A DNA stretch of 41,774 nt from Eubacteriales bacterium (lineage in GTDB: Bacteria > Bacillota > Clostridia > Oscillospirales > QAKW01), in NCBI GenBank assembly GCA_045586045.1, contig JAZMZQ010000191.1, positions 1 to 41,774 of the forward strand. The letters run 5' to 3'. How positions within the stretch are numbered: position 1 is the first letter of the stretch; each line of letters begins with the position of its first letter. Position numbers and translations under genes: made by a program. The notes beneath the pieces were generated by a model. It saw only the letters and a program-made list of their open reading frames with translations, ran no database searches and had not been told where the DNA came from. Positions 1 through 41,774 of this stretch are shown one piece after another.

Positions 1-2
1 TG

Positions 3-188
3 GCCTGCAAGCTGGGCCGCAGCGCCAACGCCCACATCCACCTGGGCATCTGCGGCGAGCACGGCGGCGAGCCCACCAGCGTGGAGTTCTGCCACCGCAC
101 GGGCCTGGACTACGTGTCCTGCTCCCCCTTCCGCGTTCCCATCGCCCGTCTGGCCGCCGCCCAGGCTGCTATTAAGGAATCTAAGTAA
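3..188 (+). CDS. ppdK: pyruvate, phosphate dikinase, C-terminal fragment (5' end lies outside the window)
   Basis: Frame is open from the window edge and translates to ...[49 protein letters not shown], the conserved PPDK tail. GC3 is very high, unlike the next 2 kb. Confidence 0.85.
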
Positions 189-210
189 TTAGATTTATAA
201 AGCAAAACTT

Positions 211-245
211 ATCGCCTTGCCGAGAAATCGGCAGGGCGATTTTTA
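211..245 (+). terminator. rho-independent terminator of ppdK
   Basis: ATCGCCTTGCCGA-GAAA-TCGGCAGGGCGAT forms a 13 bp stem with one G.U pair and a GAAA loop, followed by TTTT. Confidence 0.8.
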
Positions 246-254
246 TTAAACATA

Positions 255-283
255 TTGTGCTTATGGCTAATATATGACATAAT
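255..283 (+). promoter_or_regulatory. sigma-A type promoter of cassette 1
   Basis: TTGTGC, 17 nt spacer, TGaCATAAT (extended -10). Confidence 0.5.
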
Positions 284-299
284 GAACCAAATAGAATTT

Positions 300-539
300 A
301 TGGTGGTGCGAAGGTTGAATTCACACAAAAGGAAAATGATTGCTCCGATTATCATTACAGTCATTATGATACTGTATTATATTGCGTATTTCGGATTTTT
401 GATTTCTTTACTTGGTGGTTTTTGGAAATATGTTTTGGGTATTATCCCGCTTGTTTTTTCGGGAATTATGATTTATGTCTGCATAGAAAGAATAAATGAA
501 ATAAAGAAAGGTGAAGAAGATGATATTAGTAAATACTGA
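300..539 (+). CDS. small two-TM membrane protein, unknown function
   Basis: ORF 255..539. ATG codons at 300 and 336 lie downstream of the predicted promoter; the ATG at 336 has a weak AAGGA. There are two hydrophobic helices and an acidic tail. The 3' end overlaps the next gene by 20 nt. The start is uncertain. Confidence 0.5.
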   Translation: MVVRRLNSHKRKMIAPIIITVIMILYYIAYFGFLISLLGGFWKYVLGIIPLVFSGIMIYVCIERINEIKKGEEDDISKY

Positions 540-837
540 TTACATTAGTGGAAAAGAACTGGAAACCTTATCTCTTGTAAAAGGAAGTACAATCCAGTCT
601 AAAAACATTGGTAAAGATATAGCGCAAAGTTTTAAAACTTTGGTAGGCGGAGAACTCAAAGCTTATAATGAAATGATGAATGAAGCACGCGCTCTTGCAA
701 CAAAAAGAATGGTTGCGGAAGCAGAAGAATTAGGTGCAGACGCAGTCATTAACATCCGCTATGCATCTTCTGCGGTTATGCAGGGTGCCGCAGAAGTAAT
801 TGTATACGGAACAGCCGTTAAGTTTATAAATAAGTAA
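520..837 (+). CDS. YbjQ/UPF0145 (DUF74) family protein
   Basis: MILVNTDYISGKELE...GADAVINIRYASSAVMQGAAEVIVYGTAVKF matches the YbjQ-family pattern as I recall it. ATG at 520 is preceded by AAAGGTGAAG. Confidence 0.8.
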   Translation: MILVNTDYISGKELETLSLVKGSTIQSKNIGKDIAQSFKTLVGGELKAYNEMMNEARALATKRMVAEAEELGADAVINIRYASSAVMQGAAEVIVYGTAVKFINK

Positions 838-941
838 TTTCCCTCTTTTGCGTATTGCAGGACAGGCTGCTATCAAAGAAAGCAAGTAATTGCTGACTTT
901 ATAAAACAATTTATCCGCCCGAGAAATCGGGCGGATTTTTG
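838..941 (+). repeat. diverged copy B of the ppdK tail plus terminator
   Basis: Begins TTTCCCTCTTTTGCG directly after the YbjQ stop and reads [16 protein letters not shown]. This is followed by ATCCGCCCGA-GAAA-TCGGGCGGAT and TTTT (913..940). Confidence 0.8.
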
Positions 942-949
942 TATATGTA

Positions 950-978
950 TTGAATTGTTGGAATATAAATGGTATAAT
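950..978 (+). promoter_or_regulatory. sigma-A type promoter of cassette 2
   Basis: TTGAAT (950-955), 17 nt spacer, TGgTATAAT (970-978). Near consensus with an extended -10. Confidence 0.65.
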
Positions 979-1016
979 TCAACAGAAAATTAAAAAATCT
1001 GATAAAGAGGATGTTT

Positions 1017-2045
1017 ATGAAGTTTGTGAAATTACTTCCAGGAATAATATTATCTGTGGGAGTTGCAGTTTTTGCATGTTGGATTGAAAGTTTGATGCCC
1101 ATTCATTTGATTGGTGCTGCCGTAATCGCTATGTTTATAGGCATGCTCATCAATCACTTTCTAAAAAATACTAATATTTTTTCGACAGGACTTAAGTTTA
1201 CCTCCAAGAAAATATTGAAATTCGCCATTATATTGCTTGGCTTATCACTTAATATCACAACTATTCTAAAGGTGGGCAAAATGTCTCTCACGGTTATGAT
1301 ATTCACTTTGCTCACTTGTTTTGGCGGCGGATTTTTCATAGGGAAGGCATTAGGACTCAATTGGAAACTTTCCAACCTTATATCTGCTGGTACCGGTATT
1401 TGTGGTGGTTCTGCTATTGCTGCAATTGCACCGACGATTGACGCAGATGATAGTGATGTCGCTTATGCGATGTCTGCAACCTTTCTTTTTGACATGGCGA
1501 TGATTGTACTTTTCCCAATTATGGGCACAGCACTCGGTATGACCGACCAAGCATTCGGTATATGGGCAGGTACTGCAGTGAATGATACATCCTCCGTTGT
1601 TGCAACGGGCTATGCATTTTCTGAAAGTGCGGGCGACTTTGCGACAATGGTTAAACTCACAAGAACACTTGCTATTATTCCTACAGTGATCGTCTTTGCA
1701 TTTATTCAACTAAATATAAAACGCAAAGAGACGCTTGACAATAACCATAATGGAAGTGAACTTAAAACGAAGTTCAGTATCACAAAAATATTTCCTTGGT
1801 TTATTCTTGGATTCCTTGCAATGTCGGTTGTGGCAAGTGTATTTTCTATTCCTGCAGAAATTGTATCGGGAACGAAAACAATAAGTAAGTTCTTAATGGT
1901 ATGTGCCTTGGCAGCTATAGGGCTTAATACATCTTTCTCAAGTATGAAAAAAGCAGGTGTTCGCCCGATGATACATGGCTTTATTATCTCCGCATTGGTT
2001 GTTATAGTGGCGCTTGTTGTTGAAATGGCAATGGGAATTGTTTGA
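1017..2045 (+). CDS. YeiH/UPF0324 family putative sulfate-exporter-type membrane protein
   Basis: Polytopic membrane protein of about 342 aa with the GTGICGGSAIAAIAP motif typical of the YeiH family. GAGG lies 6 nt upstream of the ATG at 1017 (ORF track starts at 1011). Confidence 0.75.
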   Translation: MKFVKLLPGIILSVGVAVFACWIESLMPIHLIGAAVIAMFIGMLINHFLKNTNIFSTGLKFTSKKILKFAIILLGLSLNITTILKVGKMSLTVMIFTLLTCFGGGFFIGKALGLNWKLSNLISAGTGICGGSAIAAIAPTIDADDSDVAYAMSATFLFDMAMIVLFPIMGTALGMTDQAFGIWAGTAVNDTSSVVATGYAFSESAGDFATMVKLTRTLAIIPTVIVFAFIQLNIKRKETLDNNHNGSELKTKFSITKIFPWFILGFLAMSVVASVFSIPAEIVSGTKTISKFLMVCALAAIGLNTSFSSMKKAGVRPMIHGFIISALVVIVALVVEMAMGIV

Positions 2046-2057
2046 AAGGTTTGATAA

Positions 2058-2161
2058 TTTCCCTCTTTTGCGGATAGCACCACAGGCCGCAATTAAAGAA
2101 TCTAAGTAATTAGATTGATCAAGTAAAACGAATCCCCTCGGAGCAATCCGAGGGGATTTTT
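2058..2161 (+). repeat. diverged copy C of the ppdK tail plus terminator
   Basis: Begins TTTCCCTCTTTTGCG after the YeiH-like stop and reads [16 protein letters not shown]. This is followed by AATCCCCTCGGA-GCAA-TCCGAGGGGATT and TTT (2131..2161). Confidence 0.8.
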
Positions 2162-2216
2162 CATTACGCCTGATCAAAAAATCTGTATCTCAAAACCACT
2201 TTGTATCTTAACTCCC

Positions 2217-2244
2217 AAGGGGCGGTAAAAATTTACCGCCCCTT
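2217..2244 (-). terminator. hairpin at the end of the minus-strand dlt-like operon (probable terminator)
   Basis: AAGGGGCGGTAAA / TTTACCGCCCCTT inverted repeat lies 9 nt past the lipoprotein stop. There is no clean T-run. Confidence 0.4.
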
Positions 2245-2252
2245 AATTGAAA

Positions 2253-2750
2253 TTATTCTACAATCGCTTCGTATTGGACCGAGCTAACCGCGCCGTCCGT
2301 CAGGATGATGACAAGCTTGGAATCACCTTTTTTATAGGTATAAGAGTTCTCGCCGTTGAAGCCTTCTGCTCCGTAGGCTTTTTCTACCTCTTCTTTGGTA
2401 GAGCCGATATAGATTCCTTCTTCTGTGGAGACGGTATCGTCTGCAAACCAAAGGGTATAGACATAATCCTTATCATTTTCGGGATAGGTGGTCAGATAAA
2501 AGCCGCCGTAATAATAGGTTTTATCCAGCCCTTCAAAAGCGCAACTGGCCTCTTCCGTATAGGAAACCGGATCGCCCAGTGCGGAAAGGATGGCTGAGGC
2601 CTCTTGATTCATGGCAATCTTCGTCTCTTTTGCGGTGAAGGTATAGCCGAGATCCTTAGGCTCGGAAGAGCCGCCCTCTTCCTTTTCGCCACAGCCTGCA
2701 AGTGTAAAAAGCAGGAGCAACGCAAGCAATAAGCTGATGATTCTTTTCAT
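2253..2750 (-). CDS. lipoprotein, unknown function (last gene of the operon)
   Basis: Lipobox LFTLAGC at the N-terminus. RBS GGAGGAAAAG. Starts 14 nt after the upstream gene. Confidence 0.8.
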   Translation of the reverse strand: MKRIISLLLALLLLFTLAGCGEKEEGGSSEPKDLGYTFTAKETKIAMNQEASAILSALGDPVSYTEEASCAFEGLDKTYYYGGFYLTTYPENDKDYVYTLWFADDTVSTEEGIYIGSTKEEVEKAYGAEGFNGENSYTYKKGDSKLVIILTDGAVSSVQYEAIVE

Positions 2751-2764
2751 TTTCTTTTCCTCCG

Positions 2765-3814
2765 TTAGTTCTGACCCTTTCGGTCATAATAGATTTGGCA
2801 TTTTTTCTCCCAAGCAGCGCTGATCTTTTGATCGGCTCTGCGGTCGGGGAGATCGCAATCCTCTTTGAGAATTTTTCCGAAATAGCGGGAAAGCTTTTCG
2901 GCACCCTTTACATTGAGATGAAGCCCGCGATCATAAGTGTCGGTAGACCAATCGATGCCGATCTCCTCTTGGCAATCCAGCAAATTATAATAGCGAAGAT
3001 CATTTTCTTCGGCATAAGCCTCAATCTGCTCATCCCATTGATCCCACCAGATCGGCGAGAGAGAGGGCGCCTTGATCAGCACAAGCTCTACCCCTTTTTC
3101 TTTGCAAAGGGCAGTCATTTTATCGAGATAATACCAGCTATTCTCCCCAAAACGATAGTCTGCCAAGGGGCGCTCGGCATATTCATCGGTATAGGGCTTT
3201 ACGCCGGTCTGCATGAGATATCCGTTATCGGAAATCTGCTTTTTATGGAAAAGATAGGTGAAATCTTCTTTTGTAAGCTGAGACCAGCGGGAATGATAGC
3301 GAAGGAAGGGGAATAAATAGGTAAACATACTTTCCCGCTCTTTTTCCTCCTCTGTCATGGAAGCCTTTATGGAATTCCATTTGGAGGCAGACCATTTCAT
3401 TCCGTCGAGGGTCATGCGGTTATAGGCCTCCCGCTGCGAAGCTTTTCCGGTGCTTGCAGGGGTATCGTATTTCATGGAAAGGACATTAAACACCATGACC
3501 TTCGGAGTCTCATATTTAAGGGTTTCCTCCATCAGATAATAGGACTGCCAGATCATCTGCTGGGCGCTGCCTCTAATATATGAGGGAATCCCATACTCTT
3601 CATATAAGGTGATGGGCGAGAAATTTTCATAGACCTCGCAATCGCCCACAAAGACAACATCGTTGCCTCCTGCATTGGCATAATATTCGCCAATCAGCGC
3701 CCCTTCCGGAGAGGTCTCCATATATTTAGGGCTGAGCAATGCCTGCAAAAAGATCAGGATTGCAAGGCAGAGAGGCAATACAATGAAATAAAGCTTTGAA
3801 ATTTTCTTTTTCAC
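2765..3814 (-). CDS. membrane-anchored SGNH/DltD-AlgX-like accessory protein partnering the MBOAT
   Basis: GTG start preceded by AGGAGG. N-terminal signal anchor. VVFVGDCEVY resembles block I and YDRGLHLNVKG resembles block V. The gene sits immediately downstream of the MBOAT gene, as dltD does after dltB. The functional assignment is by context. Confidence 0.65.
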   Translation of the reverse strand: MKKKISKLYFIVLPLCLAILIFLQALLSPKYMETSPEGALIGEYYANAGGNDVVFVGDCEVYENFSPITLYEEYGIPSYIRGSAQQMIWQSYYLMEETLKYETPKVMVFNVLSMKYDTPASTGKASQREAYNRMTLDGMKWSASKWNSIKASMTEEEKERESMFTYLFPFLRYHSRWSQLTKEDFTYLFHKKQISDNGYLMQTGVKPYTDEYAERPLADYRFGENSWYYLDKMTALCKEKGVELVLIKAPSLSPIWWDQWDEQIEAYAEENDLRYYNLLDCQEEIGIDWSTDTYDRGLHLNVKGAEKLSRYFGKILKEDCDLPDRRADQKISAAWEKKCQIYYDRKGQN

Positions 3815-3823
3815 GGCTGCCTC

Positions 3824-5389
3824 CTAAAATTGATTATAGATAAAATTGCTTGCATTATAGCCGATGCCGTAGGTCCCCATCAGGAGGACAATCAGCAGCA
3901 AGGCAAAAAGCACAATCGGACGGATGATGGGATGGGCTTGCAGCCATTCTCTGACACTCCCCCGCTTCTCCTGATAAAGGCTTACAGCAAACATCAAGAG
4001 GATTCCGCCGAGCAGGATCAGATAATCTTCTAAGGAAAGGCCCAGCTTCATTAAAGTGCCGTCCCATAAAATGTGGAAATTAAATTCGGTAAAAAGCGAG
4101 CCGATGCGACTGAAATAATCCCCCACATTGGGGAAAAGATCGCAAATGCGGATCAGATTCATCAGGAAAAACATCCGGAGCATTTCAAATCCGCCATACC
4201 ATTTTTTCTCCTTCAGATGGAAGCGGCCATGGAATTTGGCATAAAGGGGCATACATTCTTCGGATAATACGATGAAGAAGCAATTCAGCAATCCCCAAAG
4301 GATAAAATTCGGAGTGATGCCATGCCAAATGCCGGTGCAGCACCATGTGATGATGGAGGCCACATAGACCGGAAGGCGCTTGCCGAAGTTTCCGAATTTT
4401 TTGCGGGCGGATTTGCTCAAGGAAAGCATCGGTTTGCAGACAGAGAGGGGATAGAAGATATAATCCTTCATCCAAACGCTCAAGGTGATATGCCATCTGC
4501 GCCAATATTCGGCAATGTTTTTTGAAAAATAGGGCCGAATAAAGTTTTCGGGGAGTTTGATACCGAGGGCCTGAGAAAGGCCGATGGTGATATCGATTCC
4601 GCCGGTAAAATCTCCATAGATCTGAACGGCATAGAAGATGGTCAGCATCAAAAAAGAAATGCCGGTATATTCCGCTCCTCTGAGGGCGATGACGCCGGCT
4701 GCAATGCGATCGGCAATGACCAGCTTCTTAAAATAGCCCCAAAGCACCCGCTGCAGACCGAAAGAGACTTCCCTTTTATCAAAGGAATGGGGCCCGTAAA
4801 GCTGCGGGGCGACCTGCCCGAATTTGCTGATCGGGCCTTGCACAAGCTGAGGAAAAAAGGATACAAATAAAGCAAAGCGGAAAATATTTTTTTCGGGCTT
4901 TGCAATCCCGCGATAGACATCGACTACATACCCTAAACTCTGGAACATATAAAAAGAGATCCCCAGAGGAAGGGCAAGGGTCAAAAAGCCTAAAGGCCCG
5001 CCCTTTGCCATGGTGCGGAAGGGCTCTGCAAGGCAACCCTTGCAGATAAAGAGGATGATAAAATTGAAAATCAGGCATAAAATAATAAAGACGCGATTTT
5101 TTGCCTTGATTTTCCCTTTATATTCTTTGCGCTCCTCTCGGGAAAGGGTGGCTTTATTTTCGGCAAGATAAGCATCCTGCTTGGCAATATTTTTACCCAT
5201 AAGAAGGGCGGCGGCATAGGTGGAAAGGGTAGTGAATAAAATGAAGCCCAAATATTCCGCACCGGCCCAAAGGTAAAAGACATAGCTGAAGATCAGCAGC
5301 GTGATCCATTGCACCTTTTTGGGGACAAGATAATAAACCACCAAAAGAAGGGCGGCAAACAGCACAAAGCTTACAGAGGTAAATTGCAT
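3824..5389 (-). CDS. MBOAT family O-acyltransferase (DltB/AlgI-like)
   Basis: 521 aa polytopic protein containing WRRWHITLSVWMKDYIFYPL and GIWHG, which are MBOAT hallmark motifs. Its start overlaps the carrier-protein stop (TAATG). Confidence 0.85.
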   Translation of the reverse strand: MQFTSVSFVLFAALLLVVYYLVPKKVQWITLLIFSYVFYLWAGAEYLGFILFTTLSTYAAALLMGKNIAKQDAYLAENKATLSREERKEYKGKIKAKNRVFIILCLIFNFIILFICKGCLAEPFRTMAKGGPLGFLTLALPLGISFYMFQSLGYVVDVYRGIAKPEKNIFRFALFVSFFPQLVQGPISKFGQVAPQLYGPHSFDKREVSFGLQRVLWGYFKKLVIADRIAAGVIALRGAEYTGISFLMLTIFYAVQIYGDFTGGIDITIGLSQALGIKLPENFIRPYFSKNIAEYWRRWHITLSVWMKDYIFYPLSVCKPMLSLSKSARKKFGNFGKRLPVYVASIITWCCTGIWHGITPNFILWGLLNCFFIVLSEECMPLYAKFHGRFHLKEKKWYGGFEMLRMFFLMNLIRICDLFPNVGDYFSRIGSLFTEFNFHILWDGTLMKLGLSLEDYLILLGGILLMFAVSLYQEKRGSVREWLQAHPIIRPIVLFALLLIVLLMGTYGIGYNASNFIYNQF

Positions 5390-5616
5390 TATTCTTCCAT
5401 CAGCCTTTCAATAAGCGCCCAAAGAGCTTTGGCGGAATTGAAGTTTTCCGGCACAAGCTCTTCGGCAGGGATCGCCACATCAAATTCAGAATCGATTTCT
5501 GCTACCAAGGTAACGATATCAAAGGAATCCAAGATCTTTCCGTCGATCAGATCGGTAGCGGTCTCAAAATCCACATCGGGATGAAGCTCTTCGAGTATTT
5601 CAATCAGTTGTTCCAT
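5389..5616 (-). CDS. D-alanyl-carrier-protein-like acyl/aminoacyl carrier protein
   Basis: 75 aa acidic protein with the phosphopantetheine-site motif GKILDSFDIVTLV. Lies 2 nt after the adenylating enzyme gene. Confidence 0.8.
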   Translation of the reverse strand: MEQLIEILEELHPDVDFETATDLIDGKILDSFDIVTLVAEIDSEFDVAIPAEELVPENFNSAKALWALIERLMEE

Positions 5617-5618
5617 AA

Positions 5619-7133
5619 TTATTCTCCTTTATACTTTTGCAAAAGACCTTTGCGGTCTATTTTACCGTTGGGGGTGAAAGGCATGGCCTCCAGCTGCTCA
5701 ATTTTATTGGGCACCATATAGCGGGGCAGCTTTTCTTTTACATAAGCGGCGATCTCTCCGGAGGGAGCCTCGCCCACATAATAAAGCACGATTTTCTTTT
5801 TCTCGTTATCAAAGATGCAGCAAGCGGTGCTGACCTGATCGTGCATATTCACAATGACCTCAATCTCGCCCAGCTCAATGCGATGGCCCATATGCTTGAT
5901 TTGATAATCCTTGCGGGACATAAAGGTCAGCTCGCCTCGATCGTTGAGCTTTCCAAGATCTCCGGTCTTATAAATCAGCTCGGGATAGAGGGAATTCAAC
6001 GGGTTTTGGACAAAGGCCTCAGCGGTTTTTTCAGGATTCTTATAATAGCCTAAGGTAAGGCGTGTCCCCCGAATGCAGATCTCGCCCTGCTCCCCTGCCT
6101 TTGCGAGCGTTCCCTCGTCGGTGAGAAGCAGAATCTCGGTATTGCTGAAGGGGCGGCCGATGGGAAGCGTCTCCTCTTCGGAGAATTCACGGTCCACTTC
6201 ATAATAGCAGCAGATTCCGGTGGTTTCGGTAGGCCCGTAGAGGTTGATAAACCGCGCATTCGGCAGATGGGCCTTCCAGATATTGAATTGCTTGATGGGG
6301 AATACCTCGCTGGCAAAGGCAATGGTATGCAGATAGCGAGGCACCACCTTATCAAAGGTGCGGAAAGCGGAGATCATCGTCAGCGCAGAGACCACCCAGC
6401 AGAGGGTGTTGATTTTATATTCATTTAAGAATTCCACCAGCTTAATGGGGAACATAAACAACTGCTTGGGGATCAGATAGGTGGTAGCCCCGTATTTCAA
6501 GGTGGGGATGATTTCCTTAAGGCAGGCATCAAAATAAAGGGGCGTTTGGTTGCCGAAAACGGAATCCTCATTGAATTTCAGCACCTTGCAAAGCTCTTCG
6601 ATATAATCGATCACAGAGCGGTGGCAAGCCATCACCCCCTTGGGGACGCCGGTGGAGCCGGAGGTGAAGACAATGTAGATCGGATCAATATCCAGCTGCT
6701 TTGCGCGAATCTCGCCAAGGAGCTGCTCGTCCGTCTCGGTATGGCAGATGTCCTCATATTTGAAGATCTCACCCTTGAAATCAAATTCTTTTGCCAAAAG
6801 ATACGTGTCCTCATCGCAGATCATCGCACCCTCATCAAGGCTGCCCAGAATCAGCTCGATGCGATGGCGGGGCATCTCATCGTCCAAAGGAATATAATAA
6901 TTGCCTCCGTAAACCGCACCGAAAAAGGCGGCGATGGTTTTGGGATGCTTCTTCATAAAGACAGAAACAGGCCGCTTATAATATCCCTTTTTGCCGAGAA
7001 AAGAGCCGATGGCTCGCGCTTGGCAGAAGGTTTGGCGGAAGGTGAGAGAATCTGCCTCGTTGGCAAAAGCCACCTTATCGGGCAGGCGGGTAACCGTCTG
7101 TTCAAGATATTCTAAAATGTTTGTCATAATCAT
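5619..7133 (-). CDS. DltA-like amino acid--carrier protein ligase (stand-alone adenylation domain)
   Basis: AMP-binding core motifs FTSGSTGVPKG, LYGPTETT, YKTGD and PNGKIDRK are present. Length is 504 aa. ATGA overlap with the racemase stop. Confidence 0.85.
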   Translation of the reverse strand: MIMTNILEYLEQTVTRLPDKVAFANEADSLTFRQTFCQARAIGSFLGKKGYYKRPVSVFMKKHPKTIAAFFGAVYGGNYYIPLDDEMPRHRIELILGSLDEGAMICDEDTYLLAKEFDFKGEIFKYEDICHTETDEQLLGEIRAKQLDIDPIYIVFTSGSTGVPKGVMACHRSVIDYIEELCKVLKFNEDSVFGNQTPLYFDACLKEIIPTLKYGATTYLIPKQLFMFPIKLVEFLNEYKINTLCWVVSALTMISAFRTFDKVVPRYLHTIAFASEVFPIKQFNIWKAHLPNARFINLYGPTETTGICCYYEVDREFSEEETLPIGRPFSNTEILLLTDEGTLAKAGEQGEICIRGTRLTLGYYKNPEKTAEAFVQNPLNSLYPELIYKTGDLGKLNDRGELTFMSRKDYQIKHMGHRIELGEIEVIVNMHDQVSTACCIFDNEKKKIVLYYVGEAPSGEIAAYVKEKLPRYMVPNKIEQLEAMPFTPNGKIDRKGLLQKYKGE

Positions 7134-7867
7134 ACCTCGGTTATAAGATTGATATATTCCGGCTTAATGGCTTTTTCGCAGCGGACCAAGGATTGCCGCG
7201 CCAAGACCTCCATTGCATCAATGAAGCCGGCGCCGATGGCATAATCCCGTTTGATCAGGGATAGCTCGGTGCAGCCCAGAATGATGGCTTGGGCGCCCTG
7301 CGCACAAAGCTCGTCCCGCACAGCAAAGAAGCGATCCATTTCAGCGGGTTTATTCGCCTTTACATTTTTATAGATCAGATGCATGACATCCGTCTGCCGC
7401 TCCTTTGACGGAACAATCGGCGTGATGCCGGCAGCCTGCAGCTCTTTGGTAAAAAGACCTGAGGTTATGGTCCCGTCTGTGGCCATAATTCCGGCAGCAG
7501 TAATTCCCTGCTCTTTTAAGTGCGCAACCGTCTCCGCAACGCCGCTGATGATGGGCAAGCCGATCCCTTCATTAAGCTGCTTGCAGAAATAATGGGCAGT
7601 GATGCAGGGAATGGCAATGTGGTCTGCTCCCTGCTCTGCCAGCGCACGGCCGATTTGGATCATGGGTGGAAGAGGGCTCTCTTTACTGTGATCTAAGATA
7701 TAGGCTGTCCGATCGGGGATGCGGGGGAAACTGTAGATGATCATATCGAGGTTTTCCTGATCGGTCTCCGCCTCGGTCATCTGAATGATGAGTTCCATGA
7801 AATGGGCGGTGGCAATCGGCCCCAAACCGCCGATAACACCCAAAACTTTTCTATTATTATCAGGCAT
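7130..7867 (-). CDS. aspartate/glutamate-family amino acid racemase
   Basis: GVIGGLGPIATAHF and ILGCTELSL are the two Cys-containing Asp_Glu_race motifs. ATG at 7867 has a GGAGAG RBS and lies 1 nt after the upstream stop (ORF track extends to 7945). Confidence 0.8.
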   Translation of the reverse strand: MPDNNRKVLGVIGGLGPIATAHFMELIIQMTEAETDQENLDMIIYSFPRIPDRTAYILDHSKESPLPPMIQIGRALAEQGADHIAIPCITAHYFCKQLNEGIGLPIISGVAETVAHLKEQGITAAGIMATDGTITSGLFTKELQAAGITPIVPSKERQTDVMHLIYKNVKANKPAEMDRFFAVRDELCAQGAQAIILGCTELSLIKRDYAIGAGFIDAMEVLARQSLVRCEKAIKPEYINLITEV

Positions 7868-7868
7868 T

Positions 7869-8948
7869 TTATCTCTCCGGTGTTGCGGGATAGAGGGATT
7901 TATCCCGATTATGGCATTTATCATGCTGATCGGAATAGGCATCAAGCTCCTCGTCGGTTACCAAGAAAAAGTAATCTCCCTCTCCCTTGCGGGGGGTGGC
8001 ATCAAAATGGTAATAGGTCTTTCCGCCATCTACACTGACAAGGCTCCAATAATGATTGCTGTCTTCCGCGTGGTTTTTAACTTTTTTTACATCAATATTA
8101 GGGATATTAAGGCGCTCAAACATCAGCTTGGTAACAGCAAAATAACCGAAGCAATCGGTCCCGCCGCCCTGCAGCACCTTTTGCGCCTCGCTCAAATAAT
8201 CCTCTTTATTGGATTTTCCCGAATACCAAATGCCGGTATTGGCCCAATTATAGATGGCTTTTACTTTTTCGCGCGTGGTCATTCCGTCGGTCAGTAAGGA
8301 GGCGAGCTTTTTATCTGCAAGCGCATAGACATCGGAAGAAGAGGTTGCAGCCTGCTCCTTTTTCTTTACCGTAACGGTAATGGTTTTTTCCGTCTTATTT
8401 CCTGCTTGATCGGCGGCTGTATAGGTAACGGGGTAGCTTCCTGCTTGGGTAAGATCCACCTTGCTGCTATCGATCGTAAGGGTGGGGGAAGCCGTTTCAT
8501 TATCGGTAACCGTTACGTTTTTTCGGTAAGAGATGGTCTCTCCGATATAAACATTCAGATCGCGAAGACCATTGATTTCGGGGGCAATTTCATCCTTCTG
8601 CAGGACATGGACCAAGATCGTCTTTTTGGCTTGATTGCCTGCCTTATCGGTGGCGGTATAGGTAAGCTCATAGCTTCCCGCTTGGGTAAGATCCACCTTG
8701 CTGCTGTCTACATGGAGAGCGGGGGCTTGATCTTGATTATCGGTAACCGTAATGTTTTCTTGAAAAGAGGCGGGCTCTCCGATATAGACGTCGATATCCT
8801 CTGCGCCCTTGATTTCGGGCGCAACCTTATCTTTGCTCAGGCCGAAAATCAGAAAACTTCCCACAATGCATATAATGATTAAGAGAACCAACGCAAGAGC
8901 GCCCAAGGGGCTGAAGGCAGATCGCTGGTGCTTATAATGTCTGGCCAT
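7869..8948 (-). CDS. membrane-anchored surface protein with two Ig-like repeats and a transglutaminase-like Cys-protease core
   Basis: N-terminal TM helix. Two 79 aa repeats (aa 39-117 and 118-196). C-terminal GGGTDCFGYF ... HYWSLV ... HFDAT resembles a Cys-His-Asp transglutaminase core. Confidence 0.75.
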   Translation of the reverse strand: MARHYKHQRSAFSPLGALALVLLIIICIVGSFLIFGLSKDKVAPEIKGAEDIDVYIGEPASFQENITVTDNQDQAPALHVDSSKVDLTQAGSYELTYTATDKAGNQAKKTILVHVLQKDEIAPEINGLRDLNVYIGETISYRKNVTVTDNETASPTLTIDSSKVDLTQAGSYPVTYTAADQAGNKTEKTITVTVKKKEQAATSSSDVYALADKKLASLLTDGMTTREKVKAIYNWANTGIWYSGKSNKEDYLSEAQKVLQGGGTDCFGYFAVTKLMFERLNIPNIDVKKVKNHAEDSNHYWSLVSVDGGKTYYHFDATPRKGEGDYFFLVTDEELDAYSDQHDKCHNRDKSLYPATPER

Positions 8949-8987
8949 AGTTCCTCCTAAATAATATATATAAATAGGTTACTACTA

Positions 8988-9016
8988 ATAATAAAACATT
9001 GGTCGTAATTTGTCAA
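8988..9016 (-). promoter_or_regulatory. promoter of the dlt-like operon
   Basis: On the minus strand: TTGACA, 17 nt spacer, TATTAT, about 35 nt upstream of the ATG at 8948. Confidence 0.6.
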
Positions 9017-9052
9017 GATCATCGAGCGGGCGGAAGGGGATTCTTTAATATC

Positions 9053-9081
9053 TTGTATTTCAGCAAAAAATTATATATAAT
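9053..9081 (+). promoter_or_regulatory. promoter of the C45 peptidase gene
   Basis: TTGTAT, 17 nt spacer, TATAAT, 24 nt upstream of the ATG at 9105. Confidence 0.55.
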
Positions 9082-9104
9082 GGGAGTGAAACGGAGGGAA
9101 TGGC

Positions 9105-10157
9105 ATGATCAAAGAAATTACGTTGATCGGTACCCCCTTTGAGCGAGGGGTTTTATATGGGGAGGCCTGCAAGGAAGAGATCCGCACCGGTATCGAAAGC
9201 TACAGCCGCCTCTTCGGCGCCCGCGGAATGGATTGGCAGCAGGCGCGGGAGAAAGCTTGCGGTTTTTTGGAGGCTATTCAGAAGGCCGATGCGCGATATA
9301 TGGAGGAAATGAAGGGAATCGCTCAAGGAGCGGCATTGGATTTTGAGGATATCCTCGCCATCAATTGCCGCAGCGAGCTGCTTTATGCGCCCCATGCGCC
9401 CCATGAATGTACGGCTTTTAGTTTAGTGCCGCCTGCCACCAAAGAAGGCAAGGTATTGGCGGGGCAAAATTGGGATTATACCCGCTCCCAGCGGGAGGCC
9501 TTGGTGATTTTGCGTGTTCCCGCTCAAGAGGGAAAGCCCGCCCAGCTTCTCTTTGCAGAGGCGGGCATGATCGGCGGAAAGGGCATGAACAGCGAGGGCC
9601 TTTCCCTGACCCTCAATGCCCTCTCTACTACGGAGTATGCCTATGGCCTACCCCTTCATATTCGGATGCGGCAGATTTTGGAGCAAAAAACCTTTGAGGA
9701 GGCTTATCAGGCGGCCGTTGAAGGGGGGCACCCCTCCCCTGTCCATTGGATCATCACCCATCGGGATGGCCGCGCACTGGGTTTGGAGATCGATTGCAGC
9801 GGAATAGATGAACTGCAGCCTCAAGAGGGCGCCCATTTTCATACCAACCATTTTATCGGCCCGAAATTCGGGAGGCGGGCAACCCCCTCTCCCAACAGCC
9901 TTGCCCGCTTGGAGCGGATAGCCGCTTTGCTGGGGAAAAGAGAGGAACTGACAATAGAGGATGTGAAGAAGGCTCTTGCCGATCATGGAAATCATCCCCA
10001 TTGCATTTGCAAGCATGTAAACCCCAATGCTGCCCGTGATATCATGCACCAAGGGGCCACCAACCATGCGCTGATTATGGATCTTACCGCTGGAAAGGCT
10101 TATTTTGCTTTGGGCAATCCCTGCGAGAGTGAATATCAAATTTTGAAGGTCGAATAA
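9105..10157 (+). CDS. peptidase C45 family (acyl-CoA:6-APA acyltransferase-like Ntn hydrolase)
   Basis: 350 aa. MIKEITLIGTPFERGVLYGE at the N-terminus and HECTAFSL (putative autoprocessing/nucleophile Cys) match the C45 family as I recall it. Confidence 0.7.
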   Translation: MIKEITLIGTPFERGVLYGEACKEEIRTGIESYSRLFGARGMDWQQAREKACGFLEAIQKADARYMEEMKGIAQGAALDFEDILAINCRSELLYAPHAPHECTAFSLVPPATKEGKVLAGQNWDYTRSQREALVILRVPAQEGKPAQLLFAEAGMIGGKGMNSEGLSLTLNALSTTEYAYGLPLHIRMRQILEQKTFEEAYQAAVEGGHPSPVHWIITHRDGRALGLEIDCSGIDELQPQEGAHFHTNHFIGPKFGRRATPSPNSLARLERIAALLGKREELTIEDVKKALADHGNHPHCICKHVNPNAARDIMHQGATNHALIMDLTAGKAYFALGNPCESEYQILKVE

Positions 10158-10160
10158 AAA

Positions 10161-10194
10161 ATATCCTCATGTGGATTCACATGAGGATATTTTT
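10161..10194. terminator. bidirectional rho-independent terminator
   Basis: ATATCCTCATGTG-GATT-CACATGAGGATAT flanked by A-run and T-run. It overlaps the last codons of the minus-strand gene. Confidence 0.75.
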
Positions 10195-11064
10195 CAGCCT
10201 TTTTTTCAAAACCCGAGGGCAACAAGCCTCTTTTATCAGCCGATGGCTTTTAGCTAAAGCTTTTCCTCGGCGAAGAACGATTTTCAGATCGAAAGGATCT
10301 GCATGCATCAAAGCATTGGAAAGATTCTTTAATTCAAATAAATGGGCGATCCGCCCATGGAAGCGGCTTCCTTTTGCCGATTCGGCGAGGGCGGTTAAGA
10401 CTCCGCTGAGTTCAAGGGGATTTTCTTCGGTGGAGGCGTCGGTGGGCAAAATGCCCCATTGCCAGCACCAAAAATTAGCGGCACATTCGGTAAGTTGGCG
10501 CACTAAGCATCCTCGAAGCAGGGTGGCAGTTAAGGAATGGCAAAAAGAAAAGTGCTCCAATTGTCTTTTTATAACAGAAAGATATCGGGAGGCCCTTTTG
10601 GCAGATTTGCGTAGCGCCCCTCGCTTGATTTTTTTCAGATCCAGAAGATGAGCATCTAAAACCGCCTTAAAGGAGGCTTGATAAAAGGCGTTCATTTGAG
10701 AAAAGGATGGCAATCGATCTTCTGTTACATAAGGATGGGCAATGCCGTTGGTCATTTTTCGCGCTTTGTCAAGTAGCGTGCGATGTGGGATTTTTCCGCC
10801 CATGGCATCCATCAGCTGGGCCATCGTTTTTCCGGCGGGATTGATCCGGTGAAGGAGGGCGTTACTGATGACCATTCCTTCTACCCCATGGCGCATTAAG
10901 ATCCCAAATCCCAAAGAGCAGGCAAGGGGATTTTCGGAAAGCCTTGAAAAAGGCATAAGCCGAAGCCGGCGGTAGGTTTTATAAAGCAACCGCCAACGTT
11001 TGCAAAGCATTTCGGGATAAGCTTTGTGGGCCTGCTTAAATTTTTGAAAAGCGGATGGATCCAT
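10177..11064 (-). CDS. hypothetical protein, 295 aa, no family recognised
   Basis: Long ORF with RBS AAGGGA, starting 20 nt after the upstream small gene. Basic and predicted helical. GC is lower than in the flanking genes. Confidence 0.6.
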   Translation of the reverse strand: MDPSAFQKFKQAHKAYPEMLCKRWRLLYKTYRRLRLMPFSRLSENPLACSLGFGILMRHGVEGMVISNALLHRINPAGKTMAQLMDAMGGKIPHRTLLDKARKMTNGIAHPYVTEDRLPSFSQMNAFYQASFKAVLDAHLLDLKKIKRGALRKSAKRASRYLSVIKRQLEHFSFCHSLTATLLRGCLVRQLTECAANFWCWQWGILPTDASTEENPLELSGVLTALAESAKGSRFHGRIAHLFELKNLSNALMHADPFDLKIVLRRGKALAKSHRLIKEACCPRVLKKRLKNILM

Positions 11065-11084
11065 GGCGTTCCCTTCTTCGGGTT

Positions 11085-11312
11085 TTAATGGTGATAATCT
11101 TGCATCAACTTGGTATAGTGGGCATAAAGCTGCTGATATTTGCGATATTGAGAATGGCTGAGCGCGCCCTCTTTATAGTAAGCTTCTGCTTTTTCTCCCA
11201 GCTGCTTGCGGCAGGAGTGGGCGGCATCTTTATAATTATTGGAGAGAAAGTTTTTCAGCTCCTCCAGAATAAAATCCAGCTCTTTTTGCGCCTTGTTTCT
11301 AAAAAACAGCAT
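11085..11312 (-). CDS. hypothetical small helical protein, 75 aa
   Basis: RBS AGAGAGGA is 8 nt before the ATG. Charged, helix-prone sequence ending in HH. Confidence 0.55.
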   Translation of the reverse strand: MLFFRNKAQKELDFILEELKNFLSNNYKDAAHSCRKQLGEKAEAYYKEGALSHSQYRKYQQLYAHYTKLMQDYHH

Positions 11313-11648
11313 TTTATTATCCTCTCTTTTTGATCGGATCGCAAGGAGCGATGCGGGGATAAAGCTTTTTGGAAAGGCGGGTGCCTCTAAGCAAACACGA
11401 ATAATCTGAACCTGATTTTAAGGGGCGGATTATTTGTGTTTTCTGTGTTAAAATACTCGTTAATCCGGCAGGATTAACTGCGTTTTATGCCTTGCAAACC
11501 CAAAAATCCGCTCCCTTAAAATTCTTTGACCTTAAAATGAGAAGAATTTCAGATGAATTTTGGTGCGGAGAAGTTTGTAAGGCTGGCGCCTACAAATCTT
11601 TGACAAGCCAAAAAGCGCTGGAATTCTGCCATTTTAGGCAGGTTCGGA

Positions 11649-12779
11649 TTATACGTGTTTGCTTATGGGGATCAGCTCATAAGCCTTTTGCCCGATGCCG
11701 ATCTTTTCGGCATGCTCCACGCAGGTGCGCCAGTTGGTATCGGGATGATTGAGGCGGAAATGATCCCCCTCGGCGGGTGCAGTTTCCTTGAGGCTGTTTT
11801 CACCCAAGCGGCTGTTGGTAAGAATCGGCTGCGCGTTGCAAAGCTCGGCGCAGGCCACATCCAGCGCCACCGGATCAAAAGAGGCTAACATTCCCACGTT
11901 GGGAATAATGGCGGCATCATTTTCTGCGTGGCAATCGCAATTGGGGGAAACATCGCAGATCAAGGAGATATGAAAATGAGGCCGCCCATCCAATACCGCC
12001 TTGGTATATTCGGCAATCTTGCAATTGAGCAGGTCATTGGAGCTTCCGTTGGTGGCGTGGATGGCATCGGTGGGGCAGAGGGCAAGGCATCTGCCGCAGC
12101 CCACGCATTTTTGATGATCGATGGTGGCCTTGCCCCCATCAAAGGCGGGTGCATCGTGGGCGCAGATTTTGGCGCAGGCCTTGCAGCCGATGCATCGGCT
12201 TTGGTTCACTTGAGGCTTGCCGTCGTTATGCATCTCCATCTTGCCTGCTCTGGAGCCGCATCCCATGCCGATGTTCTTGAGCGCACCGCCGAAGCCGGTG
12301 CACTCATGGCCCTTAAAATGGTTGAGAGAGATGAAGATATCCGCATCCATAACGGCGCGGCCGATCTTGGCTTCTTTGATATATTCACCGTCGATCGGCA
12401 CTAAGGCCTCGTCGGTCCCCTTCAGCCCATCTCCGATCAGCACATGGCAGCCGGTGGAAAGGGGTGAAAACCCGTTGGCATAGGCGGTCTCCAAATGATC
12501 TAAGGCATTTTTGCGGCTGCCTACATAGAGGGTATTGCAATCGGTGAGGAAGGGCTTGCCGCCCAGCTCTTTGATAAGATCAGCAACCACCCGCGCATAG
12601 TTGGGGCGCAGATAGGCCAAATTGCCGTATTCCCCGAAATGAATCTTAATTGCGGCATACTTATTGTTGAAATCAATGTCTTTTATACCCGCTGTAATGC
12701 AAAGGCGCTTGAGCTTTTGCAAGAGGTTTTCCTTAGGGCTTGCCCGAAAATCGGTAAAATATACTTTTGAAGGGTTCAT
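11649..12779 (-). CDS. DUF362 domain protein with 2x[4Fe-4S] ferredoxin insert
   Basis: CIGCKACAKIC and CVGCGRCLALCP ferredoxin motifs lie inside a DUF362-type scaffold (N-terminus MNPSKVYFTDFR...). Confidence 0.8.
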   Translation of the reverse strand: MNPSKVYFTDFRASPKENLLQKLKRLCITAGIKDIDFNNKYAAIKIHFGEYGNLAYLRPNYARVVADLIKELGGKPFLTDCNTLYVGSRKNALDHLETAYANGFSPLSTGCHVLIGDGLKGTDEALVPIDGEYIKEAKIGRAVMDADIFISLNHFKGHECTGFGGALKNIGMGCGSRAGKMEMHNDGKPQVNQSRCIGCKACAKICAHDAPAFDGGKATIDHQKCVGCGRCLALCPTDAIHATNGSSNDLLNCKIAEYTKAVLDGRPHFHISLICDVSPNCDCHAENDAAIIPNVGMLASFDPVALDVACAELCNAQPILTNSRLGENSLKETAPAEGDHFRLNHPDTNWRTCVEHAEKIGIGQKAYELIPISKHV

Positions 12780-12866
12780 CTTTTATTGCCTCCCGATTGA
12801 TTTTTTAAGATCTTTATAATATAATAGCATAAACAAACGCAGGGTGCAAGAAAGGAAAAAGAAAAG

Positions 12867-14210
12867 ATGGGATATCGCAAAGAGCAGGATTCCATGGGAG
12901 AAATCCTGGTGGAGGAGCAGAATCAATGGGGCGCGCAGACCCAGCGCAGCCTTGAGCATTTTAAGATCGGCGAGGAGAAGATGCCCCGCGGCTTGATCGA
13001 GGCCTTTGCCCATCTGAAGAGCGCAAGCGCAACGGTGAATTACCGAATGGGCAAGCTGCAGAAAGAGCAGGCGGAAGCCATCGAGCAAGCTTGCGGAGAA
13101 ATTCTGCAAGGGCGCTATGCCGATCAATTTCCGCTTTCGGTATGGCAGACCGGCAGCGGCACCCAGACGAATATGAATGTCAATGAGGTGATCGCTCATC
13201 TGACAGGGCTTCACCCCAATGACCATGTGAATATGTCCCAAAGCTCCAATGATACCTTCCCCACCGCCATGAACATTGCGGCGGTGGTTGCCCTCCGAAA
13301 GGAATTGCTTCCCGCCATGGCCGAGATGGAGCAGATTCTTTTGGAAAAAGAAAAAGAGCATGAAGGGATCATCAAGATCGGCCGCACCCATCTGCAGGAC
13401 GCCACTCCCTTGAAATTTTCTCAGGAGATCAGCGGCTGGCGGGCCATGCTCCAAGAAACCCGCCAAATGATGGAGGAAACCTTGATCCCCCTCTCTCGCC
13501 TTGCCATCGGCGGTACGGCTGTTGGCACAGGGCTCAATGCGCCGGAAGGCTTCTCGGAGGCGGTCTGCAAGGAGCTGAGCGCAAGGCTGCATATGCCCCT
13601 TTCCCCTGCCCCCAATAAATTCCACGCCCTCACCTCGAAGGATTCCTTTGTCTTTGCCCATGGGGCGCTGAAAGCGCTGGCGGCTAATCTGATGAAGATT
13701 GCCAATGATATTCGTTGGCTGGCAAGCGGCCCTCGCTGCGGCATCGGCGAGATTACCATCCCCGAAAATGAGCCGGGCAGCTCTATCATGCCGGGGAAGG
13801 TCAATCCCACTCAATGTGAAGCAGTTACCATGGTGGCGGTGCAGGTCATGGGGAATGACACGGCCATTGGTATCGCCGCAAGCCAAGGCAATTTCCAGCT
13901 CAATGTCTTTATGCCGGTCTGCGCCTATAATTTTATGCAGTCGGTGCGGCTGCTGGCCGATTGTATCCGTTCTTTTTCAGAGCATTGCCTCAAGGGGCTG
14001 CGAGCAAATGAGGGCCGCATGAAGGAGAATCTCCATCATTCCTTGATGCTGGTAACCTGCCTCTCCCCTGAAATCGGCTATGAAAATGCGGCGAAGATTG
14101 CAAGAGAGGCCTATCGGAAGGGCCTAACCCTCAAAGAAGCCGCCCTTGCAAGCGGGCTTTTGGAGGAAGCGGAATTCGATGCGTTGGTCGATCCCGCAAA
14201 AATGGTATAA
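12867..14210 (+). CDS. fumC: class II fumarate hydratase
   Basis: DSMGEILV..WGAQTQRSLEHFKIGEEKMP at the N-terminus and GSSIMPGKVNPTQCEA. The TQCEA variant distinguishes fumarase from aspartase. Confidence 0.9.
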   Translation: MGYRKEQDSMGEILVEEQNQWGAQTQRSLEHFKIGEEKMPRGLIEAFAHLKSASATVNYRMGKLQKEQAEAIEQACGEILQGRYADQFPLSVWQTGSGTQTNMNVNEVIAHLTGLHPNDHVNMSQSSNDTFPTAMNIAAVVALRKELLPAMAEMEQILLEKEKEHEGIIKIGRTHLQDATPLKFSQEISGWRAMLQETRQMMEETLIPLSRLAIGGTAVGTGLNAPEGFSEAVCKELSARLHMPLSPAPNKFHALTSKDSFVFAHGALKALAANLMKIANDIRWLASGPRCGIGEITIPENEPGSSIMPGKVNPTQCEAVTMVAVQVMGNDTAIGIAASQGNFQLNVFMPVCAYNFMQSVRLLADCIRSFSEHCLKGLRANEGRMKENLHHSLMLVTCLSPEIGYENAAKIAREAYRKGLTLKEAALASGLLEEAEFDALVDPAKMV

Positions 14211-14214
14211 GAAA

Positions 14215-14259
14215 ATGCTCCCGTCTACAAATAAAAGCAGACGGGAGCATTATTATTTT
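14215..14259 (+). terminator. fumC terminator
   Basis: ATGCTCCCGTCT...AGACGGGAGCAT forms a 12 bp stem, followed by a T-rich tract. Confidence 0.75.
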
Positions 14260-14271
14260 GCCCTTTCCGAA

Positions 14272-14301
14272 AGAGTATAAAAATTTATAATTATACTTTT
14301 G
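14272..14301. repeat. 30 bp AT-rich direct repeat, copy 1 (intergenic)
   Basis: AGAGTATAAAAATTTATAATTATACTTTTG is identical to the sequence at 14334..14363. Confidence 0.9.
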
Positions 14302-14318
14302 CCTTTCTGGAAGAAAAA

Positions 14319-15713
14319 TCAGGAGCGATTTTTAGAGTATAAAAATTTATAATTATACTTTTGGGCAGAGAAGACTTGGGGAGAGAGCAGTAAAAGGCCG
14401 AAAAGATTGGGAATGGTCATGAGGGCGCAGAGGATATCTGCGAGGGTCCAGACCAAATCGGCTGAAAAAGCACCGCCCCAAAAAAGAATCGTCAGGAAGC
14501 ATAAGTGAAAAAGGCCAACGGGGGGCTTTTTGGGGAAGAGATAGCGAAGGCTCTGCTCTCCATAGTAGCTCCAGCCGATAATAGAAGCAAAGCCGAAAAA
14601 GAGCAGGCAAAGAAAATAGAGAAAAGAGAGCAGTCTTTTGGGGAGAGGCAGGGTGTAAAGGGCGGCGAGGGTGATCTGGGCGCCGGAAAGAGCGGGATCC
14701 TGCCAGACATCGGTGAGGATAATGGCAAGGCCGGTCAGGGAGCAGAGGACAACCGTATCAATAAAAGGCCCCAGCATGGAGACTAAGCCTTGGGCGTGGG
14801 GATGGTCGGTCTTGGCGGCGGCTGCCGCAATCGGATCGGAGCCCATTCCCGCTTCATTGGAGAAAATCCCTCGCCCGAGCCCGAAGCGGATGGCTTTTTG
14901 CAGGGTAATGCCTGCTCCCGCTCCCAAAGCGGCTTTTGGGGAGAAGGCACTTTTGAAAATCAGCAAAAGCGTGGCGGGAAGCTTTTGAATATTCTGAAGG
15001 ATCAGCCAAAGGGTCAGCAGGGTGAAAAGCCCTGCCATCAGCGGGACAATTCGCGTAGATACAAATGAAATGCGCCGAATTCCGCCCCGCAAAATTTTGC
15101 CCGCCAAAAGGGTAACGGCAGCTGCAGTTATCAAAGCGGCAAGGGAGACGGGGGCGCTGCCAAAAGAGAATAGCGTATGGGCCCCGTTGGGATCAAAAAA
15201 GGCGGTCGCCGCCGAGGCGATCCCATTGATTTGAGAGGTAGTGCCCATGCTTAAAAGGCAGCAAAGCAGGCAGGCGGCGGCAAAAATCTTAGCAAGCCCT
15301 TTTTGATGAAGCCCGTGCTCCAAGTAGAAGAAGGGACCGCCTATAAAACGGCCTTCTGCATCCTTTTGGCGATAGCGCACCGCCAAAAAGCCTTCTGCAT
15401 AGCGGGTGCCGCAGCCCAAAAGGGCGGCGAAGACCATCCAGAAGAGGGCGCCGGGCCCGCCCGCCGAAATAGCGGTGGCAACGCCGATAATATTGCCGGT
15501 CCCCAATGTTGCGGCAAGGGAGGTGCAGAGGGCGGCAAAGGCCGAGACTTCCCCCTCTCCCTCCTCCTTCAGCGCGAAGCGAAAGGCGGCTTTAAGCCCC
15601 CGAAAGGGAAGAAAGCGGGTGCCGATGGTAAAATAGGCCCCGCAGCCCAGCAGCAAAATGAAGGTGGCGGGCCCCCATAGAAGGTTTGCAAGATATTCCA
15701 ATCGTTCGTTCAT
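14319..15713 (-). CDS. alanine/glycine:cation symporter (AGCS) family transporter
   Basis: MNERLEYLANLLWGPATFILLLGCGAYFT... resembles the AGCS N-terminus as I recall it; polytopic protein. The ATG at 15713 has a GGAGGGG RBS (ORF track starts at 15749). Confidence 0.8.
   Translation of the reverse strand: MNERLEYLANLLWGPATFILLLGCGAYFTIGTRFLPFRGLKAAFRFALKEEGEGEVSAFAALCTSLAATLGTGNIIGVATAISAGGPGALFWMVFAALLGCGTRYAEGFLAVRYRQKDAEGRFIGGPFFYLEHGLHQKGLAKIFAAACLLCCLLSMGTTSQINGIASAATAFFDPNGAHTLFSFGSAPVSLAALITAAAVTLLAGKILRGGIRRISFVSTRIVPLMAGLFTLLTLWLILQNIQKLPATLLLIFKSAFSPKAALGAGAGITLQKAIRFGLGRGIFSNEAGMGSDPIAAAAAKTDHPHAQGLVSMLGPFIDTVVLCSLTGLAIILTDVWQDPALSGAQITLAALYTLPLPKRLLSFLYFLCLLFFGFASIIGWSYYGEQSLRYLFPKKPPVGLFHLCFLTILFWGGAFSADLVWTLADILCALMTIPNLFGLLLLSPQVFSAQKYNYKFLYSKNRS
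14334..14363. repeat. 30 bp AT-rich direct repeat, copy 2 (inside the last codons of the transporter gene)
   Basis: Identical 30-mer, 62 bp from copy 1. Confidence 0.9.
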
Positions 15714-15733
15714 AAAGACCCCTCCCCGTTTTT

Positions 15734-15771
15734 GCCATTTTGATATCATGATATCATGATATCAAAATGGC
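15734..15771. repeat. 38 bp perfect palindrome containing (TGATATCA)x3
   Basis: GCCATTTTGATATCATGATATCATGATATCAAAATGGC is its own reverse complement. It ends 21 nt upstream of the transporter ATG. Confidence 0.95.
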
Positions 15772-15789
15772 TGTTTTGGAAAAAAGAAA

Positions 15790-15820
15790 AAGGATTTTCA
15801 AAAAAGTTTTGAAAATCCTT
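15790..15820 (-). terminator. terminator of the SDR gene (bidirectional hairpin)
   Basis: AAGGATTTTCAAAA / TTTTGAAAATCCTT stem with a T-run on the minus strand. Confidence 0.7.
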
Positions 15821-15825
15821 TGCTT

Positions 15826-16530
15826 TTAGATATACATTCCGCCGTTGGGGGCTAATACTTGGCCGGTGATCTGCTCTTGCTCTGCCAAAAAGAGAATCGA
15901 TTGGGCCACATCCAGCCCCGAGCAAAGCGAACCTGAGGGGATCATCTCTAAAAGAGCCGCCCGATCCAAGCCCTCCAGCATTTTACTTTCCACACATCCG
16001 GGGGCAACGCAATTGACGGTAATGCCCGAGGGCGCCAGCTCCTTGGCCAAGGCTTTTGTGAAGCCGATAAGCCCTGCCTTGGCGGCAGAATAGGAGACTT
16101 CGCAGGAGGCGCCCGTCTGCCCCCAGACGGAAGAGATATTGATGATCGCGCCCGCTTTTTTGGAGAGCATTTTTGGGAGAGCAAGGCGCGTCAGCGCCAT
16201 ATGGGCGAGGAGATTGGTTTGCAAAACCTCGCCGATGGAATCGGCCGTCTCTTGGGCAAATTCCCGATAATGGGCAGCGCCGAAATTATTGACCAAAACA
16301 TCAATTTCTCCTGCCGCTTCCACCAAAGCCGCCCGATCGGCCTCTTTGGTGAGATCTCCTTGAAGGGCGCAAACCTCTCCGCCCAAAGCCCGAAGATCTT
16401 CCAGAAGATTTTCTGCGGCCGACTGATTCTGATGGTAGCTGAAGACAACGCGATACCCTTTGCGGACAGCAAGGTAGGCGGTCATACTGCCGATGGCGCC
16501 GCTTCCTCCGGTAATTAAAATTGTTTTCAT
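15826..16530 (-). CDS. SDR family oxidoreductase (FabG-like)
   Basis: TGGSGAIG Rossmann motif and the YSAAK catalytic motif. 234 aa. Confidence 0.8.
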   Translation of the reverse strand: MKTILITGGSGAIGSMTAYLAVRKGYRVVFSYHQNQSAAENLLEDLRALGGEVCALQGDLTKEADRAALVEAAGEIDVLVNNFGAAHYREFAQETADSIGEVLQTNLLAHMALTRLALPKMLSKKAGAIINISSVWGQTGASCEVSYSAAKAGLIGFTKALAKELAPSGITVNCVAPGCVESKMLEGLDRAALLEMIPSGSLCSGLDVAQSILFLAEQEQITGQVLAPNGGMYI

Positions 16531-16589
16531 TCAATTCACTTCCTTACTATGATATTCTATATTAAATTTTTTTAGAAGACAAGATTTAT

Positions 16590-16618
16590 TTGCAAATTTG
16601 CCGGAAATCTTGTATAGT
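16590..16618 (+). promoter_or_regulatory. recG promoter
   Basis: TTGCAA, 17 nt spacer, TATAGT. Confidence 0.55.
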
Positions 16619-16651
16619 AGAGATAGAAATTCATGAAAGGGGGTAAAGCCA

Positions 16652-18682
16652 ATGCAGACGCCTATTATAAAGTTGTCGGGAATCGGGAAAGCAAGAGCGG
16701 CCGCTTTGGAGCGGATCGGCGTATCGACCATAGGGGATTTGCTGCAGCTTTATCCCCGCCGCTATGAAGATCGGTCGATGGTGTTGCCCATTGAGGAGCT
16801 GAGCATCCATATGGGCGAGAAGGTCAGCCTGATTGCAACGGTCCTCTCCGCGCCCATTGAGCGGCGGATCTACGGGGGCAGATTGCTCACCGAAGTTAGG
16901 GTAGGCGACGATAGCGGGGCCATGACCCTTACCTATTTTAATAATCCCTATATCCGCCAAAAATTGAAGGTGGGCAAAACCTTTAATTTCTATGGGCGGA
17001 TGGATACCAAAAAATTGCTTCATATGATTGCTCCCGATGCGCAAGAGCTCAAAGCGGGAGAGGCTCCTTCCATTCTGCCGATCTATCCCTGCGTCAGCGG
17101 GTTGAATCAGACCTTGATCCGCCGCTTGGTGAAAGAGGCTTTGGCAAGGGTGGAAGAGCAGATTTTGGATCCCCTGCCCGAGAAGCTTTTGGAAAAATAT
17201 GATCTGCTTCCCCTGCCCCAAGCCCTGCGGGCGGTTCACCTGCCGCAAAATCAGCAGGAGATTTTAATGGGTCGGCGGCGGCTGATCTTCGAGGAATTGC
17301 TTTATTTCCAGCTGGGGCTATCCCTTTACAGCCGCAGGGAGAAGGATCAAAATCGATTCCCTGTGGCCAAGTGGGATTCTGCCTTTCGGGATCTGCATCC
17401 CTTCTCCCCCACCCCTTCTCAGAAGCGGGCGGTGGAAGAAATCCTTTCGGATATGCAAGGCGGCTTTGCCATGAATCGGTTGCTGCAGGGCGATGTAGGC
17501 AGCGGGAAAACCTTTGTGGCGGGCGAGGCGGCCTATGGCGCAATCCGGTCGGGCTATCAGGTGGCGATTATGGCCCCCACAGAGATTCTGGCCCGTCAGC
17601 ATGCTGCTTATTTTCAGCCTTTGATGGAAAAATTGGGGATCAAAAGCGCCCTGTTGGTGGGCTCTATGACCCCAAAAGAAAAACGAGAGATTTATGGAAT
17701 GGCCGAATCGGGCGAGGTGCGGCTGATCATCGGCACCCATGCCCTGCTGCAACGGCATTTGCAATTTGAAAATTTAGGGCTTGTCATCGCCGATGAGCAG
17801 CATCGCTTCGGCGTGCGCCAGCGGGCAACCCTTGCAAAAAAGGGGAAAAAGCCCCATGTATTGGTCATGAGCGCAACGCCCATCCCCCGCACCATGGCGT
17901 TGATGGTATGGGGAGATTTGGATCTTTCGATTCTGGACGGCAGACCGCAAGGGCGCAAGGAAATTCGCTCCTATTTGGTGGATGAGGGGTATCGCCTGCG
18001 GCTGATGAACTTTTTGGATAAAGAGATTGCCAAGGGCGGGCAGGCTTATATTGTCTGCCCCTTGGTGGAAGAAAATGAAGAGCTGGACCTCAAGAGCGCC
18101 GAGCAATTGTTTGCGGCCCTTCAAGAAAAATACGGCGATCGGGTGGCGCTGATTCATGGCAAGATGAAGGCCGCCCTGAAGGAGGAAGCCATGGCCCGCT
18201 TTGTGGCGGGAGATTGCGATATATTGGTTTCCACTACGGTAATAGAGGTGGGGATCAATGTACCCAATGCCACCTTGATGATTTTGGAAAATGCCGAGCG
18301 GTTTGGCTTATCGCAGCTGCATCAGCTGCGGGGGCGGGTAGGCCGTGGAGAGAAGCAATCTTATTGCATTCTTGTCAGCGGCAATAAGAGCGAAAAGACG
18401 AAGGAGCGCCTCTCCTTCTTCTGCTCTACCACCGATGGCTTTGCCATCTCCAATAAGGATTTGGAGCTGCGCGGCCCCGGTGATTTCTTTGGGGATGTGC
18501 AGCACGGCCTGCCCAAAATGCAGATCGCCGATTGCGCCACTGATCTGGAACTTCTCACCCTCTCAAATTCCTGCGCCAAGCGGATGCTCTCCTTCGATCC
18601 CCTTTTGGAAAAGGATTATAATCAAAAAATTCGAGAACAGGTAGATCAACTCTTCGAGCGGGAAGGAACCATATTTAATTAA
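16652..18682 (+). CDS. recG: ATP-dependent DNA helicase RecG
   Basis: 676 aa. LSGIGKARAAALERIGVSTIGDLLQLYPRRYEDRS wedge N-terminus. GDVGSGKT and DEQHRFGV helicase motifs. Confidence 0.9.
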   Translation: MQTPIIKLSGIGKARAAALERIGVSTIGDLLQLYPRRYEDRSMVLPIEELSIHMGEKVSLIATVLSAPIERRIYGGRLLTEVRVGDDSGAMTLTYFNNPYIRQKLKVGKTFNFYGRMDTKKLLHMIAPDAQELKAGEAPSILPIYPCVSGLNQTLIRRLVKEALARVEEQILDPLPEKLLEKYDLLPLPQALRAVHLPQNQQEILMGRRRLIFEELLYFQLGLSLYSRREKDQNRFPVAKWDSAFRDLHPFSPTPSQKRAVEEILSDMQGGFAMNRLLQGDVGSGKTFVAGEAAYGAIRSGYQVAIMAPTEILARQHAAYFQPLMEKLGIKSALLVGSMTPKEKREIYGMAESGEVRLIIGTHALLQRHLQFENLGLVIADEQHRFGVRQRATLAKKGKKPHVLVMSATPIPRTMALMVWGDLDLSILDGRPQGRKEIRSYLVDEGYRLRLMNFLDKEIAKGGQAYIVCPLVEENEELDLKSAEQLFAALQEKYGDRVALIHGKMKAALKEEAMARFVAGDCDILVSTTVIEVGINVPNATLMILENAERFGLSQLHQLRGRVGRGEKQSYCILVSGNKSEKTKERLSFFCSTTDGFAISNKDLELRGPGDFFGDVQHGLPKMQIADCATDLELLTLSNSCAKRMLSFDPLLEKDYNQKIREQVDQLFEREGTIFN

Positions 18683-18686
18683 GTTT

Positions 18687-18760
18687 TATTCGCCTTACGG
18701 CGAGTTCTATTGCTTCGCAGTGATATTCGGCTTACGCCGAGTGGTATTCGCTTCGCGAGT
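18687..18760 (+). repeat. tandem array of four mini-hairpins (2 x 37 bp unit)
   Basis: TATTCGCCTTACGGCGAGTTC / TATTGCTTCGCAGTGA / TATTCGGCTTACGCCGAGTGG / TATTCGCTTCGCGAGT. The stems differ by compensatory swaps. Confidence 0.8.
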
Positions 18761-18785
18761 TTGCTCAAAACAATAATATTACGCA

Positions 18786-18804
18786 GTGCCTTTTTTGACA
18801 GTCT
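18786..18804 (+). repeat. 19-mer GTGCCTTTTTTGACAGTCT, also present inverted at 39518..39536
   Basis: Exact 19/19 match in reverse complement. Both copies abut an A-run/hairpin/T-run terminator. Confidence 0.9.
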
Positions 18805-18814
18805 GAATGAAAAA

Positions 18815-18837
18815 GGAGCCCCTTGGGGCTCCTTTTT
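18815..18837. terminator. recG-side bidirectional terminator
   Basis: AAAAAGGAGCCCCTTGGGGCTCCTTTTT. Confidence 0.8.
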
Positions 18838-18922
18838 CATCTCTTTGAGAAACTATTTTGTGAAAAATCATTGCTATCGTTTTATAGCGAAGCAAGACGT
18901 TTTTTATAGCTTCTTTTTATCA

Positions 18923-19105
18923 TTACAGATTCTGCTCTGCCTTCTCAACCAACTTCTTGGTCATCTGGCCGCCGATATGACCGGCTTGTGCAGAAGTCAG
19001 ATCGCCATTGTAGCCCTGCTTCAGATCCACACCGATTTCACGGGCGACCTCAAACTTCATCTTATCAAGGCCGGCTTTAGCGTTGCTCTTTACTTCTTTG
19101 CTCAT
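18923..19105 (-). CDS. alpha/beta-type small acid-soluble spore protein
   Basis: 60 aa. KFEVAREIGVDL..GDLTSAQAGHIGGQMTKKLV matches the SASP signature. Strong RBS AAAGGAGGTG. Confidence 0.85.
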   Translation of the reverse strand: MSKEVKSNAKAGLDKMKFEVAREIGVDLKQGYNGDLTSAQAGHIGGQMTKKLVEKAEQNL

Positions 19106-19188
19106 TTCGTTTCACCTCCTTTATTAGGTTACGATAATATTTTTGGCGAAATGAGCAAAAAAATACAAGCAATCTTTGCCAAAACGGC

Positions 19189-19220
19189 ATTTTGATATCA
19201 TGATATCATGATATCAAAAT
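19189..19220. repeat. 32 bp perfect palindrome containing (TGATATCA)x3, second copy
   Basis: ATTTTGATATCATGATATCATGATATCAAAAT lies 84 nt upstream of the SASP ATG. Confidence 0.95.
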
Positions 19221-19230
19221 AGGCGGAAAA

Positions 19231-19267
19231 GAAGTGGCACAATCTTTTTTAGAGATTGTGCCACTTC
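19231..19267. terminator. bidirectional terminator after the membrane-protein gene
   Basis: GAAGTGGCACAATCT / AGATTGTGCCACTTC forms a 15 bp stem with T-runs on both strands. Confidence 0.8.
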
Positions 19268-19276
19268 TTTTATTTT

Positions 19277-19798
19277 TTATTCGAAATAGACGATGGAAAA
19301 AAGGTAATCTCCGGCGCCCAAGCGCTCCAGCAAAAGCACTGCTAAAAAAGGAAGGGCGACGGTGAGAGGCAGAAAGAGCCACCAATAAAATTTTTGCGGG
19401 CGATAATTTTTTTTGAATTCCATTTGCTCTTCAATGGAGAGATCGGCAAAGGCCTCTGCGCGAAGGGTGCGGATATCGGGATTCAGCCCGCGGGCACCCT
19501 CCAGCTCCTGCTCACGGGTGGTCTTCAGCTCTCCGCGGATAATGATGATAAAAAGAAGAGAAATTCCGATGGAAATAGGCAGCGCCCAATACCAATAGAA
19601 CAGGGTGAAGGCGCAAAAATTCAAGCATAAAGGCCATGCGGTATTGCTGATCAGGGCAAGGGTGCCGCGGCTCATTGAAAAATGAGTCTTTTTGAGAAAA
19701 TACTCAAAAATATTATAGAGCAGCAGCACGGCCGCCGCGCCGACAACAATTTTCCCTGCGCTTAAAGGGTTCATCCAGGGCAACATGGTATATTTCAT
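19277..19798 (-). CDS. polytopic membrane protein, unknown function
   Basis: Four or five hydrophobic segments. ATG at 19798 follows AGGAGA (ORF track TTG start at 19822). Last gene of the MFS-GDPD-LtaS string. Confidence 0.65.
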   Translation of the reverse strand: MKYTMLPWMNPLSAGKIVVGAAAVLLLYNIFEYFLKKTHFSMSRGTLALISNTAWPLCLNFCAFTLFYWYWALPISIGISLLFIIIIRGELKTTREQELEGARGLNPDIRTLRAEAFADLSIEEQMEFKKNYRPQKFYWWLFLPLTVALPFLAVLLLERLGAGDYLFSIVYFE

Positions 19799-19818
19799 GG
19801 TGGTCTCATCTCCTATAT

Positions 19819-21543
19819 TCAATCAAAAACCTGATCATATTGCAAAATGTGGTAATCTAAAATCCGAGGCTTTTCCTCAGAAAAGAGGGGAAAGCGCTCG
19901 CCCTCCTTATTTTGGCAGAAGATGGGGGAAATGACGGGAAACTCCCCGCGTAATTCTCCCACAAACTGCTGATAAGGGCTTAAAGGAAGGTGCGCTTGTT
20001 CCAAAAGATAGGGCGCCAGATGGTTGGGCGAGAGGATCAGCCCATGCTCCTCTTTCAGATCAAAATTGGCCCAGAGAAAGAAGGGAACTCCATATTTTTC
20101 TTCCGCACTCTCATAGCCGCTTTGGGCGGCTTTGGGAAAGAGGGCGGTATATTCTGCCCCTAAGCTGGGCTGATGATCGCCGAAAAAGAGCAGGATGGTC
20201 TTTCGCTCTTGCTTTTCGAGGGCAGCGATCAGCTCTTGGATAGCTTGATCGCTTTCTTTAAGAAGCTCCAGATACATCTTTGTCTGGGGATATTGCTCCT
20301 GCTGATCAAAGGAAAGGGTATCGGGGACTGAATCAGGGTGTTCGGTATAGCCGCCATGATTTTGCATGGTTACCGCAAAAGCAAAAAGAGGCTCTTTTGA
20401 TTCCTTGAGCAGCTCCCCGATTTTTTGGTAGCAGGCGCGGTCGGTAATATAATCCCGCATCCGCTCAGCATCCTTATCAAAATCCTCAATAGTGAGAAAT
20501 TGATCAAATCCCAAAAGCGGATAAGCACGATTGCGATTCCAGCCGTTGCCCAAAAAGGGATGGATGCCGATCGTTTTATAGCCCAAGTCCTTGAGGCCGC
20601 TTGCGATGGAGGGAGATTCATCATTAACCAACTGCTGCATGGGATAACTGCCTGTCCGCAGCATTTCGCATACATGGGAGGTTAAAAATTCATATTCCGT
20701 ATTGCAGGTGCCGCCGCCAAAGACAGGGGCAATCAGCTTCCCGCTGACCGTATTTTTCTTCTCCTTGAGAGAATGAAAAAAGGAAAGGGGATCTTCCGAG
20801 AGATTTTTTTCTTCCATGGGAAGATCGGCAAAGGCCTCATTCATGATTACAATGATATTGGGCCGCTCCCCTGCTTCCTGCTCCTCTTGATATTCTGCCA
20901 AAAGCCCTTGGGCTTTTTCGGAAGAATAGCCTTTCGGCACTTTGGGCCGAAGGGCTTTCAGATTGATGGCAAAATTCAAAAGATAGCCGTTTTCTTTGGC
21001 GGCATGATTTTGATTCCAATGGTCGATCGTGAAAGGAAAGCGGGCAAGGCCGATGGCAAAAAAGGCAAATAGCCCTGCCGCTGCGGCGAGAGAAACAGCA
21101 GAAAACAGCCGGCGGTTGCGGGGCTTTTTCGGCATCACTTTCCGGATGGCAATCATCAATAGCGCCGCCCCTGCCAAGGAGAGTAAAAGCTCCTTCTTGA
21201 TGGAGAAGGTAAAATTGCCGATGACATTCATGGCCGTCTTGGCCGCCGCAAGATCCCAAGGCAGCAGGGTGGTGCCGCGGAAGGCGATGACATAATGATT
21301 GGCAATGCCGATCGCCAAGAAAAGGGGCAAACCGATCCATCCGCCGATGCGGGGGCCGCAGAGGGCGAAAAGCAGCAAATAGATTCCGCCGATCAGGGCA
21401 AGATTCAAAAGAGCGCTTGTCCAAGTGCGGATGGTAATGTTGCTTTGCAAAAATTCAATAAAGAAAAGGGAGGCAATGGGCAAGAAACCGCCCAAAAGGG
21501 CCGCAAAAAGAGTGTGCGGCTTGATTTTTTTGAAAAATGCCAT
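19819..21543 (-). CDS. LTA synthase family (sulfatase-fold phosphoglycerol transferase) protein
   Basis: N-terminal multi-TM block followed by an extracellular sulfatase domain (IVIMNEAFADL, GGGTCNTEYEFLTS). ATG at 21543 lies 4 nt after the GDPD stop. Confidence 0.8.
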   Translation of the reverse strand: MAFFKKIKPHTLFAALLGGFLPIASLFFIEFLQSNITIRTWTSALLNLALIGGIYLLLFALCGPRIGGWIGLPLFLAIGIANHYVIAFRGTTLLPWDLAAAKTAMNVIGNFTFSIKKELLLSLAGAALLMIAIRKVMPKKPRNRRLFSAVSLAAAAGLFAFFAIGLARFPFTIDHWNQNHAAKENGYLLNFAINLKALRPKVPKGYSSEKAQGLLAEYQEEQEAGERPNIIVIMNEAFADLPMEEKNLSEDPLSFFHSLKEKKNTVSGKLIAPVFGGGTCNTEYEFLTSHVCEMLRTGSYPMQQLVNDESPSIASGLKDLGYKTIGIHPFLGNGWNRNRAYPLLGFDQFLTIEDFDKDAERMRDYITDRACYQKIGELLKESKEPLFAFAVTMQNHGGYTEHPDSVPDTLSFDQQEQYPQTKMYLELLKESDQAIQELIAALEKQERKTILLFFGDHQPSLGAEYTALFPKAAQSGYESAEEKYGVPFFLWANFDLKEEHGLILSPNHLAPYLLEQAHLPLSPYQQFVGELRGEFPVISPIFCQNKEGERFPLFSEEKPRILDYHILQYDQVFD

Positions 21544-21547
21544 GATC

Positions 21548-22363
21548 TTAAAGCTCCATGGATTCAAAGATGGGCGCCGCCTTCAACCGAGCGGCAAGGG
21601 CTGCTGCCTTCTGATCCCGCACCGTCCATAAAAAGAGGGGCGGGCGGAAAAGGGCGCGGCAGAGCCGAAAAGAAAGATTTCGATGGTCTTGATAGCCGTA
21701 GGCGACAAAATGAGGCCTGCTCAGCACATGGACCAGCAGATTGGAGAGGGCAAAATCGGTAAGGGGCGAAACCTTCGCTCCATCCTTGCGCACATGGGAG
21801 GCAAGCTGCCCTCTGATGATATGGGGCGCATTTTTTCTGAGCCAATAAAGGGGGCGTGGGTCAAAGGATTCGATGCAATAGAGCCCTTGATAGCCCTTGA
21901 GCATCTCAGCCAAAGCCTTGGCAAGGCGCGTATGGCTTCCCTTTGCCACCTTGGCTTCAATCAGCAGAGGAACTCTGCCGTCGATCAGCGCCAAGACCTC
22001 GCTCAAGAGGGGAAGCCGCTCTTCGGTGCCCTCCAGCCGAAGGTCTTTGAGGGCAGACCAATCATGTTCCTCAATGGTAAGAGGAGAGGAGCAGGTCCGC
22101 TCCAGCGTATCATCATGCTCCACCACCAAAGCGCCGTCCTTGCTGATATGCACGTCCAGCTCAATGGCGTAGCCCTTCTCTGCGGCCAAGGAAAAGGCCA
22201 TAAGAGAATTTTCGGGGATCCCTTTTTGAATGTCATGAAGCCCCCGATGGGCATATTTTTTCGATTTTAATAGTTGAAGCTCCTCCGAGGCGTTTGCGGC
22301 GGGGGCAATCAGAAAAATCCAGAGGATGAAAATGAAGAAAAGAAGAAGGATCAGCCAAACCAT
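21548..22363 (-). CDS. membrane-anchored glycerophosphodiester phosphodiesterase
   Basis: HRGLHD..ENSLMAF..ELDVHISKDGALVVEHD are GDPD motifs. N-terminal TM helix. RBS GGAGGAGG. Confidence 0.85.
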   Translation of the reverse strand: MVWLILLLFFIFILWIFLIAPAANASEELQLLKSKKYAHRGLHDIQKGIPENSLMAFSLAAEKGYAIELDVHISKDGALVVEHDDTLERTCSSPLTIEEHDWSALKDLRLEGTEERLPLLSEVLALIDGRVPLLIEAKVAKGSHTRLAKALAEMLKGYQGLYCIESFDPRPLYWLRKNAPHIIRGQLASHVRKDGAKVSPLTDFALSNLLVHVLSRPHFVAYGYQDHRNLSFRLCRALFRPPLFLWTVRDQKAAALAARLKAAPIFESMEL

Positions 22364-22366
22364 CGC

Positions 22367-23620
22367 TTAATCCTCCTCCCCGAAAAGCTCCAGCGCGCTT
22401 TGGGGCAGATCGGGGCGGTTATCCCCGTGGCGCACAAAGGTCATGGTGATAAAGGCCAGCGCCGAGAAAATCAAAGCATAAGGGAAAAGCACCCGATATC
22501 CAAAGGGCAGATAGGTAAAGAGATAGCCGGAGAGGATGGGGGTGAGGATTTGGGCCGACATGGAGAAGGTATAATAAAGGCCGGTATATTTGCCCACATC
22601 GCTTCCCTTGCTCATCTCCACCACCATGGGATAGGAGTTGACGTTGATGGAGGCCCAGCCGATGCCGATGGCGCCCATGATCAGATAGGCGGCGATGCTA
22701 TAGCCGGGCAGCAGGAAGCCGGCAAAAAAGGCGCAGGCCATCAAGGCCACTCCGCCCAGAATGACCTTTTTACGGCCGATCTTTGCAGAAAGCTGGCCCA
22801 CCGGCAGATAGCTGGCGGTAGCCACCAGCATGGCGATGATCATCATGGTGGAGCCCACGCTCTCGCTTCTTCCCCATACATCCTGCACATAGCGGGAATA
22901 GGCGGTTTCCACAGCGTTATAAGCCATAAACCACAAGAAGACCGAAAGGAGGATAAAGATCAAGCTCTTGCGGACCTCTTTGGGCATCTTTCCGCCCGCT
23001 TCTTTTTGCGTGTTCTCCGGCTCAGGGGGCATCTCTGCCACCAATTTATTTTCATGAACGCCAAACATCAGAATGATGGCGCAGGTAACCATAAAGCCTG
23101 CCACAATGGAGAAGATGGTGGTATAGCTTTGGGCGAAGAACGAAATCACCAAATGGGTGATGATTCCGCCTAAGGCGCCCATCAGGTTGATGACAGCGTT
23201 GCCCTTACTGCGCAAAGGCTTAGGGGTTACATCCGGCATCAGCGCCACCGCAGGCGAGCGGTAGGAGCTCAATACAATCAGCAGCACCGCCAGCGCCACC
23301 ACAAAGAGGGTGAGATTTTTTTGAGCATCGGCCAAGGGGATCAAAAACATCAGCCCTGCCGCCAAAAAAGAGCCCACAATGATGAAGGGCTTGCGCCGCC
23401 CGAAGGGGGTATGGACCCGATCGGAGAGGGCGCCGAAAAGGGGGAGCAGAAATACCGCCAAGATATTATCTGCCGCCATCACATAGCCGCTCACCGCATC
23501 GGTAACCCCAAAGGTATTTTTCAAAATCAGAGGAATAATATAATTGTAAAGCTGCCAGAAGCTGCTGATGGACATAAAGGCAAGCCCCACCAGCACCGTT
23601 CTCTTATAATTCAGTTTCAT
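22367..23620 (-). CDS. MFS transporter
   Basis: 417 aa, about 12 TM segments. GALSDRVHTPFGRRKPF loop motif. Confidence 0.8.
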   Translation of the reverse strand: MKLNYKRTVLVGLAFMSISSFWQLYNYIIPLILKNTFGVTDAVSGYVMAADNILAVFLLPLFGALSDRVHTPFGRRKPFIIVGSFLAAGLMFLIPLADAQKNLTLFVVALAVLLIVLSSYRSPAVALMPDVTPKPLRSKGNAVINLMGALGGIITHLVISFFAQSYTTIFSIVAGFMVTCAIILMFGVHENKLVAEMPPEPENTQKEAGGKMPKEVRKSLIFILLSVFLWFMAYNAVETAYSRYVQDVWGRSESVGSTMMIIAMLVATASYLPVGQLSAKIGRKKVILGGVALMACAFFAGFLLPGYSIAAYLIMGAIGIGWASINVNSYPMVVEMSKGSDVGKYTGLYYTFSMSAQILTPILSGYLFTYLPFGYRVLFPYALIFSALAFITMTFVRHGDNRPDLPQSALELFGEED

Positions 23621-23657
23621 GCGTTCAACATCCTTTGCGACAATTTATACCATCATT

Positions 23658-26036
23658 TTAATGGATTTTATGGGTTTCGTCAATATGAAATCCATGAAGG
23701 GATGCGGCGGTGATCTGCCCATCGGTAAGTTCTCCTTTGAGAAGCCGCTCTGCCAGCGCATTGGAGATCTCTTTTTCCACCGCTCGGATGATGGAGCGGG
23801 CGCCGTAGCGGCGGTCGTAGCCCTTCTCCACCGCCCAAAGGGCCACATCCTCAGAGAATTCAATGGAATAGCCCAATGCGCCGAGGCGCTCCTGCAAGGT
23901 GATCAACTGCAGGCGGGCAATTTCCAGCAGCGCCTCCCGATCTAAGGGATGAAAGACAACGATTTCATCCAGCCGATTGAGAAATTCAGGCCGCAAGGCT
24001 TTTTTTATGGCCGCGCGGATGGTTTTTTCCGCATCCTTCCCGCCGGAATTTCCAAATCCCAAGGGCTCTTCTGCCGCCTGCTCGCTTCCTAAATTAGAAG
24101 TGAGGATGATGAGGCAATTTTTGAAATTGGCGCATCTTCCCTCTCCATCGGTCAGCCGTCCTTCATCCAAGATTCCCAGCAATAAATTCAAAACATCCCG
24201 ATGGGCTTTCTCAATTTCATCAAAAAGCACCACGCTATAGGGATGGTTGCGAATCTGATTGACCAACCCGCCGCCCTTTTCATGGCCGACATAGCCGGGC
24301 GGCGAGCCGATCAGGCGGGCGACGGAATGGGGCTCCATATATTCTCCCATATCAATTTTGATTAAGGCCTCCTCCTTGCCGAAGAGGGCCTTCGCCAATA
24401 GCTTGCAAAGGCGGGTTTTCCCTACGCCGGTGGGGCCGCAAAAAAGCAGGGTGCAGGAAGGGCGCTTGGGGTCGGAAAGGCCTGCGCGGGAGCGGAGAAT
24501 GGCCGAAGTGATGGCGCGAATCCCCTCCTGCTGGCCGATCAGCTCTTGCTCAAGGGTTTTGGAAAGCCGAAGGGCAAGGGCTTCCCCTTGGGGCTCTTGA
24601 TCGCTGATGGGAATCCCTGTCTTTTCCTGCACCATGGCGGCAATTGAGCGGGGGCTCAGCACCACCTTTTCCGAAGAATCGGGCTCATCCAAGGCCTTGA
24701 GCTGCTCCAGCTCATCCCGCACCATCAGCAATTTTGAAAATTCCCGCCTGCGAAGCAGCTGATCCAGCTCCTGCTGCTTTTCTAAAATCTTTGCCCGCCG
24801 CGAGCCCCCTTGGGCGGCATAGGTCAGCAGCTGCTGCCGCGCGCCCGCCTCGTCGATCAGATCAATGGCTTTATCGGGCAGAAATCGATCATTCAAAAAT
24901 CTTACCGAAAGGCGAATGGCGGCAGAGAGGGTCTCATCGGGGATGATAACGCCGTGATGCTCCTCCAAAGAGGGGCGCACGCCCCTGAGGATCTCCATGG
25001 TCTGCTCCTCGGAGGGCTCTTCCACATGGATGGGGGCAAACCGCCGCTCCAAGGCGCTATCCTTTTCGATATAGCGGCGATATTCCTCTAAGGTGGTAGC
25101 GCCGATGACCTTGATGCGGCCTCTTGCCAGCGCGGGCTTGAGAATATTGGCCGCATCAATGGCCCCTTCCGCTGCGCCGGCGCCTGCTAAAAGGTGCATC
25201 TCATCAATAAATAAGACCAGATTGGGATCCTTTTCCACTTCTTCCAGCAGCGAGCGAAGCCGCTCTTCAAATTCCCCTCGATATTTGGTGCCGGCAATGA
25301 GGGCGGTCAGATCCAGCATATGGATTTGGAGATCCCGCAAAGCGGCCGGCACCTGCCCTGCGGCAATGCGGGCGGCAAGCCCTTCTACAATGATTGTTTT
25401 TCCGACCCCCGCCTCTCCGATCAGGCAGGGGTTATTTTTATTTTGTCGGATCAAAATCCGCATGAGGGCGGATAATTCTTCCTCTCTGCCGATCAGGGGA
25501 TGATTTTTTCCTAAAAGACATTCTTTGGTAAGATCAATGGCAAATTTCTGAAGATTTTTGGCGCCCCCTTTTTTTGCTTTTTCCGTCTGCAAGGGGAGAT
25601 CGGCAAGCCCCATCCGCTCCCGAAGGGCCAGATGAAGCTTCTTGGGCTCGCATTTGAGCTCGGAGAGCAGCTTATAGCCCACCGCATCGGGGGTCTCGCA
25701 AAGAGCCATCAGCAGATGATCGGTCCCCACCACGGAAAAGCCGAATCGATGGGCAAGGCTTCCTCCTTTGGTGATGATCCCTTCCAAGCGCGGGGTCATA
25801 TCCCCCACCGAAAGAAGAGAGGGACACCCCGATCCGATCCGCTCGCAGAGCTTTCGGCGAAGCTTATCGGCAGTAATTCCTTTGGAGATCAAAAGCCTTG
25901 AAGCCACGCCGTCGCTTTCCTTCAAAAGGCCGTAGAGAAGATGCTCGCTTCCGAGGTAGGTGTGCCCCAGTTCTTCGGCGATATTGAGGCTGCGCTCCAG
26001 TGCATGAGCGGCAAGCTTTGAAAATCGTTCCGTCAT
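23658..26036 (-). CDS. clpC: ClpC-type AAA+ ATPase (Clp protease ATP-binding subunit)
   Basis: Clp_N repeats and two Walker A motifs (GEAGVGKT, GPTGVGKT). The ATG at 26036 is preceded by AGGAAGG; the ORF track's GTG start is at 26042. Confidence 0.85.
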   Translation of the reverse strand: MTERFSKLAAHALERSLNIAEELGHTYLGSEHLLYGLLKESDGVASRLLISKGITADKLRRKLCERIGSGCPSLLSVGDMTPRLEGIITKGGSLAHRFGFSVVGTDHLLMALCETPDAVGYKLLSELKCEPKKLHLALRERMGLADLPLQTEKAKKGGAKNLQKFAIDLTKECLLGKNHPLIGREEELSALMRILIRQNKNNPCLIGEAGVGKTIIVEGLAARIAAGQVPAALRDLQIHMLDLTALIAGTKYRGEFEERLRSLLEEVEKDPNLVLFIDEMHLLAGAGAAEGAIDAANILKPALARGRIKVIGATTLEEYRRYIEKDSALERRFAPIHVEEPSEEQTMEILRGVRPSLEEHHGVIIPDETLSAAIRLSVRFLNDRFLPDKAIDLIDEAGARQQLLTYAAQGGSRRAKILEKQQELDQLLRRREFSKLLMVRDELEQLKALDEPDSSEKVVLSPRSIAAMVQEKTGIPISDQEPQGEALALRLSKTLEQELIGQQEGIRAITSAILRSRAGLSDPKRPSCTLLFCGPTGVGKTRLCKLLAKALFGKEEALIKIDMGEYMEPHSVARLIGSPPGYVGHEKGGGLVNQIRNHPYSVVLFDEIEKAHRDVLNLLLGILDEGRLTDGEGRCANFKNCLIILTSNLGSEQAAEEPLGFGNSGGKDAEKTIRAAIKKALRPEFLNRLDEIVVFHPLDREALLEIARLQLITLQERLGALGYSIEFSEDVALWAVEKGYDRRYGARSIIRAVEKEISNALAERLLKGELTDGQITAASLHGFHIDETHKIH

Positions 26037-26184
26037 AATCACACCCTTCCTAAATAGGTTCTACCAACATTTTAGACCAAATAGGTCTCTTTCATTATAT
26101 GATTGAAAAATTTTCTTTATTATGATATGATGGGGAGCATAGGGTGGCAGGTTCGAGTTCTGTCACCCTAGGGAGGAGAGAATC

Positions 26185-26688
26185 ATGATCCATATTGTAT
26201 TAGTAGAGCCGGAGATCCCGCAGAATACCGGCAATATCTCCCGCACCTGCGCTGCCACCGGCTGTGCGTTGCATTTGGTTAAGCCCTTGGGCTTCTCCAT
26301 TGATGAGAAGGCGGTCAGGCGGGCGGGTCTGGATTATTGGCAGTATCTGAATCTTACCGTCCATGAAAATTATGAGGAATTTGCCGCCTTTGCCGAAGGG
26401 CGGGGCCAAATCTATTATTGCACCACCAAGGCCCAGAAGGTTTATAGCGAGGTGGATTTTTCCGATGAGCAGCAAGAACTTTTTTTGCTCTTCGGCCGCG
26501 AAACAAAAGGCCTGCCCGAGCGGATCATGAAGCCTTATCCCGAGCGGTGCATCCGAATTCCCATGATCGATGAGGCAAGAAGCCTCAATCTTTCCAATGC
26601 GGTGGCAATTATCGCCTATGAGGCGTTGCGCCAGCAGGATTTCGGCGCTCTGAAGCGAGGCGGGCAGTTTACGGGGAGAATTGATTAA
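26185..26688 (+). CDS. trmL: tRNA (cytidine/uridine-34 2'-O)-methyltransferase TrmL
   Basis: MIHIVLVEPEIPQNTGNISRTCAATG...SLNLSNAVAI SPOUT motifs. 167 aa. Confidence 0.85.
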   Translation: MIHIVLVEPEIPQNTGNISRTCAATGCALHLVKPLGFSIDEKAVRRAGLDYWQYLNLTVHENYEEFAAFAEGRGQIYYCTTKAQKVYSEVDFSDEQQELFLLFGRETKGLPERIMKPYPERCIRIPMIDEARSLNLSNAVAIIAYEALRQQDFGALKRGGQFTGRID

Positions 26689-26723
26689 AAAGGGGCTGTT
26701 TTTTACAGCCCCTTTATTTTTTT
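26689..26723. terminator. bidirectional terminator between trmL and the MFS gene
   Basis: AAAGGGGCTGT-TTTTT-ACAGCCCCTTT followed by ATTTTTTT. Confidence 0.8.
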
Positions 26724-27808
26724 GCCGAAATGAAAAGAAAGCAACCTAAAAGCAGCAACCCTGCGCCGATCAGTGCGAGGGTGGAAGGAAGAGAAAAGGT
26801 GCGGGCAATAAAGCTCCAGAAAAGCGCCCCTGCAGGCATCGCCCCCACCGAGACCATGGTATAAAGCCCCATGAGGGCGGTGGTCTCTTCTTTTTTAATT
26901 TCTTTGGTGAGCAGGAAGATGCTCTGGGCAAAAAACCAAAAATCCAAGATGCCGTAGAGGAGAATGCAAGCGCCGATCCAAAGTAGCCCTGCGGCTTTGG
27001 AAAGGCAGAGATTGAGCACCCCCATCAAAAGGGGGAAGATCCCTAACGGCAAGGGCTTTTTGACTTTGCTTTTCAAAAAAAGCCCTGCCAACGCCCCCAG
27101 CCCTAAAAGCCCGAGGGCAATGCCGTAGGCTCCGCTCTCGAAGCCCCGCTCCCGCACCAGCGCCACAAAGGTTACATTATAATTGATCCCCAAAAAGCCC
27201 ACCAAGAAGATCTTGCACAAAAGGGGCAGATGCTTTTTCAGAGCCGGCTTTTCCCCGACGCGGTTGGGCGGGATTTTAATCAAAGAGAGGAGCAAAAGAG
27301 AGGGCAAAAAGGAGAGAAAATTCATAAAAAAAGGGACGGGCGCGCCATAGCGCTGGTAAAGAAGCCCTCCAAGAATGGGCCCGATGCCTCGGGCGGCGCA
27401 GGTAACGGCCGTCAGCAGGGCGGTCCCCTTAGAGAGATTTTCGGAAAGCTTTTTGGGCAGGCTTTGATAAAGAGGGGTCTGAAAGGCCCGCACCACCCCC
27501 CAAATAGCGCCGAAGGTCAGCAAAAAGGGGAAAGAAAGCCATCCCCTTTTCGCCCCCTGCCAAAGGAGCAGGGAGAGGGCGGCCAAAAGGCTCTCGCTGA
27601 GCAGCAGCCATTTTTTCTGAGGGCGGCGGTCCAGCCACCTGCCGAACGGATAGGCCAGCAGGGCCACCGGCAGATAGCAGGCGATCATGTAGAAGCTCAA
27701 AGCATAAAGCCCCCCTGCGGTATCGGCGGCAATCCAAGAGAGCACCAAGGTCTGAATATAGCCGCCGGTCAAGGAAAAGGCTTGCGCAATCAATAATAAT
27801 GCAAACAA
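26714..27808 (-). CDS. MFS transporter (MFS_3 / EntS-like)
   Basis: 364 aa polytopic protein with an MFS loop (FGRWLDRRPQKK). The N-terminus looks slightly short. Confidence 0.7.
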   Translation of the reverse strand: MFALLLIAQAFSLTGGYIQTLVLSWIAADTAGGLYALSFYMIACYLPVALLAYPFGRWLDRRPQKKWLLLSESLLAALSLLLWQGAKRGWLSFPFLLTFGAIWGVVRAFQTPLYQSLPKKLSENLSKGTALLTAVTCAARGIGPILGGLLYQRYGAPVPFFMNFLSFLPSLLLLSLIKIPPNRVGEKPALKKHLPLLCKIFLVGFLGINYNVTFVALVRERGFESGAYGIALGLLGLGALAGLFLKSKVKKPLPLGIFPLLMGVLNLCLSKAAGLLWIGACILLYGILDFWFFAQSIFLLTKEIKKEETTALMGLYTMVSVGAMPAGALFWSFIARTFSLPSTLALIGAGLLLLGCFLFISAKK

Positions 27809-27888
27809 AGAGAATCACCTCTTTTTCAGTATGGACGAATTTTTAAGAAATATTGCAAAAAGAGAGGGAGCATGATAAAATAAAAGTT

Positions 27889-29247
27889 ATGAATAAGAAT
27901 ACGATTTTGAAGGTGAAAATTGAAGATTATACCGAGGAAGGCTTTGGAATCGCCCGCCATGAGGGATATGTATTATTCATTCCCAATACAGTGGCGGGAG
28001 AAGAGGCTGAAATTTTAGTGGTGAAAGCAGGCAAACGATTTGGCTACGGCAAGCTTTTGAAGCTGCTCTCCCCTTCCCCCTTTCGGGTGGAGCCGGCCTG
28101 CCCCCTCTTTCCCCGCTGCGGCGGCTGCGCCTTTTGGCATCTTGATTATCAAGAGGAGCTTCGCTTAAAGGAAAAGAAGGTCAAGGATTGCCTTGCCCGT
28201 ATCGGCGGCATAGATGCCCCCCTCTCCCCCATTTTGGGTGCGGCGGAGCAGAGGTCTTATCGCAATAAGGCCCAATTTCCCATCCGCAATGTAAGAGGCA
28301 GGATTCAGGGCGGCTTTTATGCCCCCGGCAGCCATGGGGTTGTAGGCGGTGCTCCTTGCGCCATTCAGCCCGCCCTCTTTAATGAGATTCTGCAGTGGAC
28401 CCTCTCGTTTATGGAAAAAGAAGGCATCTCTGCCTATGAGGAAGAGGGATATACGGGGCTTGTCCGCCATCTTTATCTGCGCTGCGGCGTCGAGGAAAAA
28501 GAGATTTTGGCCTGCCTTGTAGTCAACGGCAAGGATTTTCCAAAAAAAGAGCGCTTTGCCAAGGCTTTATCAGATGCTTTTCCCCAAGTGAGAACGGTGG
28601 TCATCAATTATAACGATCGCAATACCAATGTGGTGCTGGGCAAAGAGAGTGAGACCATATTGGGCGAGGGCTTTATGGAGGATCTGCTCCTTGATAAGCG
28701 CTATCGGATCAGCCCCCGGTCCTTTTATCAGGTCAACCACGGCCAGACAGAGGTGCTCTATAAAAAAGTAATGGAGTATGCGGCCCTCAAGGGCCATGAG
28801 CGGGTCTTGGATCTTTATTGCGGCATCGGCACCATCGGGCTCTCCCTTGCGGAGCAATGCAAAGAGCTGGTGGGGGTAGAGATCGTGCCGCAGGCAGTGG
28901 AAAATGCCAAAGAAAATGCAGCCCTCAACCAAGTGGAAAATGCCGCATTTTTCTGCGCCGATGCCAAGGCGGCGGCCGCAAGGTTTGCCAAAGAGGGGCG
29001 CTCCTTCGATTTGATTATCGTCGATCCCCCCCGCAAGGGCTGCGATCAGCAGACCTTAGAGGCCATCTGCCAAATGGCGCCGAAAAAGCTGATCTATGTC
29101 TCCTGCAACCCGGCCACGCTGGCAAGGGATCTTAAAATTTTGAGGGAGCAAGGCTTTGAGCTGCAGGAGGCCACTCCGGTGGATCTCTTCCCAAGAACCC
29201 ATCATGTAGAGTGTTGCGTGCTGCTGTATCGGGAGGATGCCAAATGA
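27889..29247 (+). CDS. rlmD: 23S rRNA (uracil-C5)-methyltransferase RlmD/RumA family
   Basis: TRAM domain, Fe-S cysteines CPLFPRCGGCAFWHLDY, and SAM motifs DLYCGIGT and DPPRKG. The start is uncertain (ATG at 27889 versus TTG at 27853). Confidence 0.8.
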   Translation: MNKNTILKVKIEDYTEEGFGIARHEGYVLFIPNTVAGEEAEILVVKAGKRFGYGKLLKLLSPSPFRVEPACPLFPRCGGCAFWHLDYQEELRLKEKKVKDCLARIGGIDAPLSPILGAAEQRSYRNKAQFPIRNVRGRIQGGFYAPGSHGVVGGAPCAIQPALFNEILQWTLSFMEKEGISAYEEEGYTGLVRHLYLRCGVEEKEILACLVVNGKDFPKKERFAKALSDAFPQVRTVVINYNDRNTNVVLGKESETILGEGFMEDLLLDKRYRISPRSFYQVNHGQTEVLYKKVMEYAALKGHERVLDLYCGIGTIGLSLAEQCKELVGVEIVPQAVENAKENAALNQVENAAFFCADAKAAAARFAKEGRSFDLIIVDPPRKGCDQQTLEAICQMAPKKLIYVSCNPATLARDLKILREQGFELQEATPVDLFPRTHHVECCVLLYREDAK

Positions 29248-29441
29248 AAACGTTAGACATTGGATATATCAATAAAAACAACCAAAAAAACAGGGGTTAT
29301 AGGGGGAAGTCTGAAACCCATTATAACCAAAGGTTTTTTGAAATGGAATGTTTGGATTGCGGTTATAAATATTTAGCCAATGGTTGTGATGTTTGGTTAA
29401 GAAAATGCCCGCATTGCCAACAAGTAAAGAAAAGTAAATGA
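29244..29441 (+). CDS. small zinc-ribbon protein, 65 aa
   Basis: ATGA overlap with the rlmD stop and RBS GGGAGGA. CLDCG...CPHCQ four-Cys ribbon. About 34% GC. Confidence 0.65.
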   Translation: MKTLDIGYINKNNQKNRGYRGKSETHYNQRFFEMECLDCGYKYLANGCDVWLRKCPHCQQVKKSK

Positions 29442-29453
29442 AGGAGCAAGTCT

Positions 29454-29774
29454 ATGTTTTGCAGAATGTGTGGGAAACAAATTCTTGACGACAGCAAGTT
29501 TTGCCAATATTGCGGCGTTAAAGTTGCAATGGTAGAAGAAACGCAAATAGATAAAGTAATCATTTTAACCGAACAGGAAGCAAAAAATGGAGTGGAAAAA
29601 GAAATTCAAATAGATGGAATGAAGGCTCCCATAAAAATGATGTTTCCAAAGAATACGATGAATGGACAATTGTTCCGCCTATACAAGGTCAAAATGGTTG
29701 ATAGCAATGGAAAGAAAGACAAAAAAGATCTTTATATCAAAATAGAAGTCAAGAGCAATACTAAAGGAGAATAA
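29454..29774 (+). CDS. zinc-ribbon protein with a DnaJ C-terminal-like beta domain, 106 aa
   Basis: RBS AAGGAG. N-terminal CRMCG..CQYCG ribbon. LTEQEAKNGVEKEIQIDG...KDLYIKIEVK resembles a DnaJ CTD segment. Confidence 0.65.
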   Translation: MFCRMCGKQILDDSKFCQYCGVKVAMVEETQIDKVIILTEQEAKNGVEKEIQIDGMKAPIKMMFPKNTMNGQLFRLYKVKMVDSNGKKDKKDLYIKIEVKSNTKGE

Positions 29775-29776
29775 AA

Positions 29777-29956
29777 ATGAAAAAGGAAAAGCGTTTTATT
29801 AAAATCTATTCCCAAGGCGCGGGAAGCAAGGAAATCTGGGTAGATAAAGAAACGGGAGTAACCTATCTCTGCCACCAAAGCGGCTATGCCGGCGGGATTA
29901 CTCCCCTGCTGGGCGCCGACGGAAAACCCATCATTACCCTGATTGAAAATCAATAA
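29777..29956 (+). CDS. 59 aa protein, DUF6440-like (not in the supplied ORF track)
   Basis: ATG at 29777 is preceded by AAGGAG. Translation is MKKEKRFIKIYSQGAGSKEIWVDKETGVTYLCHQSGYAGGITPLLGADGKPIITLIENQ*. The GV.YL...GYAGG.TPLL..DGKP pattern recalls DUF6440 proteins. Confidence 0.6.
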   Translation: MKKEKRFIKIYSQGAGSKEIWVDKETGVTYLCHQSGYAGGITPLLGADGKPIITLIENQ

Positions 29957-29972
29957 AAAGGAGAAAAAATCG

Positions 29973-30848
29973 ATGCTTTATCAACTGAAAAATGAAAAAC
30001 TGACCGTTACCATTGAAGATAAAGGTGCGCAGCTGCGCTCCGTCAAGAGTGCCGACGGCGCTGAATATCTCTGGCAGGGCGATGAGAAGATCTGGGCCGA
30101 TCAGGCGCCCAATCTTTTCCCCCATATTGCCCGCCTGACCACCGGCCGCTATACCTTAGAGGGAAAAACCTATGAGATGAAGAGCCATGGCTTTGCCAAG
30201 AATATGGTATTTGAGGCAGAGCAGGAGAATGATGCGCATATCCTCTTCACCATCAAAGCCGATGCGGTTACGCTGGCGCAATATCCCTATGAATTTTCCT
30301 TTGGGGTGGATTATCGCTTAGAAGGCGGTAAGCTGCTGATTACTTATATCGTTGAAAATAACGATGAGAAGACCATGTATTTCGGCGTGGGCGGCCATCC
30401 CGGCTTCAATGTGCCGCTGGAGCGCGGCCTTGATTTTGAGGATTATTATCTGGAATTCGATTGTGAAAAAGAGGCTCTCTTGGTTGGAATGAGCGAGGAT
30501 TGCTATGTGCAGGGCGAGAATGTGAAATTCCCCTTGGAGGGCGGCAAACGGATTGCCCTCAAGCATAATTGCTTCGACCATGATGCCATTATTCTTACCC
30601 AGATGTGCAGAGCAGTTACCCTAAAGAGCGATAAAAATGGGCGGGCGGTCAAGCTTTGCTATCCCGATATGGAGTATCTGGGCATCTGGCATCGCCCCTT
30701 TACCGAAGCCCCCTATGTCTGCATTGAGCCTTGGACCTCTCTGCCCGCCAGAAAGGATATCGTAGAGGATTTCTCTACCCAGCCCACTCTGCTTTCTCTG
30801 GAAGCAGGCAAGCGCTATTCCAACGAATATAGCATCGAGATTTTCTGA
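29973..30848 (+). CDS. aldose 1-epimerase family protein (LacX-like)
   Basis: MLYQLKNEKLTVTIEDKGAQLRS..LWQGD..W...APNLFP fits the mutarotase family pattern. The ATG at 29973 follows AAGGAG. Confidence 0.8.
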   Translation: MLYQLKNEKLTVTIEDKGAQLRSVKSADGAEYLWQGDEKIWADQAPNLFPHIARLTTGRYTLEGKTYEMKSHGFAKNMVFEAEQENDAHILFTIKADAVTLAQYPYEFSFGVDYRLEGGKLLITYIVENNDEKTMYFGVGGHPGFNVPLERGLDFEDYYLEFDCEKEALLVGMSEDCYVQGENVKFPLEGGKRIALKHNCFDHDAIILTQMCRAVTLKSDKNGRAVKLCYPDMEYLGIWHRPFTEAPYVCIEPWTSLPARKDIVEDFSTQPTLLSLEAGKRYSNEYSIEIF

Positions 30849-30853
30849 GCGGG

Positions 30854-31738
30854 ATGAAAAAGAAAGGTATTTGCACCCTCTTTATCCTGCTGGCCGCTTC
30901 TTTATGGGGCAGCATGGGGATCTTTGTGCGCTATTTTGATCAAATCGGGCTGCGGGCGATGGATGTGGTCTTGCTTCGGGTAACGGTGGCGGCGGTGCTG
31001 CTGCCCTTGGTGGTGGGCGTAATGCATCCGAAGGGCTTTAAGGTGCGCCTGCGGGATTTATGGTGCTTTTTCGGCACCGGAATCCTCTCCATCGCCATGT
31101 TTAGCTTTTGCTATTTTTATACCATCACCCTAACCTCCCTTTCGGTGGCGGCGGTGCTGTTGTATTTGGCGCCGATTTTAGTGATGCTGCTCTCGGCCGT
31201 CCTTTTCAAGGAAAAGATCACCCCGCTCAAAGCCCTTGCTTGCGCGGTTGCCTTCTTGGGCTGCGTCTTGGTGAGCGATCTTCGGGGCGGGGCGGTGCCG
31301 CTCCTTGCGCTGCTTACCGGCTTTTTATCGGCCTTCGGCTATGCCATGTATAGCATCTTCAGCCGCTTTGCCATGAATCGGGGCTATCATTCCCTGACCA
31401 TCACCCTCTATACCTTTTGGTTCTCCATCATCGGTGTGCTGCCCTTTGCAGAGCCGATTCATGCCTTTTCGGCTGTGGCCGAGGCGGGCGCCGAGGGCTG
31501 GATCATGATGATGCTGATGGGCATCATCACCGCAGTGCTTCCCTATATTTTTTATACCTTGGGCCTTTGCGGCCTTGAGGCGGGCAAGGCCTCCATTATG
31601 GCATCGCTGGAGCCGGTGGTGGCCACCTTGATCGGAATGGCCGCCTTTGGAGAAATCCCTTCCTTGCTCAGTTTTTTCGGAATTCTTTTGGTATTGGCAG
31701 GAGTGGTATTGCTGAATGTTAGATCTCAAAAAGTGTGA
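30854..31738 (+). CDS. EamA/DMT family transporter
   Basis: 294 aa with 10 TM segments arranged as two EamA halves. Confidence 0.8.
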   Translation: MKKKGICTLFILLAASLWGSMGIFVRYFDQIGLRAMDVVLLRVTVAAVLLPLVVGVMHPKGFKVRLRDLWCFFGTGILSIAMFSFCYFYTITLTSLSVAAVLLYLAPILVMLLSAVLFKEKITPLKALACAVAFLGCVLVSDLRGGAVPLLALLTGFLSAFGYAMYSIFSRFAMNRGYHSLTITLYTFWFSIIGVLPFAEPIHAFSAVAEAGAEGWIMMMLMGIITAVLPYIFYTLGLCGLEAGKASIMASLEPVVATLIGMAAFGEIPSLLSFFGILLVLAGVVLLNVRSQKV

Positions 31739-32606
31739 GCTCTGCCCCCGCAGATGCGGAGCGGATCGCAGAAAAGAAAGCGGCCTTTGCGGCCAAAAAG
31801 AAGCCGTTAAGATCGCAAGAGCCGCCCTTCATTTTTGGGAAGAGCCGCCCATCTCGGGCGAGAGAGGCTCGGGCACCATCTTTTTTTCGGGCTGTTCTCT
31901 GGGCTGTATCTATTGCCAGAATCGGGCCATCAGCCATGGGGGCAAGGGGAAGGAAATCTCTTTGGAGCGGTTGATCGCTCTGTTTTTCGAGTTGGAAAGG
32001 CAGGGCGCTCATAATATCAACCTTGTAACCCCCACCCACTATGCTTTGCAGATCAAAGAGGCGGTGGCGGGCTATCGGGCCCAAGGGGGCAAGCTCCCGA
32101 TGGTCTATAATACAAGCGGATATGAGCGGATAGAAACCTTGCGGGCTCTTAAAGAAACCGTAGATATTTATCTTACCGATCTCAAATATAGAGAGAGCGC
32201 CTCCGCTCAAAAATACAGCCGCGCCGCCGATTATCCGGCGGTGGCAAGAGCAGCGCTTTCGGAGATGGTCTCCTTGGCGGGCGCCCCTCGGTTGGATGAG
32301 CGGGGGATGCTGAAACGGGGCGTGGTGGTGCGGCTTTTGGTGCTCCCCTCGCTGGAGCATGAGGCGATGATGAATCTTAAATGGCTCAAGGAAACCTTTG
32401 GTGATACCATCATGGTCAGCATCATGAACCAATATACCCCCGTAGGCGATGGGCTGCCGAAGGAGCTTTCCGCTCCCCTTCCCCCCGCCGCTTACCGGAC
32501 GGTGGTGGACTACGCCCGCTCGCTGCAATTCAAATATGCATATATTCAGGAGGGAGAAACCGCCAAGGAAAGCTTCATTCCTGATTTTGAGGAGGAAACC
32601 TTTTGA
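31716..32606 (+). CDS. radical SAM protein (PflX-like activase family)
   Basis: CELCPRRCGADR...GLCG N-terminal cluster and CSLGCIYCQN (CX3CX2C). Confidence 0.8.
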   Translation: MLDLKKCELCPRRCGADRRKESGLCGQKEAVKIARAALHFWEEPPISGERGSGTIFFSGCSLGCIYCQNRAISHGGKGKEISLERLIALFFELERQGAHNINLVTPTHYALQIKEAVAGYRAQGGKLPMVYNTSGYERIETLRALKETVDIYLTDLKYRESASAQKYSRAADYPAVARAALSEMVSLAGAPRLDERGMLKRGVVVRLLVLPSLEHEAMMNLKWLKETFGDTIMVSIMNQYTPVGDGLPKELSAPLPPAAYRTVVDYARSLQFKYAYIQEGETAKESFIPDFEEETF

Positions 32607-33379
32607 AATTATTCGTGCTGGGAGATGTGGTCTCCCGTGTGGGCCTTGAGGCGGTGGAGCGCTGCCTGCCCGCCCTTAAAAGAAAATATCGCCCCGATTG
32701 CATCATCATCAATGGGGAAAATAGCGCCATCGGCAACGGGATCGATCGCCTCTCGGCCGAGCGGTTGTTCCATGCGGGGGCCGATTGCATTACCGGCGGC
32801 AACCATTCCTTTCAGCGCAAAGAGGCGGGAGAGCTTCATGAAGAAATGCCGGCTCTTTTGCGCCCTGCTAATTGGCAGGGCGATCCTTTCGGCAAAGGAG
32901 AATATCGGATGGATATGGGGGCCTATGATCTGCGGGTCATCTCCCTGCAGGGGACCTTTTATATGAATAAATGCGAAAATCCCTTCACCACCCTCGAAAA
33001 AATGCTGGAAGAGGGCGGGCCGCGCGATCTTACCATCGTCGATTTCCATGCGGAAGCCACCGCCGAAAAGCAGGCCATGGGTTGGCATTTTGACGGAAGA
33101 GTGGCGCTGGTTTTCGGCACCCATACCCATGTCCAGACCAATGATGCAAGAATTTTACCGAAGGGTACGGGGTATCTCAGCGATGTGGGAATGTGCGGCT
33201 CAAGAGACAGTATCCTCGGCAAGGGCCTTGAGCCCTGCATCCATAATTTTATCGACCCCGAAAACCGCATGAAGATTACCGACGGCGACCCGCCCTGCAT
33301 CATCAACGGTCTTCTGGCCGATTTGGATGAAAAAACAAAAAAATGCAGATCTATTGAGTTGATCTGCATGGAAGAATAA
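32603..33379 (+). CDS. ymdB: YmdB-family metallophosphoesterase (TIGR00282)
   Basis: MKLFVLGDVVSRVG...IINGENSAIGNGI...GGNH...DFHAEATAEK. ATGA-type overlap with the upstream gene. Confidence 0.85.
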   Translation: MKLFVLGDVVSRVGLEAVERCLPALKRKYRPDCIIINGENSAIGNGIDRLSAERLFHAGADCITGGNHSFQRKEAGELHEEMPALLRPANWQGDPFGKGEYRMDMGAYDLRVISLQGTFYMNKCENPFTTLEKMLEEGGPRDLTIVDFHAEATAEKQAMGWHFDGRVALVFGTHTHVQTNDARILPKGTGYLSDVGMCGSRDSILGKGLEPCIHNFIDPENRMKITDGDPPCIINGLLADLDEKTKKCRSIELICMEE

Positions 33380-33384
33380 AAACC

Positions 33385-33403
33385 GGCATCCATAAAGGGT
33401 GTT
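33385..33403 (+). repeat. degenerate copy of the tRNA-side terminator hairpin
   Basis: GGCATCC-ATAAA-GGGTGTT versus GGCACCC-ATAAA-GGGTGCC at 33606..33624. The exact shared 12-mer is CCATAAAGGGTG. Confidence 0.7.
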
Positions 33404-33600
33404 TGGCTTAAGAAATCTCATGAAATCAGAAATGACCGGTAACGGTGCGCTCTCGGCTTTTGCCGACCGCTCCGAGCGGTAGCGGCAAAACCGTCGTGCT
33501 GCCGACTTCGCTGATCCCAAAACCTAACGTGGCTTTGGGACAGCTTCGACTGACCCGCACTTTTCTTTGAAAAGTCGTCTCAATCAGAAAACCAACACCA
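33404..33600. other. about 200 bp structured intergenic element between the two hairpin copies
   Basis: Nested stems TTGCCG(ACCGCTCCGAGCGGTA)GCGGCAA, CCCAAA..CTTTGGG and CTTTTC..GAAAAG. No credible ORF. Confidence 0.5.
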
Positions 33601-33603
33601 AAA

Positions 33604-33630
33604 AAGGCACCCATAAAGGGTGCCTTTTTT
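33604..33630. terminator. bidirectional terminator downstream of tRNA-Leu
   Basis: AAAAAAGGCACCCATAAAGGGTGCCTTTTTT. Confidence 0.85.
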
Positions 33631-33719
33631 TGGTGCCGGTGACCGGGATCGAACCGGTACGGGTATCGCTACCCACGGGATTTTAAGTCCCGGGCGTCTG
33701 CCAGTTCCGCCACACCGGC
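33631..33719 (-). tRNA. tRNA-Leu (anticodon UAA), CCA encoded
   Basis: The reverse complement GCCGGTG-TG-GCGGAACTGGCAGACGC-CGGGA-CTTAAAA-TCCCG-long variable arm-ACCGG-TTCGATC-CCGGT-CACCGGC-ACCA folds as a class II cloverleaf. Confidence 0.95.
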
Positions 33720-33728
33720 GTAACTGAA

Positions 33729-33757
33729 AGTTTATCACAAACAGCATGGATTGTCAA
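33729..33757 (-). promoter_or_regulatory. tRNA-Leu promoter
   Basis: On the minus strand: TTGACA, 17 nt spacer, TAAACT, ending about 9 nt before the tRNA 5' end. Confidence 0.65.
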
Positions 33758-33794
33758 GAATGAGATCAAAAATAAAACGCAGATCAAAAGAGTA

Positions 33795-35636
33795 TCATGA
33801 AATGGGCAGCCATGCTGCAATGGTGGTCTCCCAATCGCGGCCGGCGCTGGAATAGTCTACCAGATAGAAATCCTTGCCCTCTTTATCGGTGAATTTCATC
33901 TTCAGCAGGCAGGGTACATTGGGGGCGATGGTCAGATCCTCTTGAAGGGTGCCCCGGGGCTCAAAATCAAAGACCGAATCGGCGGGTTTTCCCAAGCGGG
34001 AATCGGCGGCAAGGGTCAAGGGGCCGTAGGTGAGGGCGATATAATGATCTTCCTCTTCTTTATGGAATACCTCTTCGGCGGCAGCGCTGTGCCAGCCGCC
34101 GCCCTTTTTCATTTTGGTATAGACGGTATCCTTTTCCCATTTTTCGGGGAAATGGGCCTTAAGCTTCATCTCAAAATTCAGCTCGACCGTCTCATTTTTC
34201 CATTCTTTATGAAGGGTGGTATAGCCGGAAGGGGCATCGGACCATGCGGGGTTGCGCACCTTTAAGGTAAAGGCGGTGGGGCGATCGGTCTTGATGGTGA
34301 GCTTGATTTTTCCGTCGGTAGGATAATCGGTTTCCATCTGCAGATAGATATTGGTATCCTTCCATCTCAGCTGGGCCAAGCCTTCCTCAAAGAAGTTGAT
34401 GGTGATCCCCTCTTCATCGGTGGTGATCATTTCCTTGAGGAACACCCCGACGCCTGCGCCCGCAATGCAGGCGCAGCAGCCATAGTAGCTATAATCATGA
34501 AGCTGCTGAGAGCCGCCGATCTTCACTCCCCGCTTGCCGGGGGTCAAGGGGCTATAGCTATCCACCGGCAGGAAGGTGCGCACCAGCTTGGGCGCTTTTT
34601 CCTTGCCGAGAAATTTTTCTCGGGCATAGGGGCAATCTTTATTTTCGGTATTGAATGCGCCAAGGTAAGCGTTATAGAAGGATTGCTCTATGGAATCGGC
34701 AAAGGCACTATCGCCCGTAAGCGCTAAGAGGCGGGCGGCGAATTTCATCCAGGTAACGGTTACGCAGGTCTCCTGCATTACCTCATCCTGCACCACCGTC
34801 TGCCGCGCTTTGGTATGATCAAAAAGCTCATGGGTAATGCCGCAGCAGCCGATGATGGAAAGCTCGCTTTCCAAGACGGCGCGGCCGAAATTGATTACTG
34901 CGGTTTTATACTTTTCGATGCCGGTAACCTCATAATATTCCAAAAGTCCCTCAAAGCAGGAGATCATCTCATAGGCTTTGGAAACACCGTATTGATAGGG
35001 ATAGAGCTGATTCTCATAAGCCAGCTCAAAGATATTGATATGGGCAGCGCCGCCCCGATTTACAATATAGGCGGCAAAATCCAGATATTTCTGCTCCCCC
35101 GTCAGCTTATAAAGGCGGACAATCGGCTCCAGAATCGAGGAGGAATTGATGCCATACCAGCTGCGGGAGGCGGCGGTAATATCCTTCTTCCCCTCTCCTT
35201 CGCCGATATGGTCGATGATATAATCGGCGCAACGGCTGATAAAGCGAATGATTTCTTCTTTCAACGCCTCATCCTTGCAGATCTCCAGATAATATTCGCT
35301 TGCCAGCATGATATATTTGCGGCTCCAAAGATCCCAGGAATCAAATTCCGTCTCTCGGGTATAGGAAGAGATGCGCCCGTCCTCTTCGGCGGCGGTCATC
35401 AGATCCTTTACCGAATCGGTAAGGATCTCATATAATGCGGGATCTTGGGTATAGGCGCAGATCATGGATGCGCCCCGCATCATCTTGCCCCAAAATTCGC
35501 CCCGCCAGCCTTGGTTGGTGCCATCCTGCTGCACCCGAAATACGTCGACAAATTTTGCCCAAAGGGCAGGCTCCTTCATGGAATAATCCTGCAGGAAGCG
35601 GGCGGCCCAATCGGCCAATCCTCTTAATTGCATCAT
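33795..35636 (-). CDS. GH127/DUF1680-like beta-L-arabinofuranosidase family protein
   Basis: 613 aa. The overall pattern (WRGEFWGKMMRG, Cys-rich YYGCCACIAG) resembles the DUF1680 family. Assigned from memory of the family. Confidence 0.6.
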   Translation of the reverse strand: MMQLRGLADWAARFLQDYSMKEPALWAKFVDVFRVQQDGTNQGWRGEFWGKMMRGASMICAYTQDPALYEILTDSVKDLMTAAEEDGRISSYTRETEFDSWDLWSRKYIMLASEYYLEICKDEALKEEIIRFISRCADYIIDHIGEGEGKKDITAASRSWYGINSSSILEPIVRLYKLTGEQKYLDFAAYIVNRGGAAHINIFELAYENQLYPYQYGVSKAYEMISCFEGLLEYYEVTGIEKYKTAVINFGRAVLESELSIIGCCGITHELFDHTKARQTVVQDEVMQETCVTVTWMKFAARLLALTGDSAFADSIEQSFYNAYLGAFNTENKDCPYAREKFLGKEKAPKLVRTFLPVDSYSPLTPGKRGVKIGGSQQLHDYSYYGCCACIAGAGVGVFLKEMITTDEEGITINFFEEGLAQLRWKDTNIYLQMETDYPTDGKIKLTIKTDRPTAFTLKVRNPAWSDAPSGYTTLHKEWKNETVELNFEMKLKAHFPEKWEKDTVYTKMKKGGGWHSAAAEEVFHKEEEDHYIALTYGPLTLAADSRLGKPADSVFDFEPRGTLQEDLTIAPNVPCLLKMKFTDKEGKDFYLVDYSSAGRDWETTIAAWLPIS

Positions 35637-35637
35637 T

Positions 35638-36360
35638 TTATTTTTCCAATCCTTTTAGATATTCTATGCAGATTTTTGCCTCGGTGGGGCCGTCGGGGGT
35701 CTGGGTCTCGCTCTCTACCACCAGCGGGAGCCCGTGGGCCTTGCCCCAGGCAACGCAATCGGCCACGGGGGCTGTGCCCATGCCGAGGGGGAAGCCGTTG
35801 CCGATCTCATCGCCGTCTTTGATATGGAGGCCGATCAGCCGATCCTGAATCCGATCCAAAAGGGCGATGGGATCCTTCATCCCTACATAAGCCCAATAAA
35901 TATCCACTTGAAATTTCAGCTTGGTGCGATAGAGCAGCTGATCGAAGGCTTGGCCGCCATCTTTATTAGGAAGAAATTCAGTATGATGGTTATGGAAAGC
36001 AAGGGTAATCCCCTCTGCGGCCAGCTTATCATAGAGCTCGTTGACTTTTTCAATGAAATAATCTGTTTTTTCCTGATTCTTAAAGTTATAATAAGGAATG
36101 ATATAGGTCTTATTGCCGATGGCCTTATGGAAGGCGACGGTCTCTTCATAATGATCGACAAGATCGTTGAAGGAAGAATGGGTGCTTCCGATCTCTACAT
36201 TATATTTCTTCATAATGGCATTAACTTCTTCTGCCGTATGGTCGAAAAAGCCGGCAGGCTCCATTTTTTGATAACCAAGCTCTGCCATCTTTGCCACCGC
36301 CTGCTCAAAATTCTCTTTGGCAAGATCCCGCACGCTGTAAAGCTGAATACCGTATTCCAT
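35638..36360 (-). CDS. sugar phosphate isomerase/epimerase (xylose-isomerase-like TIM barrel)
   Basis: MEYGIQLYSVRD start following GGAGGA. The longer ORF-track start at 36417 would lie inside the predicted promoter. Confidence 0.75.
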   Translation of the reverse strand: MEYGIQLYSVRDLAKENFEQAVAKMAELGYQKMEPAGFFDHTAEEVNAIMKKYNVEIGSTHSSFNDLVDHYEETVAFHKAIGNKTYIIPYYNFKNQEKTDYFIEKVNELYDKLAAEGITLAFHNHHTEFLPNKDGGQAFDQLLYRTKLKFQVDIYWAYVGMKDPIALLDRIQDRLIGLHIKDGDEIGNGFPLGMGTAPVADCVAWGKAHGLPLVVESETQTPDGPTEAKICIEYLKGLEK

Positions 36361-36388
36361 ATTGAAGTCCTCCGATGATTTTTTCTTC

Positions 36389-36417
36389 ATCATAGCATAA
36401 AGAGACGAGATGTGCAA
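36389..36417 (-). promoter_or_regulatory. promoter of the isomerase-GH127 operon
   Basis: On the minus strand: TTGCAC, 17 nt spacer, TATGAT. Confidence 0.55.
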
Positions 36418-36554
36418 TGGCCTTTTTTCTTGAAAATTTGTTGTTTTTTTCTTTTTCGAAATTTATTTTCAACCTTTCCCCTTTATTTTTCATAAAATAT
36501 ATGGTAGAATAATTTTACATATCAAAAATGAACTCAAATTTATGAGGTGAAATA

Positions 36555-37811
36555 ATGGATAGAATTGTGGTAAACGGTCCTTGTTGCCTGAGCGGCGAGG
36601 TAGAGATCACCGGCGCAAAAAATGCCATCGTCGCCATTCTGCCGGCGGCTATGCTGGTCGATGGGGTCTGCCGAATCGAAAATGTGCCCGATATCAGCGA
36701 TGTAGAGTGCATTATCAATATTCTTCAGGCCATGGGCGCCAAGGTGGAGCGGGAGGAGAGCGGCACCATTGAGGTGGATTGCTCCCATGTAACCTCCACG
36801 GAAGTCCCCTATCAATATGCCAGAAAGTTCCGCGCCTCCTATTATTTTTTGGGCGCTCTTTTAGGGCGCTTCGGCAAAGCGACGGTTGCCATGCCCGGCG
36901 GCTGCCATCTGGGCGCGCGGCCCATGGATCAGCATATTAAAGCCTTTGAGCAGCTGGGGGCGCAGGTAGAGGTGGCCAGAGGCGATGTCATCTGCCGTGC
37001 CAAGCGCCTTTGCGGTGCGGATATCTATTTGGATATGGTCTCGGTGGGCGCTACCATCAATGCCATGCTGGCTGCCACCAAGGCAGAGGGGCTTACGGTG
37101 ATTGAAAATGTGGCGAAGGAGCCTCATATCGTTGATGTGGCCAACTTTTTGAACTCCATGGGCGCCAATATCCGCGGCGCAGGGACCGATGTCATCAAGG
37201 TGCAGGGTGTCGGCACTTTGCGGGGCGGCTCCTATGCGGTGATCCCCGATCAGATCGAGGCGGGGACCTATATGGCGGCGGCGGCCGCAACCGGCGGCAA
37301 GGTGCTGGTAAAGAATGTCATCCCCAAGCATATGGAGTGTATTACGGCAAAGCTGGAGGAGATGGGCGTTTCGGTTACGGAATTTGACGATTCCATTTTG
37401 ATAGACGGCACGGCCTCTCTTAAAAAGACCAATATTAAGACCATGCCCTACCCCGGCTTCCCTACCGATATGCAGCCCCAGATGGCAACGGTGATGCTCC
37501 GGGCAGAGGGGACCAGCAAAATCAACGAAGGCGTCTGGGACAGCCGCTTCAAATATACCGAAGAGCTGATCCGTATGGGTGCTGATATTTCGGTGAGCGG
37601 GAAGGTTGCCACCATCACCGGCGGCAAGGAGCTGCTGGGCGCGCCGGTGCGTGCGTGCGATTTAAGAGCAGGCGCTGCCATGGTCATTGCAGGGCTGATG
37701 GCAAAGGGCACCACCACCATCGAGGATATTGATCATATCCGCCGCGGCTATGAGCGGATTGTGGAAAAATTCCAAGGGTTGGGCGCCGATATCACCTTGA
37801 TCAAAGATTGA
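36555..37811 (+). CDS. murA: UDP-N-acetylglucosamine 1-carboxyvinyltransferase
   Basis: 418 aa. GEVEITGAKNAIVAILPAAML and GGCHLGARPMDQH (catalytic Cys loop). Confidence 0.9.
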   Translation: MDRIVVNGPCCLSGEVEITGAKNAIVAILPAAMLVDGVCRIENVPDISDVECIINILQAMGAKVEREESGTIEVDCSHVTSTEVPYQYARKFRASYYFLGALLGRFGKATVAMPGGCHLGARPMDQHIKAFEQLGAQVEVARGDVICRAKRLCGADIYLDMVSVGATINAMLAATKAEGLTVIENVAKEPHIVDVANFLNSMGANIRGAGTDVIKVQGVGTLRGGSYAVIPDQIEAGTYMAAAAATGGKVLVKNVIPKHMECITAKLEEMGVSVTEFDDSILIDGTASLKKTNIKTMPYPGFPTDMQPQMATVMLRAEGTSKINEGVWDSRFKYTEELIRMGADISVSGKVATITGGKELLGAPVRACDLRAGAAMVIAGLMAKGTTTIEDIDHIRRGYERIVEKFQGLGADITLIKD

Positions 37812-38029
37812 TTTTTTGGCGGATTTGCATGAATTTTATCCTAAAAACTGAAAAGAAAGCACAAATTGTGTTAAAAAAACCACATAAAGTGGTATCATTT
37901 TTTGAAAAGCTCTGTTATAATAAATGTTGAAAATAGGACAACTGCCCGAATAAGCGGAAAAGTTGTTCGCGGAAAGAGGAAAAAACTCAAAGTTCCTTGA
38001 TGAGTTCCGCAAATATAAGGAGGTTCATT

Positions 38030-39457
38030 ATGTTGAAAAGAGTTGGTGCCGTTGTTTTGACGGTCGTAATGCTGCTCTCTATGGTTTGCACGTTTGCTGT
38101 CGCTTCCGCAGCCGGCGATGTTGCTGCTCTGCAGGTAACCGCGGATAAGGCTACTGTTAAGCGCGGTGATACTGTTGCATTTACGGTTAAGCTGAGTAAG
38201 GCTGTTGAGCTGACCGGCTTGATCATCGAGGTGAAGGCGCCTTCCGGGCTGACCTTGAAGGGTGCCCCTACGTTTACTGTTGCTACCAGTGCGGTTGAGG
38301 GCAATAAATATGCTTGGGCAAACGCGACTCCCTTGGCCTTTACCGGTAGTAAAATCGCAACCTTTACTTATACTGTAAGCAATACCGCTGCGTTGGGCGC
38401 TGCTACATTTGAGGTAATTGTTCATGAGGCTTCCGATAATACCGCAGGCGCCGGTGTGCAGGATGTAACCATCACCTCCGGTTCTGCTCGAGTTACCATT
38501 GAGTGCGCTCATGATTATTCCGGCGTGAAAGCCACTGCTCCCAATAATGTTACCGAGGCAAACCATGCCAATGCAAAGCATAGCTATGCTTGTAAGTATG
38601 GCTGCGGCACCAAAAAATATGAGGCTTGCTCCTTCAAGCTCCAAAGCGCTACCAAGCATACCGCTACCGTAGACGGTGTCGAGATTTATGCTTGTACTGT
38701 ATGTAACGCTTCCTATAAGAAGATTACTCCCGCAGGCCATACCGACATTGTTTTGATCTATGATGCAGCTACCTCCAAGAAGGATGGTAAGTGGATTGAG
38801 CATTGCACCATCTGCGATCAGGATGTAAAGACCACCCCCATTACTGCAGGTCATCCCGGTAAGGATGTAACCAGCACCAAGAAGTATTACTATAAGTATG
38901 CTCAGTATGCAAAGGCTTCCGGCTTGATGGTCGGCGATGATAAGGGCAACTTCAATCCCGATAAGAACATCAAGCGCGGTGAGTTCGCAAGCGTACTTGC
39001 CAGAATTTACTATGGCGACGCCAGCAAGATTCCTACCTTTAAGAACTCTCAGTTGACCCTGACGGATATTAAGGGCAAGTGGTATCGTCATGCTGCTCAG
39101 GCAATGTATAACGAAGGCATCATCTCCGGCTATGAGCAAAAGAACGGCACCTTTAAGTTCAAGGGTGATGATCCCATCACCAGAGAGGCTGTTGTATCCC
39201 TCTTCCACAGACTTTATAAGAAGATGCATAAGGATGCTCCCATCAAGTTTGCTGCTGCAGGCAGTGTTATAGATATGAATAAGGTTTCCAAGTGGGCAAA
39301 AGCAGATGTTCAGTGGAGCTTGGATACCGGCCTTGTAGTTGGTGATGCTACCACCAAGAAATTCAATCCGAAGAATAATATTAAGCGTCGCGATATGGCA
39401 GTTATTCTTACCAAGTATGATATTGCCATCAGAAGCGTAATGACGGATGATGTCTAA
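38030..39457 (+). CDS. secreted surface protein with a cohesin-like N-domain, a Cys/His-rich middle region and C-terminal SLH repeats
   Basis: The ATG at 38030 follows AAGGAGG. Signal peptide MLKRVGAVVLTVVMLLSMVCTFAVASA. SLH-like segments (GDDKGNFNPDKNIKRGEFASVLAR, VGDATTKKFNPKNNIKRRDMAVIL). Confidence 0.8.
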   Translation: MLKRVGAVVLTVVMLLSMVCTFAVASAAGDVAALQVTADKATVKRGDTVAFTVKLSKAVELTGLIIEVKAPSGLTLKGAPTFTVATSAVEGNKYAWANATPLAFTGSKIATFTYTVSNTAALGAATFEVIVHEASDNTAGAGVQDVTITSGSARVTIECAHDYSGVKATAPNNVTEANHANAKHSYACKYGCGTKKYEACSFKLQSATKHTATVDGVEIYACTVCNASYKKITPAGHTDIVLIYDAATSKKDGKWIEHCTICDQDVKTTPITAGHPGKDVTSTKKYYYKYAQYAKASGLMVGDDKGNFNPDKNIKRGEFASVLARIYYGDASKIPTFKNSQLTLTDIKGKWYRHAAQAMYNEGIISGYEQKNGTFKFKGDDPITREAVVSLFHRLYKKMHKDAPIKFAAAGSVIDMNKVSKWAKADVQWSLDTGLVVGDATTKKFNPKNNIKRRDMAVILTKYDIAIRSVMTDDV

Positions 39458-39478
39458 GGATGATCTGAAAAGAATATA

Positions 39479-39516
39479 AAAAGGTTGCAAGGCAAACTGC
39501 CTTGCAACCTTTTTTT
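39479..39516 (+). terminator. terminator hairpin, copy 1 of a 38 bp direct repeat
   Basis: AAAAGGTTGCAAGGC-AAACT-GCCTTGCAACCTTTTTTT. Confidence 0.85.
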
Positions 39517-39517
39517 T

Positions 39518-39803
39518 AGACTGTCAAAAAAGGCACAGACCGCAGAAAACAACAGAAAAAACTATTCTGTAATTCTATCAATCAGCAAGAGAAAAGAAAT
39601 CCAACTCTTTTCCTTGTTTTCTTATTATAAGGAGAAAAATCCGCATAGTAATGCGAATTTTGATTGAATCTTTTCTGCTTTCCGTCGATCTGCTCTCTGC
39701 CGTACCTATGTACGCCGACGAGAACAGATCGACGAAATCTGCACTCTTTTTTGAAAGTCTACTATCGTGTCAAAAATCTCCGCAGGCGTTTTTTGACACG
39801 ACG
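39518..39803. other. 286 bp AT-rich non-coding element bracketed by identical terminators
   Basis: The ends are imperfect inverted repeats (AGACTGTCAAAAAAGGCAC ... GGCGTTTTTTGACACGACG). Internal stem CGTCGATCTG/CAGATCGACG. Only junk ORFs. Confidence 0.55.
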
Positions 39804-39841
39804 AAAAGGTTGCAAGGCAAACTGCCTTGCAACCTTTTTTT
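39804..39841 (+). terminator. terminator hairpin, copy 2 of the 38 bp direct repeat
   Basis: Identical 38-mer, 325 bp downstream of copy 1. Confidence 0.85.
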
Positions 39842-39865
39842 CTTTCCTTATCATAATATATAAAA

Positions 39866-39895
39866 AGAGAAGATCTGCCGATCTTCTCTTTTTGG
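39866..39895. terminator. terminator of the nahK-side operon (bidirectional)
   Basis: AAAAAGAGAAGATC-TGCC-GATCTTCTCTTTTT. Confidence 0.8.
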
Positions 39896-39897
39896 TT

Positions 39898-40983
39898 TTA
39901 TTGATATTTGGCCACAATCGCCTGCATTTGATCTTGCTTTTCTTCCATTTCCCGCACCAGCTTAAATTGAGTGCGCGCCCGCACTAAATTATGCGCAGGG
40001 TACGCGGTCTTGAAATAGCAATCTCCATTGAGATAATCGGCAAGGAATCGGATGCCGCATTCTAAGGTCATGGTCCATGCGCCGGTAGGCAGCAGGCTCT
40101 TTTCTTTCTCGCTGAGGCAATCGCCGCAGCCCTCTAAGAAGCCTTTGGTATAGGCGGCAAAAAGATCCAGATCCAATTCCACCTTGCTAAGATCTTGCTC
40201 ATCCTCGGCGGCAGTAGATGCTCCATAGCGGATGGAATCGCCGAAATCGAAAATGGCTTGGCCGGGCATGACGGTATCCAAATCGATGACGCAGACTCCT
40301 TCTTCGGTCTCGGGATCCAGCAATACATTATTCAGCTTGGTATCATTATGGGTTACCCGCAGGGGCAGAATGCCTTGCTTTTGCAATTCCATGATAAAGC
40401 CGCTTTCCTGCTCTCGGTCCAGCGCAAAAGCAATCTCTTCTGCCACAGCCTCGGCTCTGCCTGCTTCATTTTTTGCAATGGCTTCTTTTAGCTGCTCGAA
40501 GCGCGCGGGCGTATCGTGAAAATGAGGAATGGTCTCAAAGAGCTCTGCCGCAGGATAATCGGCCAGCAAAGATTGGAATTTTCCAAAAGCTTTACCGCTG
40601 GCATAAAAGTCCTTGGGGCTGCGGGCAGAATCCAAAGCAAAGAGATCGCCTTGGAAGCGATAGGCGCGGAATGCGCCCTCGGGCCCATCATAGTAAAGGG
40701 CTCCGTTCTTTGTCTTAATAAAAGTAAGGGTCTCCCGATTGGGGTCTCCTCCCCGCTCTACAATTCTCTTTTTTAAGTATTCGGTAACCCCGAATACATT
40801 TTCCATCAGCTCCTGAGGATGGGTAAAGACAAAGGTGTTCATTTGTTGAAGGATATACTGAGCGCCCTTGTTGGTCGTCAATAAAAGGGTATCGTTGATA
40901 TGGCCGCTGCCAAAGGGCTTTACTTCAACCACCTCGCCGATAAAGGCAAAGGCATCAATCACATTCTTAATTTTTTGCTGCAT
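39898..40983 (-). CDS. nahK: N-acetylhexosamine 1-kinase
   Basis: 361 aa. ILQQMNT, RVTHNDTKLNNVLLD, IDLDTVMPG, FDFGDSIRYGASTAAEDE.DLSKV and ECGIRFLADYLNGDCYF track Bifidobacterium NahK/LnpB closely as I recall it. Confidence 0.85.
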   Translation of the reverse strand: MQQKIKNVIDAFAFIGEVVEVKPFGSGHINDTLLLTTNKGAQYILQQMNTFVFTHPQELMENVFGVTEYLKKRIVERGGDPNRETLTFIKTKNGALYYDGPEGAFRAYRFQGDLFALDSARSPKDFYASGKAFGKFQSLLADYPAAELFETIPHFHDTPARFEQLKEAIAKNEAGRAEAVAEEIAFALDREQESGFIMELQKQGILPLRVTHNDTKLNNVLLDPETEEGVCVIDLDTVMPGQAIFDFGDSIRYGASTAAEDEQDLSKVELDLDLFAAYTKGFLEGCGDCLSEKEKSLLPTGAWTMTLECGIRFLADYLNGDCYFKTAYPAHNLVRARTQFKLVREMEEKQDQMQAIVAKYQ

Positions 40984-40989
40984 GGGCTC

Positions 40990-41774
40990 TTACTCTTTCC
41001 AAAGCTCTTGAGGATAAAGGCCTGCGTCCTTCAAGCCTTGAATCCCTGCCATTACGGCCGGCTTATCTTCTTTATAGGTTACGCCAAACCATTTATCGGC
41101 GCTATGCAGCACTTTTACAGTGGCGGCCTTTTCCGAAAGCAGCTCATCTACCACCATCGGCAGATAAAATTCCGATTTCAAAGGATTCTCTTTTACGGTT
41201 GTCTGAAGGAAGACGGGGAATTTTTCCTCTAATGCCCGAAGATATGCCAAGGGGAAGCCCCACATATTCATGGAGACCGGCGCATCGTTGGCCACCGGCA
41301 CAAAGCTCTCTCCCCCGTCCTCGGAATAATGGGCCTGCCCATCAATCTTTTGGATCATGGTCCGCTCATCGATTTTTTGCAGATAGCCATCCTCGCTTAC
41401 GCGGCAGACGCCTCTTGCCACATGGCCGTTATCGGTCAATGTATTCTCCAGAATATAGCCAACCATGGCGATCTTCATGGGCTCTTCCTCTTGGATGGAG
41501 ATCAGATGGTCATAAAGCTTTTGGAATGCATCTCTGCCATAGAAATCGTCCGCATTGATGACAGCGAAGGGCGCATCCAATACATCCTTGCAGCAAAGGA
41601 TGGCATGGCCGGTGCCCCAAGGCTTGATTCTGCCTTCGGGGATAACGGTCCCTTCAGGGACTTTGGTAAGCTCTTGGAAGACATAATGGACCTCGGCTCG
41701 TTGAGAGATCCGATCGCCGATGACCTCCTTGAAATCCTTTTCGATTTCTCTTTTGATGACAAAGACAAATTTCT
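40990..41774 (-). CDS. sugar-1-phosphate nucleotidyltransferase (N-terminus outside the window)
   Basis: The frame stays open to the window edge: ...KPWGTGHAILCCKDVLDAPFAVINADDFYG..., an NTP-transferase fold. Lies 6 nt upstream of nahK. Confidence 0.75.
   Translation of the reverse strand, partial: KFVFVIKREIEKDFKEVIGDRISQRAEVHYVFQELTKVPEGTVIPEGRIKPWGTGHAILCCKDVLDAPFAVINADDFYGRDAFQKLYDHLISIQEEEPMKIAMVGYILENTLTDNGHVARGVCRVSEDGYLQKIDERTMIQKIDGQAHYSEDGGESFVPVANDAPVSMNMWGFPLAYLRALEEKFPVFLQTTVKENPLKSEFYLPMVVDELLSEKAATVKVLHSADKWFGVTYKEDKPAVMAGIQGLKDAGLYPQELWKE

Follow-up and report, generated by a model that had tools for sequence, protein, structure and literature searches.

Behind the 3' end of ppdK in this DNA lies what is read here, with a probability of roughly 60%, as a system resembling the staphylococcal-type SCC and psi-SCC elements, in which miniature cassettes that carry no recombinase would be mobilised in trans by large serine recombinases (LSRs) and further shuffled by homologous recombination between their modules. 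In the window, meaning the whole stretch of 41,774 nucleotides that was analysed, three direct copies of the ppdK tail with its terminator flank two AT-rich cassettes. Integrons and SCC are the two textbook systems that stockpile mobile genes at one chromosomal site, and no case of either is known to us from the strict anaerobes among the Clostridia that dominate animal guts. The arrays appear to represent a third format, present in more than 100 uncultured Oscillospirales species, in which self-expressed one-gene cassettes dock behind ppdK across genera. Literature searches on ppdK together with cassette or recombinase systems returned nothing relevant and no description of such a system.

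Several uses follow from the arrays. The 47-nt module that closes each cassette is a simple sequence tag with which mobile accessory genes can be harvested from gut metagenomes, and the associated recombinases and sites offer natural LSR/att pairs targeting a conserved gene end, with potential use in genome engineering of hard-to-transform anaerobes. The arrays also provide a testable case of recombination-site regeneration through gene-tail mimicry, and they explain the recurring assembly breaks behind ppdK in these MAGs.

Three ppdK tails and two cassettes in the window

The preliminary description reported three diverged copies of the ppdK tail, and all three are found (Table 1). Copies B and C are 82% identical over 57 nt (repeat family D1) and copies A and C 84% over 56 nt (D2); the mean column identity of the three-way alignment is 74%. 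Direct reading confirms that B and C continue in frame as ppdK-like tails, the exact block said to be shared by A and C is present as GAATCTAAGTAATTAGATT, and a terminator scan and folding recover the terminator hairpin of each copy. Since the same module occurs 283 times in related loci, the repeats in the window are not due to chance. The boundaries given earlier need adjustment: copy B was placed after the YbjQ stop codon and in fact starts with that codon itself, and copy C, placed directly after the YeiH stop, starts 10 nt past it and spans 2,055–2,161 as a repeat copy. The cassettes are AT-rich as described, but the host DNA, put at 55–60% GC, is 50% GC (positions 2,162–41,774), and only the ppdK tail is GC-rich (68%).

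Table 1. Coordinates of the ppdK end, the repeat copies and the cassettes in the window.
Feature	Position	Strand	Description
ppdK 3' end	3–188	+	61 codons plus stop (186–188); PF02896 (PEP-utilizers_C), E = 5e-12; 68% GC; GC-rich host codon style to GCC 159–161, AT-rich QAAIKESK-stop from 162
Site A (copy A), attL-like	157/162–245	+	Live ppdK tail; partial module match (nhmmer, model positions 24–47); host left arm and cassette-borne tail joined at CA (162–163), core CAGGCTGC; stop-in-loop hairpin AATCTAA-GTAA-TTAGATT 179–196; terminator hairpin 211–240 (GAAA loop); T-run 241–245
Cassette 1	246–837	+	34% GC; small membrane ORF ~300/336–539, overlapping the YbjQ-family gene
Promoter-like site, cassette 1	256–284		TTGTGC-17-CATAAT; by eye, not listed by the promoter scan
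YbjQ-family gene (YbjQ_1)	520–837	+	PF01906, E = 6e-36
Module B, attR/attP-like	835–941	+	Full module match, 54 bits; starts with YbjQ stop TAA 835–837; left arm TTTCCCTCTTTTGCGTATTGCAGGA 838–862; dyad centre CA 863–864; QAAIKESK-stop 863–889; hairpin 913–936 (GAAA loop); T-run 937–941 (terminator scan)
Cassette 2	942–2054	+	38% GC
Promoter-like site, cassette 2	950–978		TTGAAT-17-TATAAT with TG; promoter scan
YeiH gene	1017–2045	+	YeiH/Cons_hypoth698 membrane protein; PF03601, E = 1.6e-78; TIGR00698
Module C	2055–2163	+	Full module match, 57 bits; left arm 2058–2082; dyad centre CA 2083–2084; QAAIKESK-stop 2083–2109; hairpin 2131–2158 (GCAA loop), then T-run
Perfect 13-bp inverted repeat (I10)	2217–2244		End of the island, start of host DNA

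Read directly, the codon style of ppdK changes at CAG/GCT, and from TAATTAGATT onward site A is identical wherever the YbjQ cassette comes next. Cassette 1 consists of two overlapping ORFs, the small membrane ORF followed by YbjQ. At the distal end, the right half of module C is probably the host's original ppdK tail and terminator, displaced from the gene; a right half like it (93.5% over 108 nt) closes the shorter array of two metagenome contigs (L214 and L215), next to the same host flank. The portion of the flank that these contigs keep begins at position 2,215. The 13-bp inverted repeat just inside it would serve as the terminator of a convergent lipoprotein gene (2,253–2,750, minus strand). 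As the preliminary description stated, no recombinase is encoded in cis by the ORFs of the 41.7-kb window; these ORFs include no match to Phage_integrase, and the window holds no reverse transcriptase. A diversity-generating retroelement is accordingly rejected, the differences between copies A and C affecting all four bases rather than adenine specifically. An exact look-up of the YeiH-like protein returned no record.

A module that closes cassettes across Oscillospirales

A 47-nt module, TAA-TTTCCCTCTTTTGC-nG-ATAGCA-sCA/CAGGCTGCnATCAArGA followed by a hairpin, closes each of about 160 cassettes, which come from 109 Oscillospirales loci among 119 genome loci. Up to five full modules occur per locus, and the full ppdK gene lies upstream in about 55 loci. 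The cassettes measure 0.26–4.9 kb (median ~0.8 kb) at 26–47% GC, and in 153 of the 160 the main ORF has the orientation of ppdK. Their cargo is very diverse, with 117 protein families of accessory-type functions in the 160 cassettes. Few of the cargo proteins match PADLOC models, and the idea of a defence island is rejected on that ground.

The module has two halves of different character. Positions 0–13 are near-invariant and non-coding, and a 3-base periodicity is seen only to the right of CAGGC. Of 144 cassette ORFs, 54 use the TAA of the module as their stop codon. In 143 of them the distance from the stop to the core C is 24 nt or more, which places the stop at the beginning of the 25-nt left arm or 1 nt into it; in the remaining ORF the distance is 8 nt. 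A hairpin with a T-run follows 117 of 146 modules. The best dyad axis falls on the CA at positions 25/26, with 9 of 11 pairs, and coincides with the junction of host and cassette, where host and cassette identity begins. Attachment sites of serine recombinases are typically dyad-symmetric (PMC6222049). To the right of the core, the tails match different ppdK alleles, ending in KESK, KDMK, KEMK or KG before the stop; copies B and C thus do align with ppdK tails, a point on which the preliminary description had staked its reading. Rfam yields sub-threshold matches only (E 0.2–0.8). A phage-borne attP is rejected, because the module pattern has 0 matches in IMG/VR and a megablast of positions 135–2,165 finds nothing in phage or plasmid collections.

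Mobility of the cassettes and the enzymes that may move them

The YbjQ cassette is 98.6–99.3% identical across hosts whose ppdK 3' ends are only 66–84% identical, and from this comparison of sequences the cassettes are judged to be horizontally mobile. The exact YbjQ protein is found in 710 blocks of the collection, and on the ten contigs listed with an identical YbjQ both the neighbours and the contents of the array vary. YbjQ lies downstream of ppdK in the six listed loci with enough upstream sequence; the other four loci have an LSR fragment, a partial ORF or a MerR-family gene at their beginning. Polymorphism is also seen within the lineage. L214 and L215 carry the window's host flank at 98.5% identity without the YeiH cassette, so that cassette 2 is missing from a conspecific strain, and the cassette module is absent from 79 of 80 related ppdK loci. 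Together with the transfer between hosts, this polymorphism would be an indirect sign that cassettes excise to circles and integrate again. The earlier proposal of serial insertion at the ppdK 3' end, with a tail mimic and a cassette hotspot, is therefore supported on both points at which it could have failed, namely a fixed arrangement in all relatives and a lack of alignment between B or C and any ppdK tail. The opposite reading, in which the terminator region of ppdK was duplicated in tandem long ago, the copies became fixed in this lineage and the genes drifted to low GC, would suit the divergence of the three copies (74–84%). It is refuted by the variation of array content between genomes and within the lineage and by cassettes that are far more alike than the host genes, and 117 cargo families over 160 cassettes also speak against it; its probability is negligible.

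LSR genes of three clades occur in 15 array loci. They carry a YARVST motif and the domains PF00239 and PF07508, and in two clades they lie directly upstream of half-modules at the CAGGC core, while units of the third clade are closed by the canonical left arm; the left ends of these type-3 units lie beyond the 10-kb flanks examined. Genes for TnpV and DUF6809 are present in LSR units, and some arrays have a gene for a small serine recombinase ahead of the LSR. A complete 8-kb element in L216 has the order ppdK, attL, ParA/ParB/RepA_N/rSAM/LSR, attR. Its attL (4,237–4,259) and attR (12,200–12,221) share CTGCACAGGCTGC, both junctions lie in the ppdK tail, attR overlaps the stop codon of the LSR gene, and the element brings a new ppdK tail, IKYGED followed by a stop. 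The window's two cassettes encode no LSR, but neighbouring units in other arrays do, and LSR elements on the same core in other genomes make these enzymes candidates for action in trans. LSR relatives at 79% identity (L219–L221) have no module nearby, which suggests that the choice of target is clade-specific. No tyrosine recombinase or transposase lies beside any array; only LSRs adjoin the core.

In the proposed mechanism, a clade of gut Oscillospirales would have its chromosomal attachment site for LSR elements in the last eight codons of ppdK, and the units in the window would be miniature elements without a recombinase. Each unit would comprise, from the left, a replacement ppdK tail with terminator, then a promoter of the unit itself with one or two genes, and a recombinase half-site of ~25 nt, TTTCCCTCTTTTGC-nG-ATAGCA-sCA, starting at the stop codon of the gene. 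A cassette circle would hold the joined site (left arm, CA, tail) and would recombine into the ppdK tail, at the CA of CAGGC or close to it; the recombinase would come in trans from elements that carry an LSR and share this core. ppdK would receive the cassette-borne tail and terminator and so remain intact, and the earlier tail would be displaced to a position behind the cassette. Because the incoming right half mimics that of the host, the new ppdK junction would resemble an empty site; the next cassette could enter at the same place, and the array would grow from the ppdK side. Homologous recombination or gene conversion between the ~100-nt modules would reshuffle arrays as well. Classical LSRs do not recombine attL-like sites, and reuse of the junction therefore assumes that the shared right half is equivalent to attB. 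A bolder version, offered tentatively and with the odds somewhat against it, would make this a counterpart of the integron based on a serine recombinase. Genes would be captured on the chromosome at the end of a highly expressed housekeeping gene, a few autonomous elements in circulation within the community would supply the enzyme in trans, and integration and excision would be one attB-like by attP-like reaction without a directionality factor; since each cassette would rebuild both tail and insertion site, arrays might grow without limit.

The junctions themselves point to more than one process. On its left side the YbjQ cassette begins at the core in most loci, past the stop codon in L007 and within the hairpin in L006; crossover mapping scatters the breakpoints across pairs of identical cassettes; and the inner left arm (positions 14–24) varies among YbjQ cassettes that are otherwise 99% identical, which a single 2-bp crossover at 25/26 would not predict. 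Haplotypes of left arm and tail show no linkage, a sign that the two sides of the core reassort freely. The left arms do not support concerted evolution inside an array: the values are 0.27 within and 0.28 between arrays, and the arms are not homogenised; tails, unlike left arms, are enriched within arrays. In L070 the entire module stands on both sides of one cassette as a perfect 93-nt duplicate, which fits a Campbell-type homologous insertion or gene conversion. The junctions are thus partly mosaic, and the Campbell-type or homologous route, which the preliminary description had named as an alternative, also contributes. Whether homology does everything is a separate matter. On that account, RecA-type recombination or gene conversion between arrays would build them by accretion, with the conserved ppdK as left arm and the ~100-nt module as right arm or through Campbell insertion of module-carrying circles, and the LSRs would merely share the hotspot. 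The variable, mosaic left junctions and the L070 duplicate suit it, as do the decay of linkage over a few nucleotides across the module and a comparison of the window with L214, which reads as a whole-array exchange up to the conserved distal module, the YbjQ alleles being 94% identical against 98.5% for the flank. It leaves unexplained why the non-coding left arm TTTCCCTCTTTTGC is near-invariant over more than 100 species when adjacent positions vary, why the dyad axis sits on the junction, why an identical left arm closes LSR-containing units, and how a first cassette enters an empty site that offers one-sided homology. Hosts with 99% identical cassettes moreover have ppdK genes that are only 66–84% identical, on which homologous recombination would work poorly. 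Homology as the sole driver is regarded as unlikely.

A different enzyme acting in trans, such as a tyrosine recombinase (Xer-type or integron-type) or a hairpin-recognising single-strand transposase, is less probable still. The core GATAGCA-n8-TGCTATC, a 7-8-7 inverted repeat, would suit a tyrosine recombinase as well as a serine recombinase, and the window lacks a recombinase of any type. Against this stand the absence of tyrosine recombinases and transposases beside the arrays, where LSRs of three clades sit at the core in 15 loci, the absence of an attC-like structure or an Rfam family match, and the genes flanking or upstream of ppdK, which vary between genomes. LSR mobilisation supplemented by homologous shuffling is the reading preferred here.

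Comparison with known systems

The closest known relatives are SCC, psi-SCC and the Enterococcus cassette chromosome, which use CcrAB or CcrC and an attB in the 3' end of rlmH (orfX). Shared features are a conserved housekeeping gene that is entered at its 3' end and keeps its reading frame, dyad-symmetric direct repeats of ~50 bp that duplicate the target-gene end at each junction, highly variable cargo, and tandem composites that include recombinase-less elements, LSRs being present here in only 15 array loci. The small serine recombinase ahead of the LSR in some arrays recalls ccrA before ccrB. Also common to both is that short-read assemblies often have the recombinase genes at contig ends (PMC6222049; 10.1101/336396). 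The systems differ in that the target here is ppdK (PF02896 tail) rather than rlmH, with att sequences unrelated to TATCATAA, and in that the LSRs are distant relatives of Ccr, assigned to the LSR superfamily only (PF00239 and PF07508): they score 64–136 bits against CcrB, CcrC and CcrA, for which the curated cut-offs are 700–900. The units are 20–100 times smaller, with one ORF and their own promoter and terminator; besides a terminator and a stop-in-loop hairpin, the repeat supplies a complete replacement tail; and the hosts are strictly anaerobic Oscillospirales.

Two further systems share single features with the arrays. Tn4451 and Tn4453, clostridial elements with the LSR TnpX, excise in circular form and need no separate directionality factor for reinsertion, and the TnpV and DUF6809 genes of the LSR units here recall them. 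TnpX elements use many loosely defined insertion sites, and we know of no cassette arrays behind one gene and no gene-tail mimic among them. ICESt1, ICESt3 and the CIMEs of Streptococcus thermophilus insert at the 3' end of fda, a glycolysis-related gene, and evolve by accretion and cis-mobilisation; as here, recombinase-less elements between att repeats accrete in tandem. They differ in using a tyrosine integrase and in size, from kilobases to tens of kilobases, and to our knowledge have no conserved mini-cassette format.

The likeness to integrons lies in the cassettes, which are mostly single-ORF units of 0.3–1.5 kb in uniform orientation, each closed by a recombination site directly at the stop of its ORF, with a vast diversity of cargo of mostly unassigned function and a proposed entry at the platform-proximal end. 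An integron in the strict sense (attC/IntI) is rejected, because no IntI or other tyrosine recombinase lies beside the platform and the module is a site defined by its conserved primary sequence, not a folded attC; its consensus lacks GTTRRRY. Whereas integron cassettes are promoterless, the cassettes here have terminators and, in both cases in the window, their own promoter-like sites. The array sits at the end of a housekeeping gene, which serves as the platform, and the enzyme proposed to act in trans is a serine recombinase.

The ppdK-tail island in the window

Three direct copies of the ppdK tail and its terminator bracket two small gene units at the start of the window, copy A being the live ppdK 3' end. 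Copies B and C are 82% identical over 57 nt, and copies A and C 84% over 56 nt. Their terminator hairpins have stems that differ in sequence yet are fully paired; the loop is GAAA or GCAA, and a T-run follows each. Both units are AT-rich (34% and 38% GC for units 1 and 2, against 50% in the rest of the window). A profile search of the window ORFs found no recombinase across the 41.7 kb, its proteins being only of housekeeping type. Repeat and fold analyses thus confirm the three copies and hairpins of the preliminary description, and its paired stems, AT-rich units and lack of a recombinase in cis are likewise borne out. Its promoter for each unit holds by scan for unit 2, while the unit 1 site was read by eye only; its host GC of 55–60% is too high, because the rest of the window measures 50% and only the ppdK tail is richer (68%).

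Features of the ppdK-tail island and of a complete element at the same site
Feature	Position or sequence	Basis or remark
ppdK 3' end, last 61 codons	window start; stop 186-188	translation, PF02896
Copy A (ppdK tail and terminator)	about 157-245	direct repeat
Copy B	835-941	direct repeat
Copy C	2055-2161	direct repeat
Terminator hairpins of copies A, B, C	211-240, 913-936, 2131-2158	fold/terminator scan
Unit 1, small membrane ORF overlapping YbjQ-family gene	YbjQ 520-837	between copies A and B
Unit 2, YeiH/PF03601 gene	1017-2045	between copies B and C
Promoter-like site, unit 1	256-284	read by eye
Promoter-like site, unit 2	950-978	promoter scan
Stop-in-loop hairpin AATCTAA-GTAA-TTAGATT	179-196; counterparts 880-893, 2100-2117	also in tails of loci L001-L129
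L216 complete element		ppdK; attL; ParA, ParB, RepA_N, radical-SAM protein, 738-aa large serine recombinase; attR
L216 attL	GCTGCA/CAGGCTGCTATCAAATATGGGGAGGACTAA	yields new tail IKYGED-stop
L216 attR	CTGCA/CAGGCTGCAATAAAGG...

The ppdK stop codon lies in the 4-nt loop of a further small hairpin, in which a serine codon swap (TCT to AGC or the reverse) is offset downstream by a compensatory TTAGA/TTGCT exchange. Stems of at least 5 bp occur in 113 of 239 tails versus 2 of 956 slid controls; RNA and recombinase site are both candidate levels for its role. Directly past the island, the minus strand carries an operon-like run (2765-7133) that encodes an AMP-binding enzyme, an MBOAT acyltransferase and a further protein with a weak, sub-threshold GDSL-lipase match; the run resembles cell-envelope acylation (dlt/alg-like) systems. 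Judged by its conservation up to 3194 in L214 and L215, two metagenome contigs with the window's own host flank, this run is host-encoded.

A common module ends diverse cassettes

The 105-aa YbjQ protein has exact matches in 710 collection blocks. It lies downstream of ppdK in 6 of 10 listed loci, the six with enough upstream sequence, in differing genomes and beside differing small genes; the remaining four begin with a large serine recombinase (LSR) fragment, a partial ORF or a MerR-family gene. Every cassette in these loci terminates in a common module, a ppdK-like tail and a hairpin with T-run. A pattern scan of one-genome-per-species contigs returned at least 119 stretches, with true modules in at least 109 loci (109 of the 119 stretches listed). 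Among the stretches listed, nearly all hosts are Oscillospirales MAGs (Acutalibacteraceae, Oscillospiraceae, Faecousia, Avispirillum) from guts of ruminants and other animals. Across 179 distinct modules the consensus reads TAA-TTTCCCTCTTTTGC-nG-ATAGCA-sCA-CAGGCTGC-n-AT-n-AA-r-GA. There is hardly any variation at positions 0-13, and no codon periodicity; right of the CAGGC core, variation falls at third-codon positions, as would be expected if this sequence came from coding ppdK tails. In host-type sites, the match to the module is confined to its right part. In about 55 loci ppdK itself is the immediate upstream neighbour, in the same orientation; most of the other loci are truncated by the end of a tile or contig.

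Seven arrays with half-module sites (L064, L087, L085, L084, L088, L028 and L061) have no preceding ppdK; ordinary host-like genes lie upstream, and a decayed tail-like stretch, TTAAGGACAGnTTTAAAATTnTTCTCATCGCTCGATGTACTGCACCACAGGC, stands in front. Intermediate between a true ppdK tail and a cassette left arm, it may represent a secondary attachment site or a pseudo-site. One module (L009, 1571-1600) has an internal deletion, apparently between short GCTG repeats, that joins TTTTGC to TGCTATCAAGG and removes the inner left arm and CAGGC core.

Inter-module segments (n=161) span 260-4861 bp, with a median of about 0.8 kb and 26-47% GC. The main ORF is co-oriented with ppdK in 153 of 160 cassettes. 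Its stop is the module-opening TAA in 54 of 144 and lies at least 24 nt upstream of the core C in 143, which therefore do not overlap the left arm; the single exception lies at 8 nt. A hairpin with T-run is predicted after 117 of 146 modules. The cargo comprises 117 families in 160 cassettes, accessory in type (LRR_5, zinc ribbons, acyltransferases, ToxN/AbiQ, TipAS, VanW and many unknowns); of the 73 Pfam families matched, the 25 commonest include no recombinase.

Mobility, recombinases and exchange between modules

Sequence comparison indicates that the cassettes are mobile: the YbjQ cassette is 98.6–99.3% identical in nucleotides across hosts whose ppdK 3' regions are only 66–84% identical. 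L214 and L215 match the window host flank 2215-3194 at 98.5%, lack the YeiH cassette and carry one module directly after YbjQ, its right half being that of window copy C; this makes the tail and hairpin of copy C the distal end, anchored in the host. In an unbiased metagenome sample of 80 loci with related ppdK (73–93% amino-acid identity), 79 have no cassette module. A fixed arrangement, or copies B and C that failed to align with ppdK tails, had been named as grounds for rejection; neither is seen, and serial insertion at the ppdK 3' end with a tail mimic is supported. L002 (9644-10344) and the window (162-863) encode YbjQ proteins that are 100% identical, yet their cassette DNA agrees at only about 95%, with numerous synonymous substitutions in the final 45 nt of the gene; this pattern suggests that purifying selection acts on the small protein. 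The membrane ORF that overlaps it upstream is conserved too.

LSR genes with the YARVST motif and PF00239 and PF07508 domains are present at the site in 15 array loci. In two clades the gene ends directly on a half-module, the left arm lying inside its 3' end (...GATGCTATACTGCA or ...CATTGCAACG, each running into CAGGC). A third clade lies within units terminating in the canonical TTTCCCTCTTTTGC arm, a variant of which follows 150 nt past the LSR stop in L031. L130 and L213 have the same left end as the complete L216 element. The module's strongest dyad axis, CA at 25/26 (9 of 11 pairs in the consensus; mean 6.75 versus 5.24 at the next-best centre), coincides exactly with the start of host/cassette identity; att sites of serine recombinases typically show such dyad symmetry (PMC6222049). 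Haplotypes of the left arm are not linked to those of the tail, which means that reassortment of the halves across the core is free.

LSR genes at the site very often lie at contig ends or on 2–3 kb contigs (L007, L008, L010, L026, L117), and the 757 sequences of cluster P0121 include no contig longer than 3.3 kb; such elements therefore disrupt short-read assembly, a behaviour also reported for enterococcal ccrAB (PMC6222049). In L055 and L210-L212, a 270–283-aa serine recombinase gene (Resolvase and Recombinase domains, without the C-terminal part) immediately precedes and overlaps the start of a 617–618-aa LSR gene, a pair that recalls ccrA-ccrB; neighbours include DNA methylases, AbiEii, TnpV, DUF6809 and PemK. 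In L159 (1410-3116), an LSR homologue (39–41% identical) directly follows ppdK on the opposite strand, its 3' end toward the ppdK stop (tail ...IKQR-stop), and may represent an element using the site in a different arrangement.

LSR-driven mobilisation of small cassettes is the favoured reading, with a probability of about 0.6. We infer a cycle in which a cassette circle, composed of left arm, CA, tail mimic and terminator, would recombine with the ppdK tail, leaving the ppdK C-terminus and terminator intact and the displaced old tail behind the cassette. The right halves of host and cassette both have to encode QAAIK... and are for that reason equivalent, so the new junction would again be attB-like. 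Arrays would grow from the ppdK side, and would lose their proximal cassettes if the ppdK junction recombined with any of the internal modules.

A serious rival, which we judge unlikely, is that homology between modules accounts for the arrays on its own. In its favour, the left limit of the YbjQ cassette is at the core in most loci, past the stop codon in L007 and within the hairpin in L006; YbjQ cassettes that are 99% identical differ in the inner left arm (positions 14-24), which is not homogenised within arrays; and linkage decays within a few bases over positions 18-39. One 101-aa cassette (L070, oriented 2969-3460) also lies between perfect 93-nt duplicates of the whole module, left arm to hairpin; it recurs in L107 and L043 with quite different upstream hairpins, its left boundary in the T-run. 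Modules therefore also exchange sequence by homologous recombination or short-tract conversion, and the homology-facilitated capture offered earlier as an alternative contributes alongside the proposed LSR-driven mobilisation.

Comparison with known systems

Literature searches found no comparable system, nor did phage or plasmid collections or Rfam. The finding is real, and the cassette-accumulating hotspot of the preliminary description is supported. The closest systems in logic are SCC/psi-SCC composite islands and the Enterococcus cassette chromosome, which share large serine recombinases, an attB in a housekeeping gene 3' end, dyad-symmetric direct repeats of about 50 bp, and tandem elements partly without a recombinase (PMC6222049; 10.1101/336396). 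Membership in SCC fails: the target gene differs, and the LSRs score 64–136 bits on Ccr models against cut-offs of 700–900. Like integrons, ppdK arrays have one-ORF cassettes in a single orientation with a site abutting the stop codon; unlike integrons, they lack IntI and attC, and their cassettes carry their own promoters and terminators. The arrays are best filed as a variant of the serine-recombinase cassette-chromosome system with integron-like miniaturisation.

Follow-up and report, generated by a model that had tools for sequence, protein, structure and literature searches.

What is made by a dlt-like gene set that is packed together with an Asp/Glu-family racemase gene, a gene for a transglutaminase-like (TGase-like) surface protein and a lipoprotein gene? 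Here we analyse such a cassette in a 41,774-nt stretch of clostridial DNA (the window). We conclude that it probably specifies a self-contained envelope-aminoacylation system built on the Dlt/MBOAT-SGNH principle and adapted to an acidic D-amino acid, with D-aspartate as the likeliest candidate.

Seven tightly packed ORFs, all on the minus strand, run from 8948 to 2253 behind a single near-consensus promoter. They encode, in order, the surface TGase-like protein (gene 1, 7869..8948, 359 aa), the racemase (gene 2, 7130..7867, ATG start, 245 aa), the adenylating enzyme (gene 3, A, 5619..7133, 504 aa), the carrier protein (gene 4, C, 5389..5616, 75 aa), the MBOAT (gene 5, B, 3824..5389, 521 aa), the SGNH-fold protein (gene 6, D-like, 2765..3814, 349 aa) and the lipoprotein (gene 7, 2253..2750, 165 aa). 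This composition, proposed in a first-pass annotation, was borne out by Pfam and NCBIfam profile searches together with a fold model, and the ORF coordinates agree exactly with the junctions claimed there: 1 nt, a 4-nt ATGA overlap, 2 nt, a 1-nt TAATG overlap, 9 nt and 14 nt. The site to which transcription of the whole set had been ascribed, TTGACA-17 nt-TATTAT (9016..8988, minus strand), is present ~40 nt ahead of the start codon of gene 1, matches the sigma-70-type consensus at 11/12 positions and is the top site in 1900-9300. As a promoter, however, it stands as a consensus match, with 10 promoter-like sites in the region and 10.5 expected from shuffles, i.e. no excess. Pattern matching also picked out a terminator-like hairpin on the minus strand (2131..2158; 12-bp stem with 7 G-C pairs, followed by CGTTTTACTT) and a second G+C-rich hairpin, lacking a T-run, at ~2219-2242.

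The arrangement is not peculiar to this window. Gene order is kept over 80 loci, picked from one clade by similarity of the A protein (63-90% identity), which argues that the seven-gene arrangement is beyond chance. All seven genes were found together in 50 of the 55 fully assessable loci, which span several orders of Clostridia; the taxa carrying the cassette include Oscillospiraceae, Acutalibacteraceae, Lachnospiraceae, Clostridiaceae and Anaerotignum. The flanking genes are variable, none being common to more than 6 of the 80 loci. Both the racemase gene (71/80 loci) and the TGase-like gene (74/74 assessable loci) are thus syntenic with the A-C-B-D core, and the lipoprotein gene accompanies it in 57 of 60 assessable loci. 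Where the racemase gene is missing (9/80), the pocket code of the adenylating enzyme is unchanged, and three of those nine loci also lack the carrier gene.

The cargo is addressed most directly by the adenylating enzyme. The product of gene 3, with its AMP-binding and AMP-binding_C domains (Pfam), is on sequence grounds a stand-alone NRPS-type adenylating enzyme that falls outside DltA. It misses both DltA cutoffs (276 bits against 559.85 for TIGR01734, and 291.6 bits against 476 for the DltA subfamily model); a generic NRPS adenylation model gives 305 bits, above both DltA model scores, and in a comparison with solved structures GrsA, at 224 bits, scores higher than any DltA (<=197 bits). The specificity code reads DAKCAALGIK, with Asp202, Lys206 (6516-6518) and Lys491 at pocket positions 235, 239 and 517, respectively. 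Across 81 sequences the pocket follows the pattern DAKC-A-(G/A)-L-G-(M/I/V)-K, in which D235, A236, K239, C278, L322, G330 and K517 are invariant or nearly so. Lys239 is clade-specific, its place being taken by Ile or Leu in the sister cassettes described below, and the pocket has no Cys at position 301, which we take to be the DltA pocket residue. Lys at position 239 is typical of Glu-activating rather than Asp-activating NRPS domains; specificity-code reasoning, however, was built for L-amino-acid NRPS domains. We infer that the cargo is an acidic D-amino acid, with D-Asp as the best guess.

The racemase points in the same general direction. The product of gene 2 matches Asp_Glu_race (PF01177, E 1.8e-40) and scores 208 bits against TIGR00035, its closest solved relative is the P. 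horikoshii aspartate racemase 1JFL (E 4.8e-49), and glutamate-racemase models give <20 bits, all in keeping with the dedicated Asp/Glu-family racemase first proposed. The putative active-site residues Cys88 (7604-7606), Cys199 (7271-7273), Arg53 and Lys170 are invariant in 72/72 sequences, and the predicted enzyme is a PLP-independent two-cysteine racemase of the aspartate-racemase subfamily. The same machinery might instead carry D-Glu, D- or L-cysteate or another small acidic or polar amino acid, perhaps with a broad-specificity racemase like RacX or YgeA, a reading that we consider unlikely. Cysteate or another small acidic cargo is conceivable because the racemase passes the model for the cysteate racemase CuyB (NF052483; 202.8 bits, cutoff 190), CuyB itself being a member of the aspartate-racemase family (PMC11193023). 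The retention of the pocket code in the racemase-less loci would also fit a D-amino acid made by every cell, such as D-Glu from MurI, and the Glu-type lysine at position 239 leans the same way. A cell would, however, have no need of a dedicated racemase for D-Glu; the solved structure that matches best is that of a true aspartate racemase, and neither the scanned ORFs of the window nor the flanks of related loci hold a CuyA sulfo-lyase or other sulfonate context. Of the earlier suggestion that a D-amino acid other than D-Ala is esterified, the case against D-Ala is thus supported, by the non-DltA enzyme and the Asp-type racemase, whereas D-Asp would be the probable amino acid and an ester one conceivable form of the bond.

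The carrier and acyltransferase are Dlt-like in kind, yet far from Dlt in score. The carrier reaches 21.4 bits with PP-binding (cutoff 20.8) and 35.5 bits with the DltC model (cutoff 68); its phosphopantetheine attachment residue, Ser31 (5524-5526), lies in an invariant D-S-F-D-I motif and is conserved in 76/76 sequences. The gene 5 product is an MBOAT (PF03062, E 2.4e-18) that scores 143.6 bits against TIGR04091 (cutoff 375). DltB is its sole solved sequence relative, with structures 8JEM and 6BUG matching residues 137-380 (E 1e-23), and the DltB-like core includes the catalytic His300 (4490-4492) in WRRWH. Beyond it lies a C-terminal extension of ~108 aa, with hydrophobic segments at 449-474 and 482-513, that ends in F-I-Y-N-Q-F (3827..3844, minus strand; Tyr518 at 3836-3838). 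All 69 complete homologues end in F-I-Y-x-x-F. This is the FxYxxF acyl-shuttle motif, whose role has been defined for DltX and for the C-terminus of PatA (PMC12148441). As first noted, there is no separate dltX-sized ORF: the only FxYxxF running into a stop codon in 1900-9400 is that of the MBOAT, and the fusion of a DltX/PatA-type motif to the MBOAT explains the absence of dltX.

The identity of the gene 6 product as an SGNH/DltD-like anchor protein held at the level of fold but not of sequence. By sequence it shows a GDSL match only, and that sub-threshold, and the family profile did not find DltD. An AlphaFold2 model of moderate quality (pTM 0.76, mean pLDDT 74) nevertheless retrieved SGNH hydrolases in Foldseek with probability 1.0, including DltD (6PFX/3BMA) and PatB. 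The protein has an N-terminal anchor, Cys59 (3638-3640) in G-D-C-E, and Asp295 (2930-2932) and His299 (2918-2920) in D-x-G-L-H-L-N. Cys59 is invariant in 61/61 and 30/30 sequences, and Ser fills the same alignment column in 89 of the 120 representatives of the wider family; the SGNH partner is therefore predicted to use Cys as nucleophile where the wider family has Ser. It is highly improbable that the cassette is simply a divergent but ordinary clostridial dlt operon that moves D-Ala to lipoteichoic acid. Of the named models, it is indeed the Dlt ones that score best with the A, C and B proteins, DltB and DltD appear among the structural relatives given above, and the window contains an LtaS-type gene. 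Nevertheless, the proteins fall far short of all four Dlt equivalog or subfamily cutoffs. The pocket combines an invariant Lys239 with the lack of Cys at position 301, and the racemase encoded alongside is of the Asp type, not an alanine racemase; the order A-C-B-D, the fused motif in place of DltX and the Cys nucleophile likewise depart from that scheme.

The two remaining proteins had been proposed as extracellular partners, a proposal strengthened by natural fusions. The gene 1 product has an N-terminal TM helix, two Bact_surface_Ig-like repeats and a Transglut_core domain (31.1 bits, cutoff 23), with the triad Cys266 (8151-8153), His299 (8052-8054) and Asp316 (8001-8003) invariant in 77/77 sequences; its AlphaFold2 model has a mean pLDDT of 87.5, and the catalytic domain matches S. 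pyogenes TglA (9CRN) and 3ISR in Foldseek. The lipoprotein, whose family is without assignment apart from weak DUF7738 matches in 13/39 members, has two invariant cysteines, the lipobox Cys20 (2691-2693) and Cys70 (2541-2543) in S-C-A-F-x-G. Elsewhere, SGNH, Ig-like and Transglut_core domains are joined in single proteins (P0366, P0412), and five D-like proteins (P0361, P0363, P0364, P0370, P0375) carry the lipoprotein domain at their C-terminal end. Some of the latter could be read-through of adjacent genes; P0363 aligns from lipoprotein-profile position 2, signal peptide included. Since P0412 is of the Ser type, the link between the TGase-like domain and the Cys nucleophile is not a strict one. 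Because natural fusions join them, we group the SGNH protein, the TGase-like protein and the lipoprotein as one extracytoplasmic module. That the latter two genes are mere passengers on the transcript of the A-C-B-D core is scarcely credible, and largely refuted by these fusions, even though the four-gene core alone suffices in the sister cassettes: both genes are linked across orders with their catalytic or invariant cysteines conserved, and linkage of the TGase-like gene persists after its shift to the 3' end (L040) and in a divergent cluster (L088).

In the system that we propose, the two-cysteine racemase would produce the D-amino acid in the cytoplasm. The adenylating enzyme would activate it, with Asp235 and Lys517 gripping the alpha-amino and carboxyl groups and Lys239 pairing with the acidic side chain, and would load it as a thioester on the Ser31-phosphopantetheine of the carrier. 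The MBOAT would then use His300 to carry the aminoacyl group across the membrane to Tyr518 of the same protein on the outer face, the FIYNQF motif standing in for DltX, and the anchored SGNH-fold protein would receive it as a thioester on Cys59, with His299 and Asp295 completing the site. Delivery to an envelope acceptor, as ester or amide, would be the work of the SGNH-fold protein together with the TGase-like Cys-His-Asp enzyme and the lipoprotein; given the thiol chemistry, we lean to an amine as the target. The cassette carries no gene for acceptor synthesis and has no linked polymer-synthesis gene, which, with its variable flanks, leads us to expect a ubiquitous acceptor such as peptidoglycan, a teichoic-type polymer or a membrane lipid.

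The lack of a linked polymer-synthesis gene would also suit a cassette that makes a small molecule or lipid; an outer-leaflet membrane lipid or glycolipid, for example, would be aminoacylated, or an aminoacyl conjugate released, with the TGase-like enzyme serving as a hydrolase or eraser. Stand-alone A and carrier pairs are typical of NRPS-like small-molecule pathways, and an esterase partner is frequent in known MBOAT-SGNH systems, as with Ape1 (PMC12148441), DltE and FmtA (PMC13653941, PMC12505958). We nonetheless regard this as distinctly unlikely, since a fused FxYxxF shuttle with an anchored SGNH partner marks envelope-polymer acylation in every characterised case (PMC12148441), and since Ig-like repeats and membrane or lipid anchors locate the three partners on the cell surface.

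The cassette is one member of a broader family of A-C-B-D systems. Sister cassettes (L082/L089, L084/L085, L087) share the four-gene order, the DSFDI...PENFNSAKA type of carrier, an MBOAT of ~530 aa with FxYxxF at its end and a homologue of the SGNH protein; they differ in having a Ser nucleophile and in lacking the racemase, TGase-like and lipoprotein genes. One sister pocket code, SMLYLALDIK, is without Asp235. Another, DAIRIGIGVK, has Arg at position 278 and is linked to a glutamate 2,3-aminomutase-like gene (611 bits), which suggests the same logic of an acidic-amino-acid supply enzyme paired with a basic pocket residue.

Among known systems, the Dlt pathway (DltX, DltA, DltB, DltC, DltD) shares the ATP-dependent adenylating enzyme charging a small phosphopantetheinyl carrier with an amino acid, the DltB-like MBOAT with its catalytic His in W-x-x-W-H, and the FxYxxF tyrosine shuttle with a membrane-anchored SGNH-fold partner. 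The cassette differs in missing all Dlt model cutoffs, in a pocket with Lys239 and without the presumed DltA Cys at position 301, in bearing the shuttle motif on the MBOAT rather than on a DltX microprotein, in its Cys rather than Ser nucleophile, in the non-canonical order A-C-B-D, as first described, and in the added Asp-type racemase, TGase-like ectoenzyme and lipoprotein.

Acyl-CoA-dependent MBOAT-SGNH pairs (PatA/PatB of peptidoglycan O-acetylation, AlgI/AlgJ/AlgX, WssH/WssI) likewise have FxYxxF on the MBOAT's own C-terminus, borne on extra TM segments, and a separate extracytoplasmic SGNH-fold transferase (PMC12148441). MBOAT/SGNH pathways other than Dlt are described as lacking a carrier protein (PMC12148441); the combination of a carrier-protein donor with a fused shuttle motif lies outside this division, described in 2025, and is an exception to that statement. 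The pairs differ from the cassette in their acetyl-CoA donor, in having neither adenylating enzyme nor carrier, and in their Ser-His-Asp triad.

The Aslfm/Racfm system, which reportedly forms the D-aspartate branch of Enterococcus faecium peptidoglycan (Bellais et al. 2006), is said to link an aspartate racemase gene to that of the enzyme attaching D-Asp to the wall; this enzyme, by the same accounts, is a cytoplasmic ATP-grasp ligase acting on UDP-MurNAc-pentapeptide, whereas the cassette would use NRPS-type activation and transfer through the membrane. Finally, FmtA in S. aureus and DltE in L. plantarum, serine esterases of penicillin-binding-protein type, provide the Dlt pathway with an extra surface enzyme downstream of the core, as we propose here. 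Without FmtA, D-Ala does not reach wall teichoic acid (PMC12505958). The accessory enzyme of the cassette, by contrast, is of the transglutaminase/papain-like Cys-His-Asp fold, and some genomes encode it as a fusion with the SGNH protein.

The cassette consists of seven head-to-tail open reading frames on the minus strand, which encode in order a transglutaminase (TGase)-like protein with two bacterial surface Ig-like repeats and a Transglut_core domain (7869-8948), a racemase (7130-7867; Asp_Glu_race, E 1.8e-40), an adenylating (A) enzyme with AMP-binding and AMP-binding_C domains (5619-7133), a PP-binding carrier protein (5389-5616), a protein matching the MBOAT profile (3824-5389), an SGNH-fold protein recognized by a sub-threshold GDSL match and an AlphaFold2 model (2765-3814), and a lipoprotein with an invariant lipobox Cys (2253-2750). 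ORF coordinates bear out both the gene arrangement and the junctions read in the first-pass annotation (1 nt, an ATGA overlap, 2 nt, a TAATG overlap, 9 nt and 14 nt), and profile searches support its domain calls for the first five genes; for the sixth, described there as "DltD-like", the fold was upheld and the sequence relationship was not. The promoter proposed for the operon, TTGACA-17-TATTAT (9016..8988, minus strand), has 11 of 12 consensus matches and is the top site of the region, but since promoter-like sites are no more numerous there than in shuffled sequence (10 seen vs 10.5 expected), it stays a consensus match only. A terminator-like hairpin lies 3' of the cassette (2158..2131, minus strand), and Rfam searches revealed no RNA element or riboswitch leader in the cassette.

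One genome per GTDB species was scanned for relatives of the A enzyme, yielding at least 573 stretches, and the best 80 loci were kept; being chosen by A-enzyme similarity, these sample one clade. Their hosts are Acutalibacteraceae (90% identity), Oscillospiraceae including Faecousia, Lachnospiraceae including Agathobacter, Clostridiaceae, Anaerotignum, Cuneatibacter sp. NSJ-177 (an isolate) and a single bin with the label Treponemataceae. With a gene scored absent only if the contig was long enough to have held it, the TGase-like gene is present in 74/74 assessable loci, the racemase in 71/80, the carrier in 76/80, the MBOAT in 69/70, the SGNH gene in 60/62 and the lipoprotein in 57/60, and all seven genes occur together in 50 of 55. 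Linkage is kept even in a locus where the TGase-like gene has shifted to the 3' end (L040). Between the TGase-like gene and the racemase, at least 10 loci carry an extra ORF for a membrane-anchored protein; the corresponding ORF of L022 ends like the TGase-like protein, and such ORFs may be tandem TGase-like paralogues. No conserved flanking gene pointing to an acceptor was found around the 80 loci (maximum sharing 6/80), so the cassette sits in varied housekeeping contexts and carries no acceptor-synthesis gene. It is thus a conserved, autonomous unit, and its A-enzyme and SGNH families each extend to thousands of metagenomic clusters.

Two kinds of outlier were seen among these loci. The Treponemataceae-labelled bin (L050) holds a complete cassette with an A enzyme 65% identical to ours, explained either by misbinning or by horizontal transfer from Clostridia. 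Three loci (L054, L063 and L073) have neither the racemase nor the carrier gene and show the order TGase-like, A, MBOAT, SGNH and sometimes lipoprotein with the A-domain code unchanged; either the carrier is encoded elsewhere or these variants work differently.

The first-pass annotation proposed a dlt-like operon serving a D-amino acid other than D-Ala. The A enzyme has the AMP-binding fold (PF00501, 199.9 bits), but its scores on the DltA equivalog TIGR01734 (276.0 bits vs a cutoff of 559.85) and the DltA subfamily NF003417 (291.6 vs 476) are both lower than that on the generic amino acid adenylation model TIGR01733 (305.1 bits, just below the cutoff of 317.4). Likewise, GrsA is a better match (224 bits) than every DltA (197 bits or less) among solved structures. 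The carrier scores 35.5 bits on NF003464 (cutoff 68) and 23.2 on TIGR01688 (cutoff 52.35), passing only the generic PP-binding model (21.4 vs 20.8 bits). Plasmid records contain A-enzyme relatives of other kinds: the best match is a Paenibacillus chromid gene and the others are NRPS modules. This closest plasmid-collection relative, with 37% identity (L081; Paenibacillus cellulosilyticus NZ_CP054613.1, 1716676-1736187), neighbours genes for an SDR, an aminoglycoside-N-acetyltransferase-like protein (NAT), a GNAT, a carrier protein, a KAS III-like protein and a metallo-beta-lactamase-fold protein; this carrier-dependent cluster is of another kind, is unannotated and lacks an MBOAT.

To read the specificity pocket, the ten Stachelhaus positions were mapped from the A4, A5 and neighbouring motifs; a GrsA segment gave the published code DAWTIAAICK and was taken as an internal check of the mapping. 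The A enzyme has the code DAKCAALGIK, and the family code is DAKC-A-(G/A)-L-G-(M/I/V)-K (n=81), with D235, A236, K239, C278, L322, G330 and K517 (near-)invariant. Asp202 (position 235) is found in 80/81 sequences and Lys491 (position 517) in 81/81, which in adenylation domains indicates an alpha-amino acid substrate. At NRPS position 239, a charged side chain is read by the opposite charge, with Lys used for Glu and Glu/Asp for Lys/Arg. The enantioselectivity Cys of DltA is at position 301, where the cassette family has Ala/Gly. On profile scores and pocket residues, the predicted A enzyme is not a canonical DltA.

The racemase had been assigned to the PLP-independent Asp/Glu family, and this holds: it scores 139.4 bits on PF01177 (cutoff 31) and 208.2 on TIGR00035 (cutoff 93.1), its best solved relative is the aspartate racemase of Pyrococcus horikoshii (1JFL, E 4.8e-49), and both catalytic residues, Cys88 and Cys199, as well as the equivalents of Arg48/Lys164 (Arg53, Lys170), are invariant in 72/72 sequences. 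Glutamate-racemase models gave less than 20 bits. The NCBIfam model for the cysteate racemase CuyB, an aspartate-racemase-family enzyme identified via its link to the sulfo-lyase CuyA (PMC11193023), is narrowly passed (202.8 bits, cutoff 190). A role in cysteate catabolism was rejected, since no CuyA or sulfonate context was found among the window ORFs scanned or in the flanks of related loci, and since the start of the racemase gene overlaps nothing catabolic and its stop overlaps the A-gene start (ATGA). Together, the pocket code and the Asp-type racemase argue against D-alanine as cargo, and the cargo is read as a small acidic D-amino acid, most likely D-Asp. Nine loci without the racemase keep the pocket code, so that there the D-amino acid must come from elsewhere.

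Divergent relatives of the cassette bear on this assignment. The sister cassettes L082 (4623-10294), L084/L085 (L084, 1671-6349) and L087 (3636-8044) encode, in the A-C-B-D order of the cassette, an A enzyme, a 75-aa carrier, an MBOAT of ~530 aa and an SGNH protein with Ser at the putative nucleophile position, and have no racemase, TGase-like gene or lipoprotein. Their MBOATs end in FxYxxF and their carriers have DSFDI...PENFNSAKA, as in the cassette. The MBOAT of L084 is shorter (466 aa), and the 67-aa ORF in front of it resembles its detached N-terminus. The pocket code of L084 and L087, SMLYLALDIK, does not have Asp235, which suggests a cargo other than an alpha-amino acid. L082, with the code DAIRIGIGVK and Arg at 278, and L089 (970-3248) have a radical-SAM gene after the SGNH gene; that of L082 scores 611 bits on the glutamate 2,3-aminomutase model TIGR04368 (cutoff 650) vs 441 on lysine 2,3-aminomutase, and L082-type cassettes may be beta-glutamate-loading relatives. 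In two independent cassettes, then, an enzyme providing an acidic, non-proteinogenic amino acid occurs together with a basic residue in the pocket: the racemase with Lys239 and the aminomutase with Arg278. This parallel supports a role for Lys239 in determining the substrate, and for the linked enzyme in supplying the cargo.

The membrane step has a distinctive architecture. In the Dlt system, the D-Ala carried by DltC is passed by DltB to the microprotein DltX, whose C-terminal FxYxxF "acyl-shuttle" motif accepts it on the Tyr (PMC12148441). The first-pass annotation had seen no dltX-sized ORF, and indeed there is no separate dltX micro-ORF in 1900-9400, where the only ORF ending in FxYxxF-stop is the MBOAT itself. 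This 521-aa protein scores 143.6 bits on TIGR04091 (cutoff 375); its DltB-homologous core extends to about residue 413 and contains the conserved His300 in WRRWH, followed by hydrophobic segments at 449-474 and 482-513 and a terminal F-I-Y-N-Q-F. The F-I-Y-x-x-F ending is found in 69/69 complete homologues.

The AlphaFold2 model of the SGNH-fold protein (pTM 0.76, mean pLDDT 74) matched SGNH hydrolases with probability 1.0; DltD (6PFX, 3BMA) gave the longest alignments and highest identity, and PatB was also among the matches. Sequence searches of the PDB, even with the family profile, found no link to DltD, and "DltD-like" is accordingly a description of the predicted fold only. Directly after the first beta-strand lies G-D-C59-E, with Cys59 invariant in 61/61 locus and 30/30 database sequences; D295-x-G-L-H299-L-N is invariant in them too. 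Searching 1.84 billion representatives exhaustively returned 6,425 related clusters, and the 120 entries that reach 300 residues (119 representatives and the window protein) were aligned. The Cys59 column holds Ser in 89/120 (G-S-S, G-N-S or G-D-S) and Cys in 30/120 (29 representative clusters and the window protein), those listed having G-D-C-E, and the Asp/His/Asn motif is common to both groups. Given Ser in this column of the wider family and the shared motif, Cys59 occupies the putative catalytic nucleophile position, and the Ser-to-Cys change appears derived in the cassette clade.

In a high-confidence model (mean pLDDT 87.5), the TGase-like protein has a TM helix and two Ig-like domains besides its alpha/beta catalytic domain, which scores 31.1 bits on Transglut_core (PF01841, cutoff 23) and fold-matches S. 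pyogenes TglA (9CRN) and a TGase-like putative cysteine protease (3ISR). Cys266, His299 and Asp316 are invariant in 77/77 sequences. PDB searches gave no sequence match for this catalytic domain and none for the lipoprotein, whose family shows only weak similarity to DUF7738 and has a second invariant Cys in S-C-A-F-x-G. At the C-terminus of the TGase-like protein (residues 348-357; 7869-7910, minus strand) R348, L352, Y353, P354, T356 and P357 are invariant (n=30) in the pattern ..R...LYP.TP..; a Tyr near the C-terminus recalls shuttle motifs, and nothing supports a shuttle reading.

Fusions connect these two proteins to the SGNH protein, in line with the earlier suggestion that they are its extracellular partners. 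In two representatives, P0366 (Cys-type, 587 aa) and P0412 (Ser-type, 610 aa), SGNH, Ig-like and Transglut_core domains are joined in one polypeptide; both added domains exceed Pfam cutoffs, and the TGase family profile matches at E 3e-69 and 5e-80. Five others, all Cys-type (P0361, P0363, P0364, P0370 and P0375), carry a C-terminal lipoprotein-family domain (E 2.5e-22 to 3.9e-58), mostly without a lipoprotein signal peptide; some of these could be gene-calling read-through of adjacent genes. The fusions point to the TGase-like, SGNH and lipoprotein components forming one surface module.

From the domain identities, catalytic residues, shuttle motif, nucleophile swap, synteny and fusions observed here, we infer the following order and direction of transfer. 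The racemase would convert the L- to the D-amino acid, and the A enzyme would make the aminoacyl-AMP and then the aminoacyl thioester on Ser31 of the carrier. His300 of the MBOAT would bring the group to the outer face, onto Tyr518 in the tail of the MBOAT itself, from which Cys59 of the SGNH protein would take it as a thioester. An envelope acceptor would then receive the group by or with the Cys-His-Asp TGase-like enzyme and the lipoprotein. The cassette carriers all appear to be anaerobic Clostridia, in which exposed catalytic thiols are less problematic; this is consistent with the thiol proposal and is not evidence for it.

Thioesters and transglutaminase/papain-fold enzymes typically favour amine acceptors, so an amide product, e.g. 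on a peptidoglycan amine, is plausible. An equally open alternative is that the TGase-like enzyme acts as an eraser or as a second-step transacylase, by analogy with FmtA of the Dlt system, which D-Ala needs in order to reach wall teichoic acid (PMC12505958). Returning to the amide, its fullest version, which we consider unlikely, would be a relay from carrier-S to Tyr-O on the MBOAT tail, Cys-S on the SGNH protein, Cys-S on the TGase-like enzyme and finally an isopeptide outside the membrane, with the cassette belonging to a modular A-C-B-D family that decorates Clostridial envelopes with different non-proteinogenic amino acids. Under such an isopeptide relay, D-Asp could be put on the Lys/diaminopimelate epsilon-amine of mature peptidoglycan or on a surface protein, and the family would include D-Asp in the cassette and beta-Glu in the aminomutase-linked sister. 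If true, it would be a wall peptide branch built after export and driven by cytoplasmic ATP.

A hint of a peptidoglycan connection comes from L088 (1-10917), a divergent locus in which the TGase-like, Asp-type racemase, Cys-type SGNH and MBOAT genes surround a gene for a LysM-G5-M23 peptidase. This locus also encodes unannotated ORFs of 345 and 200 aa, a Ser/Thr kinase and a TPR-like protein, and no AMP-binding or carrier gene was called in it. In the window, three consecutive genes at 19819-23620 (minus strand) encode a 582-aa membrane protein with an LtaS-type sulfatase domain, a 271-aa glycerophosphodiester phosphodiesterase and a 417-aa MFS transporter. The host probably makes a glycerophosphate-type polymer, one candidate acceptor; these genes are 11 kb away from the cassette, and other loci do not show them linked to it. 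Divergent from the cassette promoter is an acyl-CoA:6-APA acyltransferase/peptidase C45 gene (PF03417; 9105-10157, plus strand), whose position beside the cassette is not conserved elsewhere. The sole RNA gene detected in the window is a tRNA-Leu (anticodon TAA; 33631-33719, minus strand).

Dlt D-alanylation is central to Gram-positive surface charge, antimicrobial-peptide resistance and host interaction. A parallel, uncharacterised machine, likely for another amino acid, may be present in a large share of gut Clostridia: relatives of its A enzyme occur in thousands of metagenomic clusters and in at least 573 GTDB species representatives, among them Agathobacter, Faecousia and Lachnospiraceae. 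A full-text literature search found no published description of the cassette, which is no proof of novelty. The cassette offers a natural Ser-to-Cys switch in an SGNH acyltransferase together with a recruited transglutaminase-fold enzyme, and its proteins are small, soluble or singly anchored, with catalytic residues pinpointed. If the product is a wall decoration with D-Asp or another amino acid, abundant commensals would display a new microbe-associated structure, and there would be a new case of energy-coupled chemistry beyond the membrane.

A canonical dlt operon was rejected, since the proteins fall short of the curated Dlt cutoffs, the pocket residues differ, the shuttle motif is fused to the MBOAT, Cys stands at the putative nucleophile position and the racemase is of the Asp type. 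In Dlt, DltB has no shuttle motif and works with a separate DltX, whereas in the cassette the motif is on the MBOAT itself. Other MBOAT/SGNH pathways (PatAB etc.) operate without a carrier protein and DltX, and their MBOATs end in the motif, borne on two additional TM helices (PMC12148441); the cassette MBOAT shares the catalytic His, the C-terminal FxYxxF and the two preceding hydrophobic segments described there. This fused-motif class, however, uses an acyl-CoA donor and no carrier, whereas the cassette has an A enzyme and a carrier directly upstream of the MBOAT. DltD uses a Ser nucleophile, and the MBOAT-SGNH partners have a Ser-His-Asp triad (PMC12148441); the cassette protein keeps the SGNH fold and the Asp295/His299 motif with Cys in place of Ser. 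The cassette thus has a Dlt-like cytoplasmic half and a PatAB/AlgIJ-like MBOAT architecture, and its gene content predicts the joining of a carrier-protein donor to a fused shuttle motif, features that PMC12148441 assigns to separate classes. It falls outside the division between a carrier donor with separate DltX and an acyl-CoA donor with fused motif, and fits neither the Dlt nor the fused-motif MBOAT-SGNH class as currently defined.
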